Part shown: positions 1-32,000 of the stretch, piece after piece | Layout: every line of letters begins with the position of its first letter | Position numbering within the stretch: the first letter of the stretch is position 1 | From: an uncultured archaeon | GTDB taxonomy: Archaea > Iainarchaeota > Iainarchaeia > Iainarchaeales > Iainarchaeaceae | Assembly (NCBI GenBank): GCA_964577555.1 | Contig: CAZNZM010000001.1 | Span: 125,842 to 157,841, forward strand | Direction: 5' to 3' | Length of the DNA: 32,000 nucleotides | Made by a program: the position numbers and the translations under genes | Notes under the pieces: model-generated | Database searches by the model: none | Told to the model about the DNA's origin: nothing | What the model saw: only the letters and a program-made list of their open reading frames with translations

Positions 1-2205
1 TTCTACTCCGAGTTTTTTTGCTGTTTGTTTTATTATTTCCTTTTGGTCCCTGAATTCATTTATATTACCCACTAATGGTATTTCTATTTCTGGTATTGCA
101 ATTACTCCTTCTTTGGCGACGTTAAGGGCTGCTTCAAATATTGCTGTGGCCTGCATTTCCGTGATTTCAGGATATGTTATGCCGAGTCTGCAGCCCCTAT
201 GACCAAGCATTGGATTGAATTCATGAAGCGATGAAGATATTTCTTTTACTTTCTCAACAGTTATGCCCATTTCTTTTGCAAGTACCTTCATTTCGTCTTC
301 CTCTTTCGGCAAAAACTCGTGCAAAGGGGGGTCAAGCAATCTTATTATAACAGGGAGGCCATCCATGGCTTTGAAAATTCCTTCAAAATCCTGTCTTTGA
401 AATGGCAACAATTTAGAAAGAGCTTTTTTTCTTTCCGATTCCGTCGTAGCGAGTATCATTTCTCTTACAGACTTTATTCTTTCGCCTTCAAAAAACATGT
501 GTTCTGTCCTGCAAAGACCTATTCCTTGGGCTCCATAGTTTCTTGCGACAAGAGCATCTTTAGGGGTGTCAGCATTGGTTCTTATTTCAAGCTTCCTGAA
601 AGAATCCGCCCACTCCATTAATTCTCCAAAAGAACCAGAAAGGCCTGGTTCAACCAATGGCAATTCTCCTTTGAAAACTTCTCCGGTTGCGCCATCAATA
701 GAAATATAATCACCTTCCCTGAATTCCAAATTCTTTTTCGGAACCGCAAATTTTCTTTCTGACTCGTGAACCCTTATATCTTCACAACCCGCTACACAAG
801 ATTTGCCCATTCCCCTGGCAACAACAGCCGCATGGGAAGTCTTGCCGCCTCTTGCAGTGAGAAAACCTTGTGAAACATGCATGCCTTCTATATCTTCCGG
901 ACTGGTTTCGGTTCTGACTAAAATTACTTTTTCGCCATAACCAGCTAATTCTGTTGCGCGTTCTGCGGTGAAAACAACTTTCCCAACAGCAGCACCGGGC
1001 GAAGCCGCTATTCCTTTTGCAATAGGCTCAGAGTTCTTTTTCGCGTCAGGATCAAGTTGTTTATGCAAAAGCTGGTCAAGTTGTTCTGGTTTTACACGTA
1101 AAATAGCTTCTTCTTTTGTTATCAGTTTTTCTTTAACCATGTCAACAGCAATCTTTACTGCTGCATGCGCAGTTCTTTTACCGGTTCTTGTTTGAAGCAA
1201 GTAAAGTTTTCCGTTTTCAAAAGTGAATTCAAAATCCTGCATTTCACGGTAATGCTTTTCAAGTTTGTCATAAATCTTCAGCAATTCAGCATACATTTTT
1301 GGATGGGTTTTTTTCATTTCGTCAATTGGCATAGGCGTTCTTATGCCTGCAACAACGTCTTCGCCTTGCGCATTTACCAAAAACTCGCCATAATGCACTT
1401 TTTCCCCTGTTGATGGATCCCTCGTGAAAGCAACTCCTGTGCCAGAATTTTCCCCCATATTGCCAAAAACCATTGCTTGGACATTGACTGCTGTTCCGGC
1501 ATCGTTTCTCAAATTATGTATCCTGCGATAGCTTACTGCCCTGTTTGACATCCACGAACCAAAAACAGCATTAATTCCCATTTCCAACTGCTTCATAGGT
1601 TCCGATGGAAAACCGATTTTCTTTTCTTTCAAAACTATTTCCTTATAAGTAGCCACCAACTCCTTAAGGTCTTCAGTAGACAAATCAGTATCAAACTTAA
1701 CTCCTTTTCTTTCTTTTAATTCGTGAAGCGCCTTTTCAAATTTAGCGTGCTCTATGCCCATTACAACATCGCCAAACATTTGTATAAACCGCCTGTAAGA
1801 ATCCCAAGCAGCTCTTTCGTTTTTTGTTTGCTTTGCAAAAGCAATTACTGTTTCGTCGTTCATCCCGAGATTTAACACAGTATCCATCATGCCGGGCATT
1901 GAAACATAAGAACCGGAACGCACCGAAACAAACAAAGGCTTTTTTTTATCCCCGAATTTTTTCCCGGTTTTCTTTTCCAATCTTTTCATCGCCTTGGCTA
2001 TTTCTTCAGCAAGCCCTTTTGGCCATTTTTTATTGTGTTTATAAAATTCCTTGCAAGCTTCAGTGGTTATGGTAAATCCGTAGGGCACTTTAAGTCCCGC
2101 ATTAGTCATTTCAGCAAGCTGTGCCCCCTTGTTTCCCAAAAGAAATTGCGATTCTTCAGTATTAGGATTTTTTGATTCGTCAAACATGTACACGTACTTT
2201 GCCAT
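1..2205 (-). CDS. ppdK: Pyruvate phosphate dikinase, partial (C-terminus beyond window edge)
   Basis: The reverse strand is open from ATG at 2205-2203 to position 1 (735 codons, in frame). N-terminus reads MAKYVYMFDESKNP..LGNKGAQLAEMTNAGLKVPYGFTITTEAC. The in-frame motif GGKTSHAAVVARGMGKSCVAGC (about 800-867) is the phosphohistidine site of PEP-utilising enzymes. AGAGGTGG Shine-Dalgarno lies just upstream. The ORF is missing from the track, probably because no stop lies inside the window. Confidence 0.9.
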   Translation of the reverse strand, partial: MAKYVYMFDESKNPNTEESQFLLGNKGAQLAEMTNAGLKVPYGFTITTEACKEFYKHNKKWPKGLAEEIAKAMKRLEKKTGKKFGDKKKPLFVSVRSGSYVSMPGMMDTVLNLGMNDETVIAFAKQTKNERAAWDSYRRFIQMFGDVVMGIEHAKFEKALHELKERKGVKFDTDLSTEDLKELVATYKEIVLKEKKIGFPSEPMKQLEMGINAVFGSWMSNRAVSYRRIHNLRNDAGTAVNVQAMVFGNMGENSGTGVAFTRDPSTGEKVHYGEFLVNAQGEDVVAGIRTPMPIDEMKKTHPKMYAELLKIYDKLEKHYREMQDFEFTFENGKLYLLQTRTGKRTAHAAVKIAVDMVKEKLITKEEAILRVKPEQLDQLLHKQLDPDAKKNSEPIAKGIAASPGAAVGKVVFTAERATELAGYGEKVILVRTETSPEDIEGMHVSQGFLTARGGKTSHAAVVARGMGKSCVAGCEDIRVHESERKFAVPKKNLEFREGDYISIDGATGEVFKGELPLVEPGLSGSFGELMEWADSFRKLEIRTNADTPKDALVARNYGAQGIGLCRTEHMFFEGERIKSVREMILATTESERKKALSKLLPFQRQDFEGIFKAMDGLPVIIRLLDPPLHEFLPKEEDEMKVLAKEMGITVEKVKEISSSLHEFNPMLGHRGCRLGITYPEITEMQATAIFEAALNVAKEGVIAIPEIEIPLVGNINEFRDQKEIIKQTAKKLGVE

Positions 2206-2285
2206 CAAGCCACCTCTATGAAAACATATTATTTACAACACTAAAAAAGAATTTAAAAGGAAAGCAAGCCAAAAAAAATGGCGAT

Positions 2286-3017
2286 TTACAAATTGGTTTG
2301 CCTGGACGTAACAATTTTTGTTGATATTCCTACAATTAAGAGTTTATCATTGTCTCTTTTAATAGTAAATTTTGTAAAAAAGTAAGGGTTTTGTTCAGGG
2401 TAAGGCAAACTGAAAACAAGTATTTGAGATTTTATTTTTTCAAAATAAGGCAATAATTCTTTTGCCAAATCTTGCGGCAATTTAGGATTTGAGGAAAGAC
2501 TATATGTTAAGTCTCTAAATTTACTAAATAAACTGGAAGGCAAGTTAATAATCTTTGAAGGATCTTTTACATGAGGATTTCCAGAACTCCAAATAACTAT
2601 TTCATAATCTTGTATTACATAGTTGTCAGGACCTTGCCCCGTCTTTTTAACATATATTATTATTTTGGCATTTCCACCGTTAAATTTTCTGTCAGAGTAT
2701 ATTTTCGCAACCGTACCAACAGGATGCTTACGAAGATTCTCATACACAAATTTTTCAAATTCTGGGGAGCGAAAATACTCTGCAAATAAGGCAGAATTTC
2801 TAACGAGCTTGTTAGGATGTTTACTGCCTTTGACAGCAAATTTTTCAAGATAATTGATTTTTTCACTAGGCGGATGAAATTTTGCAAAAACTGTTTTACC
2901 AGGCCATTTTAAAGATAGAACTTTTTGTGGGTTTTTTTTGACTTTTGGCTCATTTCGTGGCCTAAAAAGTCTAGGAATAATTGAAGGCTTAATTGGTTTT
3001 CTGGCTTTGGGCAACAT
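2286..3017 (-). CDS. Hypothetical protein, 243 aa, basic N-terminus (MLPKARKPIKP...)
   Basis: Longest ORF in its interval. The overlapping + strand ORFs are short and low-complexity. No family recognised by eye. Confidence 0.5.
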   Translation of the reverse strand: MLPKARKPIKPSIIPRLFRPRNEPKVKKNPQKVLSLKWPGKTVFAKFHPPSEKINYLEKFAVKGSKHPNKLVRNSALFAEYFRSPEFEKFVYENLRKHPVGTVAKIYSDRKFNGGNAKIIIYVKKTGQGPDNYVIQDYEIVIWSSGNPHVKDPSKIINLPSSLFSKFRDLTYSLSSNPKLPQDLAKELLPYFEKIKSQILVFSLPYPEQNPYFFTKFTIKRDNDKLLIVGISTKIVTSRQTNL

Positions 3018-3314
3018 TCAGATTATAAAATTCCGCCAAAAATAAAAATAAATAGCATTTTGTCTTTTCTTGGCTAGCCATTTTTTGAGATGATTGGCAG
3101 ACTGTTTTTCAAGCCAAATTTTGTTTTAGCTAACCGTTTTTTTGAGGGTTTTTTAGGAAATTTGTTTTATTTTTTAGTTTTTTGGGTTTATTTTTGCAAG
3201 CCAATTTAGGCAATTTTATTTTTTAAATTCAAATTGTTTTTTGCTATGGTTTCTTGATTTTTTTAATTTACAACAAACGATAAACCTATTTAATTATAAG
3301 CAAATGAATTTTAT
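3018..3314. repeat. T-rich spacer carrying TTGGC-type core motifs (minor member of the dispersed spacer family)
   Basis: TTGGCTAGCCA at 3070-3080 contains the perfect 10-bp palindrome TGGCTAGCCA. Other cores: TTTTTCAAGCCAAATT (about 3106-3120) and TTTTTGCAAGCCAATTT (3191-3207). The last is the reverse complement of AAATTGGCTTGCAAAAA seen at 11.8 kb and 21.7 kb. Confidence 0.5.
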
Positions 3315-3317
3315 TTG

Positions 3318-4076
3318 ATGAAGATTTTTATAACTGGACGAAGGCAAAACTCAATAGCTTACGAAACCGGTTTAAGGGCAATCAATTTTATCAAATCAAA
3401 AAACCTAGACTTTGAAATTGACAAAAAATTTATCAACATAAAGGGAAAGTCAAAGAATAATTTTGGAAATTCTGCTGACATAGTTGTTTGTTTTGGCGGG
3501 GATGGAACGCTTCTTTCGACTTTCCACTCTTTGAAAAAAGAAATTCCAGTAATTGGAATAAATTGCGGAAGCAAGGGTTTTCTGCAAGCCTATCAAAAAG
3601 ACGAAATTGAAAAGGCAATTGAAGATATTATTTCAAAAAATATAAAATTTGAAAAAAGAACAAGAATATTAGCAAAAATAGACGGCAAAATAGTTGGAGA
3701 AGCTTTGAATGAAGTATTAATTGTTCCTGAAAAATCCGGAAGGCTTTTGCATTACACTATTGAAATTGGAAAATATTTGTCAAACGAGGCTGGCGACGGA
3801 CTTATAATAGCAACTCCCACAGGTTCCACTGCACATGCTCTTTCTGCCGGCGGGCCTATAGTAAAAGGCAACGCATCGGTTTTTGTAGTGGTTCCAATAA
3901 ACCCTGTTGATTGGAAGCACAGACCTCTTGTAATAAATGACCATGAAAAAATTGTTATTGCTGGGTTTGAAAAAATGAAAGCAGAAGCGGTAATTGATGG
4001 ACAAAAATGGTTCAAAATAAAAAACAAAATAGAGCTTGAAAAAGGGAAACATGTTTTGTTAGGAACAAAGAACTGA
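3318..4076 (+). CDS. nadK: NAD kinase
   Basis: GGDGTLL motif (VVCFGGDGTLLSTF), TPTGSTAHALSAGGPIV motif, about 250 aa. The track starts at TTG 3315; ATG at 3318 is more likely. Confidence 0.85.
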   Translation: MKIFITGRRQNSIAYETGLRAINFIKSKNLDFEIDKKFINIKGKSKNNFGNSADIVVCFGGDGTLLSTFHSLKKEIPVIGINCGSKGFLQAYQKDEIEKAIEDIISKNIKFEKRTRILAKIDGKIVGEALNEVLIVPEKSGRLLHYTIEIGKYLSNEAGDGLIIATPTGSTAHALSAGGPIVKGNASVFVVVPINPVDWKHRPLVINDHEKIVIAGFEKMKAEAVIDGQKWFKIKNKIELEKGKHVLLGTKN

Positions 4077-4142
4077 TTTACGACAATTGTCAATTTTTAG
4101 CTTGACAAAAGACGAAAGATTTTTATATTGGCACGCCACACA

Positions 4143-4358
4143 ATGGTTTTAATGATTGATGAAAAGACTAAAGAATTGCTCAAAACGGGAAAAGCAAAAA
4201 TGGAAGCCAGATTGAAAATAGTAAAAGAATATTTTACTGGCAAAAGCATCAAAAGCAAATCAAAGTCCTCGGATTTGTTGAAAGCTGGTTTTGCAAAGAA
4301 AAAAACAAGAACAAAAGTGGTTGAAGAATACTTGAAAAAATTAAATCAACCATTTTAA
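4143..4358 (+). CDS. Small basic lysine-rich hypothetical protein (71 aa from ATG 4143; the track uses TTG 4128)
   Basis: ORF sits immediately downstream of a TTTTATAT TATA-like box at 4121-4128, directly upstream of the mevalonate operon. No recognisable domain. Confidence 0.3.
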   Translation: MVLMIDEKTKELLKTGKAKMEARLKIVKEYFTGKSIKSKSKSSDLLKAGFAKKKTRTKVVEEYLKKLNQPF

Positions 4359-4385
4359 GTTTTAGAACAGGATTGGTGTTCCAAA

Positions 4386-5696
4386 GTGAAAAACTCAAAA
4401 ATAGAAAAATTTTATGAAAAAAACCTACAAGAAAGACTTGAAATTGTAAAAAATTTTGGGGAACTGTCAAACGAGGAAATGCAAATTCTTGAAAAATTCG
4501 GGGCATTGGATTTTGAAACAGCAAACCGAATGATTGAAAATGTATATTCCACATTCCCAATGCCACTTGGAATTGCAACAAACTTTGAAATAAACGGAAA
4601 ATCATATTTAATACCTTTTGCGTTGGAAGAACCAAGCGTTGTTGCGGCGGCAAGCAACGCGGCAAAACTAAGTTCAGGCTTCACTGCCAAGGCAACAGAG
4701 CCGATAATGATAGGGCAAATACAAATAGTAAATGTAAAAAACACGAAAGAGACAATAAAAAAAATTCTTGAAAAAGAAAAAGAACTGCTTGAAAAAGCCA
4801 ATGCAATAGATTCAACTCTTGTAAAATTCGGCGGCGGCGCAAAAAAAATAGAAGCAAGGGAAATAGAGACACAAAGAGGAAAAATGATTATAATGCATTT
4901 GCTTGTTGATGTCAGGGATGCAATGGGAGCCAATGCCGTCAATACAATGTGTGAAAGAATCTCCCCAGAAGTTGAAAAAATTACAGGCGGAGAAGCCAGG
5001 CTTAGAATAATCAGCAACCTTGCAATACACAGAATTGTCGAAGCTAAAGCTATTTGGACTAAAGAAAGTCTTGGCAACGACTTTGCAAAAAAAAATGGAA
5101 TAAAAAACCCGAACCAAAAAGATATTGAAAAATTAGGGTTTGAAACAATTGAAAAAATACTTGACGCATATGAATTTGCAGCTAATGATGAATTCAGGGC
5201 TTGTACCCATAACAAAGGAATAATGAATGGTGTTGATGCTGTCGTAATTGCGACAGGAAACGACTTCAGGGCTGTTGAAGCAGGAGCTCACGCATATGCA
5301 AGTAGAAGCGGGAAATATAAGCCTTTGACAAAATACTATAAAAACAAAGACGGAAATCTTGTAGGTGAAATAGAATTGCCAATGGCTGTTGGTTTGGTTG
5401 GCGGAGCAACAAAAACACACCCGATAGCAAAAATCAATGTAAAATTGTTAGGAGTGAAAACCGCTTCAGAACTAGCTGAAATAATCGCTTCTGTAGGGCT
5501 TGCCCAAAACTTTGCCGCTTTGAAAGCCCTTGCAACAGAAGGAATTCAAAAAGGACACATGAAATTGCATGCAAAAAACATAGCCATAATCGCCGGGGCT
5601 GATAAAAAGCAAATTGACGAAGTTGCAGCAACCATGATAAAAGAAGGAAATATAAGTGTTGCAAGAGCAAAAGAAATAATAGGAGTGAAAAAATGA
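4386..5696 (+). CDS. hmgA: HMG-CoA reductase, class II (bacterial/MvaA-like type)
   Basis: Motifs: ENVYSTFPMPLGIATNFEINGKSYLIPFALEEPSVVAAAS, DAMGANAVNT, THNKGIMNGVDAVVIATGNDFRAVEAGAHAYASRSGKY, VGLAQNFAALKALATEGIQKGHMKLH. Length is about 430 aa with no membrane domain, which fits the class II architecture. GTG start. Confidence 0.85.
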   Translation: MKNSKIEKFYEKNLQERLEIVKNFGELSNEEMQILEKFGALDFETANRMIENVYSTFPMPLGIATNFEINGKSYLIPFALEEPSVVAAASNAAKLSSGFTAKATEPIMIGQIQIVNVKNTKETIKKILEKEKELLEKANAIDSTLVKFGGGAKKIEAREIETQRGKMIIMHLLVDVRDAMGANAVNTMCERISPEVEKITGGEARLRIISNLAIHRIVEAKAIWTKESLGNDFAKKNGIKNPNQKDIEKLGFETIEKILDAYEFAANDEFRACTHNKGIMNGVDAVVIATGNDFRAVEAGAHAYASRSGKYKPLTKYYKNKDGNLVGEIELPMAVGLVGGATKTHPIAKINVKLLGVKTASELAEIIASVGLAQNFAALKALATEGIQKGHMKLHAKNIAIIAGADKKQIDEVAATMIKEGNISVARAKEIIGVKK

Positions 5697-6742
5697 TGCC
5701 TGGAATTGTTGGTTATGGTTTTTATTGCCCGAAAAAAAGAATCACCGCAGAAGAAATTGCAAGGGTTTGGAACAAAGATGGTAAAAAAATTTCTGCAGGA
5801 CTTGGCATAAAAGAAAAAGCAGTGGCGGCATGGGATGAAGATACTTCAACAATTTCGGTTGAAGCGGCAAGGCTTGCGCTTGAAGTGGCAAATATTAACC
5901 CCAAAGAAATTGACGCTATTTACGTTGGCTCAGAATCACACCCATACGCAGTAAAACCGACAGCATCAATAGTAGGCGAAGCCCTGAATGTAGGACAAGA
6001 TTATATGTGTGCAGACTTGGAATTTGCATGCAAAGCCGGAACAGCAGGATTGCAAATAGTATATGGGTTTGCAAAAGCGGGTTTGATAAGATACGGCTTG
6101 GCAATCGGGGCGGACACCGCACAAGGAAGGCCCGGAGATGCTTTGGAATTCACCGCAGGCTCTGGAGGAGCTGCTTTTATTGTTGGGACAAAACCAACCG
6201 AAATAATTGCTGAAATAAACGATACCTACTCATTTACAACAGACACGCCGGATTTTTGGAGACGACAACACGCTGAATTCCCAAGGCATGCTGGAAGATT
6301 CACCGGAGAACCGGCATATTTCAAGCATGTAATTAATGCAGCAAAAAAAATGATGGAAAAAGCAAGAATGGGTCCAAAAGACTTTACACACGTTGTTTTT
6401 CACCAACCAAACGGCAAATTTCCAGTAAGGGCGGCAAAAATACTTGGATTCAATGAAGAGCAAATAAAACAAGGATTAATCACTCCCTATATAGGAAACA
6501 CGTATTCTGGTTCATCAATGATTGGACTGGCTTCGGTGCTTGACGTCGCAAAACCTGATGACAAAATATTAGTGACAAGCTACGGATCTGGCTCTGGAAG
6601 CGACGCATTCATAATGACAATAACAAAAAACATAGAGAAAAAAAGGGCAAAAGTACCGGTGCTAAAAGCAATTGAAGAAAAAGAATACATAGACTATGCA
6701 CAATACATAATACATAGAAAAAAAATCAAGGGGATGGAATAA
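5693..6742 (+). CDS. HMG-CoA synthase (archaeal short form)
   Basis: 349 aa condensing-enzyme fold: GSESHPYAVKP, CADLEFACKAGTAG, HQPNGKFP, GNTYSGS. Its start overlaps the hmgA stop (ATGATG/TGA). Confidence 0.85.
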   Translation: MMPGIVGYGFYCPKKRITAEEIARVWNKDGKKISAGLGIKEKAVAAWDEDTSTISVEAARLALEVANINPKEIDAIYVGSESHPYAVKPTASIVGEALNVGQDYMCADLEFACKAGTAGLQIVYGFAKAGLIRYGLAIGADTAQGRPGDALEFTAGSGGAAFIVGTKPTEIIAEINDTYSFTTDTPDFWRRQHAEFPRHAGRFTGEPAYFKHVINAAKKMMEKARMGPKDFTHVVFHQPNGKFPVRAAKILGFNEEQIKQGLITPYIGNTYSGSSMIGLASVLDVAKPDDKILVTSYGSGSGSDAFIMTITKNIEKKRAKVPVLKAIEEKEYIDYAQYIIHRKKIKGME

Positions 6743-7906
6743 ATGAGAAGCGTTTCAATTGTAGGGGTTGGATTGACAGAATTCGGCGAACACTGGGAAA
6801 AAAATTTTAAGGAGTTAGTAGCCGAAGCAGGAATAAAAGCAATTGAAGATTCAGGACTTCACAGAAAGGACATACAAGCTGTTTACGGGGGATGCATGGC
6901 TTCAGGCAGATTCATCGGACAAGAACACATTGGAGCACTTATAGCAGACCAACTCGGACTAAATCCGATAGCTTCAACAAGAGTTGAAGCGGCATGCGCT
7001 TCCGGTGGAGTAGCATTGAGAAACGGATATTTGGCTGTTGCATCAGGAATTTACGATGTAATAGCGGTTGGCGGAGTAGAAAAAATGACAGAAGTAAGCA
7101 CTGAAGATGCTGGATTTGCACTTGGAGGCGCTGGAGACCAAGAAACTGAACTATTCATGGGAGCAAGCTTTCCAGCACTATACGCTCTAATGGCAAGAGC
7201 ACACATGCACAAATTCGGAACTACAGAAGAACAACTTGCTGCAGTTGCGGTAAAGAACCACAAAAATGCAGAAAACAACCCATATGCACAATTCAGAAAA
7301 GCGATAACAATTGAAGAAGTCATGAATTCAGGCTATGTCGCATCGCCATTGAAATTGCTTGATTGCTCGCCAATAACAGACGGAGCGGCAGCAGTAATAA
7401 TGTGCTCCACAGAATACGCAAAAAAAATGAAGTTGGACAAAGCAGTGGAAATAATTGCATCAACACAAACATCAGATACACTTGCTTTAGCCTCAAGAAA
7501 AAACTTATACGAAATACCTGCAGCAAAACTGGCGGCAGAACAAGCTTACAAACAAGCAGGAATAACAGCAAAAGACATTGACTTTGCTGAAGTACATGAT
7601 TGCTTTACAATAGCTGAAATAATGGCTATAGAAGCACTTGGTTTTTGCAAATTGGGAGAAGGAGGAAAATTCACAGAACAAGGTAACACACAAATTGACG
7701 GACAAATCCCGATAAACACTTCAGGGGGGTTAAAAGGAAAGGGACATCCGGTAGGTGCAACCGGAGTTGCACAAGCAATAGAAGCATACTTGCAATTAAA
7801 CAACATGGCTGGAAAAAGACAAGTAAAAGGAGTAGAAATAGGACTTACACATAACGTTGGCGGTTCCGGAGCCACTGCAACAATCCACATATTCAGGAAG
7901 GCATAA
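6743..7906 (+). CDS. Acetyl-CoA acetyltransferase (thiolase)
   Basis: 387 aa. VEAACASGG active-site Cys motif, DCSPITDGAAAV, HDCFTIAE, SGGLKGKGHPVGATG. Abuts the preceding stop (TAAATG). Confidence 0.85.
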   Translation: MRSVSIVGVGLTEFGEHWEKNFKELVAEAGIKAIEDSGLHRKDIQAVYGGCMASGRFIGQEHIGALIADQLGLNPIASTRVEAACASGGVALRNGYLAVASGIYDVIAVGGVEKMTEVSTEDAGFALGGAGDQETELFMGASFPALYALMARAHMHKFGTTEEQLAAVAVKNHKNAENNPYAQFRKAITIEEVMNSGYVASPLKLLDCSPITDGAAAVIMCSTEYAKKMKLDKAVEIIASTQTSDTLALASRKNLYEIPAAKLAAEQAYKQAGITAKDIDFAEVHDCFTIAEIMAIEALGFCKLGEGGKFTEQGNTQIDGQIPINTSGGLKGKGHPVGATGVAQAIEAYLQLNNMAGKRQVKGVEIGLTHNVGGSGATATIHIFRKA

Positions 7907-7908
7907 AC

Positions 7909-8322
7909 ATGGTTCAAGGAGCATTACCATTGCATTGGAGAAAATACCCTGAAAGATACAGATTAGAAGGCAATATCAACGTTGAAACAGGACAAGAATT
8001 CTTCCCAGCAAGAGTAATAGATCCACTAACAGGCAGAAAAAGCAAGTTAGAACCAAAAGAAATGCCAAGATATGGAAAAATAATTTCATGGACAAGAGTA
8101 TTCGTGGGCCCAGCAGGCTTTGAAAACGAAACACCATACTATTTGGCAATAGTTGAACTTGAAAACGGAATAAGAATACTAACACAAATAGTTGATTCAG
8201 AACCACAAAAAGTTAAAATAGGAGCAAAAGTAAAAAAAGTATTCAGAAAAATATCTGACACAGAAACCGAAGGCGCAATAGCATACGGATATAAATTTAA
8301 AGTCATAGAACAAAAAAATTAA
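7909..8322 (+). CDS. DUF35 OB-fold protein (thiolase/HMGCS scaffold family)
   Basis: 137 aa following thiolase by 2 nt, in the conserved archaeal HMGCS-thiolase-DUF35 gene order. C-terminal OB-like pattern (YYLAIVELENGIRILTQIVD). The N-terminal zinc-ribbon cysteines are absent. Confidence 0.7.
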   Translation: MVQGALPLHWRKYPERYRLEGNINVETGQEFFPARVIDPLTGRKSKLEPKEMPRYGKIISWTRVFVGPAGFENETPYYLAIVELENGIRILTQIVDSEPQKVKIGAKVKKVFRKISDTETEGAIAYGYKFKVIEQKN

Positions 8323-8326
8323 GATA

Positions 8327-9262
8327 ATGAAATCAATCGGCATAGGCTATGGCAAAGCAATAATTTTTGGAGAACATTTTGTAGTATATGGGTTGCCTGG
8401 AATTGCATCTTCAATAAACCTAATTACAAAATGCACTTTCGAAAAAAACGACAACGGAATAATTTCAAATGACCTTGTAACAGGAGAAACAGTGATTTAT
8501 GGACAAGCAACATACAAAAACCTTGACAAAGTAATAGGAACAATACTAAAAGAAACAGGAATAAAAGAAAGAAATTTCAGGCTTGATTTGGAAACAAACA
8601 TGAGCCTTAAAGGGGGAATGGGGAGTTCGGCAGCATTATGCGTATCAATTGCAAAATGCCTTAACAAACAATTTTCCCTCAAACTAAATAAAGAAGACAT
8701 AAACAAAATTTCTTTTGAAGCAGAAAAAGTATTCCATAAAACGCCAAGCGGCATAGACAACACGGTTTCATGCTATGGCGGAACCATCTGGTTTGTAAAA
8801 GCAAAAACACAAAACATAATTGAAAGGTTGAAGTGCAAACCCGTTGAAATTGTAATGGCTGACACAGGAAAATCACACAACACCGCTGAAATAGTAGAAA
8901 TGGTTAGAAAACAAAAAGAAAAAGAACCTGAAAAATACAAAAAAATATTCGAAGAATATGAGAGGCTCGTTTATAAAGGAAGAAAAGCTCTTGAAGAAGA
9001 AAACTGGCAAACAGTGGGAAAACTTATGAATAAAAACCATGAATTGCTAAAACAAATAAACGTAAGCTGTGAAGAAAACGATTTAATAAAAGAAATATCA
9101 ATAAAAGCCGGGGCTTTGGGGGCAAAATTGACCGGTGCAGGCCTAGGAGGAAACAATATTGCATTGACTCCTGGAAAAGCATTACAAGAAAAAGTGGCAA
9201 AAGCAATAGAAAAAAAAGGATTCAAAACATATAAATTAAAAATCGGGGTGAAGCCGAAATGA
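8327..9262 (+). CDS. mvk: Mevalonate kinase
   Basis: GHMP kinase motifs: GKAIIFGEHFVVYG, GGMGSSAALCVS, KLTGAGLGG. 311 aa. Confidence 0.85.
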   Translation: MKSIGIGYGKAIIFGEHFVVYGLPGIASSINLITKCTFEKNDNGIISNDLVTGETVIYGQATYKNLDKVIGTILKETGIKERNFRLDLETNMSLKGGMGSSAALCVSIAKCLNKQFSLKLNKEDINKISFEAEKVFHKTPSGIDNTVSCYGGTIWFVKAKTQNIIERLKCKPVEIVMADTGKSHNTAEIVEMVRKQKEKEPEKYKKIFEEYERLVYKGRKALEEENWQTVGKLMNKNHELLKQINVSCEENDLIKEISIKAGALGAKLTGAGLGGNNIALTPGKALQEKVAKAIEKKGFKTYKLKIGVKPK

Positions 9263-10263
9263 GCCAAACAATGAAAGCGACAGCAATTGCAAACGCCAAC
9301 ATAGCATTAGTAAAATACTGGGGAAAAAGAGACCAAAAACTTACTCTGCCACAAAATTCAAGCATATGCATGGTTTTGGATAAATTATATACAATAACAA
9401 CAACAGAATTCTCAAAAAAACTGACACATGACACTCTTATAATTGATGGAAAAAAAGCATCACAGCAAGAACTTGAAAGAACAACAAAACACTTAGATAT
9501 TATCAGAGAGATAGCTGGAAAAAAAATTTATGCTCACATTGAAAGCAAAAATAATTTTCCAAAATCGGCAGGCTTGGCGAGTTCGGCTTCCGGATTTGCG
9601 GCTCTTACACTATCTGCAACAAAAGCAATTGGTTTGGAACTGAATGAAAAAGAACTAAGCATAATTGCAAGGCAAGGTTCTGGAAGTGCAGCAAGAAGCA
9701 TTCCAGGAGGATTTGTAGAACTCACAAAAGGAACCAAAAGCGATGGCTCGGATTGTTTTGCATTCCAAATAGCACCAAAAGAACATTGGCCAGAACTTAC
9801 AATGATTGTTGCAGTAGTTACGAAAAAAGAAAAGCAAATTTCATCAACAAAAGGAATGGAAAACACAGTTGAAACATCACCTCTTTACAAAGCTTGGCTT
9901 GAAACAATAGAAGAAGACCTTGAAAAAACCAGAAAAGCAATAAAAGAAAAAAACATTGAATTGCTAGGCAAGACAGCAGAAATGAATTGTCTAAAAATGC
10001 ACTCCACAATGCTTACAACCGAACCACACATCATATATTGGGAACCTGAAACAATAAAATTGATAAAAGAAGTAATGAAAATGCGCTCCGAAGGAATAGA
10101 ATGCTATTTTACAATAGATGGCGGACCACAAGTAAAAATAATATGCTTAGAAAAAGACAGAAAAAAAGTTGAAAAAAAAATCAAAAAAATGAAAGAAGTA
10201 AAAGCAATCTATTCCTGCCATGCTGGAGACGGAGCAAGAATTGAAAAAAAAGGGTTATTCTAA
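9259..10263 (+). CDS. Mevalonate-(di)phosphate decarboxylase family (MVD/PMD; substrate not resolvable by eye)
   Basis: NIALVKYWGKRD, SAGLASSASGFAAL, GSGSAARS and FTIDGGPQV motifs of the MVD family. 334 aa. 4-nt start/stop overlap with mvk. Confidence 0.8.
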   Translation: MSQTMKATAIANANIALVKYWGKRDQKLTLPQNSSICMVLDKLYTITTTEFSKKLTHDTLIIDGKKASQQELERTTKHLDIIREIAGKKIYAHIESKNNFPKSAGLASSASGFAALTLSATKAIGLELNEKELSIIARQGSGSAARSIPGGFVELTKGTKSDGSDCFAFQIAPKEHWPELTMIVAVVTKKEKQISSTKGMENTVETSPLYKAWLETIEEDLEKTRKAIKEKNIELLGKTAEMNCLKMHSTMLTTEPHIIYWEPETIKLIKEVMKMRSEGIECYFTIDGGPQVKIICLEKDRKKVEKKIKKMKEVKAIYSCHAGDGARIEKKGLF

Positions 10264-10769
10264 TGAAAGAAAAAGAAGAAATAATTGACATAATAAATGA
10301 AAACGACCAAACAATAGGTTTTGCAACCCGCTCAGAAGTAAAACAAAAAAAACTGCTTTACAGGTGTGCCGGAATATACCTCGAAAGAAACGGAAAAATA
10401 GCACTCGAAAAAAGAAGCATGAAAAAAGAAATAAGACCTGGAAATTGGAGCATTGTTGAAGAAACCGTAAAAAGCGGGGAAACATTCGAACAAGCAGCAA
10501 TAAGAGGATTAAAAGAAGAACTAGGCCTGAAAGCAATAAACCTAAAATTCGTAGGAAAAAAAATAATTGAAGACATGAAATACCCTGACAAATTCATGCT
10601 GGGTATTTTCAAATGCAATGCAAAAGGAAATTTGAAGTTGCAAAAAGAAGAAGTTGAAAAGGCAAGATTCTTGACGCTAAAACAAGTTGAAGCAATGATA
10701 AGAAATGGAAAAAACATAAGCCCATCACTAACAGAAACATTTAACATATACATAAAAAGCAAAAGTTGA
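10263..10769 (+). CDS. Nudix hydrolase, IDI-like (COG1443-like) architecture
   Basis: Nudix box GETFEQAAIRGLKEELGL. Upstream PGNWS element resembles the PGxW of IDI-type Nudix proteins, but no Cys/His catalytic pair is present. 1-nt overlap with the decarboxylase stop. Confidence 0.7.
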   Translation: MKEKEEIIDIINENDQTIGFATRSEVKQKKLLYRCAGIYLERNGKIALEKRSMKKEIRPGNWSIVEETVKSGETFEQAAIRGLKEELGLKAINLKFVGKKIIEDMKYPDKFMLGIFKCNAKGNLKLQKEEVEKARFLTLKQVEAMIRNGKNISPSLTETFNIYIKSKS

Positions 10770-10774
10770 TTGAA

Positions 10775-11587
10775 ATGAAAAATGAAAAAAATTTGTATAT
10801 AATAAAACTTGGCGGCTCGGTAATAACTGAAAAAAAAACAGGCAAATTCATAATAAAAAAGGAAAAAATTGCGAAAATTGCAAAAGAAATAAAAAAAGCC
10901 CAAAAAAAGAAAAAATTCCAATTAATAATAGTACACGGAGCAGGCCCTTTCGGGCATAAAATAGTTTCAGAATATGGAATCTCAAACGGAGTAAAAACTA
11001 AAAAACAATTTGAAGGATTCAAAAAAACAAAAGAATCAATGAGGCGACTATGTAAGCAAATAATCAAAATACTGAAAAAAAACGGAATAAAAGCAACTCC
11101 GGCGCAAGACAAAGCAAACATAATTCAACATAACAAGAAAATTGTTAAACTGAATCTTGAAGGAATAAAAAAAATCTTGAAAACGGAAAAAGTCCCCATA
11201 CTCCACGGAGACATGGTAAAAGACACTGCAATCGGAGCATCGGTAGTAAGCGGGGACACTATAATTGCAATTCTTGCAAACAAATTAAATGCAACAAAAG
11301 TTTTTTACGGCACTGATGTAAATGGAATATATAACTCAAATCCAAAAAAAAACAAAAAAGCCAAACTCATAAAAGAAATAAACAACAGCAACATAAAAAA
11401 AGTCTTGAAAATGACAACAGGGGCAAACACAATTGATGTAACTGGAGGAATGAAAGGAAAATTAGAAGAAATAAGAAAAAACATAAAAGGCATAGAGTGT
11501 TTTGTATTCAACCTTCAAAATGAAAAAAACATTAATAAACTATTGTTTGGAAAAAAAACCAATTGCACAAAAATAATATTCAACTAA
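10775..11587 (+). CDS. Isopentenyl phosphate kinase (amino-acid-kinase fold)
   Basis: LYIIKLGGSVITEK, IIVHGAGPFGH, SGDTI, GTDVNGIY and VTGGMKGK motifs. The track starts at TTG 10766; ATG 10775 is more likely. Confidence 0.8.
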   Translation: MKNEKNLYIIKLGGSVITEKKTGKFIIKKEKIAKIAKEIKKAQKKKKFQLIIVHGAGPFGHKIVSEYGISNGVKTKKQFEGFKKTKESMRRLCKQIIKILKKNGIKATPAQDKANIIQHNKKIVKLNLEGIKKILKTEKVPILHGDMVKDTAIGASVVSGDTIIAILANKLNATKVFYGTDVNGIYNSNPKKNKKAKLIKEINNSNIKKVLKMTTGANTIDVTGGMKGKLEEIRKNIKGIECFVFNLQNEKNINKLLFGKKTNCTKIIFN

Positions 11588-12298
11588 ATTCAACATAAAC
11601 AAAAAATTGGCTAAAAAAATAAAAAATTAAAAAAAATAAGAAAAACACCTTAAAAAGAACTAAAAAATAAGCATAGGTAGATCGCAAAAAAAAAGAAAAT
11701 TCAATTAAAAAACAAAAAAATAATGTCAAAAAAAACAACACACAAAAACAAAAAAAACAACTTGACAAAAAAAAGAATTCAAAAAAAAAGAAAAATGACA
11801 AAAAAATTGGCTTGCAAAAATAAATCCAAAAAAACACATAAACAACGCCTAAAATGCAAAAAAAGAGCTGAAAAATAAAAACAAAAAATCAATTAAAAAA
11901 AATAAAATTGTCTAAAAAAAGGCTCACAAAAAAAACAACTTTGACAAAAAAAAATACCAAAAAAACGGCTCGCCAAAAAAACAAAATTAAAAAAATGGCT
12001 TGCAAAAAACAAAACAAAAAAAATGACCAACAAAAAAAATACCAAACAAAAAAATAATTCAAAAAAAATAAATAACAAAAAAAACTTGGCTCGCCAAAAA
12101 AACGGATTGAAAAAAAAACCGCAAAAAAATAGCTCACAAAAAAAACAATTAAAAAAAATAAAATCGACTAAAAAATTGGCCAAAAAATAAATTAATAATT
12201 AAAAAAACTAAAACCAAGATTAACAGAAACAAAAAAACAAGAAACAAGACAAAAATTTTAAATTAAAACTTGGCTAGAAAACTCAGAAAATTACAAAT
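11588..12298. repeat. A-rich (on +) low-complexity spacer with repeated TTGGCTYRC cores and conserved blocks shared with 21.5-22.1 kb
   Basis: 711 bp between convergent genes, almost free of T on +. Cores: TTGGCTTGCAAAAA (11808-11820), GGCTCACAAAAAAAAC (about 11921), CGGCTCGCCAAAAAAA (about 11966), ATGGCTTGCAAAAAAC (about 11996), TTGGCTCGCCAAAAAAA (about 12086), AGCTCACAAAAAAAAC (about 12131), TTGGCCAAAAAA (about 12177). All track ORFs here are Phe- or Lys-rich artefacts. Confidence 0.8.
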
Positions 12299-12859
12299 TC
12301 ACAAAAAAAAATTTTTCCCCTGCTCGTCGCTATAAACTATTCTAATTGTCTCCCTAAGCCAAACAGGATAATTTGATGAACCGCCTTGAATATCTTTCAA
12401 AACGGTTTTTGCTGGGATTTTAATTATTTTATTATTAGTATGGCTTGCAGAAGGAATTATTTTGCCAGAGTATTCCGTAAATGCGGCCAGGCAATATTCA
12501 TTTTCACAAGAACCATCTCCATAATCCTTCTCATAAGAATAACCTCCAAGAATCTTGATTTCAACTTTTTTTATCCCATATTCGTCTTCCAAGCACCTGA
12601 TAGCCGAATCAATGGGCTTCTCACCAGCCAAAACATGGGTTGTCGGCGAATCAAATACGCCACCGCCAACTTTATTACGAGGTCTTTCATGAAGAACAAG
12701 TTCTTTTTTGTCATTAAAAACAAGAACTTGAATTGCCAAATGCTTTACACCGGGCGAAGTATGTCCAGAACGCCTATCAATAATTTTTCCAGTAACCTTG
12801 CCAAATTCATCAACACAAACAAGCAACTGGTTTGGGTTATCCAAAAGACCGTGGGACAT
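12299..12859 (-). CDS. idi: Isopentenyl-diphosphate delta-isomerase type 1-like (Nudix superfamily)
   Basis: By-eye alignment to E. coli Idi: H-x7-H (GHTSPGVKHLA vs AHTADTRLHLA), THVLAGE vs GHPQLGE, AIRCLEDEYGI vs VIRRCRYELGV, ENEYCLAAF vs ENEVCPVFA. Confidence 0.65.
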   Translation of the reverse strand: MSHGLLDNPNQLLVCVDEFGKVTGKIIDRRSGHTSPGVKHLAIQVLVFNDKKELVLHERPRNKVGGGVFDSPTTHVLAGEKPIDSAIRCLEDEYGIKKVEIKILGGYSYEKDYGDGSCENEYCLAAFTEYSGKIIPSASHTNNKIIKIPAKTVLKDIQGGSSNYPVWLRETIRIVYSDEQGKNFFL

Positions 12860-12945
12860 TCAAAAGTAAAAAAACAAAAGAAAAATAAAGGTTAAGTATT
12901 GGAATTTTGCAAACCAAAGTCAATATAAAATACTTAAACTGGCCA

Positions 12946-13416
12946 TCAAGAATATTTCTTTCTTAATTCCATAAGGCAATTTTTGATCAGATCCAAAGAC
13001 TCATTAATGTTTTTTGAAACAGAATATTCAAAACCCTTTGAAACATCATCTTTGCCAAACATCGGATTAGTTGAAAATGAAATTCTTTTACCACGCCATT
13101 CCAGCAAGCCAAGATTAAAAAGCCTTGCAAGATGATACCGCAAAGCCTTTTCACCGATTTTTCTTTTTTGAGAAACAAGATAAGAATTCAACTCAGAAAT
13201 TTTTGGAAACTTCTTTTTTGATATTTGAAAATAAAACAAAGCATCAAGAACGTCCAAAACCCCAGACCTTGACTCATTTGGCGAAATAAGACCAGAAGAA
13301 AGCGCAAACCAACGAATCAAAGAACGCTTAGTAAGAGAAACCTCCTGCGGAAAATCCATCTGCCTTATTGTAAAAGAACGCCTCACCAATTCAGCCTCTG
13401 GAAACTCCAAAGCCAT
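12946..13416 (-). CDS. Hypothetical protein, probable winged-helix DNA-binding domain
   Basis: 156 aa. ALRYHLARLFNLGLLEWRGKRISF resembles a recognition helix plus wing. Divergent from the 13594 gene across a repeat-bearing spacer. Confidence 0.45.
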   Translation of the reverse strand: MALEFPEAELVRRSFTIRQMDFPQEVSLTKRSLIRWFALSSGLISPNESRSGVLDVLDALFYFQISKKKFPKISELNSYLVSQKRKIGEKALRYHLARLFNLGLLEWRGKRISFSTNPMFGKDDVSKGFEYSVSKNINESLDLIKNCLMELRKKYS

Positions 13417-13593
13417 ACAAAAACATCTCCAAAATAATACTAAAATAATATTAGAAATTCTTAAATAATATTAGAAAATTTATTAAAAAGATGATAATTC
13501 GTCAAAAAACGAATAAAAAAATAAATTTACTACATAACAAACTTTAGGTAGGATTTAATAATATAAAAAATGTAAAAATATATTCGGATTAAG

Positions 13594-13950
13594 ATGCTTG
13601 AAATTTCAACACAATTATTTCCATATAGGCTCAAAATGGAAACCCGCCAACCAATAGAACTTAAAGTCACAATAAAAAACAACAGCAGAGAACCGGCTTT
13701 AGTTTCCTATGATATTGCAACAGAAAAAACCCTGGCTTTGGACAAAGGCGGATACAAGTCAACTGAAAATGTAAAAGTCGGAGTTATTGCACCGGGAGCA
13801 AGCATTTCTGGAAGGTTTGAAGTTTTTGCCAAACATCTTGCAAAAATCGGGCTTCATAAAATTTATATAAGGGCGACAGAGCATTACAATAACTACAACC
13901 TAGTGAAAAATGAATATAGAAAGGAAATAGAAGTTCTGGTTGATAAATAA
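13594..13950 (+). CDS. Hypothetical protein, 118 aa, beta-sandwich-like sequence pattern
   Basis: Clean ORF with alternating-residue pattern (IELKVTIKNNSREPALVSYDI...). No family recognised. Confidence 0.45.
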   Translation: MLEISTQLFPYRLKMETRQPIELKVTIKNNSREPALVSYDIATEKTLALDKGGYKSTENVKVGVIAPGASISGRFEVFAKHLAKIGLHKIYIRATEHYNNYNLVKNEYRKEIEVLVDK

Positions 13951-13987
13951 ATTTAAAAAAAATGTTTTTGAATGACTTGGTGTTGGT

Positions 13988-14101
13988 ATGATAAGAATAA
14001 AAACTGAAAAATGCCAGGAATGCGGAGAATTAGTTCAAGTATTCAATATTGCAAATCACAAAAAGAATCATGAATTGGAAAAGAAAAAACAAACAGGATA
14101 A
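13988..14101 (+). CDS. Mini-protein (37 aa) with a C-x2-C-x11-H-x3-H zinc-finger-like motif
   Basis: Hand-translated: MIRIKTEKCQECGELVQVFNIANHKKNHELEKKKQTG*. GGTG lies 5-8 nt upstream. Below the ORF-track length cutoff. Confidence 0.35.
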   Translation: MIRIKTEKCQECGELVQVFNIANHKKNHELEKKKQTG

Positions 14102-14144
14102 TTGCAAATGATTATTCAACCAAAAGAGTTGAGTTCTTACAGTT

Positions 14145-14873
14145 TCAGGGCTTGGCAAACAATTTTCTTAAAGCAGTTGGAATATATCTATCTGGAAGAT
14201 TAAATAAGAGACTAGCCACAAGAGGTTTTGTAATATTTAATGGATAAGCGTTAACCTCTGTGACTAAAGCTCTTTCACCGGGAAGTGTGTTCCTTCTATC
14301 ATAAATTTTTATCTTTACTTCATGCCTCATAAAAAATTTATCCCTTATAGGCCCATGAATTTCGGGGTTTGAAGGAGCATATAAGTATATTTTTGGAGAA
14401 AATAATGACTCTAATATAGCAGTACGATGACTAAATAAAAATCGCAAAATAGCATATGTCTGTGAATGTATTCCAAATTTTTTTTTAAATTCTTGATCCC
14501 TATTTCCAAGCAGTTTAGCCCTTTCAGTTGGGTCTTTACATTGTTCTTCTCCTACTCTTTGCACGCTTCTTATAACTATTATACGCGCCCCATTTAATGA
14601 ACCTTGTGTAAATTCAAGCGCATACATTGTTGGTTGAGAAATAGTATAATCTCCAGGGGATTTCCATTTCAAAATAAAGTAATTATTATGAGATCTGTAT
14701 CCGTCATAATTTGTAAAACCCTTTGTTATTGCTTCTGAAGAATTAGGAATAGCAGCAAAATGTTTTCTAAAACCATGGCTTGCCAACAAGCTTGCTTTTT
14801 CTTTAAGTTGTAAACTATTGAATGATTGGCCCCATAAATTTAAACTATTTTTTTTGCGGATTTGTCGAGGCAT
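14145..14873 (-). CDS. Hypothetical protein, 242 aa
   Basis: Long uninterrupted ORF with no recognisable motifs. Codon choice differs from neighbours (many TTA, AGA, ATA, AAT). Confidence 0.55.
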   Translation of the reverse strand: MPRQIRKKNSLNLWGQSFNSLQLKEKASLLASHGFRKHFAAIPNSSEAITKGFTNYDGYRSHNNYFILKWKSPGDYTISQPTMYALEFTQGSLNGARIIVIRSVQRVGEEQCKDPTERAKLLGNRDQEFKKKFGIHSQTYAILRFLFSHRTAILESLFSPKIYLYAPSNPEIHGPIRDKFFMRHEVKIKIYDRRNTLPGERALVTEVNAYPLNITKPLVASLLFNLPDRYIPTALRKLFAKP

Positions 14874-15251
14874 AAGTTTTCACTTTATTTTTAAAAAAAT
14901 ATATTAATATATATAACATTTATTATACATAACAAATTTTAAACAAACACTTAAAAAATTATTAAATAAAACCCAAAACAATTTGTTGCATTCTATTCAT
15001 TCTATTATACAAGCAAAATTTTAATTTTTCAAAAAATCCCTTCGTAATTTTGACGTATAATATACCTTATACGGCATTATAACATTATATTGTTAATTTT
15101 AAGTCAAAAAAGAATAATATTAAAGGAAGAAAGGGGGTTAAAGCTAAAAAAAATAAAAATTTGGAGAATTTGGGATTAAATTTGGGTTTAAAAATAAAGT
15201 AAAAAAGAGGAATAAAAAGAAGAAAAAAACAATAAAATTATGTATAATGAA

Positions 15252-15623
15252 TTAGATTTTCTTAAATATCCTGGAAAATGGATTTGACATAGCCAATTTA
15301 TATTGCCCTTTTTCTTCAATAAGCTCCCCCATATGGACTAAATATTTAACTACTTCAACTACATCCCTCTCTTCAAAACCGCCAATTTTTGAAATTGAAG
15401 TTATGTCTAAAGAACCATTTTCCATCATCAAAAACTTTATTGAAAAAATAAGATTAGACCAATAAGCCAGCTCCTTTCCAAAATTTTTTTGAAAAAAACG
15501 GGCATCAAACAAAAGCTTTGTCATAAAATCAGTATTAGGATTAATAATAGCTTCCTTCATTTCTGAATTCAGTGCAAAAGCTTTTTGCCAAAGGGAATTC
15601 TCAATTATAGGTTTGGACATCAA
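15252..15623 (-). CDS. Hypothetical protein, probable C-terminal winged helix
   Basis: 123 aa. DVVEVVKYLVHMGELIEEKGQYKL resembles a wHTH recognition helix and wing. Confidence 0.45.
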   Translation of the reverse strand: MMSKPIIENSLWQKAFALNSEMKEAIINPNTDFMTKLLFDARFFQKNFGKELAYWSNLIFSIKFLMMENGSLDITSISKIGGFEERDVVEVVKYLVHMGELIEEKGQYKLAMSNPFSRIFKKI

Positions 15624-15670
15624 TTCAAATTTAAAAAGACAACAATTTTAAAAAAAATAGGTAAAAATAA

Positions 15671-15780
15671 AAGGAACGGGCGCCAAAAAGACTTCCAAAA
15701 AGGAGTTTACTCACAAGCGAGTTACAGCCTGGCCCGTCCTTTTGTTTCGGTTTATCTGCAATGTAACAGATGTTTCACCG
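15671..15780. ncRNA. Structured small RNA candidate, unclassified, strand unresolved
   Basis: GC-enriched island in an AT-rich spacer. AAGGAACGGGC (15671-15681) pairs with GCCCGTCCTT (15732-15741), 10 bp with one bulge, enclosing two short hairpins. A second hairpin is CGGT..ATCTG-CAATGTAA-CAGAT..ACCG (15748-15780). T-runs follow the outer helix on both strands, and TATA-like boxes exist on both sides. The overlapping track ORF 15585..15821 looks spurious. Confidence 0.3.
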
Positions 15781-15878
15781 CAAGGAAAAGGAAATTCCCT
15801 ATTAATATACTTCCTTATTAGCTTTCCAAACAAGAAAACAATATTTTCAACAAGAGCGTTTTAATACAACTCGACAAA

Positions 15879-16850
15879 TTAACCAAAATCCATTTTGCCT
15901 TCCATAAAAAAAGCATCCAACTCTGGCAAAATATCGTTTATACTCTTAGCCAAAGCCATTTTTACCCTCAACTTCTTTGCCAATGGAATACATTTAGTAA
16001 GTCGCATAGCGTTAAGCCTCAAATGTTCAAGTTTAACCATTTCAAACTTTTTACAAAGCTCATAATAATTATAAAATAGCTTCATTTTTTCTTTAGGTGA
16101 AAATTTTGGTTCTTTGCCGGACACAACGTATTTATGTATAAAATCAAATATTAATGGATTTATCATTGCCTGACGCCCAATCATAGCAAAGTCGGCTCCC
16201 GTCCTCTCTAATATTCTGACTGCATTTTCACACGAATTTACATCACCGTTTGCCACAATAGGGACTTCGACAGAGTTCCTTATCTTTGCTATTGCATTCC
16301 AATCAGCAATACCTGAATAACCTTGCACAGCTGTTCTTGCGTGCACTATTATTCCATCAACCCCTGATTTTTCAAGTATTCTGCAAATTTTAATAGATTC
16401 GTCTTTAGCCCAACCTAAACGAATTTTAACAGTTACGGGTTTTGACACCTTGGATTTTATGGCTTTGACAATTGAACCTATTTTTTCAGGTTTTTTGAGC
16501 AAGGCGGCGCCAGCGCCGATGGAAACCTCTTTGTACGAAGGACACCCACAATTTATGTTTATCATTTCAAAATTCGATTCAACAGCCTTGGCTGCAACGG
16601 CAAAATCCCTTTTATCAACGCCAAACAATTGAACTGCAACCGGTTTTTCTTCGTCGCAAGTTTTTATAATGGAAAATTCATTATTGGTAAACGGATCCGG
16701 ATTGCGGGCTATTTGAGTGGCATTTATTTGTTCTGTGAACACCATTCCTGCGCCTTTTTGCACGCAAAGCATTCTAAATGGCAAGTTAGTGACAGCTGCC
16801 ATTGGCGCTAAAAAGTATTTGCTTCTTACTTTAACACCGCAAAAATCCAT
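15879..16850 (-). CDS. tRNA-dihydrouridine synthase (Dus family)
   Basis: FLAPMAAVTNLPFRMLC, NINCGCP, KIRLGW, HARTA and ANGDV motifs. The track start (GTG 16859) overlaps tRNA-Gly, so ATG 16850 (MDFCGVKV...) is preferred. Confidence 0.8.
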   Translation of the reverse strand: MDFCGVKVRSKYFLAPMAAVTNLPFRMLCVQKGAGMVFTEQINATQIARNPDPFTNNEFSIIKTCDEEKPVAVQLFGVDKRDFAVAAKAVESNFEMININCGCPSYKEVSIGAGAALLKKPEKIGSIVKAIKSKVSKPVTVKIRLGWAKDESIKICRILEKSGVDGIIVHARTAVQGYSGIADWNAIAKIRNSVEVPIVANGDVNSCENAVRILERTGADFAMIGRQAMINPLIFDFIHKYVVSGKEPKFSPKEKMKLFYNYYELCKKFEMVKLEHLRLNAMRLTKCIPLAKKLRVKMALAKSINDILPELDAFFMEGKMDFG

Positions 16851-16854
16851 GTTA

Positions 16855-16925
16855 TGCACCCGCCGGGATTTGAACCCGGGCCGAAAGCTTGGGAAGCTTT
16901 AAGGCTACCGCTACCCCACAGGTGC
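16855..16925 (-). tRNA. tRNA-Gly(CCC), no intron
   Basis: Hand-folded cloverleaf: acceptor GCACCTG/CGGGTGC, anticodon arm AAAGC-TTCCCAA-GCTTT, T arm CCGGG-TTCAAAT-CCCGG, discriminator A. 71 nt. Confidence 0.85.
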
Positions 16926-16975
16926 GTTAATTTATTATAAAAAGTAGATTCGGGAAAATTTTAAATTACGCATTC

Positions 16976-17029
16976 AAAAAAAACTTTTGCGATTTATTGG
17001 AGGAGGCCCGAAGCTTTTTTTAGCTTCGG
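16976..17029 (-). terminator. Hairpin plus T-run downstream of the 44-aa ORF
   Basis: 9-bp perfect stem CCCGAAGCT/AGCTTCGGG (17006-17029) with a T6/A6 loop. On the minus strand a T7 run follows at 16976-16982. Confidence 0.45.
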
Positions 17030-17055
17030 GGCAATGAATTTTGAAAGCAGTACTT

Positions 17056-17190
17056 GCTACTTGAGCATAGCAAGCAATGTTGAGGACGAACGCTTTTGAT
17101 TAACCTTTTTAGAATTAAATCTGAGCCTAGCTGCTTTAATTCTTGGTACTTGTATAGTTTCTGTATCTTTTATGAATTCACGCCAATTCA
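17056..17190 (-). CDS. Unannotated mini-ORF, 44 aa (MNWREFIKDTETIQVPRIKAARLRFNSKKVNQKRSSSTLLAMLK)
   Basis: AAAGGAGG Shine-Dalgarno lies 8 nt upstream of ATG 17190. A TATA-like TTTATATATC is upstream, and the hairpin/T-run is downstream. Below the track cutoff. Confidence 0.35.
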
Positions 17191-17322
17191 TCCTCAAAAC
17201 CTCCTTTGATATCCCACCTAAGAGGTGAAACCTCGAACCACACGTTATAATTAATGCCTTTGATATATAAATAATAGTAAGTATAATAAATATATCTGCT
17301 ATAAAAAGTATAGTGTGATAAA

Positions 17323-17619
17323 ATGGGTGATTTTAGAAAAATAGAGGCTTTTATCTCCAAAAAGTATAATATTAGTATTTTAAGGGAGCTTTTAAACAGC
17401 CAACAAGGTGTTGGATTTAATTCCTTGCTTAAATCGCTCGAGCCTATAACAGCAAGAGTTCTTTCTATTCGTTTGAAAGAGCTTGAAAAGGACGGGTTTT
17501 TACAAAAAAACTTGGTTTTGGGTACGAAGCCTAAAATAGAGTATAGGGCAAGCCAAAAGGCTGAAGGCTTGAAGAAAGTGATTAAAGAATTGGAAAAATT
17601 TGAAAAAAACTTGCAATGA
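17323..17619 (+). CDS. HxlR-type winged-helix transcriptional regulator
   Basis: 98 aa. FNSLLKSLEPITARVLSIRLKELEKDGFL...IEYRASQKAEGL matches the HxlR/MarR-like wHTH pattern. Confidence 0.7.
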   Translation: MGDFRKIEAFISKKYNISILRELLNSQQGVGFNSLLKSLEPITARVLSIRLKELEKDGFLQKNLVLGTKPKIEYRASQKAEGLKKVIKELEKFEKNLQ

Positions 17620-17807
17620 ATTTGTTAATCGATTAACTGGACAAAGATTATTTTAAACGTGGGTGTTGGCATTTGTAAAACATTTTTGTAAAATGTTGGT
17701 TGCGTTGGTTCTTCTAAAAGTTCGTTTTCAAACCAAACATAAAACCTTTTACCAAGCAGTTAAATTAATTAAGTTCATGGAAATTAATTTTAGATAGGTG
17801 GTTTTTG

Positions 17808-18038
17808 ATGGCTAAATTCAAGATAATATTTGACAGAAATAATTGTGTTGCCGCTGGTCCTTGTGCGGCTGTTGATTCGGTTCATTTCAAAATCGACCCG
17901 TCTGATGGTAAAGCAATATTAATTGGTGGCAAGGAAGTGAGCCCAGGGATTTTTGAACTTGAAGTTGATGATGATGAGCTTGGAAATCAAGCCGCTGCAG
18001 TTTGCCCAGCAGCAGTAATTACGGTAAAAAAATTATAA
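17808..18038 (+). CDS. Small single-cluster ferredoxin (3 Cys; 3Fe-4S/4Fe-4S type)
   Basis: DRNNCVAAGPCAAV...AAAVCPAAVI, i.e. C-x5-C...CP as in mono-cluster ferredoxins. AGGTGG SD is upstream. ATG 17808 preferred over TTG 17805. Confidence 0.65.
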   Translation: MAKFKIIFDRNNCVAAGPCAAVDSVHFKIDPSDGKAILIGGKEVSPGIFELEVDDDELGNQAAAVCPAAVITVKKL

Positions 18039-18071
18039 ATAATTATAAATATAAAAAAACAGGAGTCGATT

Positions 18072-18398
18072 ATGGATAGAAAAATTCAAGTGGTGCACTT
18101 ACTGGAAGGGCATAATATAGACAAGCTTGTATTAATGTCTAAAATTGAAAAATTTTATGACAAACTTGCAAAAAATTTTATGAGAGAAATTTTTATGGAA
18201 GTGCATTTCAAAGTTTACAATGACAAAGGCAAAATGGAAAGTAAACGTGAACAAATTGAAACAAAAATACATGTAAAAGCCCCCCACCTTAACCTAAATG
18301 CCTCTGAAACCGAATGGGACGCCATAAAGTCACTTAAAAAAGCGTTTAAAGCGATAGAAAAAGAAGCTGAAAAAGCGCTACACAAACAAGAAAAATGA
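18072..18398 (+). CDS. HPF/RaiA (ribosomal S30AE family)-like protein
   Basis: 108 aa. The pattern KIEKFYDKL...FMEVHFKV...IETKIHVKAPHLNLNASETEWDAIKSLKKAFKAIEKEAEKALHKQ parallels E. coli HPF ([56 protein letters not shown]). Confidence 0.45.
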   Translation: MDRKIQVVHLLEGHNIDKLVLMSKIEKFYDKLAKNFMREIFMEVHFKVYNDKGKMESKREQIETKIHVKAPHLNLNASETEWDAIKSLKKAFKAIEKEAEKALHKQEK

Positions 18399-18610
18399 AC
18401 CATAAATATAAACAAAATTTTCAAGCCCAAACTTTTGATTCGTCAAAAAACGATAATAAAAAGATAAACCATCAAAGCTAATTAGTTTTTTTAACTTTTG
18501 AATTTTTTTTTGTTTGGATTTGGCGCCTATTAGTATAAAATAGATGTTTGGATTTTAAAAATACTGCTTTTATTTTTTCCCGAGGAGGCTGTGAGAGGAG
18601 AGAGATCAAA

Positions 18611-19009
18611 ATGAGTCTGATAACTTTAACATTTGGTTCTGGTTCAAAGAAAAATATTAACAATAATTCAAACAACGAAAATGAGTCTGGTTTGAGTATT
18701 TCAACGCCTGAAAGTAGGCTAAAACAAAAAATATTGAAAGGAGTATCTAGTGGTACTGTAATTGTAAGAAAAGCATGCAGATTTTATTCGCGCGAGGAAG
18801 TCTTTATTTTGGGAGAAGTAACTGAAGGGCTTGTATCTGATGATATGAAGGTTTTTGTAGGTGAAAAAGAGCTTCATGTTATTGATATTGAATCTAAATA
18901 TGGGCGTGCAGCAAAGCCAGGTATGACTGTTGGAATTACTGTTACTGGAATTGATGACGATGAATTGCCGCAAGGCTCTGCTTTGTGCTTTAAATTAGCA
19001 TCATCGTGA
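18611..19009 (+). CDS. Hypothetical protein with EF-Tu domain-2-like beta-barrel
   Basis: GTVIVRKA...ILGEVTEGLVSDDMKVFVG..ELHVIDIES..RAAKPGMTVGITVTGIDDDELPQGSAL follows the translation-factor domain II pattern. ATG 18611 follows a GAGGAGG..GGAGAG stretch and is preferred to the track start at 18548. Confidence 0.4.
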   Translation: MSLITLTFGSGSKKNINNNSNNENESGLSISTPESRLKQKILKGVSSGTVIVRKACRFYSREEVFILGEVTEGLVSDDMKVFVGEKELHVIDIESKYGRAAKPGMTVGITVTGIDDDELPQGSALCFKLASS

Positions 19010-19307
19010 ACAGCAAAGAGTATATTTTTGAACTCTTGCAAAAAATTTTTTTGGCTGGCTTTTTTAATAATTAACCTTTATTGTAAATAAAAATGTGTTT
19101 CTGAGTAAGTCTAAGTAAGGTGCAAAGTCGTCTATACTTGTTTACTTGTTTTTAGTATTGTGCTGGTTTTTGCAAAGCGTTTTATTGTGGCAAATCAAAA
19201 AAGTTCTCTACAAAAAAATAAAACAAGCACCTCCGATCTTAAATAAACATAGATTTACAGCCTATAAAGTATTGTTTAAGGTTGATTAAGGTTGAGTGAT
19301 AGTAGTT

Positions 19308-20048
19308 TTATATTTTTACTATAAAAGCTGGTTTGCGTTTGTGTTCTGTGGCTTTTATTTGGGTGAGAATTTTTTTAATGGTGTTTTTCTTATTTCTAGG
19401 TGGTTTTTTTTTGTGGATTATTAATGGCAATAATTCATCCAATTCTTCGTAAGTTATTCCTAATTCTTTTTCATCTTCTTGGCCAAGCCATAGTTCAGCA
19501 GTGGGTGTTTTTTTCAAAAACTGCACTGGCAACTTAAAATATTCAGCCAAAGCTTTTACTTGGCTTTTATAAAGGTCTGCTATTGGAAATATATCTGCTG
19601 CGGCATCACCGTGTTTTGTAAAATAACCCATATAAAATTCGGATTTGTTTCCTGTGCCTACAACAAGGGCGTTATTTGAATTGGCGTAGTTATAAAGAAT
19701 TACTGCTCTTATTCTGGCGTTGAGGTTTGCTTCGGCAATTTTGTTTTGCTTCCAAGGTGTTTGTTCGAACATTTCAAGCTTGCGGTCTATTGGTAGGACA
19801 TGATATTCTACCCCAAAGGTTTCTGCTAAGTTTTTGGCATCCAAAATGTTTTCCATTTTCGTGATTTTTGTGTTTGGCATTATTAAAGCCGTGACGTTTT
19901 CTTTGCCCAACGCTTTTACGAGCAAGGCAAGCACTACTGCCGAGTCTATACCGCCACTCAAACCTAAAACTGCTCTTTTAGAGCCGTTTTCAGCAAAATA
20001 TTTTTTTATTCCGAGAATTATTGTGTTTGCAATCTTTGAAGCATTCAT
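19308..20048 (-). CDS. nadE: NH3-dependent NAD+ synthetase
   Basis: LGLSGGIDSAV PP-loop motif, then VVGTGNKSE and FTKHGD. 246 aa. Confidence 0.85.
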   Translation of the reverse strand: MNASKIANTIILGIKKYFAENGSKRAVLGLSGGIDSAVVLALLVKALGKENVTALIMPNTKITKMENILDAKNLAETFGVEYHVLPIDRKLEMFEQTPWKQNKIAEANLNARIRAVILYNYANSNNALVVGTGNKSEFYMGYFTKHGDAAADIFPIADLYKSQVKALAEYFKLPVQFLKKTPTAELWLGQEDEKELGITYEELDELLPLIIHKKKPPRNKKNTIKKILTQIKATEHKRKPAFIVKI

Positions 20049-20103
20049 AAAACATATTGAATTGCATTAAGCTTAAACGCATTGCTTTAAATCAAATAAA
20101 GGC

Positions 20104-20775
20104 TTATTTTTTGTCGATAATTGATATTAAATCTGAAAATGAATTTAATTCATAATCGGCTTTATATTTTGAATTTTTAAATATTTGACCGTATTTTGCC
20201 AAAGCAGTTTTCATGCCAAGGTTTTTTGCTCCAGCAATATCTCTTATAGGATTGTCCCCAACAAATAATATTTCTTCTGGCTTCGCACCGATTACATTTA
20301 ATGCTGCTTTGAATGGCAATTCGTTTGGCTTTGCCACGCCAGTATCGTCAAGAGTTATAACTACATTAAAAAAGTCGGACAATCCCATCTCTGTCAATCT
20401 TAACCAGGCTCTCATTCTTGGAGCATCAGTAACAATTCCTAAAATAAGCCCTTTTTCCTTAAGAGCAATCAAAGTACTCCTAACTCTTGGATATGGTTCC
20501 AAATAACCTGCTTGAACTCTCCTATAAGCAGTAATGCCTCTCGCCAAAATTCGATAATCAACTTTTCCTGTAACTTTTCTCAGGAATTTTTGAAATATTC
20601 TTTGATTTTCAATTCCATGTTCTTCGTAAAGTTCAAACAATTTCTTGTAAGCTTCGTCCTTTGCCATGTTTAAACCAGCATCAATCATGGCTGAAATTGC
20701 GGCTTCGCAACTTCTTCGTTTCATTGTCATAAAATCGATTAAAGTATTATCAAGGTCAAAGAGAACTGCTTTCAT
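20104..20775 (-). CDS. HAD-superfamily hydrolase
   Basis: MKAVLFDLDNTLIDF (DxDxT motif I), GIVTDA (motif II), VGDNPIRDI (motif IV). Confidence 0.75.
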   Translation of the reverse strand: MKAVLFDLDNTLIDFMTMKRRSCEAAISAMIDAGLNMAKDEAYKKLFELYEEHGIENQRIFQKFLRKVTGKVDYRILARGITAYRRVQAGYLEPYPRVRSTLIALKEKGLILGIVTDAPRMRAWLRLTEMGLSDFFNVVITLDDTGVAKPNELPFKAALNVIGAKPEEILFVGDNPIRDIAGAKNLGMKTALAKYGQIFKNSKYKADYELNSFSDLISIIDKK

Positions 20776-20840
20776 TTGATATAAAATTGGGACTAATAGG
20801 ATAAAAACTTTATATATAGGTTAATTCATTTTTTAAAGGT

Positions 20841-21077
20841 ATGAAAATTGATGAAAGTACAAAAGTTTTTGGAAAATCAATTTCGTTTTTTGTTTATGGT
20901 GTAGCGCTAGGCTCTCTTTTTATTTGGTGTATAATTCAAGGTATTAAAGTTCATTTAAACAACATGGAAACACTTGCGTTTTCCTATTATTTTTTAGGGT
21001 GGGTATCAGGGGTTGGGGGTTTGGCGCTTTATTGGCAAGCAAAAAGACTCTTCCACTTTGCTGAAATATCAAAATAA
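20841..21077 (+). CDS. Small membrane protein (two predicted TM helices)
   Basis: 78 aa with two hydrophobic stretches: SISFFVYGVALGSLFIWCII and FSYYFLGWVSGVGGLALYW. Confidence 0.4.
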   Translation: MKIDESTKVFGKSISFFVYGVALGSLFIWCIIQGIKVHLNNMETLAFSYYFLGWVSGVGGLALYWQAKRLFHFAEISK

Positions 21078-21101
21078 AAAATTAAGAAACTGATTTTTGT
21101 T

Positions 21102-21350
21102 TTATTTTTTCTTTTTTGGTGATGCTGAGTTTTCAATTATTGTTTTGTCACCATCAAACCCAAACAAGTCTTCAACTTTTTTTCCTGATTTTACGCTTTC
21201 GTTGAATTCTTTAATATCTTCTTCATCCAAACCCAAATTTTTCAATATCTTGTCATGATCTTCTAAAGTCATTTGGTTAAATTCTTCCCTCCAAATCTTC
21301 ATATCTTCAGTGTCTGGAAGAGGATGGCCTTCCCTTTTTCTTGTTATCAT
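21102..21350 (-). CDS. Small acidic hypothetical protein, 82 aa
   Basis: Clean ORF, non-repetitive, with a K-rich tail. No family recognised. Confidence 0.4.
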   Translation of the reverse strand: MITRKREGHPLPDTEDMKIWREEFNQMTLEDHDKILKNLGLDEEDIKEFNESVKSGKKVEDLFGFDGDKTIIENSASPKKKK

Positions 21351-21499
21351 GACATAATAAACGCCTTACAGCTTTATAAATTTTACAGAAAACATTGCCA
21401 GCAAAAAACATTAAAAAGAGAAAAAGCCAAAATATTGGAAGGAAAACAAACTAAGCCAAATAATTTAATTACAAACAAAAAAATTAACTGGAATTTGTA

Positions 21500-22110
21500 A
21501 AAAACAAGGATAAATTCAATTGCAAGAAAAAATAGTTCAAAATTTGGCAAATAAAATAAAATTGAAAAAAAACGGCTCGCCAAAAAAACAAAATTAAAAA
21601 AATGGCTTGCAAAAAAAACAAACAAAAAAAACGACTTGCAAAAAAATGAAAAAAATAAAAAAACAACTCAAAAAACAAACAACAAAAAAACAACTTGACA
21701 AAAAAAAAGAATTCAAAAAAAAAAAGAAAAATGACAAAAAAATTGGCTTGCAAAACAAATCCAAAAATAAAAAACTTGACCAAAAAAAACAACAAAAACA
21801 AAACTCACAAAAAAATGACCACAAAAAAATCAGCTTGCAAAAAACAAAACAAAAAAAATAAAAAAAAACAAATTTCAAAAAAAACGTCTAACAAAAAAAT
21901 AAAAAAAACACACAAAAAAAATTACCAAAAAAAAACAAACAACAACAAAAAAACTTGACTCAAAAAAAACAAAATTGGCTCGCAAAAAAAACCAAGCCAC
22001 AAAAAAAATAACCCAATTAAAAAAAATACATAGAAACGCTTAAAATACAAAAAAAGAAAAATCACAAAAAAAACAGCTCACAAAAAACACAAAAAAATAA
22101 TTTATTTTTC
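21500..22110. repeat. A-rich (on +) spacer of the dispersed family, upstream of xerA
   Basis: Shares a block of about 51 nt (21565-21615) and a block of about 65 nt (21691-21755) with 11.6-12.3 kb. Additional cores: CGACTTGCAAAAAAA (about 21633), CAGCTTGCAAAAAAC (about 21831), TTGGCTCGCAAAAAAAA (about 21975), CAGCTCACAAAAAAC (about 22074). Confidence 0.8.
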
Positions 22111-22146
22111 AAAAAAGTTTCGTGATAAAAGTTTTATTGTTCAAAT

Positions 22147-23025
22147 ATGTTCTTATTTAACATGGACGAAAAAGATCAGGAAGCGATTAAAGAAGCAGAA
22201 TATCCAAAATTTATCATGGAATTCAAACAAGAACTCATAATAGCAGGATTAAGCCCTCGGACGATAAAAATGTATTTGCTTTACATTTCAGATTTTTTTG
22301 AATTTACAAAAAAAGAGCCAAAAGACATAACCAGAAGCGATATTGTCAATTTTTTGGCAAAAATTAAAGAGAGAGGTAATTCAAATGCCACTCTTGCGCT
22401 TTGCCATGCGGCATTTAAATATTTTTTCCAAACGTGGCTGAAAATGAATGTATTAAATGATGTAAAAATTCCTAAAAAAAACAAACACCTGCCTATTGTC
22501 CTTTCTAAAGAGGAAGTTAAACAATTACTCCAAGCAGTAAAACCAGGCAAAAACAGATTGCTTCTTCAATTTATTTATTCGACTGGAACACGAGTAAGCG
22601 AAGCTGTAAATATGAAAGTAGAAGATTTTAATTCCAAAGAAAGAATAGCAAAGGTAAAATCTGGAAAAGGAGACAAAGACAGGATAATAATTCTTTCAAA
22701 AAATTGGTGTTTAATGGCAAAAAAATATTTGGAAAGAAAAAAAGTAAAAAGTCAATTTTTTTTCACTAAAAAGAATGGAAAACCAATAACAGCAACTACA
22801 GTTCAGAGAATAGTAAGATACGCAGCCAAAAAAGCAGGTTTGAACAAGGAAGTAACCCCGCACACTCTCAGGCATAGTTTTGCCACTCATTTGCTTGAGG
22901 CTGGAGAAAACATTAGAAATATACAAGAATTGCTTGGGCATAGCAGTTTAAGCACAACACAAATATACACTCACGTTTCAACAGAACAATTAAAAAAAGT
23001 CAAAAGCCCCCTTGATGAATTATAA
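22147..23025 (+). CDS. xerA: Tyrosine site-specific recombinase, XerA/XerCD-like
   Basis: C-terminal catalytic motifs: TGTRVSEA (Arg I), HTLRHSFATHLLEAGENIRNIQELLGHSSLSTTQIYTHV (H-x-x-R ... Y). An N-terminal SAM-like core-binding domain is present. An alternative start exists at 22162. Confidence 0.85.
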   Translation: MFLFNMDEKDQEAIKEAEYPKFIMEFKQELIIAGLSPRTIKMYLLYISDFFEFTKKEPKDITRSDIVNFLAKIKERGNSNATLALCHAAFKYFFQTWLKMNVLNDVKIPKKNKHLPIVLSKEEVKQLLQAVKPGKNRLLLQFIYSTGTRVSEAVNMKVEDFNSKERIAKVKSGKGDKDRIIILSKNWCLMAKKYLERKKVKSQFFFTKKNGKPITATTVQRIVRYAAKKAGLNKEVTPHTLRHSFATHLLEAGENIRNIQELLGHSSLSTTQIYTHVSTEQLKKVKSPLDEL

Positions 23026-23445
23026 ATAAACAAAGGCAAAAGCAAAGATTTTGATACCCCCTTTAGTTCCACTAATAAGTGTGGTGATTTGGCGTTTTCA
23101 ACACAAAAGAAGATAATTTGCCAACAAACACAGACATAGACCAAACACGAGTTTGTTGATTTTTTTAATTATGAAAAAAACTTTTGTTATGTAGCAACGC
23201 TCGGCAATGTTGATTGATGAATAATAAAAAATTTTTGAAAATAAAAATTGAGAATATGAAGTAATGTTTGGACTCTTACTTATTGTGATTTTAAAAACAA
23301 TGAATTTTATACTAAGGTTTATTTTATTGTAGAATTCATATTTCAAATTTTTTTAGCTTGAGTTTTTGTTGAATTTTAATGTAAAGATTTATATATGTGA
23401 TATTTCTTATTATTTCAAAATTGTTTTTATGAGGAGGAATTACAA

Positions 23446-23775
23446 ATGACCACTAGAATTTCAAAGCTCTTCGGTATGGATATTTATACTACTGAAGGTG
23501 ATTATAAAGGAAAAGTTTTTGATCTTGTTATAAACCTTGAAAAGGGCAGGATTGAAACAATAACCACCGAACCATTAAAAGCCAGGACAAAGCAGGAAGC
23601 GAAAAAAATCATTACAGAAAAAAGTGTGCCTTACAACAGAGTAAGAGCCGCCAAAGACATAATTGTTGTGGGCAACACCCCGAGGCCTGATGCTCTTGAA
23701 GAGGAAGAAGAACCAGCACCACCAGTAAGGCCCGGCATGAGGCCTCTGCCACCAAGGTTACCAAAAAGATATTAA
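23446..23775 (+). CDS. PRC-barrel domain protein with Pro/Glu-rich tail
   Basis: ISKLFGMDIYTTEGDYKGKVFDLVINLEKGRIETI matches the PRC-barrel N-terminal pattern. GAGGAGG SD is upstream. Confidence 0.55.
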   Translation: MTTRISKLFGMDIYTTEGDYKGKVFDLVINLEKGRIETITTEPLKARTKQEAKKIITEKSVPYNRVRAAKDIIVVGNTPRPDALEEEEEPAPPVRPGMRPLPPRLPKRY

Positions 23776-23862
23776 ATTAAAAAAACATATTTTGTTTAAC
23801 TATCAATGTTTATGTTTTAATTTTATACATAAGAAAATTTTAAAATAATAAACATTATATTA

Positions 23863-24465
23863 GTGGAAGTGTGGGGTCTCACTTTGGTTAAAGGGTTTTA
23901 TATAAAGTATAATTTCATTTTGGCTGATAATGTTAAGTATTCTTCATATACTTACCAGAAGCTTTTTAGGGCAATTTATGGTTATACTCAAAATGTAACA
24001 AAAGCTAATGGTAAGACTTATCGTTATCATAGGAAGGGTGTTCTTTCTGACGTTCCCTATATAAAAACCGGTAAAAACAGTGTTATTATTCCTCCTAAAG
24101 CTCTCAATTCTTTGGATAATTTTTTTAAGACTGGCAAAAACCCCGCTCATTATTGGCAAGCTAAGGGTAATTGGAAGGCTACTTTTTACATGGATGAAAA
24201 GGAGCTTGGCGAGTCTCAGGTTGTTGCGGCAATTAAATCTCATATTTCTCGCGCTTTTCAGACTATGTCTGGTGATGTGTTTGTGCCTGATATTACTGTT
24301 CTTGCTGGGAAGGCTAAAGCTGGCGAGGTTGTTCCTGAAGAGCACATAAAAATTTCTTTGGAGGAGGCTGAGAAAATCATTTCTAATCCTTGGTTTAAGG
24401 ATGTTTATTCAAAAGATCCTGATTTGAAGAAGTTTTTTGAAAATTATAAATTTTTTAAACCTTAG
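23863..24465 (+). CDS. Hypothetical protein, about 200 aa (start uncertain, GTG)
   Basis: Long ORF with strongly G/T-ending codons, like serS and lysS. No family recognised. Confidence 0.5.
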   Translation: MEVWGLTLVKGFYIKYNFILADNVKYSSYTYQKLFRAIYGYTQNVTKANGKTYRYHRKGVLSDVPYIKTGKNSVIIPPKALNSLDNFFKTGKNPAHYWQAKGNWKATFYMDEKELGESQVVAAIKSHISRAFQTMSGDVFVPDITVLAGKAKAGEVVPEEHIKISLEEAEKIISNPWFKDVYSKDPDLKKFFENYKFFKP

Positions 24466-24600
24466 TGTTTTCTTTGTTTTAATTATTTTTTGTTTTTGCA
24501 AGCTTGTTTTTTTATTATTTTTTTTAGTCTAAATTTGTTTTTTATGGTTTTATGTTTTTTGCTTTTCAGTGTTTTGTTTTTTGTTGGGCACTCTTTAATT
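24466..24600. repeat. T-rich spacer, minor member of the dispersed family
   Basis: Contains TTTTTGCAAGCTTGTTTTT (about 24500-24518), the reverse complement of the CAGCTTGCAAAAA-type cores, embedded in T-runs. Confidence 0.4.
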
Positions 24601-24657
24601 AATTAACTTAATTAAATTATTAACTTTATTTTGTTAAAATTTTTAAAAATCAATTTG

Positions 24658-25071
24658 TTATGTAGTATTTGTAACGGTCTTTTTTTCCTCTTTCTTTTCC
24701 TCCTCATTTTTTGCTTTTATTTTTATCAATATGTCTTTTTTTCTCCACTTCTTTTTTTCCCCTATGTTTGTTGTCTCCAAAAGACCAACATCTACAAGGG
24801 TTTTCACGTATGGGTATAAACTTCTTTTATTTTGGTAATCTACCCCAAAAAGTTCTTTTATTCTCCTTAATATTTCTTCCATTGTTACCCATTCCTCAAA
24901 TCCGATGACTGTTAAAATATGAGCTGCCTGGGTATTTTCATTAAATTTTATATAATCCCATATACTGTGGATTTCTTCTATTTCTGGTTTTGTTTCATAT
25001 ATTGTCTTATTTTCCTCTTTTTGAGGCCGATTTCCAAACAGGATTTTTTTTATAAATTCTATTATTGCCAT
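24658..25071 (-). CDS. Hypothetical protein, probable winged helix, Lys/Glu-rich tail
   Basis: 137 aa. RSLYPYVKTLVDVGLLETTNIGEKKKWRK resembles a wHTH recognition helix and wing. Confidence 0.5.
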   Translation of the reverse strand: MAIIEFIKKILFGNRPQKEENKTIYETKPEIEEIHSIWDYIKFNENTQAAHILTVIGFEEWVTMEEILRRIKELFGVDYQNKRSLYPYVKTLVDVGLLETTNIGEKKKWRKKDILIKIKAKNEEEKKEEKKTVTNTT

Positions 25072-25077
25072 GGTTAA

Positions 25078-25170
25078 TAGTAATTACTGCTATCTTCTTA
25101 TAATCTTTACTGTAATTTCTGTAATTACTAAATTTACTTACTGTAATTTCTATTCATTATAGTAATTACT
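25078..25170. promoter_or_regulatory. Operator-like array of three GTAATTAC palindromes upstream of the 24658-25071 gene
   Basis: TAGTAATTACT at 25078-25088, TGTAATTACTA at 25120-25130, TAGTAATTACT at 25160-25170, with spacing of about 40-42 bp. ACTGTAATTTCT occurs twice (about 25109 and 25139). Confidence 0.4.
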
Positions 25171-25503
25171 TAATTATTTTCGTTGTTTGACTAATTTTGT
25201 GAGAATTTTTAAATTTTTTCTAAATGTTCAAGTTAAAAGTGAGTTTTTTTATAAGTATAAAAAATTTCTAAAAATTACGAGTTGTTTTCTTTCAAAAATT
25301 TTAAATTTTTTGAGTAGGTTTTTCCAACTAGATTTTTTTCCCAAATACTTTTTTTTATACTGTTGGTTTAAATTGAGTGTTTTTATTTTTTGTATTTTTA
25401 TTGAATTTTTTTAGAAATTGATTTTTCACTATAAAAAAAATTATAAATTAACTAATTAAAATTAAAAAATTAGGGTTTATTTGTTTGTTTTTTTGAAAAT
25501 ATA

Positions 25504-25578
25504 TAGCGGGGGAAGGATTTGAACCTCCGACCTTCGGGTTATGAGCCCGACGGGCACTCCTGACTGCCCCACCCCGCT
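25504..25578 (-). tRNA. Initiator tRNA-Met(CAT), no intron
   Basis: AGCGGGG acceptor with A1:U72. Anticodon arm TCGGG-CTCATAA-CCCGA has three consecutive G:C pairs. T arm GGAGG-TTCAAAT-CCTTC, discriminator A. 75 nt. Confidence 0.85.
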
Positions 25579-25775
25579 GTTTTAAAATTTATTGCTCCAA
25601 AACGTTTATTAAAACTCTTTTTTTTGTTATCCAGTTCAATTTTAATTTATTTTTTCAAAAAAACCTTTTTTCATGCTTTTTAAATCATAAATAATCTTAT
25701 TGATGTTTTATTTGGCGGTTTTTTTGTTTTTTTCTTGGTTGTTATTTTGTTATTTAATTTGTCCAAGAATTTGTG

Positions 25776-26318
25776 TTATTTTAATAGTTCTTTTATTGCT
25801 TCTACCTCCTTTTTTAAGTTTTCCATTTTTTTTTCAAGCTCTTTGATTCTTTTTTTGTTGTCTATTGCTTCTAGTGGTTTTCCAGTTTCTGGGCATTTGA
25901 AATCATATTCTGCCGCGATTTCAAATGGGTATTCTGCCATTCCTTTTCCCGCGCTGAAGAATACGTGTCCGCCTTGAAATTCTATGTCTTTTTCTAGTTT
26001 TTGCATTTGTTCTGCTTGTTTTTCAAGAATTAGCTCTGAAATTCTATCTGGTTTGATTTCCCAAGTATATGAATACCACCCTGTTTTGTTGTTTCTTGTT
26101 TTTTGGTAACATGCTACTCCTCTATAATGTAGTCTGTTCAAAATTGCTCTTATTTCTGTTATTTTTAGGGGAAGTTTTTTGCCAATTTCTTCATCAGTAA
26201 TTGGTTTTTTCTTGTTTATGCAGATTTTTACAAGTTCGATAGCAAATTCTCCGCCTATATCTTTAAGGAAATCTTTTACTATTTGGAATTCGTATATTTT
26301 TTTTTGGCGTTTTTGCAT
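25776..26318 (-). CDS. tfe: Transcription factor E (TFE alpha)
   Basis: N-terminal extended winged helix (TDEEIGKKLPLKITEIRAILNRLHYRGVACYQKTRNNKTGWYSYTWEI). The central region has only one Cys (FKCPETG), so the zinc ribbon appears degenerate. Confidence 0.75.
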   Translation of the reverse strand: MQKRQKKIYEFQIVKDFLKDIGGEFAIELVKICINKKKPITDEEIGKKLPLKITEIRAILNRLHYRGVACYQKTRNNKTGWYSYTWEIKPDRISELILEKQAEQMQKLEKDIEFQGGHVFFSAGKGMAEYPFEIAAEYDFKCPETGKPLEAIDNKKRIKELEKKMENLKKEVEAIKELLK

Positions 26319-26374
26319 AGGATATTTTTTCCATAGTTGATTTTTTAAATTGATTATTGGGAGAGCTGTTAAGT

Positions 26375-26592
26375 AAACGTCACCTATAACATATGCGATT
26401 TAACGATGTTTTTCGGGCTACCTTTAAAATTATAAATTTCCGAAAAATATGGGTCGAGAGGGTGCAACCCTCGAGCCGTTAAATCGCTGTTCATTTCCCC
26501 TGAATACTTGGAAGGGTTGAGTTTTAGTGCAACGGTCGGCGTAGCAGAAAAACTCAAAGTCGCGAGGGCGCCGAAATTTTTTGCCACCGTAG
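26375..26592. ncRNA. Structured RNA candidate, about 215 nt, unclassified, strand unresolved
   Basis: GC-enriched island in a 425-bp spacer. An 11-bp long-range helix, GCGATTTAACG (26395-26405) with CGTTAAATCGC (26477-26487), encloses two hairpins: TTTTTCGG/CCGAAAAA at 26409-26447 and TCGAG-GGG/CCC-CTCGA at 26454-26474. A 9-bp helix pairs TTGAGTTTT (26517-26525) with AAAACTCAA (26549-26557). Its loop, ACGGTCGGC (26532-26540), is complementary to GCCACCGT (26583-26590). The 67-aa track ORF here is probably spurious. Confidence 0.4.
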
Positions 26593-26742
26593 TTTTTTCT
26601 TAATTTTTATTGTTTTTTTGTTGTTTGTTTTTGTGAGCCAATTTTTATTTTTTTTCAATTTTTTTTGCAGGTCGTTTTTTTTATTGTTTTTTTAATTGAA
26701 ATTTTTTGTTGTGCCACAAATTGTTTTTTTTTTGCATTTTTT
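26593..26742. repeat. T-rich spacer, member of the dispersed family
   Basis: GTTTGTTTTTGTGAGCCAATTTTT (about 26624-26648) is identical to the core of the 67-nt units at 31.7-32.0 kb. Confidence 0.55.
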
Positions 26743-27291
26743 TTATAATTGGTTTTTTGTTTGTGTTTTTTTTATTTTTTTTCCTTTTTCAATTGGTTCT
26801 ATTTCGATTTTTGCTTCTTTGAATTTTTTTTCTAGTTCTTTTCCTTTTTGTAGTCTGTCAAGAAATACTGCTAATGCAGCAATTTCTGAGTGTGGTTGCA
26901 AGGTTATTGATATGTTGTAATCTGCTTGTTTGTATACTTCTGGTTCGACTTTTTGTGAACCTATGATTATTAGTATTTTTTCTTTTTTTGCTATTTCGTT
27001 TTCTATTTTTTGTGTCGGTATTCCATACATTGTGAGGTGTACTATGGTGTATCCTTCTTGTTTGTAGTGTTCCATTCTTTTTTTCCAATTGTCGTGGAAT
27101 TCTATTTTTGTTTCGTTTCCCCATTTTTCGTTTATTTTTTTTAAGGTAGTTTCTATTTTTTTGTCATATTCCCCTATTATTTCTATTTTTTCTGCTCCAA
27201 AAGCTCTTGCGACGAGGCAGCAATGGCTTGTTACTCTGTAATCTCTTACGTGTCTGTGGCCATATCTTAGGACTATGATGCTTTTTGTCAT
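26743..27291 (-). CDS. tRNA (cytidine56-2'-O)-methyltransferase aTrm56 (SPOUT)
   Basis: IIVLRYGHRHVRDYRVTSHCCLVARAFGA, VHLTMYG and ADYNISITLQPHSEIAALAVFLDRL closely parallel Pyrococcus aTrm56. ATG 27291 (MTKSIIVL) is preferred to the track start at 27315. Confidence 0.85.
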   Translation of the reverse strand: MTKSIIVLRYGHRHVRDYRVTSHCCLVARAFGAEKIEIIGEYDKKIETTLKKINEKWGNETKIEFHDNWKKRMEHYKQEGYTIVHLTMYGIPTQKIENEIAKKEKILIIIGSQKVEPEVYKQADYNISITLQPHSEIAALAVFLDRLQKGKELEKKFKEAKIEIEPIEKGKKIKKTQTKNQL

Positions 27292-27345
27292 TATTAGTTT
27301 TGTTTTTGGAAGCATTTTTTATTACTTCTTGGTGTTATTTTATTC

Positions 27346-28644
27346 ATGCTTGATATTAGGTTTGTCAGGGAAAATTCTGGTTTGATAAAGGCTGATCTTG
27401 AAAAGCGTGGGGATTTTGAGAAGCTTAAGTGGCTTTCGGATTTGCTTGATTTGGATAGGAAGTATAGGGGTATTTTGCAGGAGATTGAGTCTTTGCGTGC
27501 TAGCCGTAACAAACTTACTAATGAAATTAATGTTTTGATGAGCCAGAAAAAGGATTTTAAGGATAAGATTGTTGAAGCTAAGAAGCTTCCCGGTAAGATA
27601 AAATCTTTGGAGTCTGCTTTGGTTCCTATTAAGGAAAAGATTGATTGGTATTTGATGAGGCTTCCTAATATTTTGCACGAGTCTGTGCCTGTTGGAAAGG
27701 ATGATTCTGATAATGTTGTTGTCAAGGAGGTTGGTCAGAAGATTTCTAATGTTAATATGCCTCCTCATGGTGATCTTTTGGAGTTGAATGGTTGGGTTGA
27801 GTTTGAGAGGGCTGCAAAAATTTCTGGTTCTGGCTTTTATTTTTTGAAAGGTGATTTTGCTTTGCTTTCTCTTGCGTTGGAGCGTTTTGCAGTTGATAGG
27901 TTGTTGTCTAAGGGTTACACTTTGGTTTTGCCTCCTTTTTTAATGAATAGGGTTTCTTATGAAGGTGTTACTGATTTGGCTGATTTTGAGAGTGTAATGT
28001 ATAAAATTGAGTCTGAGGATTTTTATTTGATTGCTACTTCTGAGCATCCGTTGGCTGGTATGTTTGCTGGTGAGATTTTTCTTGAATCTGAGCTTCCTTT
28101 GAAATTGGTTGGTTTGAGTCCTTGTTTTAGGCGGGAGATTGGCAAGCACGGTGTTGATACTAGGGGGCTTTTTAGGGTTCATCAGTTTAGCAAGGTTGAG
28201 CAGTTTGTTTTTTGTAGGCCTGAAGATTCTTGGGCTTTTCATGAAGAGATTATTTTGAATGCCGAGGAGATTTTTTCAGCTCTTGGGCTTGCTTTTAGGC
28301 GTGTGAATATTTGTACTGGGGATATTGGAACTGTTGCTGCGAAGAAGTATGATTTAGAGGTTTGGATGCCTCGTGAGAGTAGGTATCGGGAGGTTGTTTC
28401 TGCTTCTAATTGTACTTCTTATCAGGCTGTGCGTTCTAATATAAAATATAGGAAGCGGGACGGTTCGAAGGAGTATGTTCATACTTTGAATAGTACTGCT
28501 ATTGCTGTTTCAAGGGCTTTGCGTGCTATTGTTGAAACTTATTGGGATGGTTCTAAGCTTTTGGTTCCTAATGTTTTATTGCCTTATATGGGTGGTGTGA
28601 AAGAGATTTTTCCTGTGAAGAAGATTTCTGGTAAAGGGGTGTGA
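27346..28644 (+). CDS. serS: Seryl-tRNA synthetase
   Basis: N-terminal coiled-coil MLDIRFVRENSGLIKADLEKRG. Class II motifs: FYFLKGDFALL, CFRREIG, RVHQFSKVEQF, GTVAAKKYDLEVWMP, NSTAIAVSRAL. Confidence 0.9.
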   Translation: MLDIRFVRENSGLIKADLEKRGDFEKLKWLSDLLDLDRKYRGILQEIESLRASRNKLTNEINVLMSQKKDFKDKIVEAKKLPGKIKSLESALVPIKEKIDWYLMRLPNILHESVPVGKDDSDNVVVKEVGQKISNVNMPPHGDLLELNGWVEFERAAKISGSGFYFLKGDFALLSLALERFAVDRLLSKGYTLVLPPFLMNRVSYEGVTDLADFESVMYKIESEDFYLIATSEHPLAGMFAGEIFLESELPLKLVGLSPCFRREIGKHGVDTRGLFRVHQFSKVEQFVFCRPEDSWAFHEEIILNAEEIFSALGLAFRRVNICTGDIGTVAAKKYDLEVWMPRESRYREVVSASNCTSYQAVRSNIKYRKRDGSKEYVHTLNSTAIAVSRALRAIVETYWDGSKLLVPNVLLPYMGGVKEIFPVKKISGKGV

Positions 28645-28695
28645 TTTTATAAGTAATGTTAAAAAACTCTCTTAGTTCAAGATTATTGTGTTAAA

Positions 28696-28843
28696 GGGCC
28701 CGTAGCTCAGCCTGGTAGAGCACTTGCCTTTTAGCCCTTTCTTTTTTCATGGGAAAAGCGTTTTTTTGCGTTTTTCTTTTTTTGTTTGGGAAAAGTTTTG
28801 GGAGGCTAGCAAGGTGTCCCGGGTTCAAATCCCGGCGGGCTCG
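28696..28843 (+). tRNA. tRNA-Lys(UUU) with a 74-nt intron at 37/38 (intron 28734-28807)
   Basis: GGGCCCG-TA-GCTC-AGCCTGGTA-GAGC-A-CTTGC-CTTTTA | intron | A-GCAAG-GTGTC-CCGGG-TTCAAAT-CCCGG-CGGGCTC-G. Nt 32-35 (CTTT) can pair with GAGG just before a 3-nt CTA bulge, giving a BHB-like motif. Confidence 0.8.
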
Positions 28844-28870
28844 TAGTTTTTGTTTTGCAGTGGTGTTTTG

Positions 28871-31192
28871 ATGTCTGGTGTTGTTCAGGAAAATGTTGTT
28901 AAGGAGCATTGGCCTGTTCATGTTGCTAAGAAGATAATTGAGTTTAAGGGGGATTTGCCTGTTTATACTATTGCTGCAGGTATTACTCCTAGTGGTGTTG
29001 TTCATATTGGTAATTTTAGGGAGATAATGACTGTTCATTTGGTAGGAGTTGCTTTGCGTAAGCTTGGTAAGAATGTTAGGTTTATTTATTCTTGGGATGA
29101 TTATGATGTTTTTAGGAAGATTCCTAATAATTTTCCAAATAAGGAGTTGCTTGAAAAGTATTTGAGGCAGCCTATTGTTGATGTGCCTGATCCTTTTGGT
29201 TGTCATTCTAATTATGCGGAGCATAATGAAAAGGTTCTTGAGGAGGAACTTCCTTCGATGGGTATTTTTCCTGAGTTTATTTATCAGTCTAAAAAGTATC
29301 GTTCTTGTGTTTATGCTGAAGGCATGAAAAAGGCTCTTCTTAACAAGGATAAGATTAAGGTTATTCTTGATAAGTGGCGTGCTGATGATTTGGAGGAAAA
29401 TTGGAATCCTGTTAGGGTTTTTTGTGAGAGGTGTAATACTGATAGGACTAAGGTTGAGGGTTATGATGGTGCTTATTCTTTGACTTATTCTTGTGAGTGT
29501 GGGTTTAGGGATACTTTTGATTTTAGAAAGAAGGGTATTGCAAAGTTGCAGTGGCGTGTTGATTGGCCTATGCGTTGGGATTTTGAGAAAGTCAAGTTTG
29601 AACCTTCTGGGAAGGAGCATTCTTCTGAGGGGGGTAGTAATACTACTGCTAATGAGATAGTCAGGGAGGTTTATGGTTATGAGCCTCCTTTTCATATTAT
29701 GTATGAGTTTATTTCTATTAAGGGAACTGGCGGTAAGATGTCTAGTTCTAAGGGTAATACTATTGATTTGAAGGAGATGAAGTCTGTTTATGAGCCGTGT
29801 GTGATAAAGTATATTTTTGTTAGGCCTATTCCTTCAAAGTCTTTTGAGGTTTCTTTTGATGGTGATGTTATTGCTATTTATGATTCTTTTGATCGTTTGG
29901 AGCGTGTTTATTTTGGTTTGGAGCCTTCTGATAAGGAGAATACTATTGAGCAGTTGAAATCTATTTATGAATTTAGTGCTGTTGAGATTCCAGCATCCAT
30001 GCCTTTTCAACCTGGTTTTAGGCATATTACTACTATTCTTCAATTGAATTTGTTTGATGAAGCCAAGACTTATGATTATTTTAAGAGTGGTGTGAAAACT
30101 TCTTTTGATGATGTTCGTCTTAAGACTAGGATTTCTTGTGCGAAGCATTGGCTTTTGAATTATGCGCCTGATCAGTTTGTTTTTAGGGTTCAGGACAGGG
30201 CTTCTGATTCTGCTTTGCGGATGCCTGTTTTGCACAAGTCAGCTCTTAGGGAGTTTTCTGATTTGTTGTTTGATGGGATGTCAGAGAATGAGATTGGCGA
30301 GGTGTTCAAAAAGGTTGCAGAGTCGAATAATATTCCTTTTGTTGATTTGTTTAGGTCTTCTTATTTGCTTTTACTGGGCAAGGAGCGCGGTCCTAAACTT
30401 TTTCAATTGATTGAGAATGTTGGTGTTCAAAAGTTTAAGTCTTTGGTTGTTGATCTTCTTTCAAGAAATGTTGAGGAAAAAAAGCGTGTTTTGTTGCCTG
30501 GGCAAAAAGAGCTTTTGTCAAAGGTTGGTTTTTTGGTTGATGTTGAGGTGAAGTCTGTTTTTCCTTCTGCAAGGGTTGGTGTTTTGTTTGTTGAAGGTAT
30601 TGATAATTCGAGGGATATTTCTGGTGTTTTACCTCTTATTAGGGCAGAGGAGCAGTCTTTTAGGGAGAAGTATTTTGGCAAGGATTTGTCTTCTTTGAGG
30701 GGGATTAAGGTTTGGCGTGAGGCTTATTCTTTGTTCGGAGCCAAGCCAAAGGATTATAAGTCTTCTATTGAGGCTCTTTCTAAGAGGGTTTTGAAGGGAG
30801 AGCAATTGCCCAGTATTAATCCTCTTGTTGATATTTACAATTATATTTCTCTTAAGTATGTTTTGCCTGTTGGTGGTGTTGATTTGTCTAAGGTTGTAGG
30901 GGACATTAGGCTTTGTTTTGCTAATGGTAGTGAGAATTTTGTTAAAATGGGTTCTAGCAATGTTGAGCATCCTGAAAAAGGAGAGGTTATTTACAAGGAT
31001 GATAAAGAGGTTATTTGCAGGCGTTGGAATTGGCGGGAATCTGAAAATACTAAGATAACTTCTTCTACTTCAAGGGCTTTGATTTTTGTTGAGAGTCTTG
31101 TTGTTGATGATTTGCTTGAAGATGCTTTGATTGAGCTTGCCGGCCTTGTTGAAAATTATTTGGGTGGCAGTGTTTTGAAGTTTGTTGTTTAA
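28871..31192 (+). CDS. lysS: Lysyl-tRNA synthetase, class I, fused to a C-terminal B3/4 domain
   Basis: Class I motifs: HIGNFRE (HIGH variant) and GGKMSSSKG (KMSKS variant), with an archaeal LysRS-I-like core of about 540 aa. The C-terminal 230 aa or so (about 30490-31189) carry the B3/4 pattern: VWREAYSLFGAKPKDYKSSIEALSKRVLKGEQLPSINPLVDIYNYISLKYVLPVGGVDL...GEVIYKDDKEVICRRWNWRESENTKIT. ATG 28871 is preferred over TTG 28850. Confidence 0.85.
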   Translation: MSGVVQENVVKEHWPVHVAKKIIEFKGDLPVYTIAAGITPSGVVHIGNFREIMTVHLVGVALRKLGKNVRFIYSWDDYDVFRKIPNNFPNKELLEKYLRQPIVDVPDPFGCHSNYAEHNEKVLEEELPSMGIFPEFIYQSKKYRSCVYAEGMKKALLNKDKIKVILDKWRADDLEENWNPVRVFCERCNTDRTKVEGYDGAYSLTYSCECGFRDTFDFRKKGIAKLQWRVDWPMRWDFEKVKFEPSGKEHSSEGGSNTTANEIVREVYGYEPPFHIMYEFISIKGTGGKMSSSKGNTIDLKEMKSVYEPCVIKYIFVRPIPSKSFEVSFDGDVIAIYDSFDRLERVYFGLEPSDKENTIEQLKSIYEFSAVEIPASMPFQPGFRHITTILQLNLFDEAKTYDYFKSGVKTSFDDVRLKTRISCAKHWLLNYAPDQFVFRVQDRASDSALRMPVLHKSALREFSDLLFDGMSENEIGEVFKKVAESNNIPFVDLFRSSYLLLLGKERGPKLFQLIENVGVQKFKSLVVDLLSRNVEEKKRVLLPGQKELLSKVGFLVDVEVKSVFPSARVGVLFVEGIDNSRDISGVLPLIRAEEQSFREKYFGKDLSSLRGIKVWREAYSLFGAKPKDYKSSIEALSKRVLKGEQLPSINPLVDIYNYISLKYVLPVGGVDLSKVVGDIRLCFANGSENFVKMGSSNVEHPEKGEVIYKDDKEVICRRWNWRESENTKITSSTSRALIFVESLVVDDLLEDALIELAGLVENYLGGSVLKFVV

Positions 31193-31251
31193 ATTTTTTT
31201 TTGAATTTTAACGTAAGGTATTTAAAGTTCATTTAAGAGGATTTACTTGCA

Positions 31252-31389
31252 GGGCCCGTAGCTCAGGCTGGTAGAGCACTTGATTCTTTAAAGTTTAATG
31301 CTTTTGGAAGGTGTGGCTCTTATGGTTTTTTACCAGTCTGGTTGGCCGGAATTACCAAGGTGTCGCGGGTTCAAATCCCGCCGGGCTCG
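31252..31389 (+). tRNA. tRNA-Lys(CUU) candidate with a 64-nt intron (about 31290-31353)
   Basis: The body is nearly identical to tRNA-Lys(UUU): GGGCCCG-TA-GCTC-AGGCTGGTA-GAGC-A-CTTGA-TTCTTT | intron | A-CCAAG-GTGTC-GCGGG-TTCAAAT-CCCGC-CGGGCTC-G. TTCT pairs with GGAA before a TTA bulge. Anomalies: A31/C39 mismatch and U at position 37. Confidence 0.6.
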
Positions 31390-31485
31390 TTTATATTTTC
31401 TAATCATTTTTTTTGTGTTTGGTTGTTTTTTTTGTTTTGCAGGTGTTTTTTTTAAATGTTGTTTATATTTTTTTTAGTGTTTTGA

Positions 31486-31646
31486 GAGGAAGTAGCTCAG
31501 CCTGGGAGAGCACTCGTCAGGCACAAGCGGCTTTTTAGTGGCTTGTTTGGCCTGGGTGAAGCTGAAGATGGTACAACGTTGGTTGTTTTATCTTCGTTGC
31601 TCCCTTGGTTACCGGGGTGTCGCGGGTTCAAATCCCGCCTTCCTCA
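31486..31646 (+). tRNA. tRNA-Phe(GAA) candidate with two introns (about 31513-31550 at 26/27 and 31562-31610 at 37/38)
   Basis: Perfect acceptor GAGGAAG/CTTCCTC plus A73. D arm GCTC-AGCCTGGGA-GAGC, T arm GCGGG-TTCAAAT-CCCGC. The only 5-bp partner for the 3' anticodon-stem strand CCGGG (31612-31616) is CCTGG at 31551-31555. That partner is followed by GTGAAG, which with A31611 gives the loop GUGAAGA. Confidence 0.5.
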
Positions 31647-32000
31647 TTTTTTGAATTTTATTTTGTCTAGTTTGTTTTTTTGTTGTATTTTTTTGTTTTT
31701 TTTTAGCCGAGTTTTTTTTGTCAAGTTGTTTGTTTTTGTGAGCCAATTTTTTATCATTTTTCTTTTTTTTTTGAATTCTTTTTTTTGTCAAGTTGTTTGT
31801 TTTTGTGAGCCAATTTTTTGTCATTTTTCTTTTTTTTGAATTCTTTTTTTTTGTCAATTATTTTTTTTAATTGAATTTTGTTTTTTTTTGCAAGCCACTT
31901 TTTTTTAATTTTTTATTGTTTTTTGTTTTTTTTGATTTGTTTATTTTTTTGTGAGCCAATTTTTTATCATTTTTCTTTTTTTTTTGAATTCTTTTTTTTG
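31647..32000. repeat. T-rich (on +) spacer with tandem 67-nt units of the dispersed family, running off the window
   Basis: The unit TTTTGTGAGCCAATTTTTT(A/G)TCATTTTTCTTTTTTTT(TT)GAATTCTTTTTTTTGTCAAGTTGTTTG occurs at about 31733-31799, at about 31800-31858, and again from about 31948 to the window end. A partial copy lies at 31711-31732. TTTTTGCAAGCCAC is at about 31886. Confidence 0.8.

Follow-up and report, generated by a model that had tools for sequence, protein, structure and literature searches.

A family of strand-polar, A-run-rich intergenic arrays in an uncultured archaeon of the Iainarchaeota

Between the convergent genes for isopentenyl phosphate kinase (IPK, + strand) and a NUDIX protein (- strand) of an uncultured archaeon lies a spacer of 711 nt (11588-12298) whose + strand carries 38 runs of six or more A residues, parted by short GC-containing words. 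What kind of DNA is this, and what keeps it between the genes of a DPANN archaeon, a member of a group regarded as extremely streamlined? The question is not confined to one spacer. Six such arrays lie within the window (the whole 32,000-nt stretch that was analysed, whose coordinates are used throughout), and a census of 46 kb brought the number to eight; despite streamlining, a total of 3.26 kb, or about 7% of these 46 kb, consists of repeat arrays.

The arrays form a real family, with conserved word order, one-strandedness, conserved positions, concerted turnover and an origin from near-zero spacers. The explanation that we favour, with some reserve, is that they are a lineage-restricted, non-coding, satellite-like mosaic of intergenic repeats in a genus of Iainarchaeota, and are probably for the most part self-perpetuating DNA that is tolerated between genes.

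The arrays and their genomic setting

The window lies on an 84 kb metagenomic contig (JGI 3300037501, Ga0394875_0000366), and was joined to overlapping contigs from the same population to give the 46 kb of the census. The source organism belongs to the Iainarchaeota/Diapherotrites (DPANN), since its LysRS shares 62-67% identity with the enzymes of Candidatus Iainarchaeum andersonii and related uncultured archaea. Its genome, with a GC content of 34%, encodes the archaeal genes for TFE-alpha, aTrm56 and a class I LysRS together with a mevalonate operon, and contains tRNAs with long introns.

The arrays, here called A0 to A7 in order, occupy gaps between genes and are about 130 to 710 nt long. 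A0 (-5570 to -5170 in window coordinates, outside the window) fills a convergent spacer and has its A-rich strand on the + strand. A1 (3018-3314, A-rich strand -) separates the divergent genes for a 243-aa protein (-) and NAD kinase (+), and includes TTGGCTTGC (3196-3204, -) and TGGCTAGCCA; it is the most degenerate of the arrays, its A-rich strand being 47% A rather than the 63-64% or so of the arrays as a whole. A2 is the IPK-NUDIX spacer introduced above (A-rich strand +). A3 (21500-22110, A-rich strand +), with 35 A-runs of six or more, lies between divergent genes and directly upstream of a gene for a XerC/D-type tyrosine recombinase (22147-23025, +). The small array A4 (24466-24600, A-rich strand -) is flanked by convergent genes for proteins of 200 aa (+) and 137 aa (-). 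A5 (26593-26800, A-rich strand -) includes TTGGCTCAC and lies downstream of the aTrm56 gene (-), overlapping its Lys-rich 3' end. A6 (31647-32289, A-rich strand -) runs from just after an intron-containing tRNA gene (+) to just before a gene for a 732-aa protein (+), passing the end of the window at 32000 and reaching about 32289 on the source contig. A7 (35528-35781, outside the window, A-rich strand -) fills another convergent spacer, so that four arrays (A0, A2, A4 and A7) are held in spacers of this type. A preliminary description of the window had listed six regions of A-runs or T-runs, all of which proved to be arrays; most of its limits stood, the exceptions being 26593-26742 and 31647-32000, which extend to about 26800 and 32289, respectively.

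Each array is built of runs of five to nine A residues (mode 7-8) that alternate with cores mostly 4-9 nt long. The run lengths are bimodal, a geometric decay being followed by another peak at 7-8; runs of eight number 57, where the geometric distribution predicts about 8. Runs longer than nine are very few, and this ceiling holds for coding DNA too, so that it is a genome-wide limit and no property of the arrays. The spacing of the runs from start to start is broad (mostly spread over 9-17 nt within a range of 6-30 nt), with a weak quasi-period near 15 nt and no power at the helical repeat of 10-11 bp, and the spacing from core to core is irregular (30-110 nt) and likewise without helical phasing. 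The arrays are also markedly asymmetric between strands. C exceeds G on the A-rich strand; T-runs of five or more number 13-21 per 300 nt on the T-rich strand and are absent from the A-rich strand over 460-725 nt. Past the IPK stop codon, for example, the nearest T5 is met only after 725 nt and coincides exactly with the far edge of A2.

Might all this be noise of low complexity, or an error made in assembling an AT-rich genome? The low GC content, and the abundance of A-runs of 7-9 in coding DNA too, would favour such a reading, which is nevertheless effectively refuted. A1 and A2 are identical base for base, homopolymer lengths included, in independent contigs from three other samples (JGI 3300043177, JGI 3300043267 and Logan SRR12686701), giving four independent assemblies that agree; the sole mismatch among those contigs is in the last 40 nt or so at one contig end (L003). 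In A3-A5 the run counts are equal in contigs from other samples. This concordance makes it unlikely that the blocks shared between loci are chimeric products of assembly, a concern raised in the preliminary description itself. Several independent contigs terminate inside arrays, as is expected of real dispersed repeats. Moreover, elsewhere in the window the DNA between genes is of the ordinary kind in which A and T are mixed, a second species known from other samples has orthologous arrays, and chance is rejected by the shuffle controls described below.

Words, units and blocks shared between loci

The dominant core of the arrays, YGGCTYRC, is asymmetric, and its orientation strictly follows that of the A-rich strand. 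Its longer form TTGGCTYRC has 12 matches where 1.18 are expected (shuffle maximum, 5); nine of the 12 are in arrays, every one of them on the A-rich strand. There are 26 matches to GGCTYRC against 7.9 expected, and GGCT itself occurs 28 times in the arrays of this species, compared with 0.35 expected from composition. The composite motif GAATTC-An-GAAAAATGAY-An-TTGGCT was observed five times and expected zero times in the shuffle control. The view put forward at the outset, that the spacers are no simple low-complexity DNA, is borne out: both the words and their order are conserved across a dispersed family.

Two long blocks are shared between arrays. A unit of about 65 nt (unit U) is found in A2 at 11757-11820 (+), where it reads CAACTTGAC-A8-GAATTC-A9-GAAAAATGAC-A7-TTGGCTTGC, and in A3 at 21691-21755 (+), where the A-runs are 1 and 2 nt longer; as had been noted from the sequence alone, the lengths of the A-runs are the sole difference between these copies. 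The unit occurs thrice more, inverted, in A6 at 31.7-32.0 kb. Two of these copies are in tandem (31690-31868, -) with a period of 67 nt, 2.7 copies and 87% matches, TTGGCTCAC replacing TTGGCTTGC as the core, and a further copy of the composite motif lies at 31954-31991 (-). The second block (block B) is an exact repeat of 51 nt, A7-CGGCTCGCC-A7-CAAAATT-A7-TGGCTTGC-A6, at 11959-12009 (+) in A2 and at 21566-21616 (+) in A3, 1-2 nt from where the preliminary description had placed it. When the same cores and A-runs were shuffled, the longest shared string averaged 24 nt and never exceeded 31 nt.

With the A-runs collapsed, the kinship reaches further. Blocks of 58-116 nt with 89-97% identity are common to A0, A2, A3 and A6, and shorter shared blocks extend to A1, A5 and A7; even the degenerate A1 shares a collapsed block of 32 nt with A2 (97% match). 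The order of the blocks themselves differs, unit U preceding block B in A2 and following it in A3. Clear tandem structure is limited to A6, Tandem Repeats Finder (TRF) reporting elsewhere only weak arrays with periods of 28-59 nt and 62-80% matches.

The near-palindromic appearance of some cores had prompted the suggestion of half-sites for a dimeric DNA-binding protein, and this found no support. Palindromic 6-mers number 44 in the arrays against 33 +/- 5 expected, and those that contain GC number 22 against 14.5 +/- 3.5. The palindromes are not significantly, and at most marginally, enriched, the excess arises because copies of the same unit are repeated, and the dominant core is asymmetric and oriented; palindromic dimer sites are therefore not supported.

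Orthologous positions in related genomes

A sister species, represented in three JGI samples (3300010938, 3300035183 and 3300036768) and two SRA runs, allowed about 36 kb of its genome to be compared with the 46 kb or so of the window genome. Its IPK is 90% and its SerRS 94% identical in amino acid sequence, and in the flanking coding DNA the identity is 87-90%. At each of the seven positions that can be compared (A1-A7) the sister species has an array, with orientation unchanged. Their base composition is similar, their A-runs have a second mode at 6-8 and GGCT occurs in them 25 times, again against 0.35 expected. Lengths differ, the spacer orthologous to A2 being 333 nt in the sister species and 711 nt in the window, and the orthologue of A4 is a small array too.

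What is kept at these positions is not the sequence. Orthologous arrays of the two species align at the low-complexity level only (66-71%), and no pair of arrays between species, orthologous pairs included, scores above 54 bits. Within a genome, in contrast, the best matches between non-orthologous arrays reach 95-139 bits in the first species and 123-163 bits in the second, and the sets of shared blocks are peculiar to each species. Such greater likeness within than between genomes implies concerted evolution, or a recent spread within each genome.

More distant relatives have next to nothing at the same places. The IPK-NUDIX spacer is 5 nt long in a relative with 67% IPK identity, and in a relative with 74% SerRS identity the TFE-aTrm56 spacer measures 18 nt and the polyprenyl synthase-KaiC spacer 34 nt. 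Comparable arrays were found in none of the 80 metagenomic loci whose SerRS is at most 72% identical. Three candidates from other lineages (L087, L094 and L068) were not comparable to the arrays and a fourth (L008) showed one small analogue; a relative with 49% GC has a single analogue of 120 nt upstream of LysRS. Since spacers of 5-34 nt without arrays are found in the distant relatives, the arrays represent a recent, genus-level expansion of tiny spacers.

What the arrays are, and what they may do

A number of familiar identities can be set aside. A structured RNA is ruled out by the lack of any Rfam match to the arrays, whether at the gathering score or at E <=1, and of folding beyond that of shuffled sequences on either strand (z = -1.4 and +1.0). 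The public annotation calls ORFs of 51-84 aa inside arrays, and these are without Pfam match; copies of the repeat that differ by 1-2 nt in their A-runs are frameshifted and have no common reading frame, and the ORFs are the poly-Phe or poly-Lys strings expected in T-poor sequence, which excludes protein coding. Curved DNA with phased A-tracts fails for want of phasing at 10.5 bp. CRISPR loci have near-identical direct repeats of 23-50 nt with regular unique spacers of similar length; TRF and a repeat finder detected no regular identical repeat in the arrays, and the spacing of the A-runs is broad. Archaeal replication origins are one or a few AT-rich regions with dyad ORB elements and an adjacent Orc1/Cdc6 gene. 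With eight arrays in 46 kb, and with Orc1/Cdc6 domains absent both from the window proteins and from the genes called in its flanks, an origin is rejected, as is a partition site, for which there are too many copies and no par gene nearby. From A0 to A7 the orientations (+ - + + - - - -) switch about as often as by chance, and polarity bears no simple relation to the direction of replication; the link to partition or replication that had been suggested for these spacers is not supported.

The Xer-type recombinase gene beside A3 raises the thought that A2 and A3 are the attL and attR sites of an island. We reject this reading: the segment between them carries housekeeping genes (Dus, NAD synthase, HAD hydrolase and tRNA-Gly) and is syntenic in the sister species, which is without the 51-nt block B, and unit U, the other long block common to A2 and A3, recurs in A6. 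Retroposed A-rich RNA tails are likewise rejected, since in three of the eight cases no gene on the A-rich strand lies upstream of the array, and one would expect no conserved words in such tails. Searches for relatives elsewhere returned nothing of substance: the composite motif (36-40 nt) had no match in a metagenome scan, in a collection evidently without the source sample; the unit had none in a viral scan; and a shorter core pattern gave two chance matches in unrelated viral contigs of 45-49% GC.

Several known systems share features with the arrays. Like REP/BIME elements, the arrays are dispersed between genes, frequently at the 3' ends of genes or in convergent spacers, form a mosaic of few short motifs in variable order, are lineage-specific and break short-read assemblies. 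REP units, however, are imperfect palindromes that form hairpins, whereas the arrays have neither palindromic units nor a folding signal, and have instead A7-8 homopolymers, strict one-strandedness, lengths of up to 700 nt and an archaeal host. As in satellite or minisatellite DNA, paralogous arrays are much more alike than orthologous ones (95-163 bits within genomes vs at most 54 between species), position being retained and sequence replaced; A6 has a tandem higher-order unit (67 nt x 2.7), and one locus may vary in length between samples. Unlike satellites, the arrays are mostly a shuffled string of different words with no regular tandem, and they are short (0.13-0.7 kb) and lie between the housekeeping genes of a very small prokaryotic genome. 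The oligo-T terminators of archaea resemble them in that T5+ runs follow directly behind genes on the non-template strand, commonly several in succession, but number one to three per spacer where the arrays have 13-38 runs; moreover, the arrays carry conserved GC words between the runs, and some of them, lying between divergent genes or with the A-rich strand as sense strand, cannot terminate a neighbour. The nucleosome-excluding poly(dA:dT) tracts of AT-rich eukaryotes (yeast, Plasmodium and Dictyostelium) are also intergenic A:T homopolymers whose composition is conserved over sequence, yet they lack a conserved vocabulary of words and long blocks shared between loci. Failing the palindrome test of REP/BIME elements and being only partly tandem, the arrays are dispersed intergenic repeat DNA that belongs to no described family. 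This agrees with the preliminary description, which had recognised no known class, and our literature search found no description of such arrays.

Each array is a one-stranded string of A7-8 runs parted by the oriented words YGGCTYRC, CTTGAC, GAATTC and TGAC, and arose by expansion of a spacer of the kind that still measures 5-34 nt in more distant relatives. From the pattern of the sequence we infer that rapid turnover would combine homopolymer slippage in the A-runs, the duplication of multi-word units in tandem and the transfer of blocks from one array to another, by ectopic gene conversion or template switching, for which the A7-8 runs may serve as natural microhomology. Turnover between arrays of this sort would leave them alike within a genome and the orthologues in sister species almost completely diverged. 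Of the possibilities originally offered for these spacers, the slippage-prone selfish or structural element fits best, given the tandem duplication, the differences limited to A-run lengths and a likeness within genomes far greater than that between orthologues.

A physical consequence seems likely on the basis of established archaeal biology. In Haloferax a T-stretch, the signal T5C, gave 95% termination in vivo, and archaea commonly have several terminators in succession (PMC7237163). As archaeal RNA polymerase terminates at T-stretches, each array should be a strictly polar barrier that stops transcription one way only: a polymerase on the T-rich strand would meet 13-21 oligo-T signals per 300 nt, and one travelling in the opposite direction none. 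The orientation fits the neighbours on the T side of A0, A2, A4, A6 and A7, although four of these five occupy convergent spacers, in which either orientation of the array would leave some gene facing the T-rich strand. For aTrm56, the gene upstream of A5, the sense strand of the array is the A-rich one, so that the array does not have the orientation of a terminator for that gene, and A1 and A3 lie between divergent genes; with orientation so inconsistent, termination is not the general purpose of the arrays. An apparent avoidance of T-runs on sense strands lends no support, for although A7+ and T7+ runs stand at 69:6 in coding DNA, base composition by itself would give about 9:1 and accounts for this.

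Seven out of seven arrays have kept position, polarity, composition and YGGCT core, across about 12% coding divergence and in a streamlined genome. Such retention exceeds what would be expected of mere junk, and is a hint that composition or core is under selection. It is therefore possible, though unlikely, that the arrays are actively maintained polar boundary elements at fixed positions (insulators that block transcription one way, or chromatin boundaries kept free of histones or bound by protein), with selection on composition and core, not on sequence, and with renewal by exchange between arrays. The arrays might, more specifically, hold binding sites for a nucleoid or regulatory protein that recognises the oriented YGGCTYRC core; the A-tracts would then act as rigid spacers, and the protein would organise chromosome domains or gene-end boundaries. 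We think this unlikely. GGCT-containing cores stand some 75-fold above composition in the arrays of both species, where they are the only word family clearly in common; TTGGCTYRC within arrays is always on the A-rich strand, and array positions are kept across the two species. Against this, the core is at chance outside the arrays (11 of the 26 GGCTYRC matches fall in that 29 kb), its spacing is irregular and without helical phasing, no candidate protein is linked to the arrays and a dimer model fails with the palindromes. The enrichment of GGCT could point to a binding site and not to a mere remnant of an amplified unit, but it is also expected if the core is simply part of that unit.

It is quite unlikely, in our judgement, that the arrays are poly(dA:dT) spacers selected for composition, which would exclude archaeal histones and provide nucleosome-free boundaries or insulators between transcription units. 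The bimodal A-runs of both species, and the conservation of presence, length class and composition where sequence is not conserved, speak for such a role, and Diapherotrites are listed as histone-encoding (PMC6136690). However, the 46 kb of the window genome contain no recognised histone gene, close relatives manage with spacers of 5-34 nt, strict one-strandedness of the A-runs is not required, and the ceiling on run length is genome-wide. Least probable of the functional readings is that the A-rich strand is transcribed, as long A-rich 3' or 5' UTRs or as non-coding RNAs that influence mRNA stability or translation. That strand is indeed free of oligo-T terminators over its whole length and lies directly downstream of a gene on the same strand at A0, A2, A4, A5 and A7; A6, though, has no gene able to read its A-rich strand, there is neither a folding signal nor an RNA family match, and the sequence is not conserved between species.

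On the reading that we prefer, self-perpetuating repeat DNA, the arrays are recent, their places have been kept through speciation and their sequence has been replaced by exchange within the genome. If they are neutral or selfish, they would provide a clear prokaryotic case of satellite-like concerted evolution, and also a practical cause of fragmented assemblies in this lineage. Under selection, they would instead represent a new type of boundary element for archaeal genes, one in which polarity, composition and a short oriented core matter rather than the overall sequence. A boundary role, if true, would make them an archaeal counterpart of the poly(dA:dT) boundary elements of eukaryotes, coupled to satellite-type concerted evolution, in a genome of about 1 Mb.

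Change in array length may be visible within the sister species at A5. Two of its contigs, from different samples, reach past the first 90 nt or so of this array, and they diverge within it. In the only sister contig that spans A5 (L118) the orthologue is 265 nt long; in the other (L117), which ends inside the array, it is at least 531 nt. This suggests a length polymorphism, or repeat-mediated expansion or contraction, and the extra material of the longer version sits between repeated CGGCTTGC-A5-CAAACAAC words.

Arrays, contig ends and coding sequence

In the public assemblies of the genus, most contigs terminate within the intergenic arrays of A-runs and short GC-containing cores, as seen at the ends of contigs L002, L003, L030, L031, L113 and L117-L121. 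The repeats evidently rank among the chief reasons why metagenome-assembled genomes of this genus are fragmented. Clusters of A6-A9 runs are not confined to intergenic DNA, and also occur within coding regions as lysine-rich stretches (10830-10915 and 26743-26800). One such cluster lies close to the N-terminus of isopentenyl phosphate kinase, and another constitutes the C-terminal tail of aTrm56 and runs into array A5. Because A-run clusters are found inside coding regions, and the aTrm56 tail merges into A5, arrays and genes are not sharply delimited from one another.

A small independent analogue of the arrays was observed at positions 6748-6867 of contig L008 (uncultured archaeon ERP125453_co1_517, 49% GC), where nine runs of A5-A7 are separated by GC-rich cores (GCTTGGCC, CGCGAGCC and TGCCCGCCG). 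On one side of this analogue lies a tRNA and on the other the gene for LysRS, and its sense strand is the A-rich one. Its presence suggests that the array architecture can also originate in other members of the phylum.

Array A3 is immediately followed by a gene at 22147-23025, which encodes a XerC/D-type tyrosine recombinase with SAM-like N-terminal and catalytic domains. The switch in array polarity, from A-runs on the plus strand to A-runs on the minus strand, falls at this gene; given that there are only eight arrays, the placement may be a coincidence.

A GC-richer segment between TFE-alpha and array A5

TFE-alpha is separated from array A5 by a GC-richer segment of approximately 230 nt (26360-26592), which was found in all three assemblies of the window population and was absent from the sister species (contig L118). 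The segment carries a TATA-like box, TTTAAAATTATAAA, at about 26425-26438, and approximately 25 nt downstream of it begin some 130 nt that are rich in stems and terminate in T6. An Rfam search of the segment returned no match, and its folding z-score was only -1.6. The segment may encode a small non-coding RNA, or it may be an element that has inserted at this site.

tRNA genes, a fused synthetase and split ORF calls

Running ARAGORN with introns allowed identified three tRNA genes with long introns at 28696-28843, 31252-31389 and 31486-31646, called as Lys(ttt), Glu(ctc) and Pro(tgg), with introns of 74, 46 and 86 nt, respectively. None of the three was recovered by a default tRNA scan, and Rfam detected only two of them. 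The third gene directly precedes the start of array A6.

The class I lysyl-tRNA synthetase encoded at 28850-31192 carries a fused C-terminal B3/4 domain (residues about 622-748), a domain whose other known setting is the PheRS beta subunit. Iainarchaeota relatives keep the fusion (L004-L008, with the query aligned to residue 780), and in one assembly (L032) it is divided between two ORFs.

In the window, HMG-CoA reductase is encoded by one gene of 436 aa. Gene calling on sister-species contig L113 (1306-2624) divides it into an ORF of 281 aa and another of 157 aa; the gene could be a pseudogene there, or the split could stem from a frameshift or from a sequencing error.

What the first reader, a model, noticed from the sequence alone, without database searches (positions are those of the whole stretch)
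28871..31192. Class I LysRS fused to a B3/4 (PheRS-beta editing-like) domain
A normal-length LysRS-I core carries HIGN and KMSSSKG motifs. It is followed in the same frame by a module of about 230 aa with the hallmark B3/4 pattern: WREAY..FGAKP..Y.SS.EAL.KRVLKG..LPSINPLVD.YN..SLKY.LPVGG.DL, then GEV.Y.D....CRRWNWRES. In PheRS this fold is the post-transfer editing site. Free-standing B3/4 proteins are of unclear function. A covalent fusion to LysRS is not an arrangement I know to be described. It suggests a cis-acting editing, tRNA-binding or proofreading module for Lys-tRNA. A tRNA-Phe gene lies about 300 nt downstream, which may be coincidence.
Basis: partly seen in the sequence, partly recalled or inferred. 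Interest (0 to 1): 0.65.

Follow-up and report, generated by a model that had tools for sequence, protein, structure and literature searches.

The report
LysRS fused to CtdA-type tRNA deacylase
A tiny-genome (DPANN, Iainarchaeum-like) archaeon makes its only lysine-tRNA-charging enzyme as one protein with a CtdA-type "eraser" domain that removes wrong amino acids from tRNA, and the same domain stays attached to lysine enzymes of both unrelated classes, which suggests an undescribed proofreading step for lysine.

Summary
Window 28871-31192 (+) is one open frame of 773 aa. Residues 1-532 are a complete class I LysRS (TIGR00467, 511 bits; HIGN and KMSSS present). A variable linker of about 20 aa follows. 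Residues 554-773 match Pfam B3_4 (6e-29).

The module is not PheRS-like. It belongs to the CtdA family of canavanyl-tRNA(Arg) deacylases: PDB 9MKL/9F7E at E about 1e-33, and the AF2 model (pLDDT 96) superposes on them at TM 0.81-0.86, against 0.5-0.59 for PheRS-beta.

The fusion is real. The same junction occurs in a second strain on independent contigs and in at least 19 related genomes. dN/dS is 0.11 for the module and 0.11 for the core.

Elsewhere the same module is fused only to LysRS-I (N- or C-terminal), LysRS-II and ArgRS. One same-order archaeon carries a module from this very clade on a class II LysRS.

My best reading (about 0.55) is a tethered post-transfer editing domain that clears tRNA-Lys mischarged with a long cationic Lys/Arg analogue. 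Two caveats: Glu118, essential in CtdA, is Val here, and the pocket does not differ from that of ArgRS-fused modules.

No paper in the searched library describes the fusion. This scan had already noted the same architecture in another genome.

The parts
28871..31192 (+). Whole fusion gene: class I LysRS joined to a CtdA-type B3/4 deacylase module; 773 aa plus stop
28871..30466 (+). Class I LysRS core, residues 1-532: Rossmann catalytic domain (PF01921, residues 12-371) plus helical anticodon-binding part
   Evidence: PF01921 at 1.8e-119. TIGR00467 covers residues 13-524 at 511 bits. This is the only LysRS in the genome; tblastn finds no LysRS-II.
29003..29014 (+). HIGN, the class I 'HIGH' signature (residues 45-48)
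   Evidence: H45, I46 and G47 are invariant in alignment A3
29735..29755 (+). KMSSSKG, the class I 'KMSKS' loop (residues 289-295)
   Evidence: K289, S293 and G295 are invariant in A3
30467..30529 (+). Variable linker, residues 533-553
   Evidence: The linker is 17-52% identical among orthologues, against about 70% for the core and about 59% for the module. pLDDT is below 50 at residues 535-538. Free-standing homologues begin to align at about residue 554.
30530..31189 (+). CtdA-family B3/4 aminoacyl-tRNA deacylase module, residues 554-773
   Evidence: 9MKL at 7.7e-34 and 9F7E at 5.2e-33; pLDDT 96. TM 0.81-0.86 to CtdA; dN/dS 0.113.
30836..30841 (+). Tyr656-Asn657, equivalent to CtdA Y104/N105 (catalytic; next to the ester bond)
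   Evidence: mutagenesis data in PMC12268091 and PMC12449066
30872..30883 (+). Gly668-Gly669-Val670-Asp671, equivalent to CtdA G116-G117-E118-N119. The Glu118 equivalent is Val in this species; Asp671 is invariant among the fused modules.
   Evidence: Val670 is also present in the second strain.
31016..31039 (+). Cys716-Arg-Arg-Trp-Asn-Trp-Arg-Glu723, equivalent to CtdA C166...Q173 (pocket wall and basic rim for the CCA end)
   Evidence: roles of C166 and Q173
31091..31093 (+). Glu741, equivalent to CtdA E191 (acidic floor of the pocket; essential in CtdA)
28696..28843 (+). tRNA-Lys(UUU) with a 74-nt intron at position 37/38. It ends 27 nt before the LysRS start codon.
31252..31389 (+). Probable tRNA-Lys(CUU) with two introns: exon 1 at 31252-31282, 8-nt exon 2 at 31316-31323, exon 3 at 31355-31389
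   Evidence: Rfam tRNA at 45.7 bits. The spliced form gives a perfect 74-nt cloverleaf that ARAGORN calls Lys(ctt). ARAGORN finds no other Lys(CUU) in the genome. The mini-exon is conserved in the second strain while the adjacent intron bases vary.
31486..31646 (+). Probable tRNA-Phe(GAA) with two introns: exon 1 at 31486-31516, 8-nt exon 2 at 31561-31568, exon 3 at 31612-31646
   Evidence: The spliced form gives a perfect cloverleaf called Phe(gaa). ARAGORN finds no other Phe(GAA) in the genome. In the second strain a G-to-A change turns the predicted U28·G42 pair into U-A.
27346..28644 (+). Seryl-tRNA synthetase gene immediately upstream, on the same strand
   Evidence: sequence. In the strain locus the gene is called with PF02403 and PF00587.

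Best explanation
The gene encodes the organism's only lysyl-tRNA synthetase (class I), joined by a flexible linker of about 20 residues to a complete CtdA-family aminoacyl-tRNA deacylase. SHOWN: the fusion is genuine. It is conserved across a family of Iainarchaeum-like DPANN archaea. It is under the same purifying selection as the synthetase core. It has the CtdA fold, including the CtdA-specific helical insert. It keeps the residues CtdA needs next to the scissile ester (Tyr, Asn), one of the two acidic floor residues (Glu741), the specificity Cys, and 8 of the 9 positive charges on the rim thought to hold the CCA end. INFERRED: after LysRS charges tRNA-Lys, the 3' end of a mischarged product is sampled by the tethered module, either on the enzyme or on immediate rebinding. 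The deep pocket, hydrophobic on its walls and acidic at its floor, accepts a long cationic non-lysine side chain, and the ester is hydrolysed by an Asn/Tyr-positioned water. Candidate substrates are canavanine-like, oxa- or thia-analogues such as oxalysine or thialysine, homoarginine, or arginine. Lys-tRNA-Lys would be spared. Tethering supplies the tRNA-Lys specificity that the small module lacks. The trait is accessory: most relatives lack it, and some carry the module free-standing. This fits a protective function against an environmental or host-derived antimetabolite. Confidence that this is a real LysRS::CtdA-family fusion is about 0.97. Confidence in the cis or tethered Lys-editing mechanism is about 0.55.
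For: 1. Domain identity. PF01921 and TIGR00467 cover residues 12-524, and PF03483 covers 615-741.

2. CtdA membership. phmmer gives 7.7e-34 and 5.2e-33 to 9MKL and 9F7E, against 0.011 to PheRS-beta. The AF2 model has pLDDT 96 and pTM 0.91. Foldseek gives TM 0.81-0.86 over 227-230 columns to CtdA, against 0.50-0.59 to PheRS-beta.

3. Functional residues. The equivalents of Y104, N105, S108, G116, C166, R167, R168, W169, R172 and E191 are conserved. Their roles are given in PMC12268091 and PMC12449066.

4. Not an artefact. A strain about 93.5% identical keeps the same uninterrupted junction on separate JGI and Logan contigs. Fifteen other protein clusters show the C-terminal fusion. Within the phylum, 19 other genomes hold the module in frames of 730-1044 aa. 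Four of five checked share that frame with PF01921.

5. Selection. dN/dS against the strain is 0.114 for the core and 0.113 for the module.

6. Partner specificity. In the two searches, modules with the CRRWNWRE pocket are fused only to LysRS-I (archaeal type at N- or C-terminus, bacterial type at C-terminus), LysRS-II (N- or C-terminus) and ArgRS. On the tree these represent several independent events.

7. Partner swap. A same-order archaeon (G176) carries a module nested inside this LysRS-I-fused clade (SH-aLRT 98, 54-57% identity) on a class II LysRS (TIGR00499, 557 bits). No LysRS-I was found in that genome.

8. Pocket tracks the partner's amino acid. TyrRS-fused and MetRS-fused B3/4 modules have clearly different pocket residues. 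This genome carries such a second, divergent module on its MetRS.

9. Gene neighbourhood. The gene is flanked by both tRNA-Lys isoacceptors.
Against: 1. Glu118, whose E118Q mutant is inactive in P. canavaninivorans CtdA, is Val670 here and in the sister strain. Every other LysRS-fused module examined has Glu or Asp at this position. Activity or specificity in this species may therefore be altered or reduced, although the invariant neighbour Asp671 remains.

2. The pocket residues of LysRS-fused and ArgRS-fused modules are essentially identical. A systematic scan found no convergent Lys-versus-Arg discriminating positions in the pocket. Nothing in the sequence points to a lysine-specific substrate.

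3. Class I LysRS is not known to mischarge. It is reported not to charge ornithine (PMC8001834).

4. Every genome of the phylum with a match has exactly one CtdA-type module, either free or fused. That is what one would also expect if fused and free forms do one common trans-acting job.

5. Relatives also fuse an AlaX-like domain to the same LysRS (P0004, P0005). This could mean LysRS is merely a scaffold for trans-editing factors.

6. The full-length AF2 model is poor (pLDDT 75, pTM 0.47), so no geometry supports cis transfer of the CCA end. The C-terminus of LysRS-I lies in the anticodon-binding part, far from the active site (my own knowledge).

7. There is no biochemistry for any fused member.
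Confidence: 0.55

Rival explanations
1. The module is a trans-acting deacylase carried as a passenger. It does the ordinary CtdA job, hydrolysing canavanyl- or another analogue-charged tRNA-Arg. It is fused to LysRS only for co-expression, stoichiometry or co-localisation with the translation machinery, not to proofread tRNA-Lys.
For: The pocket is indistinguishable from that of ArgRS-fused modules and close to characterised CtdA, including the Cys166 equivalent. This genome has an unfused ArgRS and no other CtdA-type gene, so this would be its only canavanyl-tRNA deacylase. There is exactly one module per genome, free or fused, across 31 positive genomes of the phylum. AlaX-like domains are also appended to the same LysRS in relatives. 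CtdA itself works in trans (PMC10018355).
Against: A neutral carrier should vary. In these searches the CRRWNWRE-type module is found only on ArgRS and on LysRS of both unrelated classes, in both orientations, through several independent events. Within this very clade the module moved from a class I to a class II LysRS, or the reverse. B3/4 modules on TyrRS and MetRS have different pockets, as expected for partner-matched editing.
Confidence: 0.25
2. The module is a non-catalytic appendage. It acts as an extra tRNA (CCA-end or acceptor) binding or chaperoning domain that raises the affinity of a reduced-genome LysRS for tRNA-Lys, as Trbp111/EMAPII-type domains do on MetRS.
For: Glu118, essential in CtdA, is Val in this species and its sister strain. 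The basic rim is conserved. In this genome the MetRS C-terminus likewise carries a B3/4 module, where many MetRS carry a tRNA-binding domain.
Against: The Tyr/Asn pair, the specificity Cys, Glu191 and the pocket-lining motif are all retained, under dN/dS 0.11. All other fused orthologues keep Glu or Asp at position 118. One MetRS relative (P0251) has both B3_4 and the PF01588 tRNA-binding domain, so B3/4 is not simply a substitute for it. Most LysRS-I in the phylum work without the module.
Confidence: 0.12
3. The fusion is an assembly or gene-calling artefact, and two adjacent genes (lysS and a free-standing B3/4 gene) have been wrongly joined.
For: Free-standing homologues exist in sister lineages. 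Read mapping could not be done. One JGI contig splits the gene into two called products, but at about residue 400 inside the core, not at the junction.
Against: The frame is continuous and the linker sequence is the same in independent assemblies from NCBI, JGI and Logan. At least 19 other genomes of the phylum hold the module in long open frames without stops. Purifying selection acts across core, linker and module.
Confidence: 0.02

Closest known systems
CtdA, canavanyl-tRNA(Arg) deacylase (P. canavaninivorans, PDB 9F7E; S. enterica, PDB 9MKL; the 'CtdA-1' clade of PMC12449066)
   Same: The fold is the same, including the CtdA-specific helical insert (TM 0.81-0.86). Sequence identity is 32-34% in the structural alignment and about 45% over the core block. 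The equivalents of Tyr104, Asn105, Ser108, Gly116, Cys166, the R167-R168-W169 motif, R172, Glu191 and most of the basic rim are conserved.
   Different: The module is covalently fused to a LysRS instead of free-standing. Glu118 is Val, Asn119 is Asp, Trp158 is Tyr, Gln173 is Glu (as in C. perfringens CtdA), Trp187 is Leu and Ile189 is Phe. The host is a DPANN archaeon, whereas PMC12449066 places all archaeal homologues in the divergent CtdA-2 clade that lacks Cys166. Substrate and tRNA target are untested.
B3/B4 editing domain of the PheRS beta subunit (post-transfer editing of Tyr/m-Tyr-tRNA-Phe)
   Same: It shares the B3/4 core fold and the Pfam family PF03483. The pocket sits in the same place, and one shared Asn lies next to the ester. 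Like the PheRS domain, the module is a cis element inside a synthetase.
   Different: Sequence similarity is only marginal (E 0.011; 11-15% identity; TM 0.5-0.59). The PheRS editing residues other than Asn are not shared with the CtdA family (PMC12449066). The genome has its own normal PheRS alpha and beta elsewhere.
ArgRS fused to a CtdA-type module (N-terminal; many uncultured archaea and bacteria, e.g. P0025 'Candidatus Micrarchaeota archaeon')
   Same: It has the same module with the same pocket (CRRWNWRE, YN, GG[ED]D), fused to the other synthetase for a long basic amino acid.
   Different: The partner is ArgRS, where the expected substrate (canavanyl-tRNA-Arg) is obvious. For LysRS no natural mischarged substrate is established. 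I found no paper describing the ArgRS fusions either.
Synthetase editing domains that also exist free-standing: ProRS INS and YbaK/ProXp, AlaRS editing domain and AlaX, archaeal ThrRS and ThrRS-ed
   Same: The evolutionary pattern is the same: one hydrolytic module is found free-standing in some lineages and fused to the cognate synthetase in close relatives.
   Different: The fold is different. LysRS has so far been regarded as lacking any post-transfer editing domain; LysRS-II uses pre-transfer cyclisation of Orn, Hcy and Hse (PMC8001834, and my own knowledge).

Membership tests
Class I lysyl-tRNA synthetase (TIGR00467 / PF01921) | Full-length profile match above the curated cut-off | tested here: met
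   TIGR00467 scores 511.3 bits (cut-off 147.55) over profile positions 2-509 of 515. PF01921 scores 399 bits.
Class I lysyl-tRNA synthetase (TIGR00467 / PF01921) | Class I signature motifs HIGH and KMSKS | tested here: met
   HIGN at 45-48 and KMSSS at 289-293, conserved in the orthologue alignment.
Class I lysyl-tRNA synthetase (TIGR00467 / PF01921) | Serves as the cell's LysRS, with no class II enzyme present | tested here: met
   tblastn with a LysRS-II query finds only a 25%-identical class IIb paralogue in a genome estimated 95.5% complete.
Class I lysyl-tRNA synthetase (TIGR00467 / PF01921) | tRNA-dependent lysine activation and Lys-tRNA-Lys synthesis | not testable with these tools
   Needs enzymology.
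CtdA family (free-standing B3/4 aminoacyl-tRNA deacylase) | Significant sequence similarity to characterised CtdA over the whole domain | tested here: met
   9MKL at 7.7e-34 and 9F7E at 5.2e-33. On the tree it groups with free-standing homologues.
CtdA family (free-standing B3/4 aminoacyl-tRNA deacylase) | CtdA-type B3/4 fold with the family-specific helical insert | tested here: met
   The AF2 model has pLDDT 96. Foldseek gives TM 0.81-0.86 over 227-230 of about 230 residues. Helices at module positions 53-129 occupy the place of the insert.
CtdA family (free-standing B3/4 aminoacyl-tRNA deacylase) | Catalytic and pocket residues Y104, N105, G116, C166, E191 | tested here: met
   Y656, N657, G668, C716 and E741.
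CtdA family (free-standing B3/4 aminoacyl-tRNA deacylase) | Second acidic floor residue, Glu118 (E118Q is inactive) | tested here: not met
   It is Val670 here and in the sister strain. All other fused orthologues have Glu or Asp.
CtdA family (free-standing B3/4 aminoacyl-tRNA deacylase) | Stand-alone, single-domain protein of about 230 aa | tested here: not met
   It is fused in frame to LysRS. Free-standing forms occur in sister lineages.
CtdA family (free-standing B3/4 aminoacyl-tRNA deacylase) | Hydrolyses canavanyl-tRNA(Arg) and spares Arg-tRNA(Arg) | not testable with these tools
   Needs deacylation assays.
PheRS-beta B3/B4 editing domain | Pfam B3_4 profile match | tested here: met
   PF03483 at 6.3e-29, covering profile positions 2-125 of 174.
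PheRS-beta B3/B4 editing domain | Embedded in a PheRS beta subunit (B1, B5 and later domains; partner alpha subunit) | tested here: not met
   There is no PheRS-beta context. TIGR00472 scores 21.9 bits against a cut-off of 402. The genuine pheS and pheT genes lie on contig C4.
PheRS-beta B3/B4 editing domain | PheRS editing-site residues (E. coli R244, H265, F267, A312, G318, E334) | tested here: inconclusive
   I did not align these directly. By transitivity through CtdA only the Asn is shared (PMC12449066). The structural match is weak, at TM 0.5-0.59.

The most novel reading that the evidence does not exclude
Lysyl-tRNA synthesis has a previously unrecognised need for post-transfer proofreading in some environments. 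CtdA-type B3/4 domains would then be general 'long cationic analogue' erasers whose tRNA target is set by the synthetase they are tethered to (ArgRS, or LysRS of either class). This archaeon would run three different B3/4-based editing sites, on LysRS, MetRS and PheRS. That would add LysRS, and possibly MetRS and TyrRS, to the list of synthetases with a dedicated hydrolytic editing domain. It would also point to an unknown natural lysine antimetabolite, for example an oxa- or thia-lysine or a guanidino-oxy compound, in DPANN habitats or hosts.
Probability: 0.4. Interest if true: 0.78.

Novelty: new variant of a known kind. Interest (0 to 1): 0.64.

Why it matters
LysRS of either class is textbook-listed among the synthetases without a post-transfer editing domain. 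CtdA (2023-2025) is known only as a free-standing bacterial canavanine-resistance factor.

Here the CtdA module is recurrently welded to both unrelated LysRS classes and to ArgRS, and it follows "the LysRS" through a class swap. This is a Rosetta-stone style argument that some cells proofread Lys-tRNA.

It gives the field a directly testable hypothesis: which analogue is cleared, and from which tRNA. It widens the CtdA family beyond legume-associated bacteria into DPANN archaea. It also offers compact natural cis-editing synthetases that could be useful for genetic-code engineering with lysine analogues.

Tried and rejected
I used independent assemblies and dN/dS instead.

2. The full-length AF2 model, meant to show whether the module can reach the acceptor end, had pLDDT 75 and pTM 0.47 with the core partly disordered. 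It was not interpretable and I did not use it.

3. I searched for specificity-determining positions that separate LysRS-fused from ArgRS-fused modules. Only three peripheral columns emerged (553, 692, 764) and none lie in the pocket. The idea that the sequence reveals a lysine-analogue-specific pocket is therefore rejected.

4. ARAGORN's default run misses the flanking tRNAs. With introns allowed, it calls the second and third tRNAs Glu(CTC) and Pro(TGG) in poor structures. I rejected those calls in favour of two-intron models that give perfect Lys(CUU) and Phe(GAA) cloverleaves.

5. I rejected the 'PheRS-like editing domain' label.

6. Literature searches for any description of LysRS-B3/4 or CtdA fusions found none. 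There were zero occurrences of 'fused', 'fusion' or 'LysRS' in the three CtdA papers. Combined-term searches returned zero or irrelevant papers. Subscription journals and InterPro architecture tables were not searchable.
Full report
OBSERVATION

Window 28871-31192 (+) is a single open frame of 773 codons ending in TAA. Pfam places the class I LysRS catalytic domain at residues 12-371 (PF01921, 1.8e-119). It places a B3_4 domain at residues 615-741 (PF03483, 6.3e-29). NCBIfam's archaeal LysRS equivalog TIGR00467 covers residues 13-524 at 511 bits.

WHAT THE C-TERMINAL MODULE IS

Searched against all PDB sequences, residues 534-773 hit two free-standing B3/4 proteins and barely touch PheRS. The hits are 9MKL at 7.7e-34 and 9F7E, "CtdA canavanyl-tRNA deacylase", at 5.2e-33. 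The best PheRS-beta hit is at 0.011.

An AlphaFold model of the module, built on 63 sequences, has pLDDT 96 and pTM 0.91. It superposes on both CtdA structures over their full length, with TM 0.81-0.86 and E about 1e-22. PheRS-beta chains reach only TM 0.50-0.59.

CtdA has been characterised. It hydrolyses canavanyl-tRNA(Arg) in trans and protects cells against canavanine (PMC10018355, PMC12449066). The pocket is a deep cavity with hydrophobic walls and two glutamates (E118, E191) at the bottom that hold the guanidinium group. Y104 and N105 sit next to the ester bond. C166 faces the oxa atom and tunes Can/Arg discrimination. A ring of basic residues probably holds the CCA end. The mutants Y104F, N105D/A, E118Q, E191V, G116H/W and Q173G are inactive.

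In the window's protein the equivalents are Y656, N657, S660, G668, C716, R717, R718, W719, R722, E723 (Q173 replaced by E, as in C. perfringens CtdA) and E741. Eight of nine rim charges are kept.

The one clear departure is E118, which is Val670 here. This is not a sequencing error, because a second strain has it too. All other LysRS-fused orthologues have Glu or Asp. The adjacent Asp671 is invariant.

IS THE FUSION REAL?

- The 90%-identity cluster contains a second strain with 50 amino-acid differences. It occurs on separate JGI and Logan contigs with the same uninterrupted junction.
- A database search with the module region returned 15 further LysRS-I proteins with the module at the C-terminus.
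- In whole-genome searches of the phylum, 31 of 215 genomes have the module. Twenty, including this one, hold it in stop-free frames of 730-1044 aa.
- Of five such genomes checked, four have the frame shared with the LysRS-I catalytic domain.
- Nei-Gojobori dN/dS between the two strains is 0.114 for the core, 0.171 for the linker and 0.113 for the module.
- Among orthologues the core is about 70-74% identical, the module 56-61% and the linker 17-52%.

The closest named genome is "Candidatus Iainarchaeum archaeon UBA10205", at 68% identity over the full length. The window's genome is 0.98 Mb, 34% G+C and estimated 95.5% complete. It is a DPANN archaeon.

COMPARATIVE ANATOMY

The module family is large. 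There are 3,321 representative clusters at E ≤ 1e-3, and most are free-standing proteins of about 235 aa.

Among the fused members recovered, the partners of modules with the CtdA-like CRRWNWRE pocket are as follows:
- ArgRS, mostly N-terminal, once C-terminal, and once with two tandem modules.
- Archaeal-type LysRS-I, both C-terminal and N-terminal.
- Bacterial-type LysRS-I, C-terminal.
- Class II LysRS, both C-terminal and N-terminal. All five tested exceed the TIGR00499 cut-off.

On a tree of the modules these fall into several separate clades interleaved with free-standing proteins. The fusions therefore arose repeatedly.

One same-order archaeon (G176) is especially informative. It has a class II LysRS (TIGR00499, 557 bits) carrying a C-terminal module that nests inside the clade of LysRS-I-fused modules (SH-aLRT 98; 54-57% identity). 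No LysRS-I was detected in that genome, which is 85% complete. The module has thus stayed with "the LysRS" across a swap between two non-homologous enzymes.

TyrRS-fused modules have clearly different pocket residues. So does the module on this genome's own MetRS (contig C2; NF008900, 649 bits; a family of 38 clusters in Diapherotrites). This is what one expects if the pocket is matched to the partner's amino acid. The genome also has a normal PheRS alpha/beta pair, an unfused ArgRS, and no free-standing CtdA or LysRS-II.

MECHANISM

The best-supported reading is a tethered post-transfer editing domain. LysRS charges tRNA-Lys. A mischarged 3' end carrying a long cationic non-lysine side chain is captured by the module's acidic-floored pocket and hydrolysed by an Asn/Tyr-positioned water. 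The tether provides the tRNA-Lys specificity.

That the module works at either terminus, on linkers of about 20 to about 50 aa, argues for rapid resampling rather than a fixed channel. This step is inference.

The substrate is unknown. By analogy with canavanine, which is oxa-arginine, candidates include oxa- or thia-lysine. Canavanine, homoarginine and arginine itself are also candidates.

Several findings weigh against this reading.
- Val replaces Glu118 in this species.
- No pocket difference separates LysRS-fused from ArgRS-fused modules.
- LysRS-I is not known to mischarge (PMC8001834).
- Each positive genome of the phylum has exactly one module, free or fused.
- Some relatives add an AlaX-like domain to the same LysRS (P0004, P0005, and a 1044-aa frame in G008). 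These last two points fit the rival view that LysRS merely carries trans-acting factors.

I weight the readings as follows: tethered Lys-editing 0.55, trans-acting passenger 0.25, non-catalytic tRNA-binding appendage 0.12, artefact 0.02.

NOVELTY

None of the three CtdA papers mentions a fusion, LysRS, or DPANN members of the Cys166-bearing clade. PMC12449066 assigns all archaeal homologues to the divergent CtdA-2 clade. Combined-term searches of the library found nothing. Database domain-architecture tables could not be consulted.

This scan had already reported the same kind of fusion in another genome (note e1-1462378). I reached the same conclusions independently here. New in this report are the class-swap case, the dN/dS result, the one-module-per-genome survey and the Val118 caveat.

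I file the finding as a new variant of a known kind.

SURROUNDINGS

The gene sits in a translation cluster.
- SerRS lies at 27346-28644.
- tRNA-Lys(UUU), with a 74-nt intron, lies at 28696-28843 and ends 27 nt before the start codon.
- A second tRNA lies 60 nt after the stop, at 31252-31389.
- A third tRNA lies at 31486-31646.

ARAGORN miscalls the last two. Removing two introns from each leaves an 8-nt middle exon (tRNA positions 31-38) and gives perfect 74-nt cloverleaves for tRNA-Lys(CUU) and tRNA-Phe(GAA). ARAGORN finds neither of these tRNAs anywhere else in the genome. The sister strain conserves the mini-exons while the neighbouring intron bases vary. The flanking pair of tRNA-Lys genes, noted earlier in e1-2520141, is confirmed.

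Noticed in passing
window 31252-31389 and 31486-31646: Two tRNA genes each appear to carry two introns that leave an 8-nt middle exon (tRNA positions 31-38: GCUCUUAU and GCUGAAGA). The spliced forms are perfect tRNA-Lys(CUU) and tRNA-Phe(GAA). ARAGORN with introns miscalls them Glu(CTC) and Pro(TGG). Bulge-helix-bulge motifs at the four junctions were not examined.
   Followed up: partly
own genome contig C2:47465-49624 (-), outside the window (locus L002): The genome's MetRS (728 aa, NF008900 at 649 bits) also carries a C-terminal B3/4 module. It is about 32% identical to the LysRS module and has a different pocket (VVGCHD; LCRM-DIKQ). The same fusion occurs in 38 protein clusters of Diapherotrites-like archaea and widely across the order. 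One relative (P0251) additionally has a PF01588 tRNA-binding domain.
   Followed up: partly
P0004 (1010 aa), P0005 (1021 aa); G008:C28 (1044-aa frame): Some close relatives have triple fusions of LysRS-I, the CtdA-type module and an AlaX-like editing-type domain with HxxxH and CxxxH motifs. The extra domain sits at the N-terminus in one and at the C-terminus in the other. The Pfam hits are weak (PF01411, PF07973).
   Followed up: partly
P0062, P0063, P0130, P0166: Bacterial-type TyrRS proteins carry an N-terminal B3/4 module of the same family but with a distinct pocket: Thr or Cys at position 166, His at 118 in three of the four, Pro or Asn at 189. This may be a different built-in editing activity.
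   Followed up: no
P0069 (1124 aa): An ArgRS with two tandem CtdA-type modules at its N-terminus.
   Followed up: no
L086 (G176:C35), ORF 1413-3593 (-): An archaeon of the same order has a class II LysRS fused to a module from the LysRS-I-fused clade, and no LysRS-I was detected in it. This implies replacement of the synthetase class with retention of the module.
   Followed up: yes
window about 31690-32000: A T-rich unit of about 60-65 nt is repeated at least three times downstream of the tRNA cluster (…GTCAAGTTGTTTGTTTTTGTGAGCCAATTTTTTATCATTTTTCTTTTTTTTTGAATTC…). Its function is unknown.
   Followed up: no
P0212 / P0213 (JGI contig of 4572 bp): In one metagenome assembly the same gene is called as two products, split near residue 400 inside the LysRS core. 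This is probably a local sequencing error or a strain-specific frameshift, and it is not at the domain junction.
   Followed up: no
window 27346-28644 (+): Seryl-tRNA synthetase lies directly upstream on the same strand. SerRS, tRNA-Lys, LysRS::CtdA, tRNA-Lys and tRNA-Phe therefore form a compact translation cluster, which is conserved in the sister strain (L084).
   Followed up: partly
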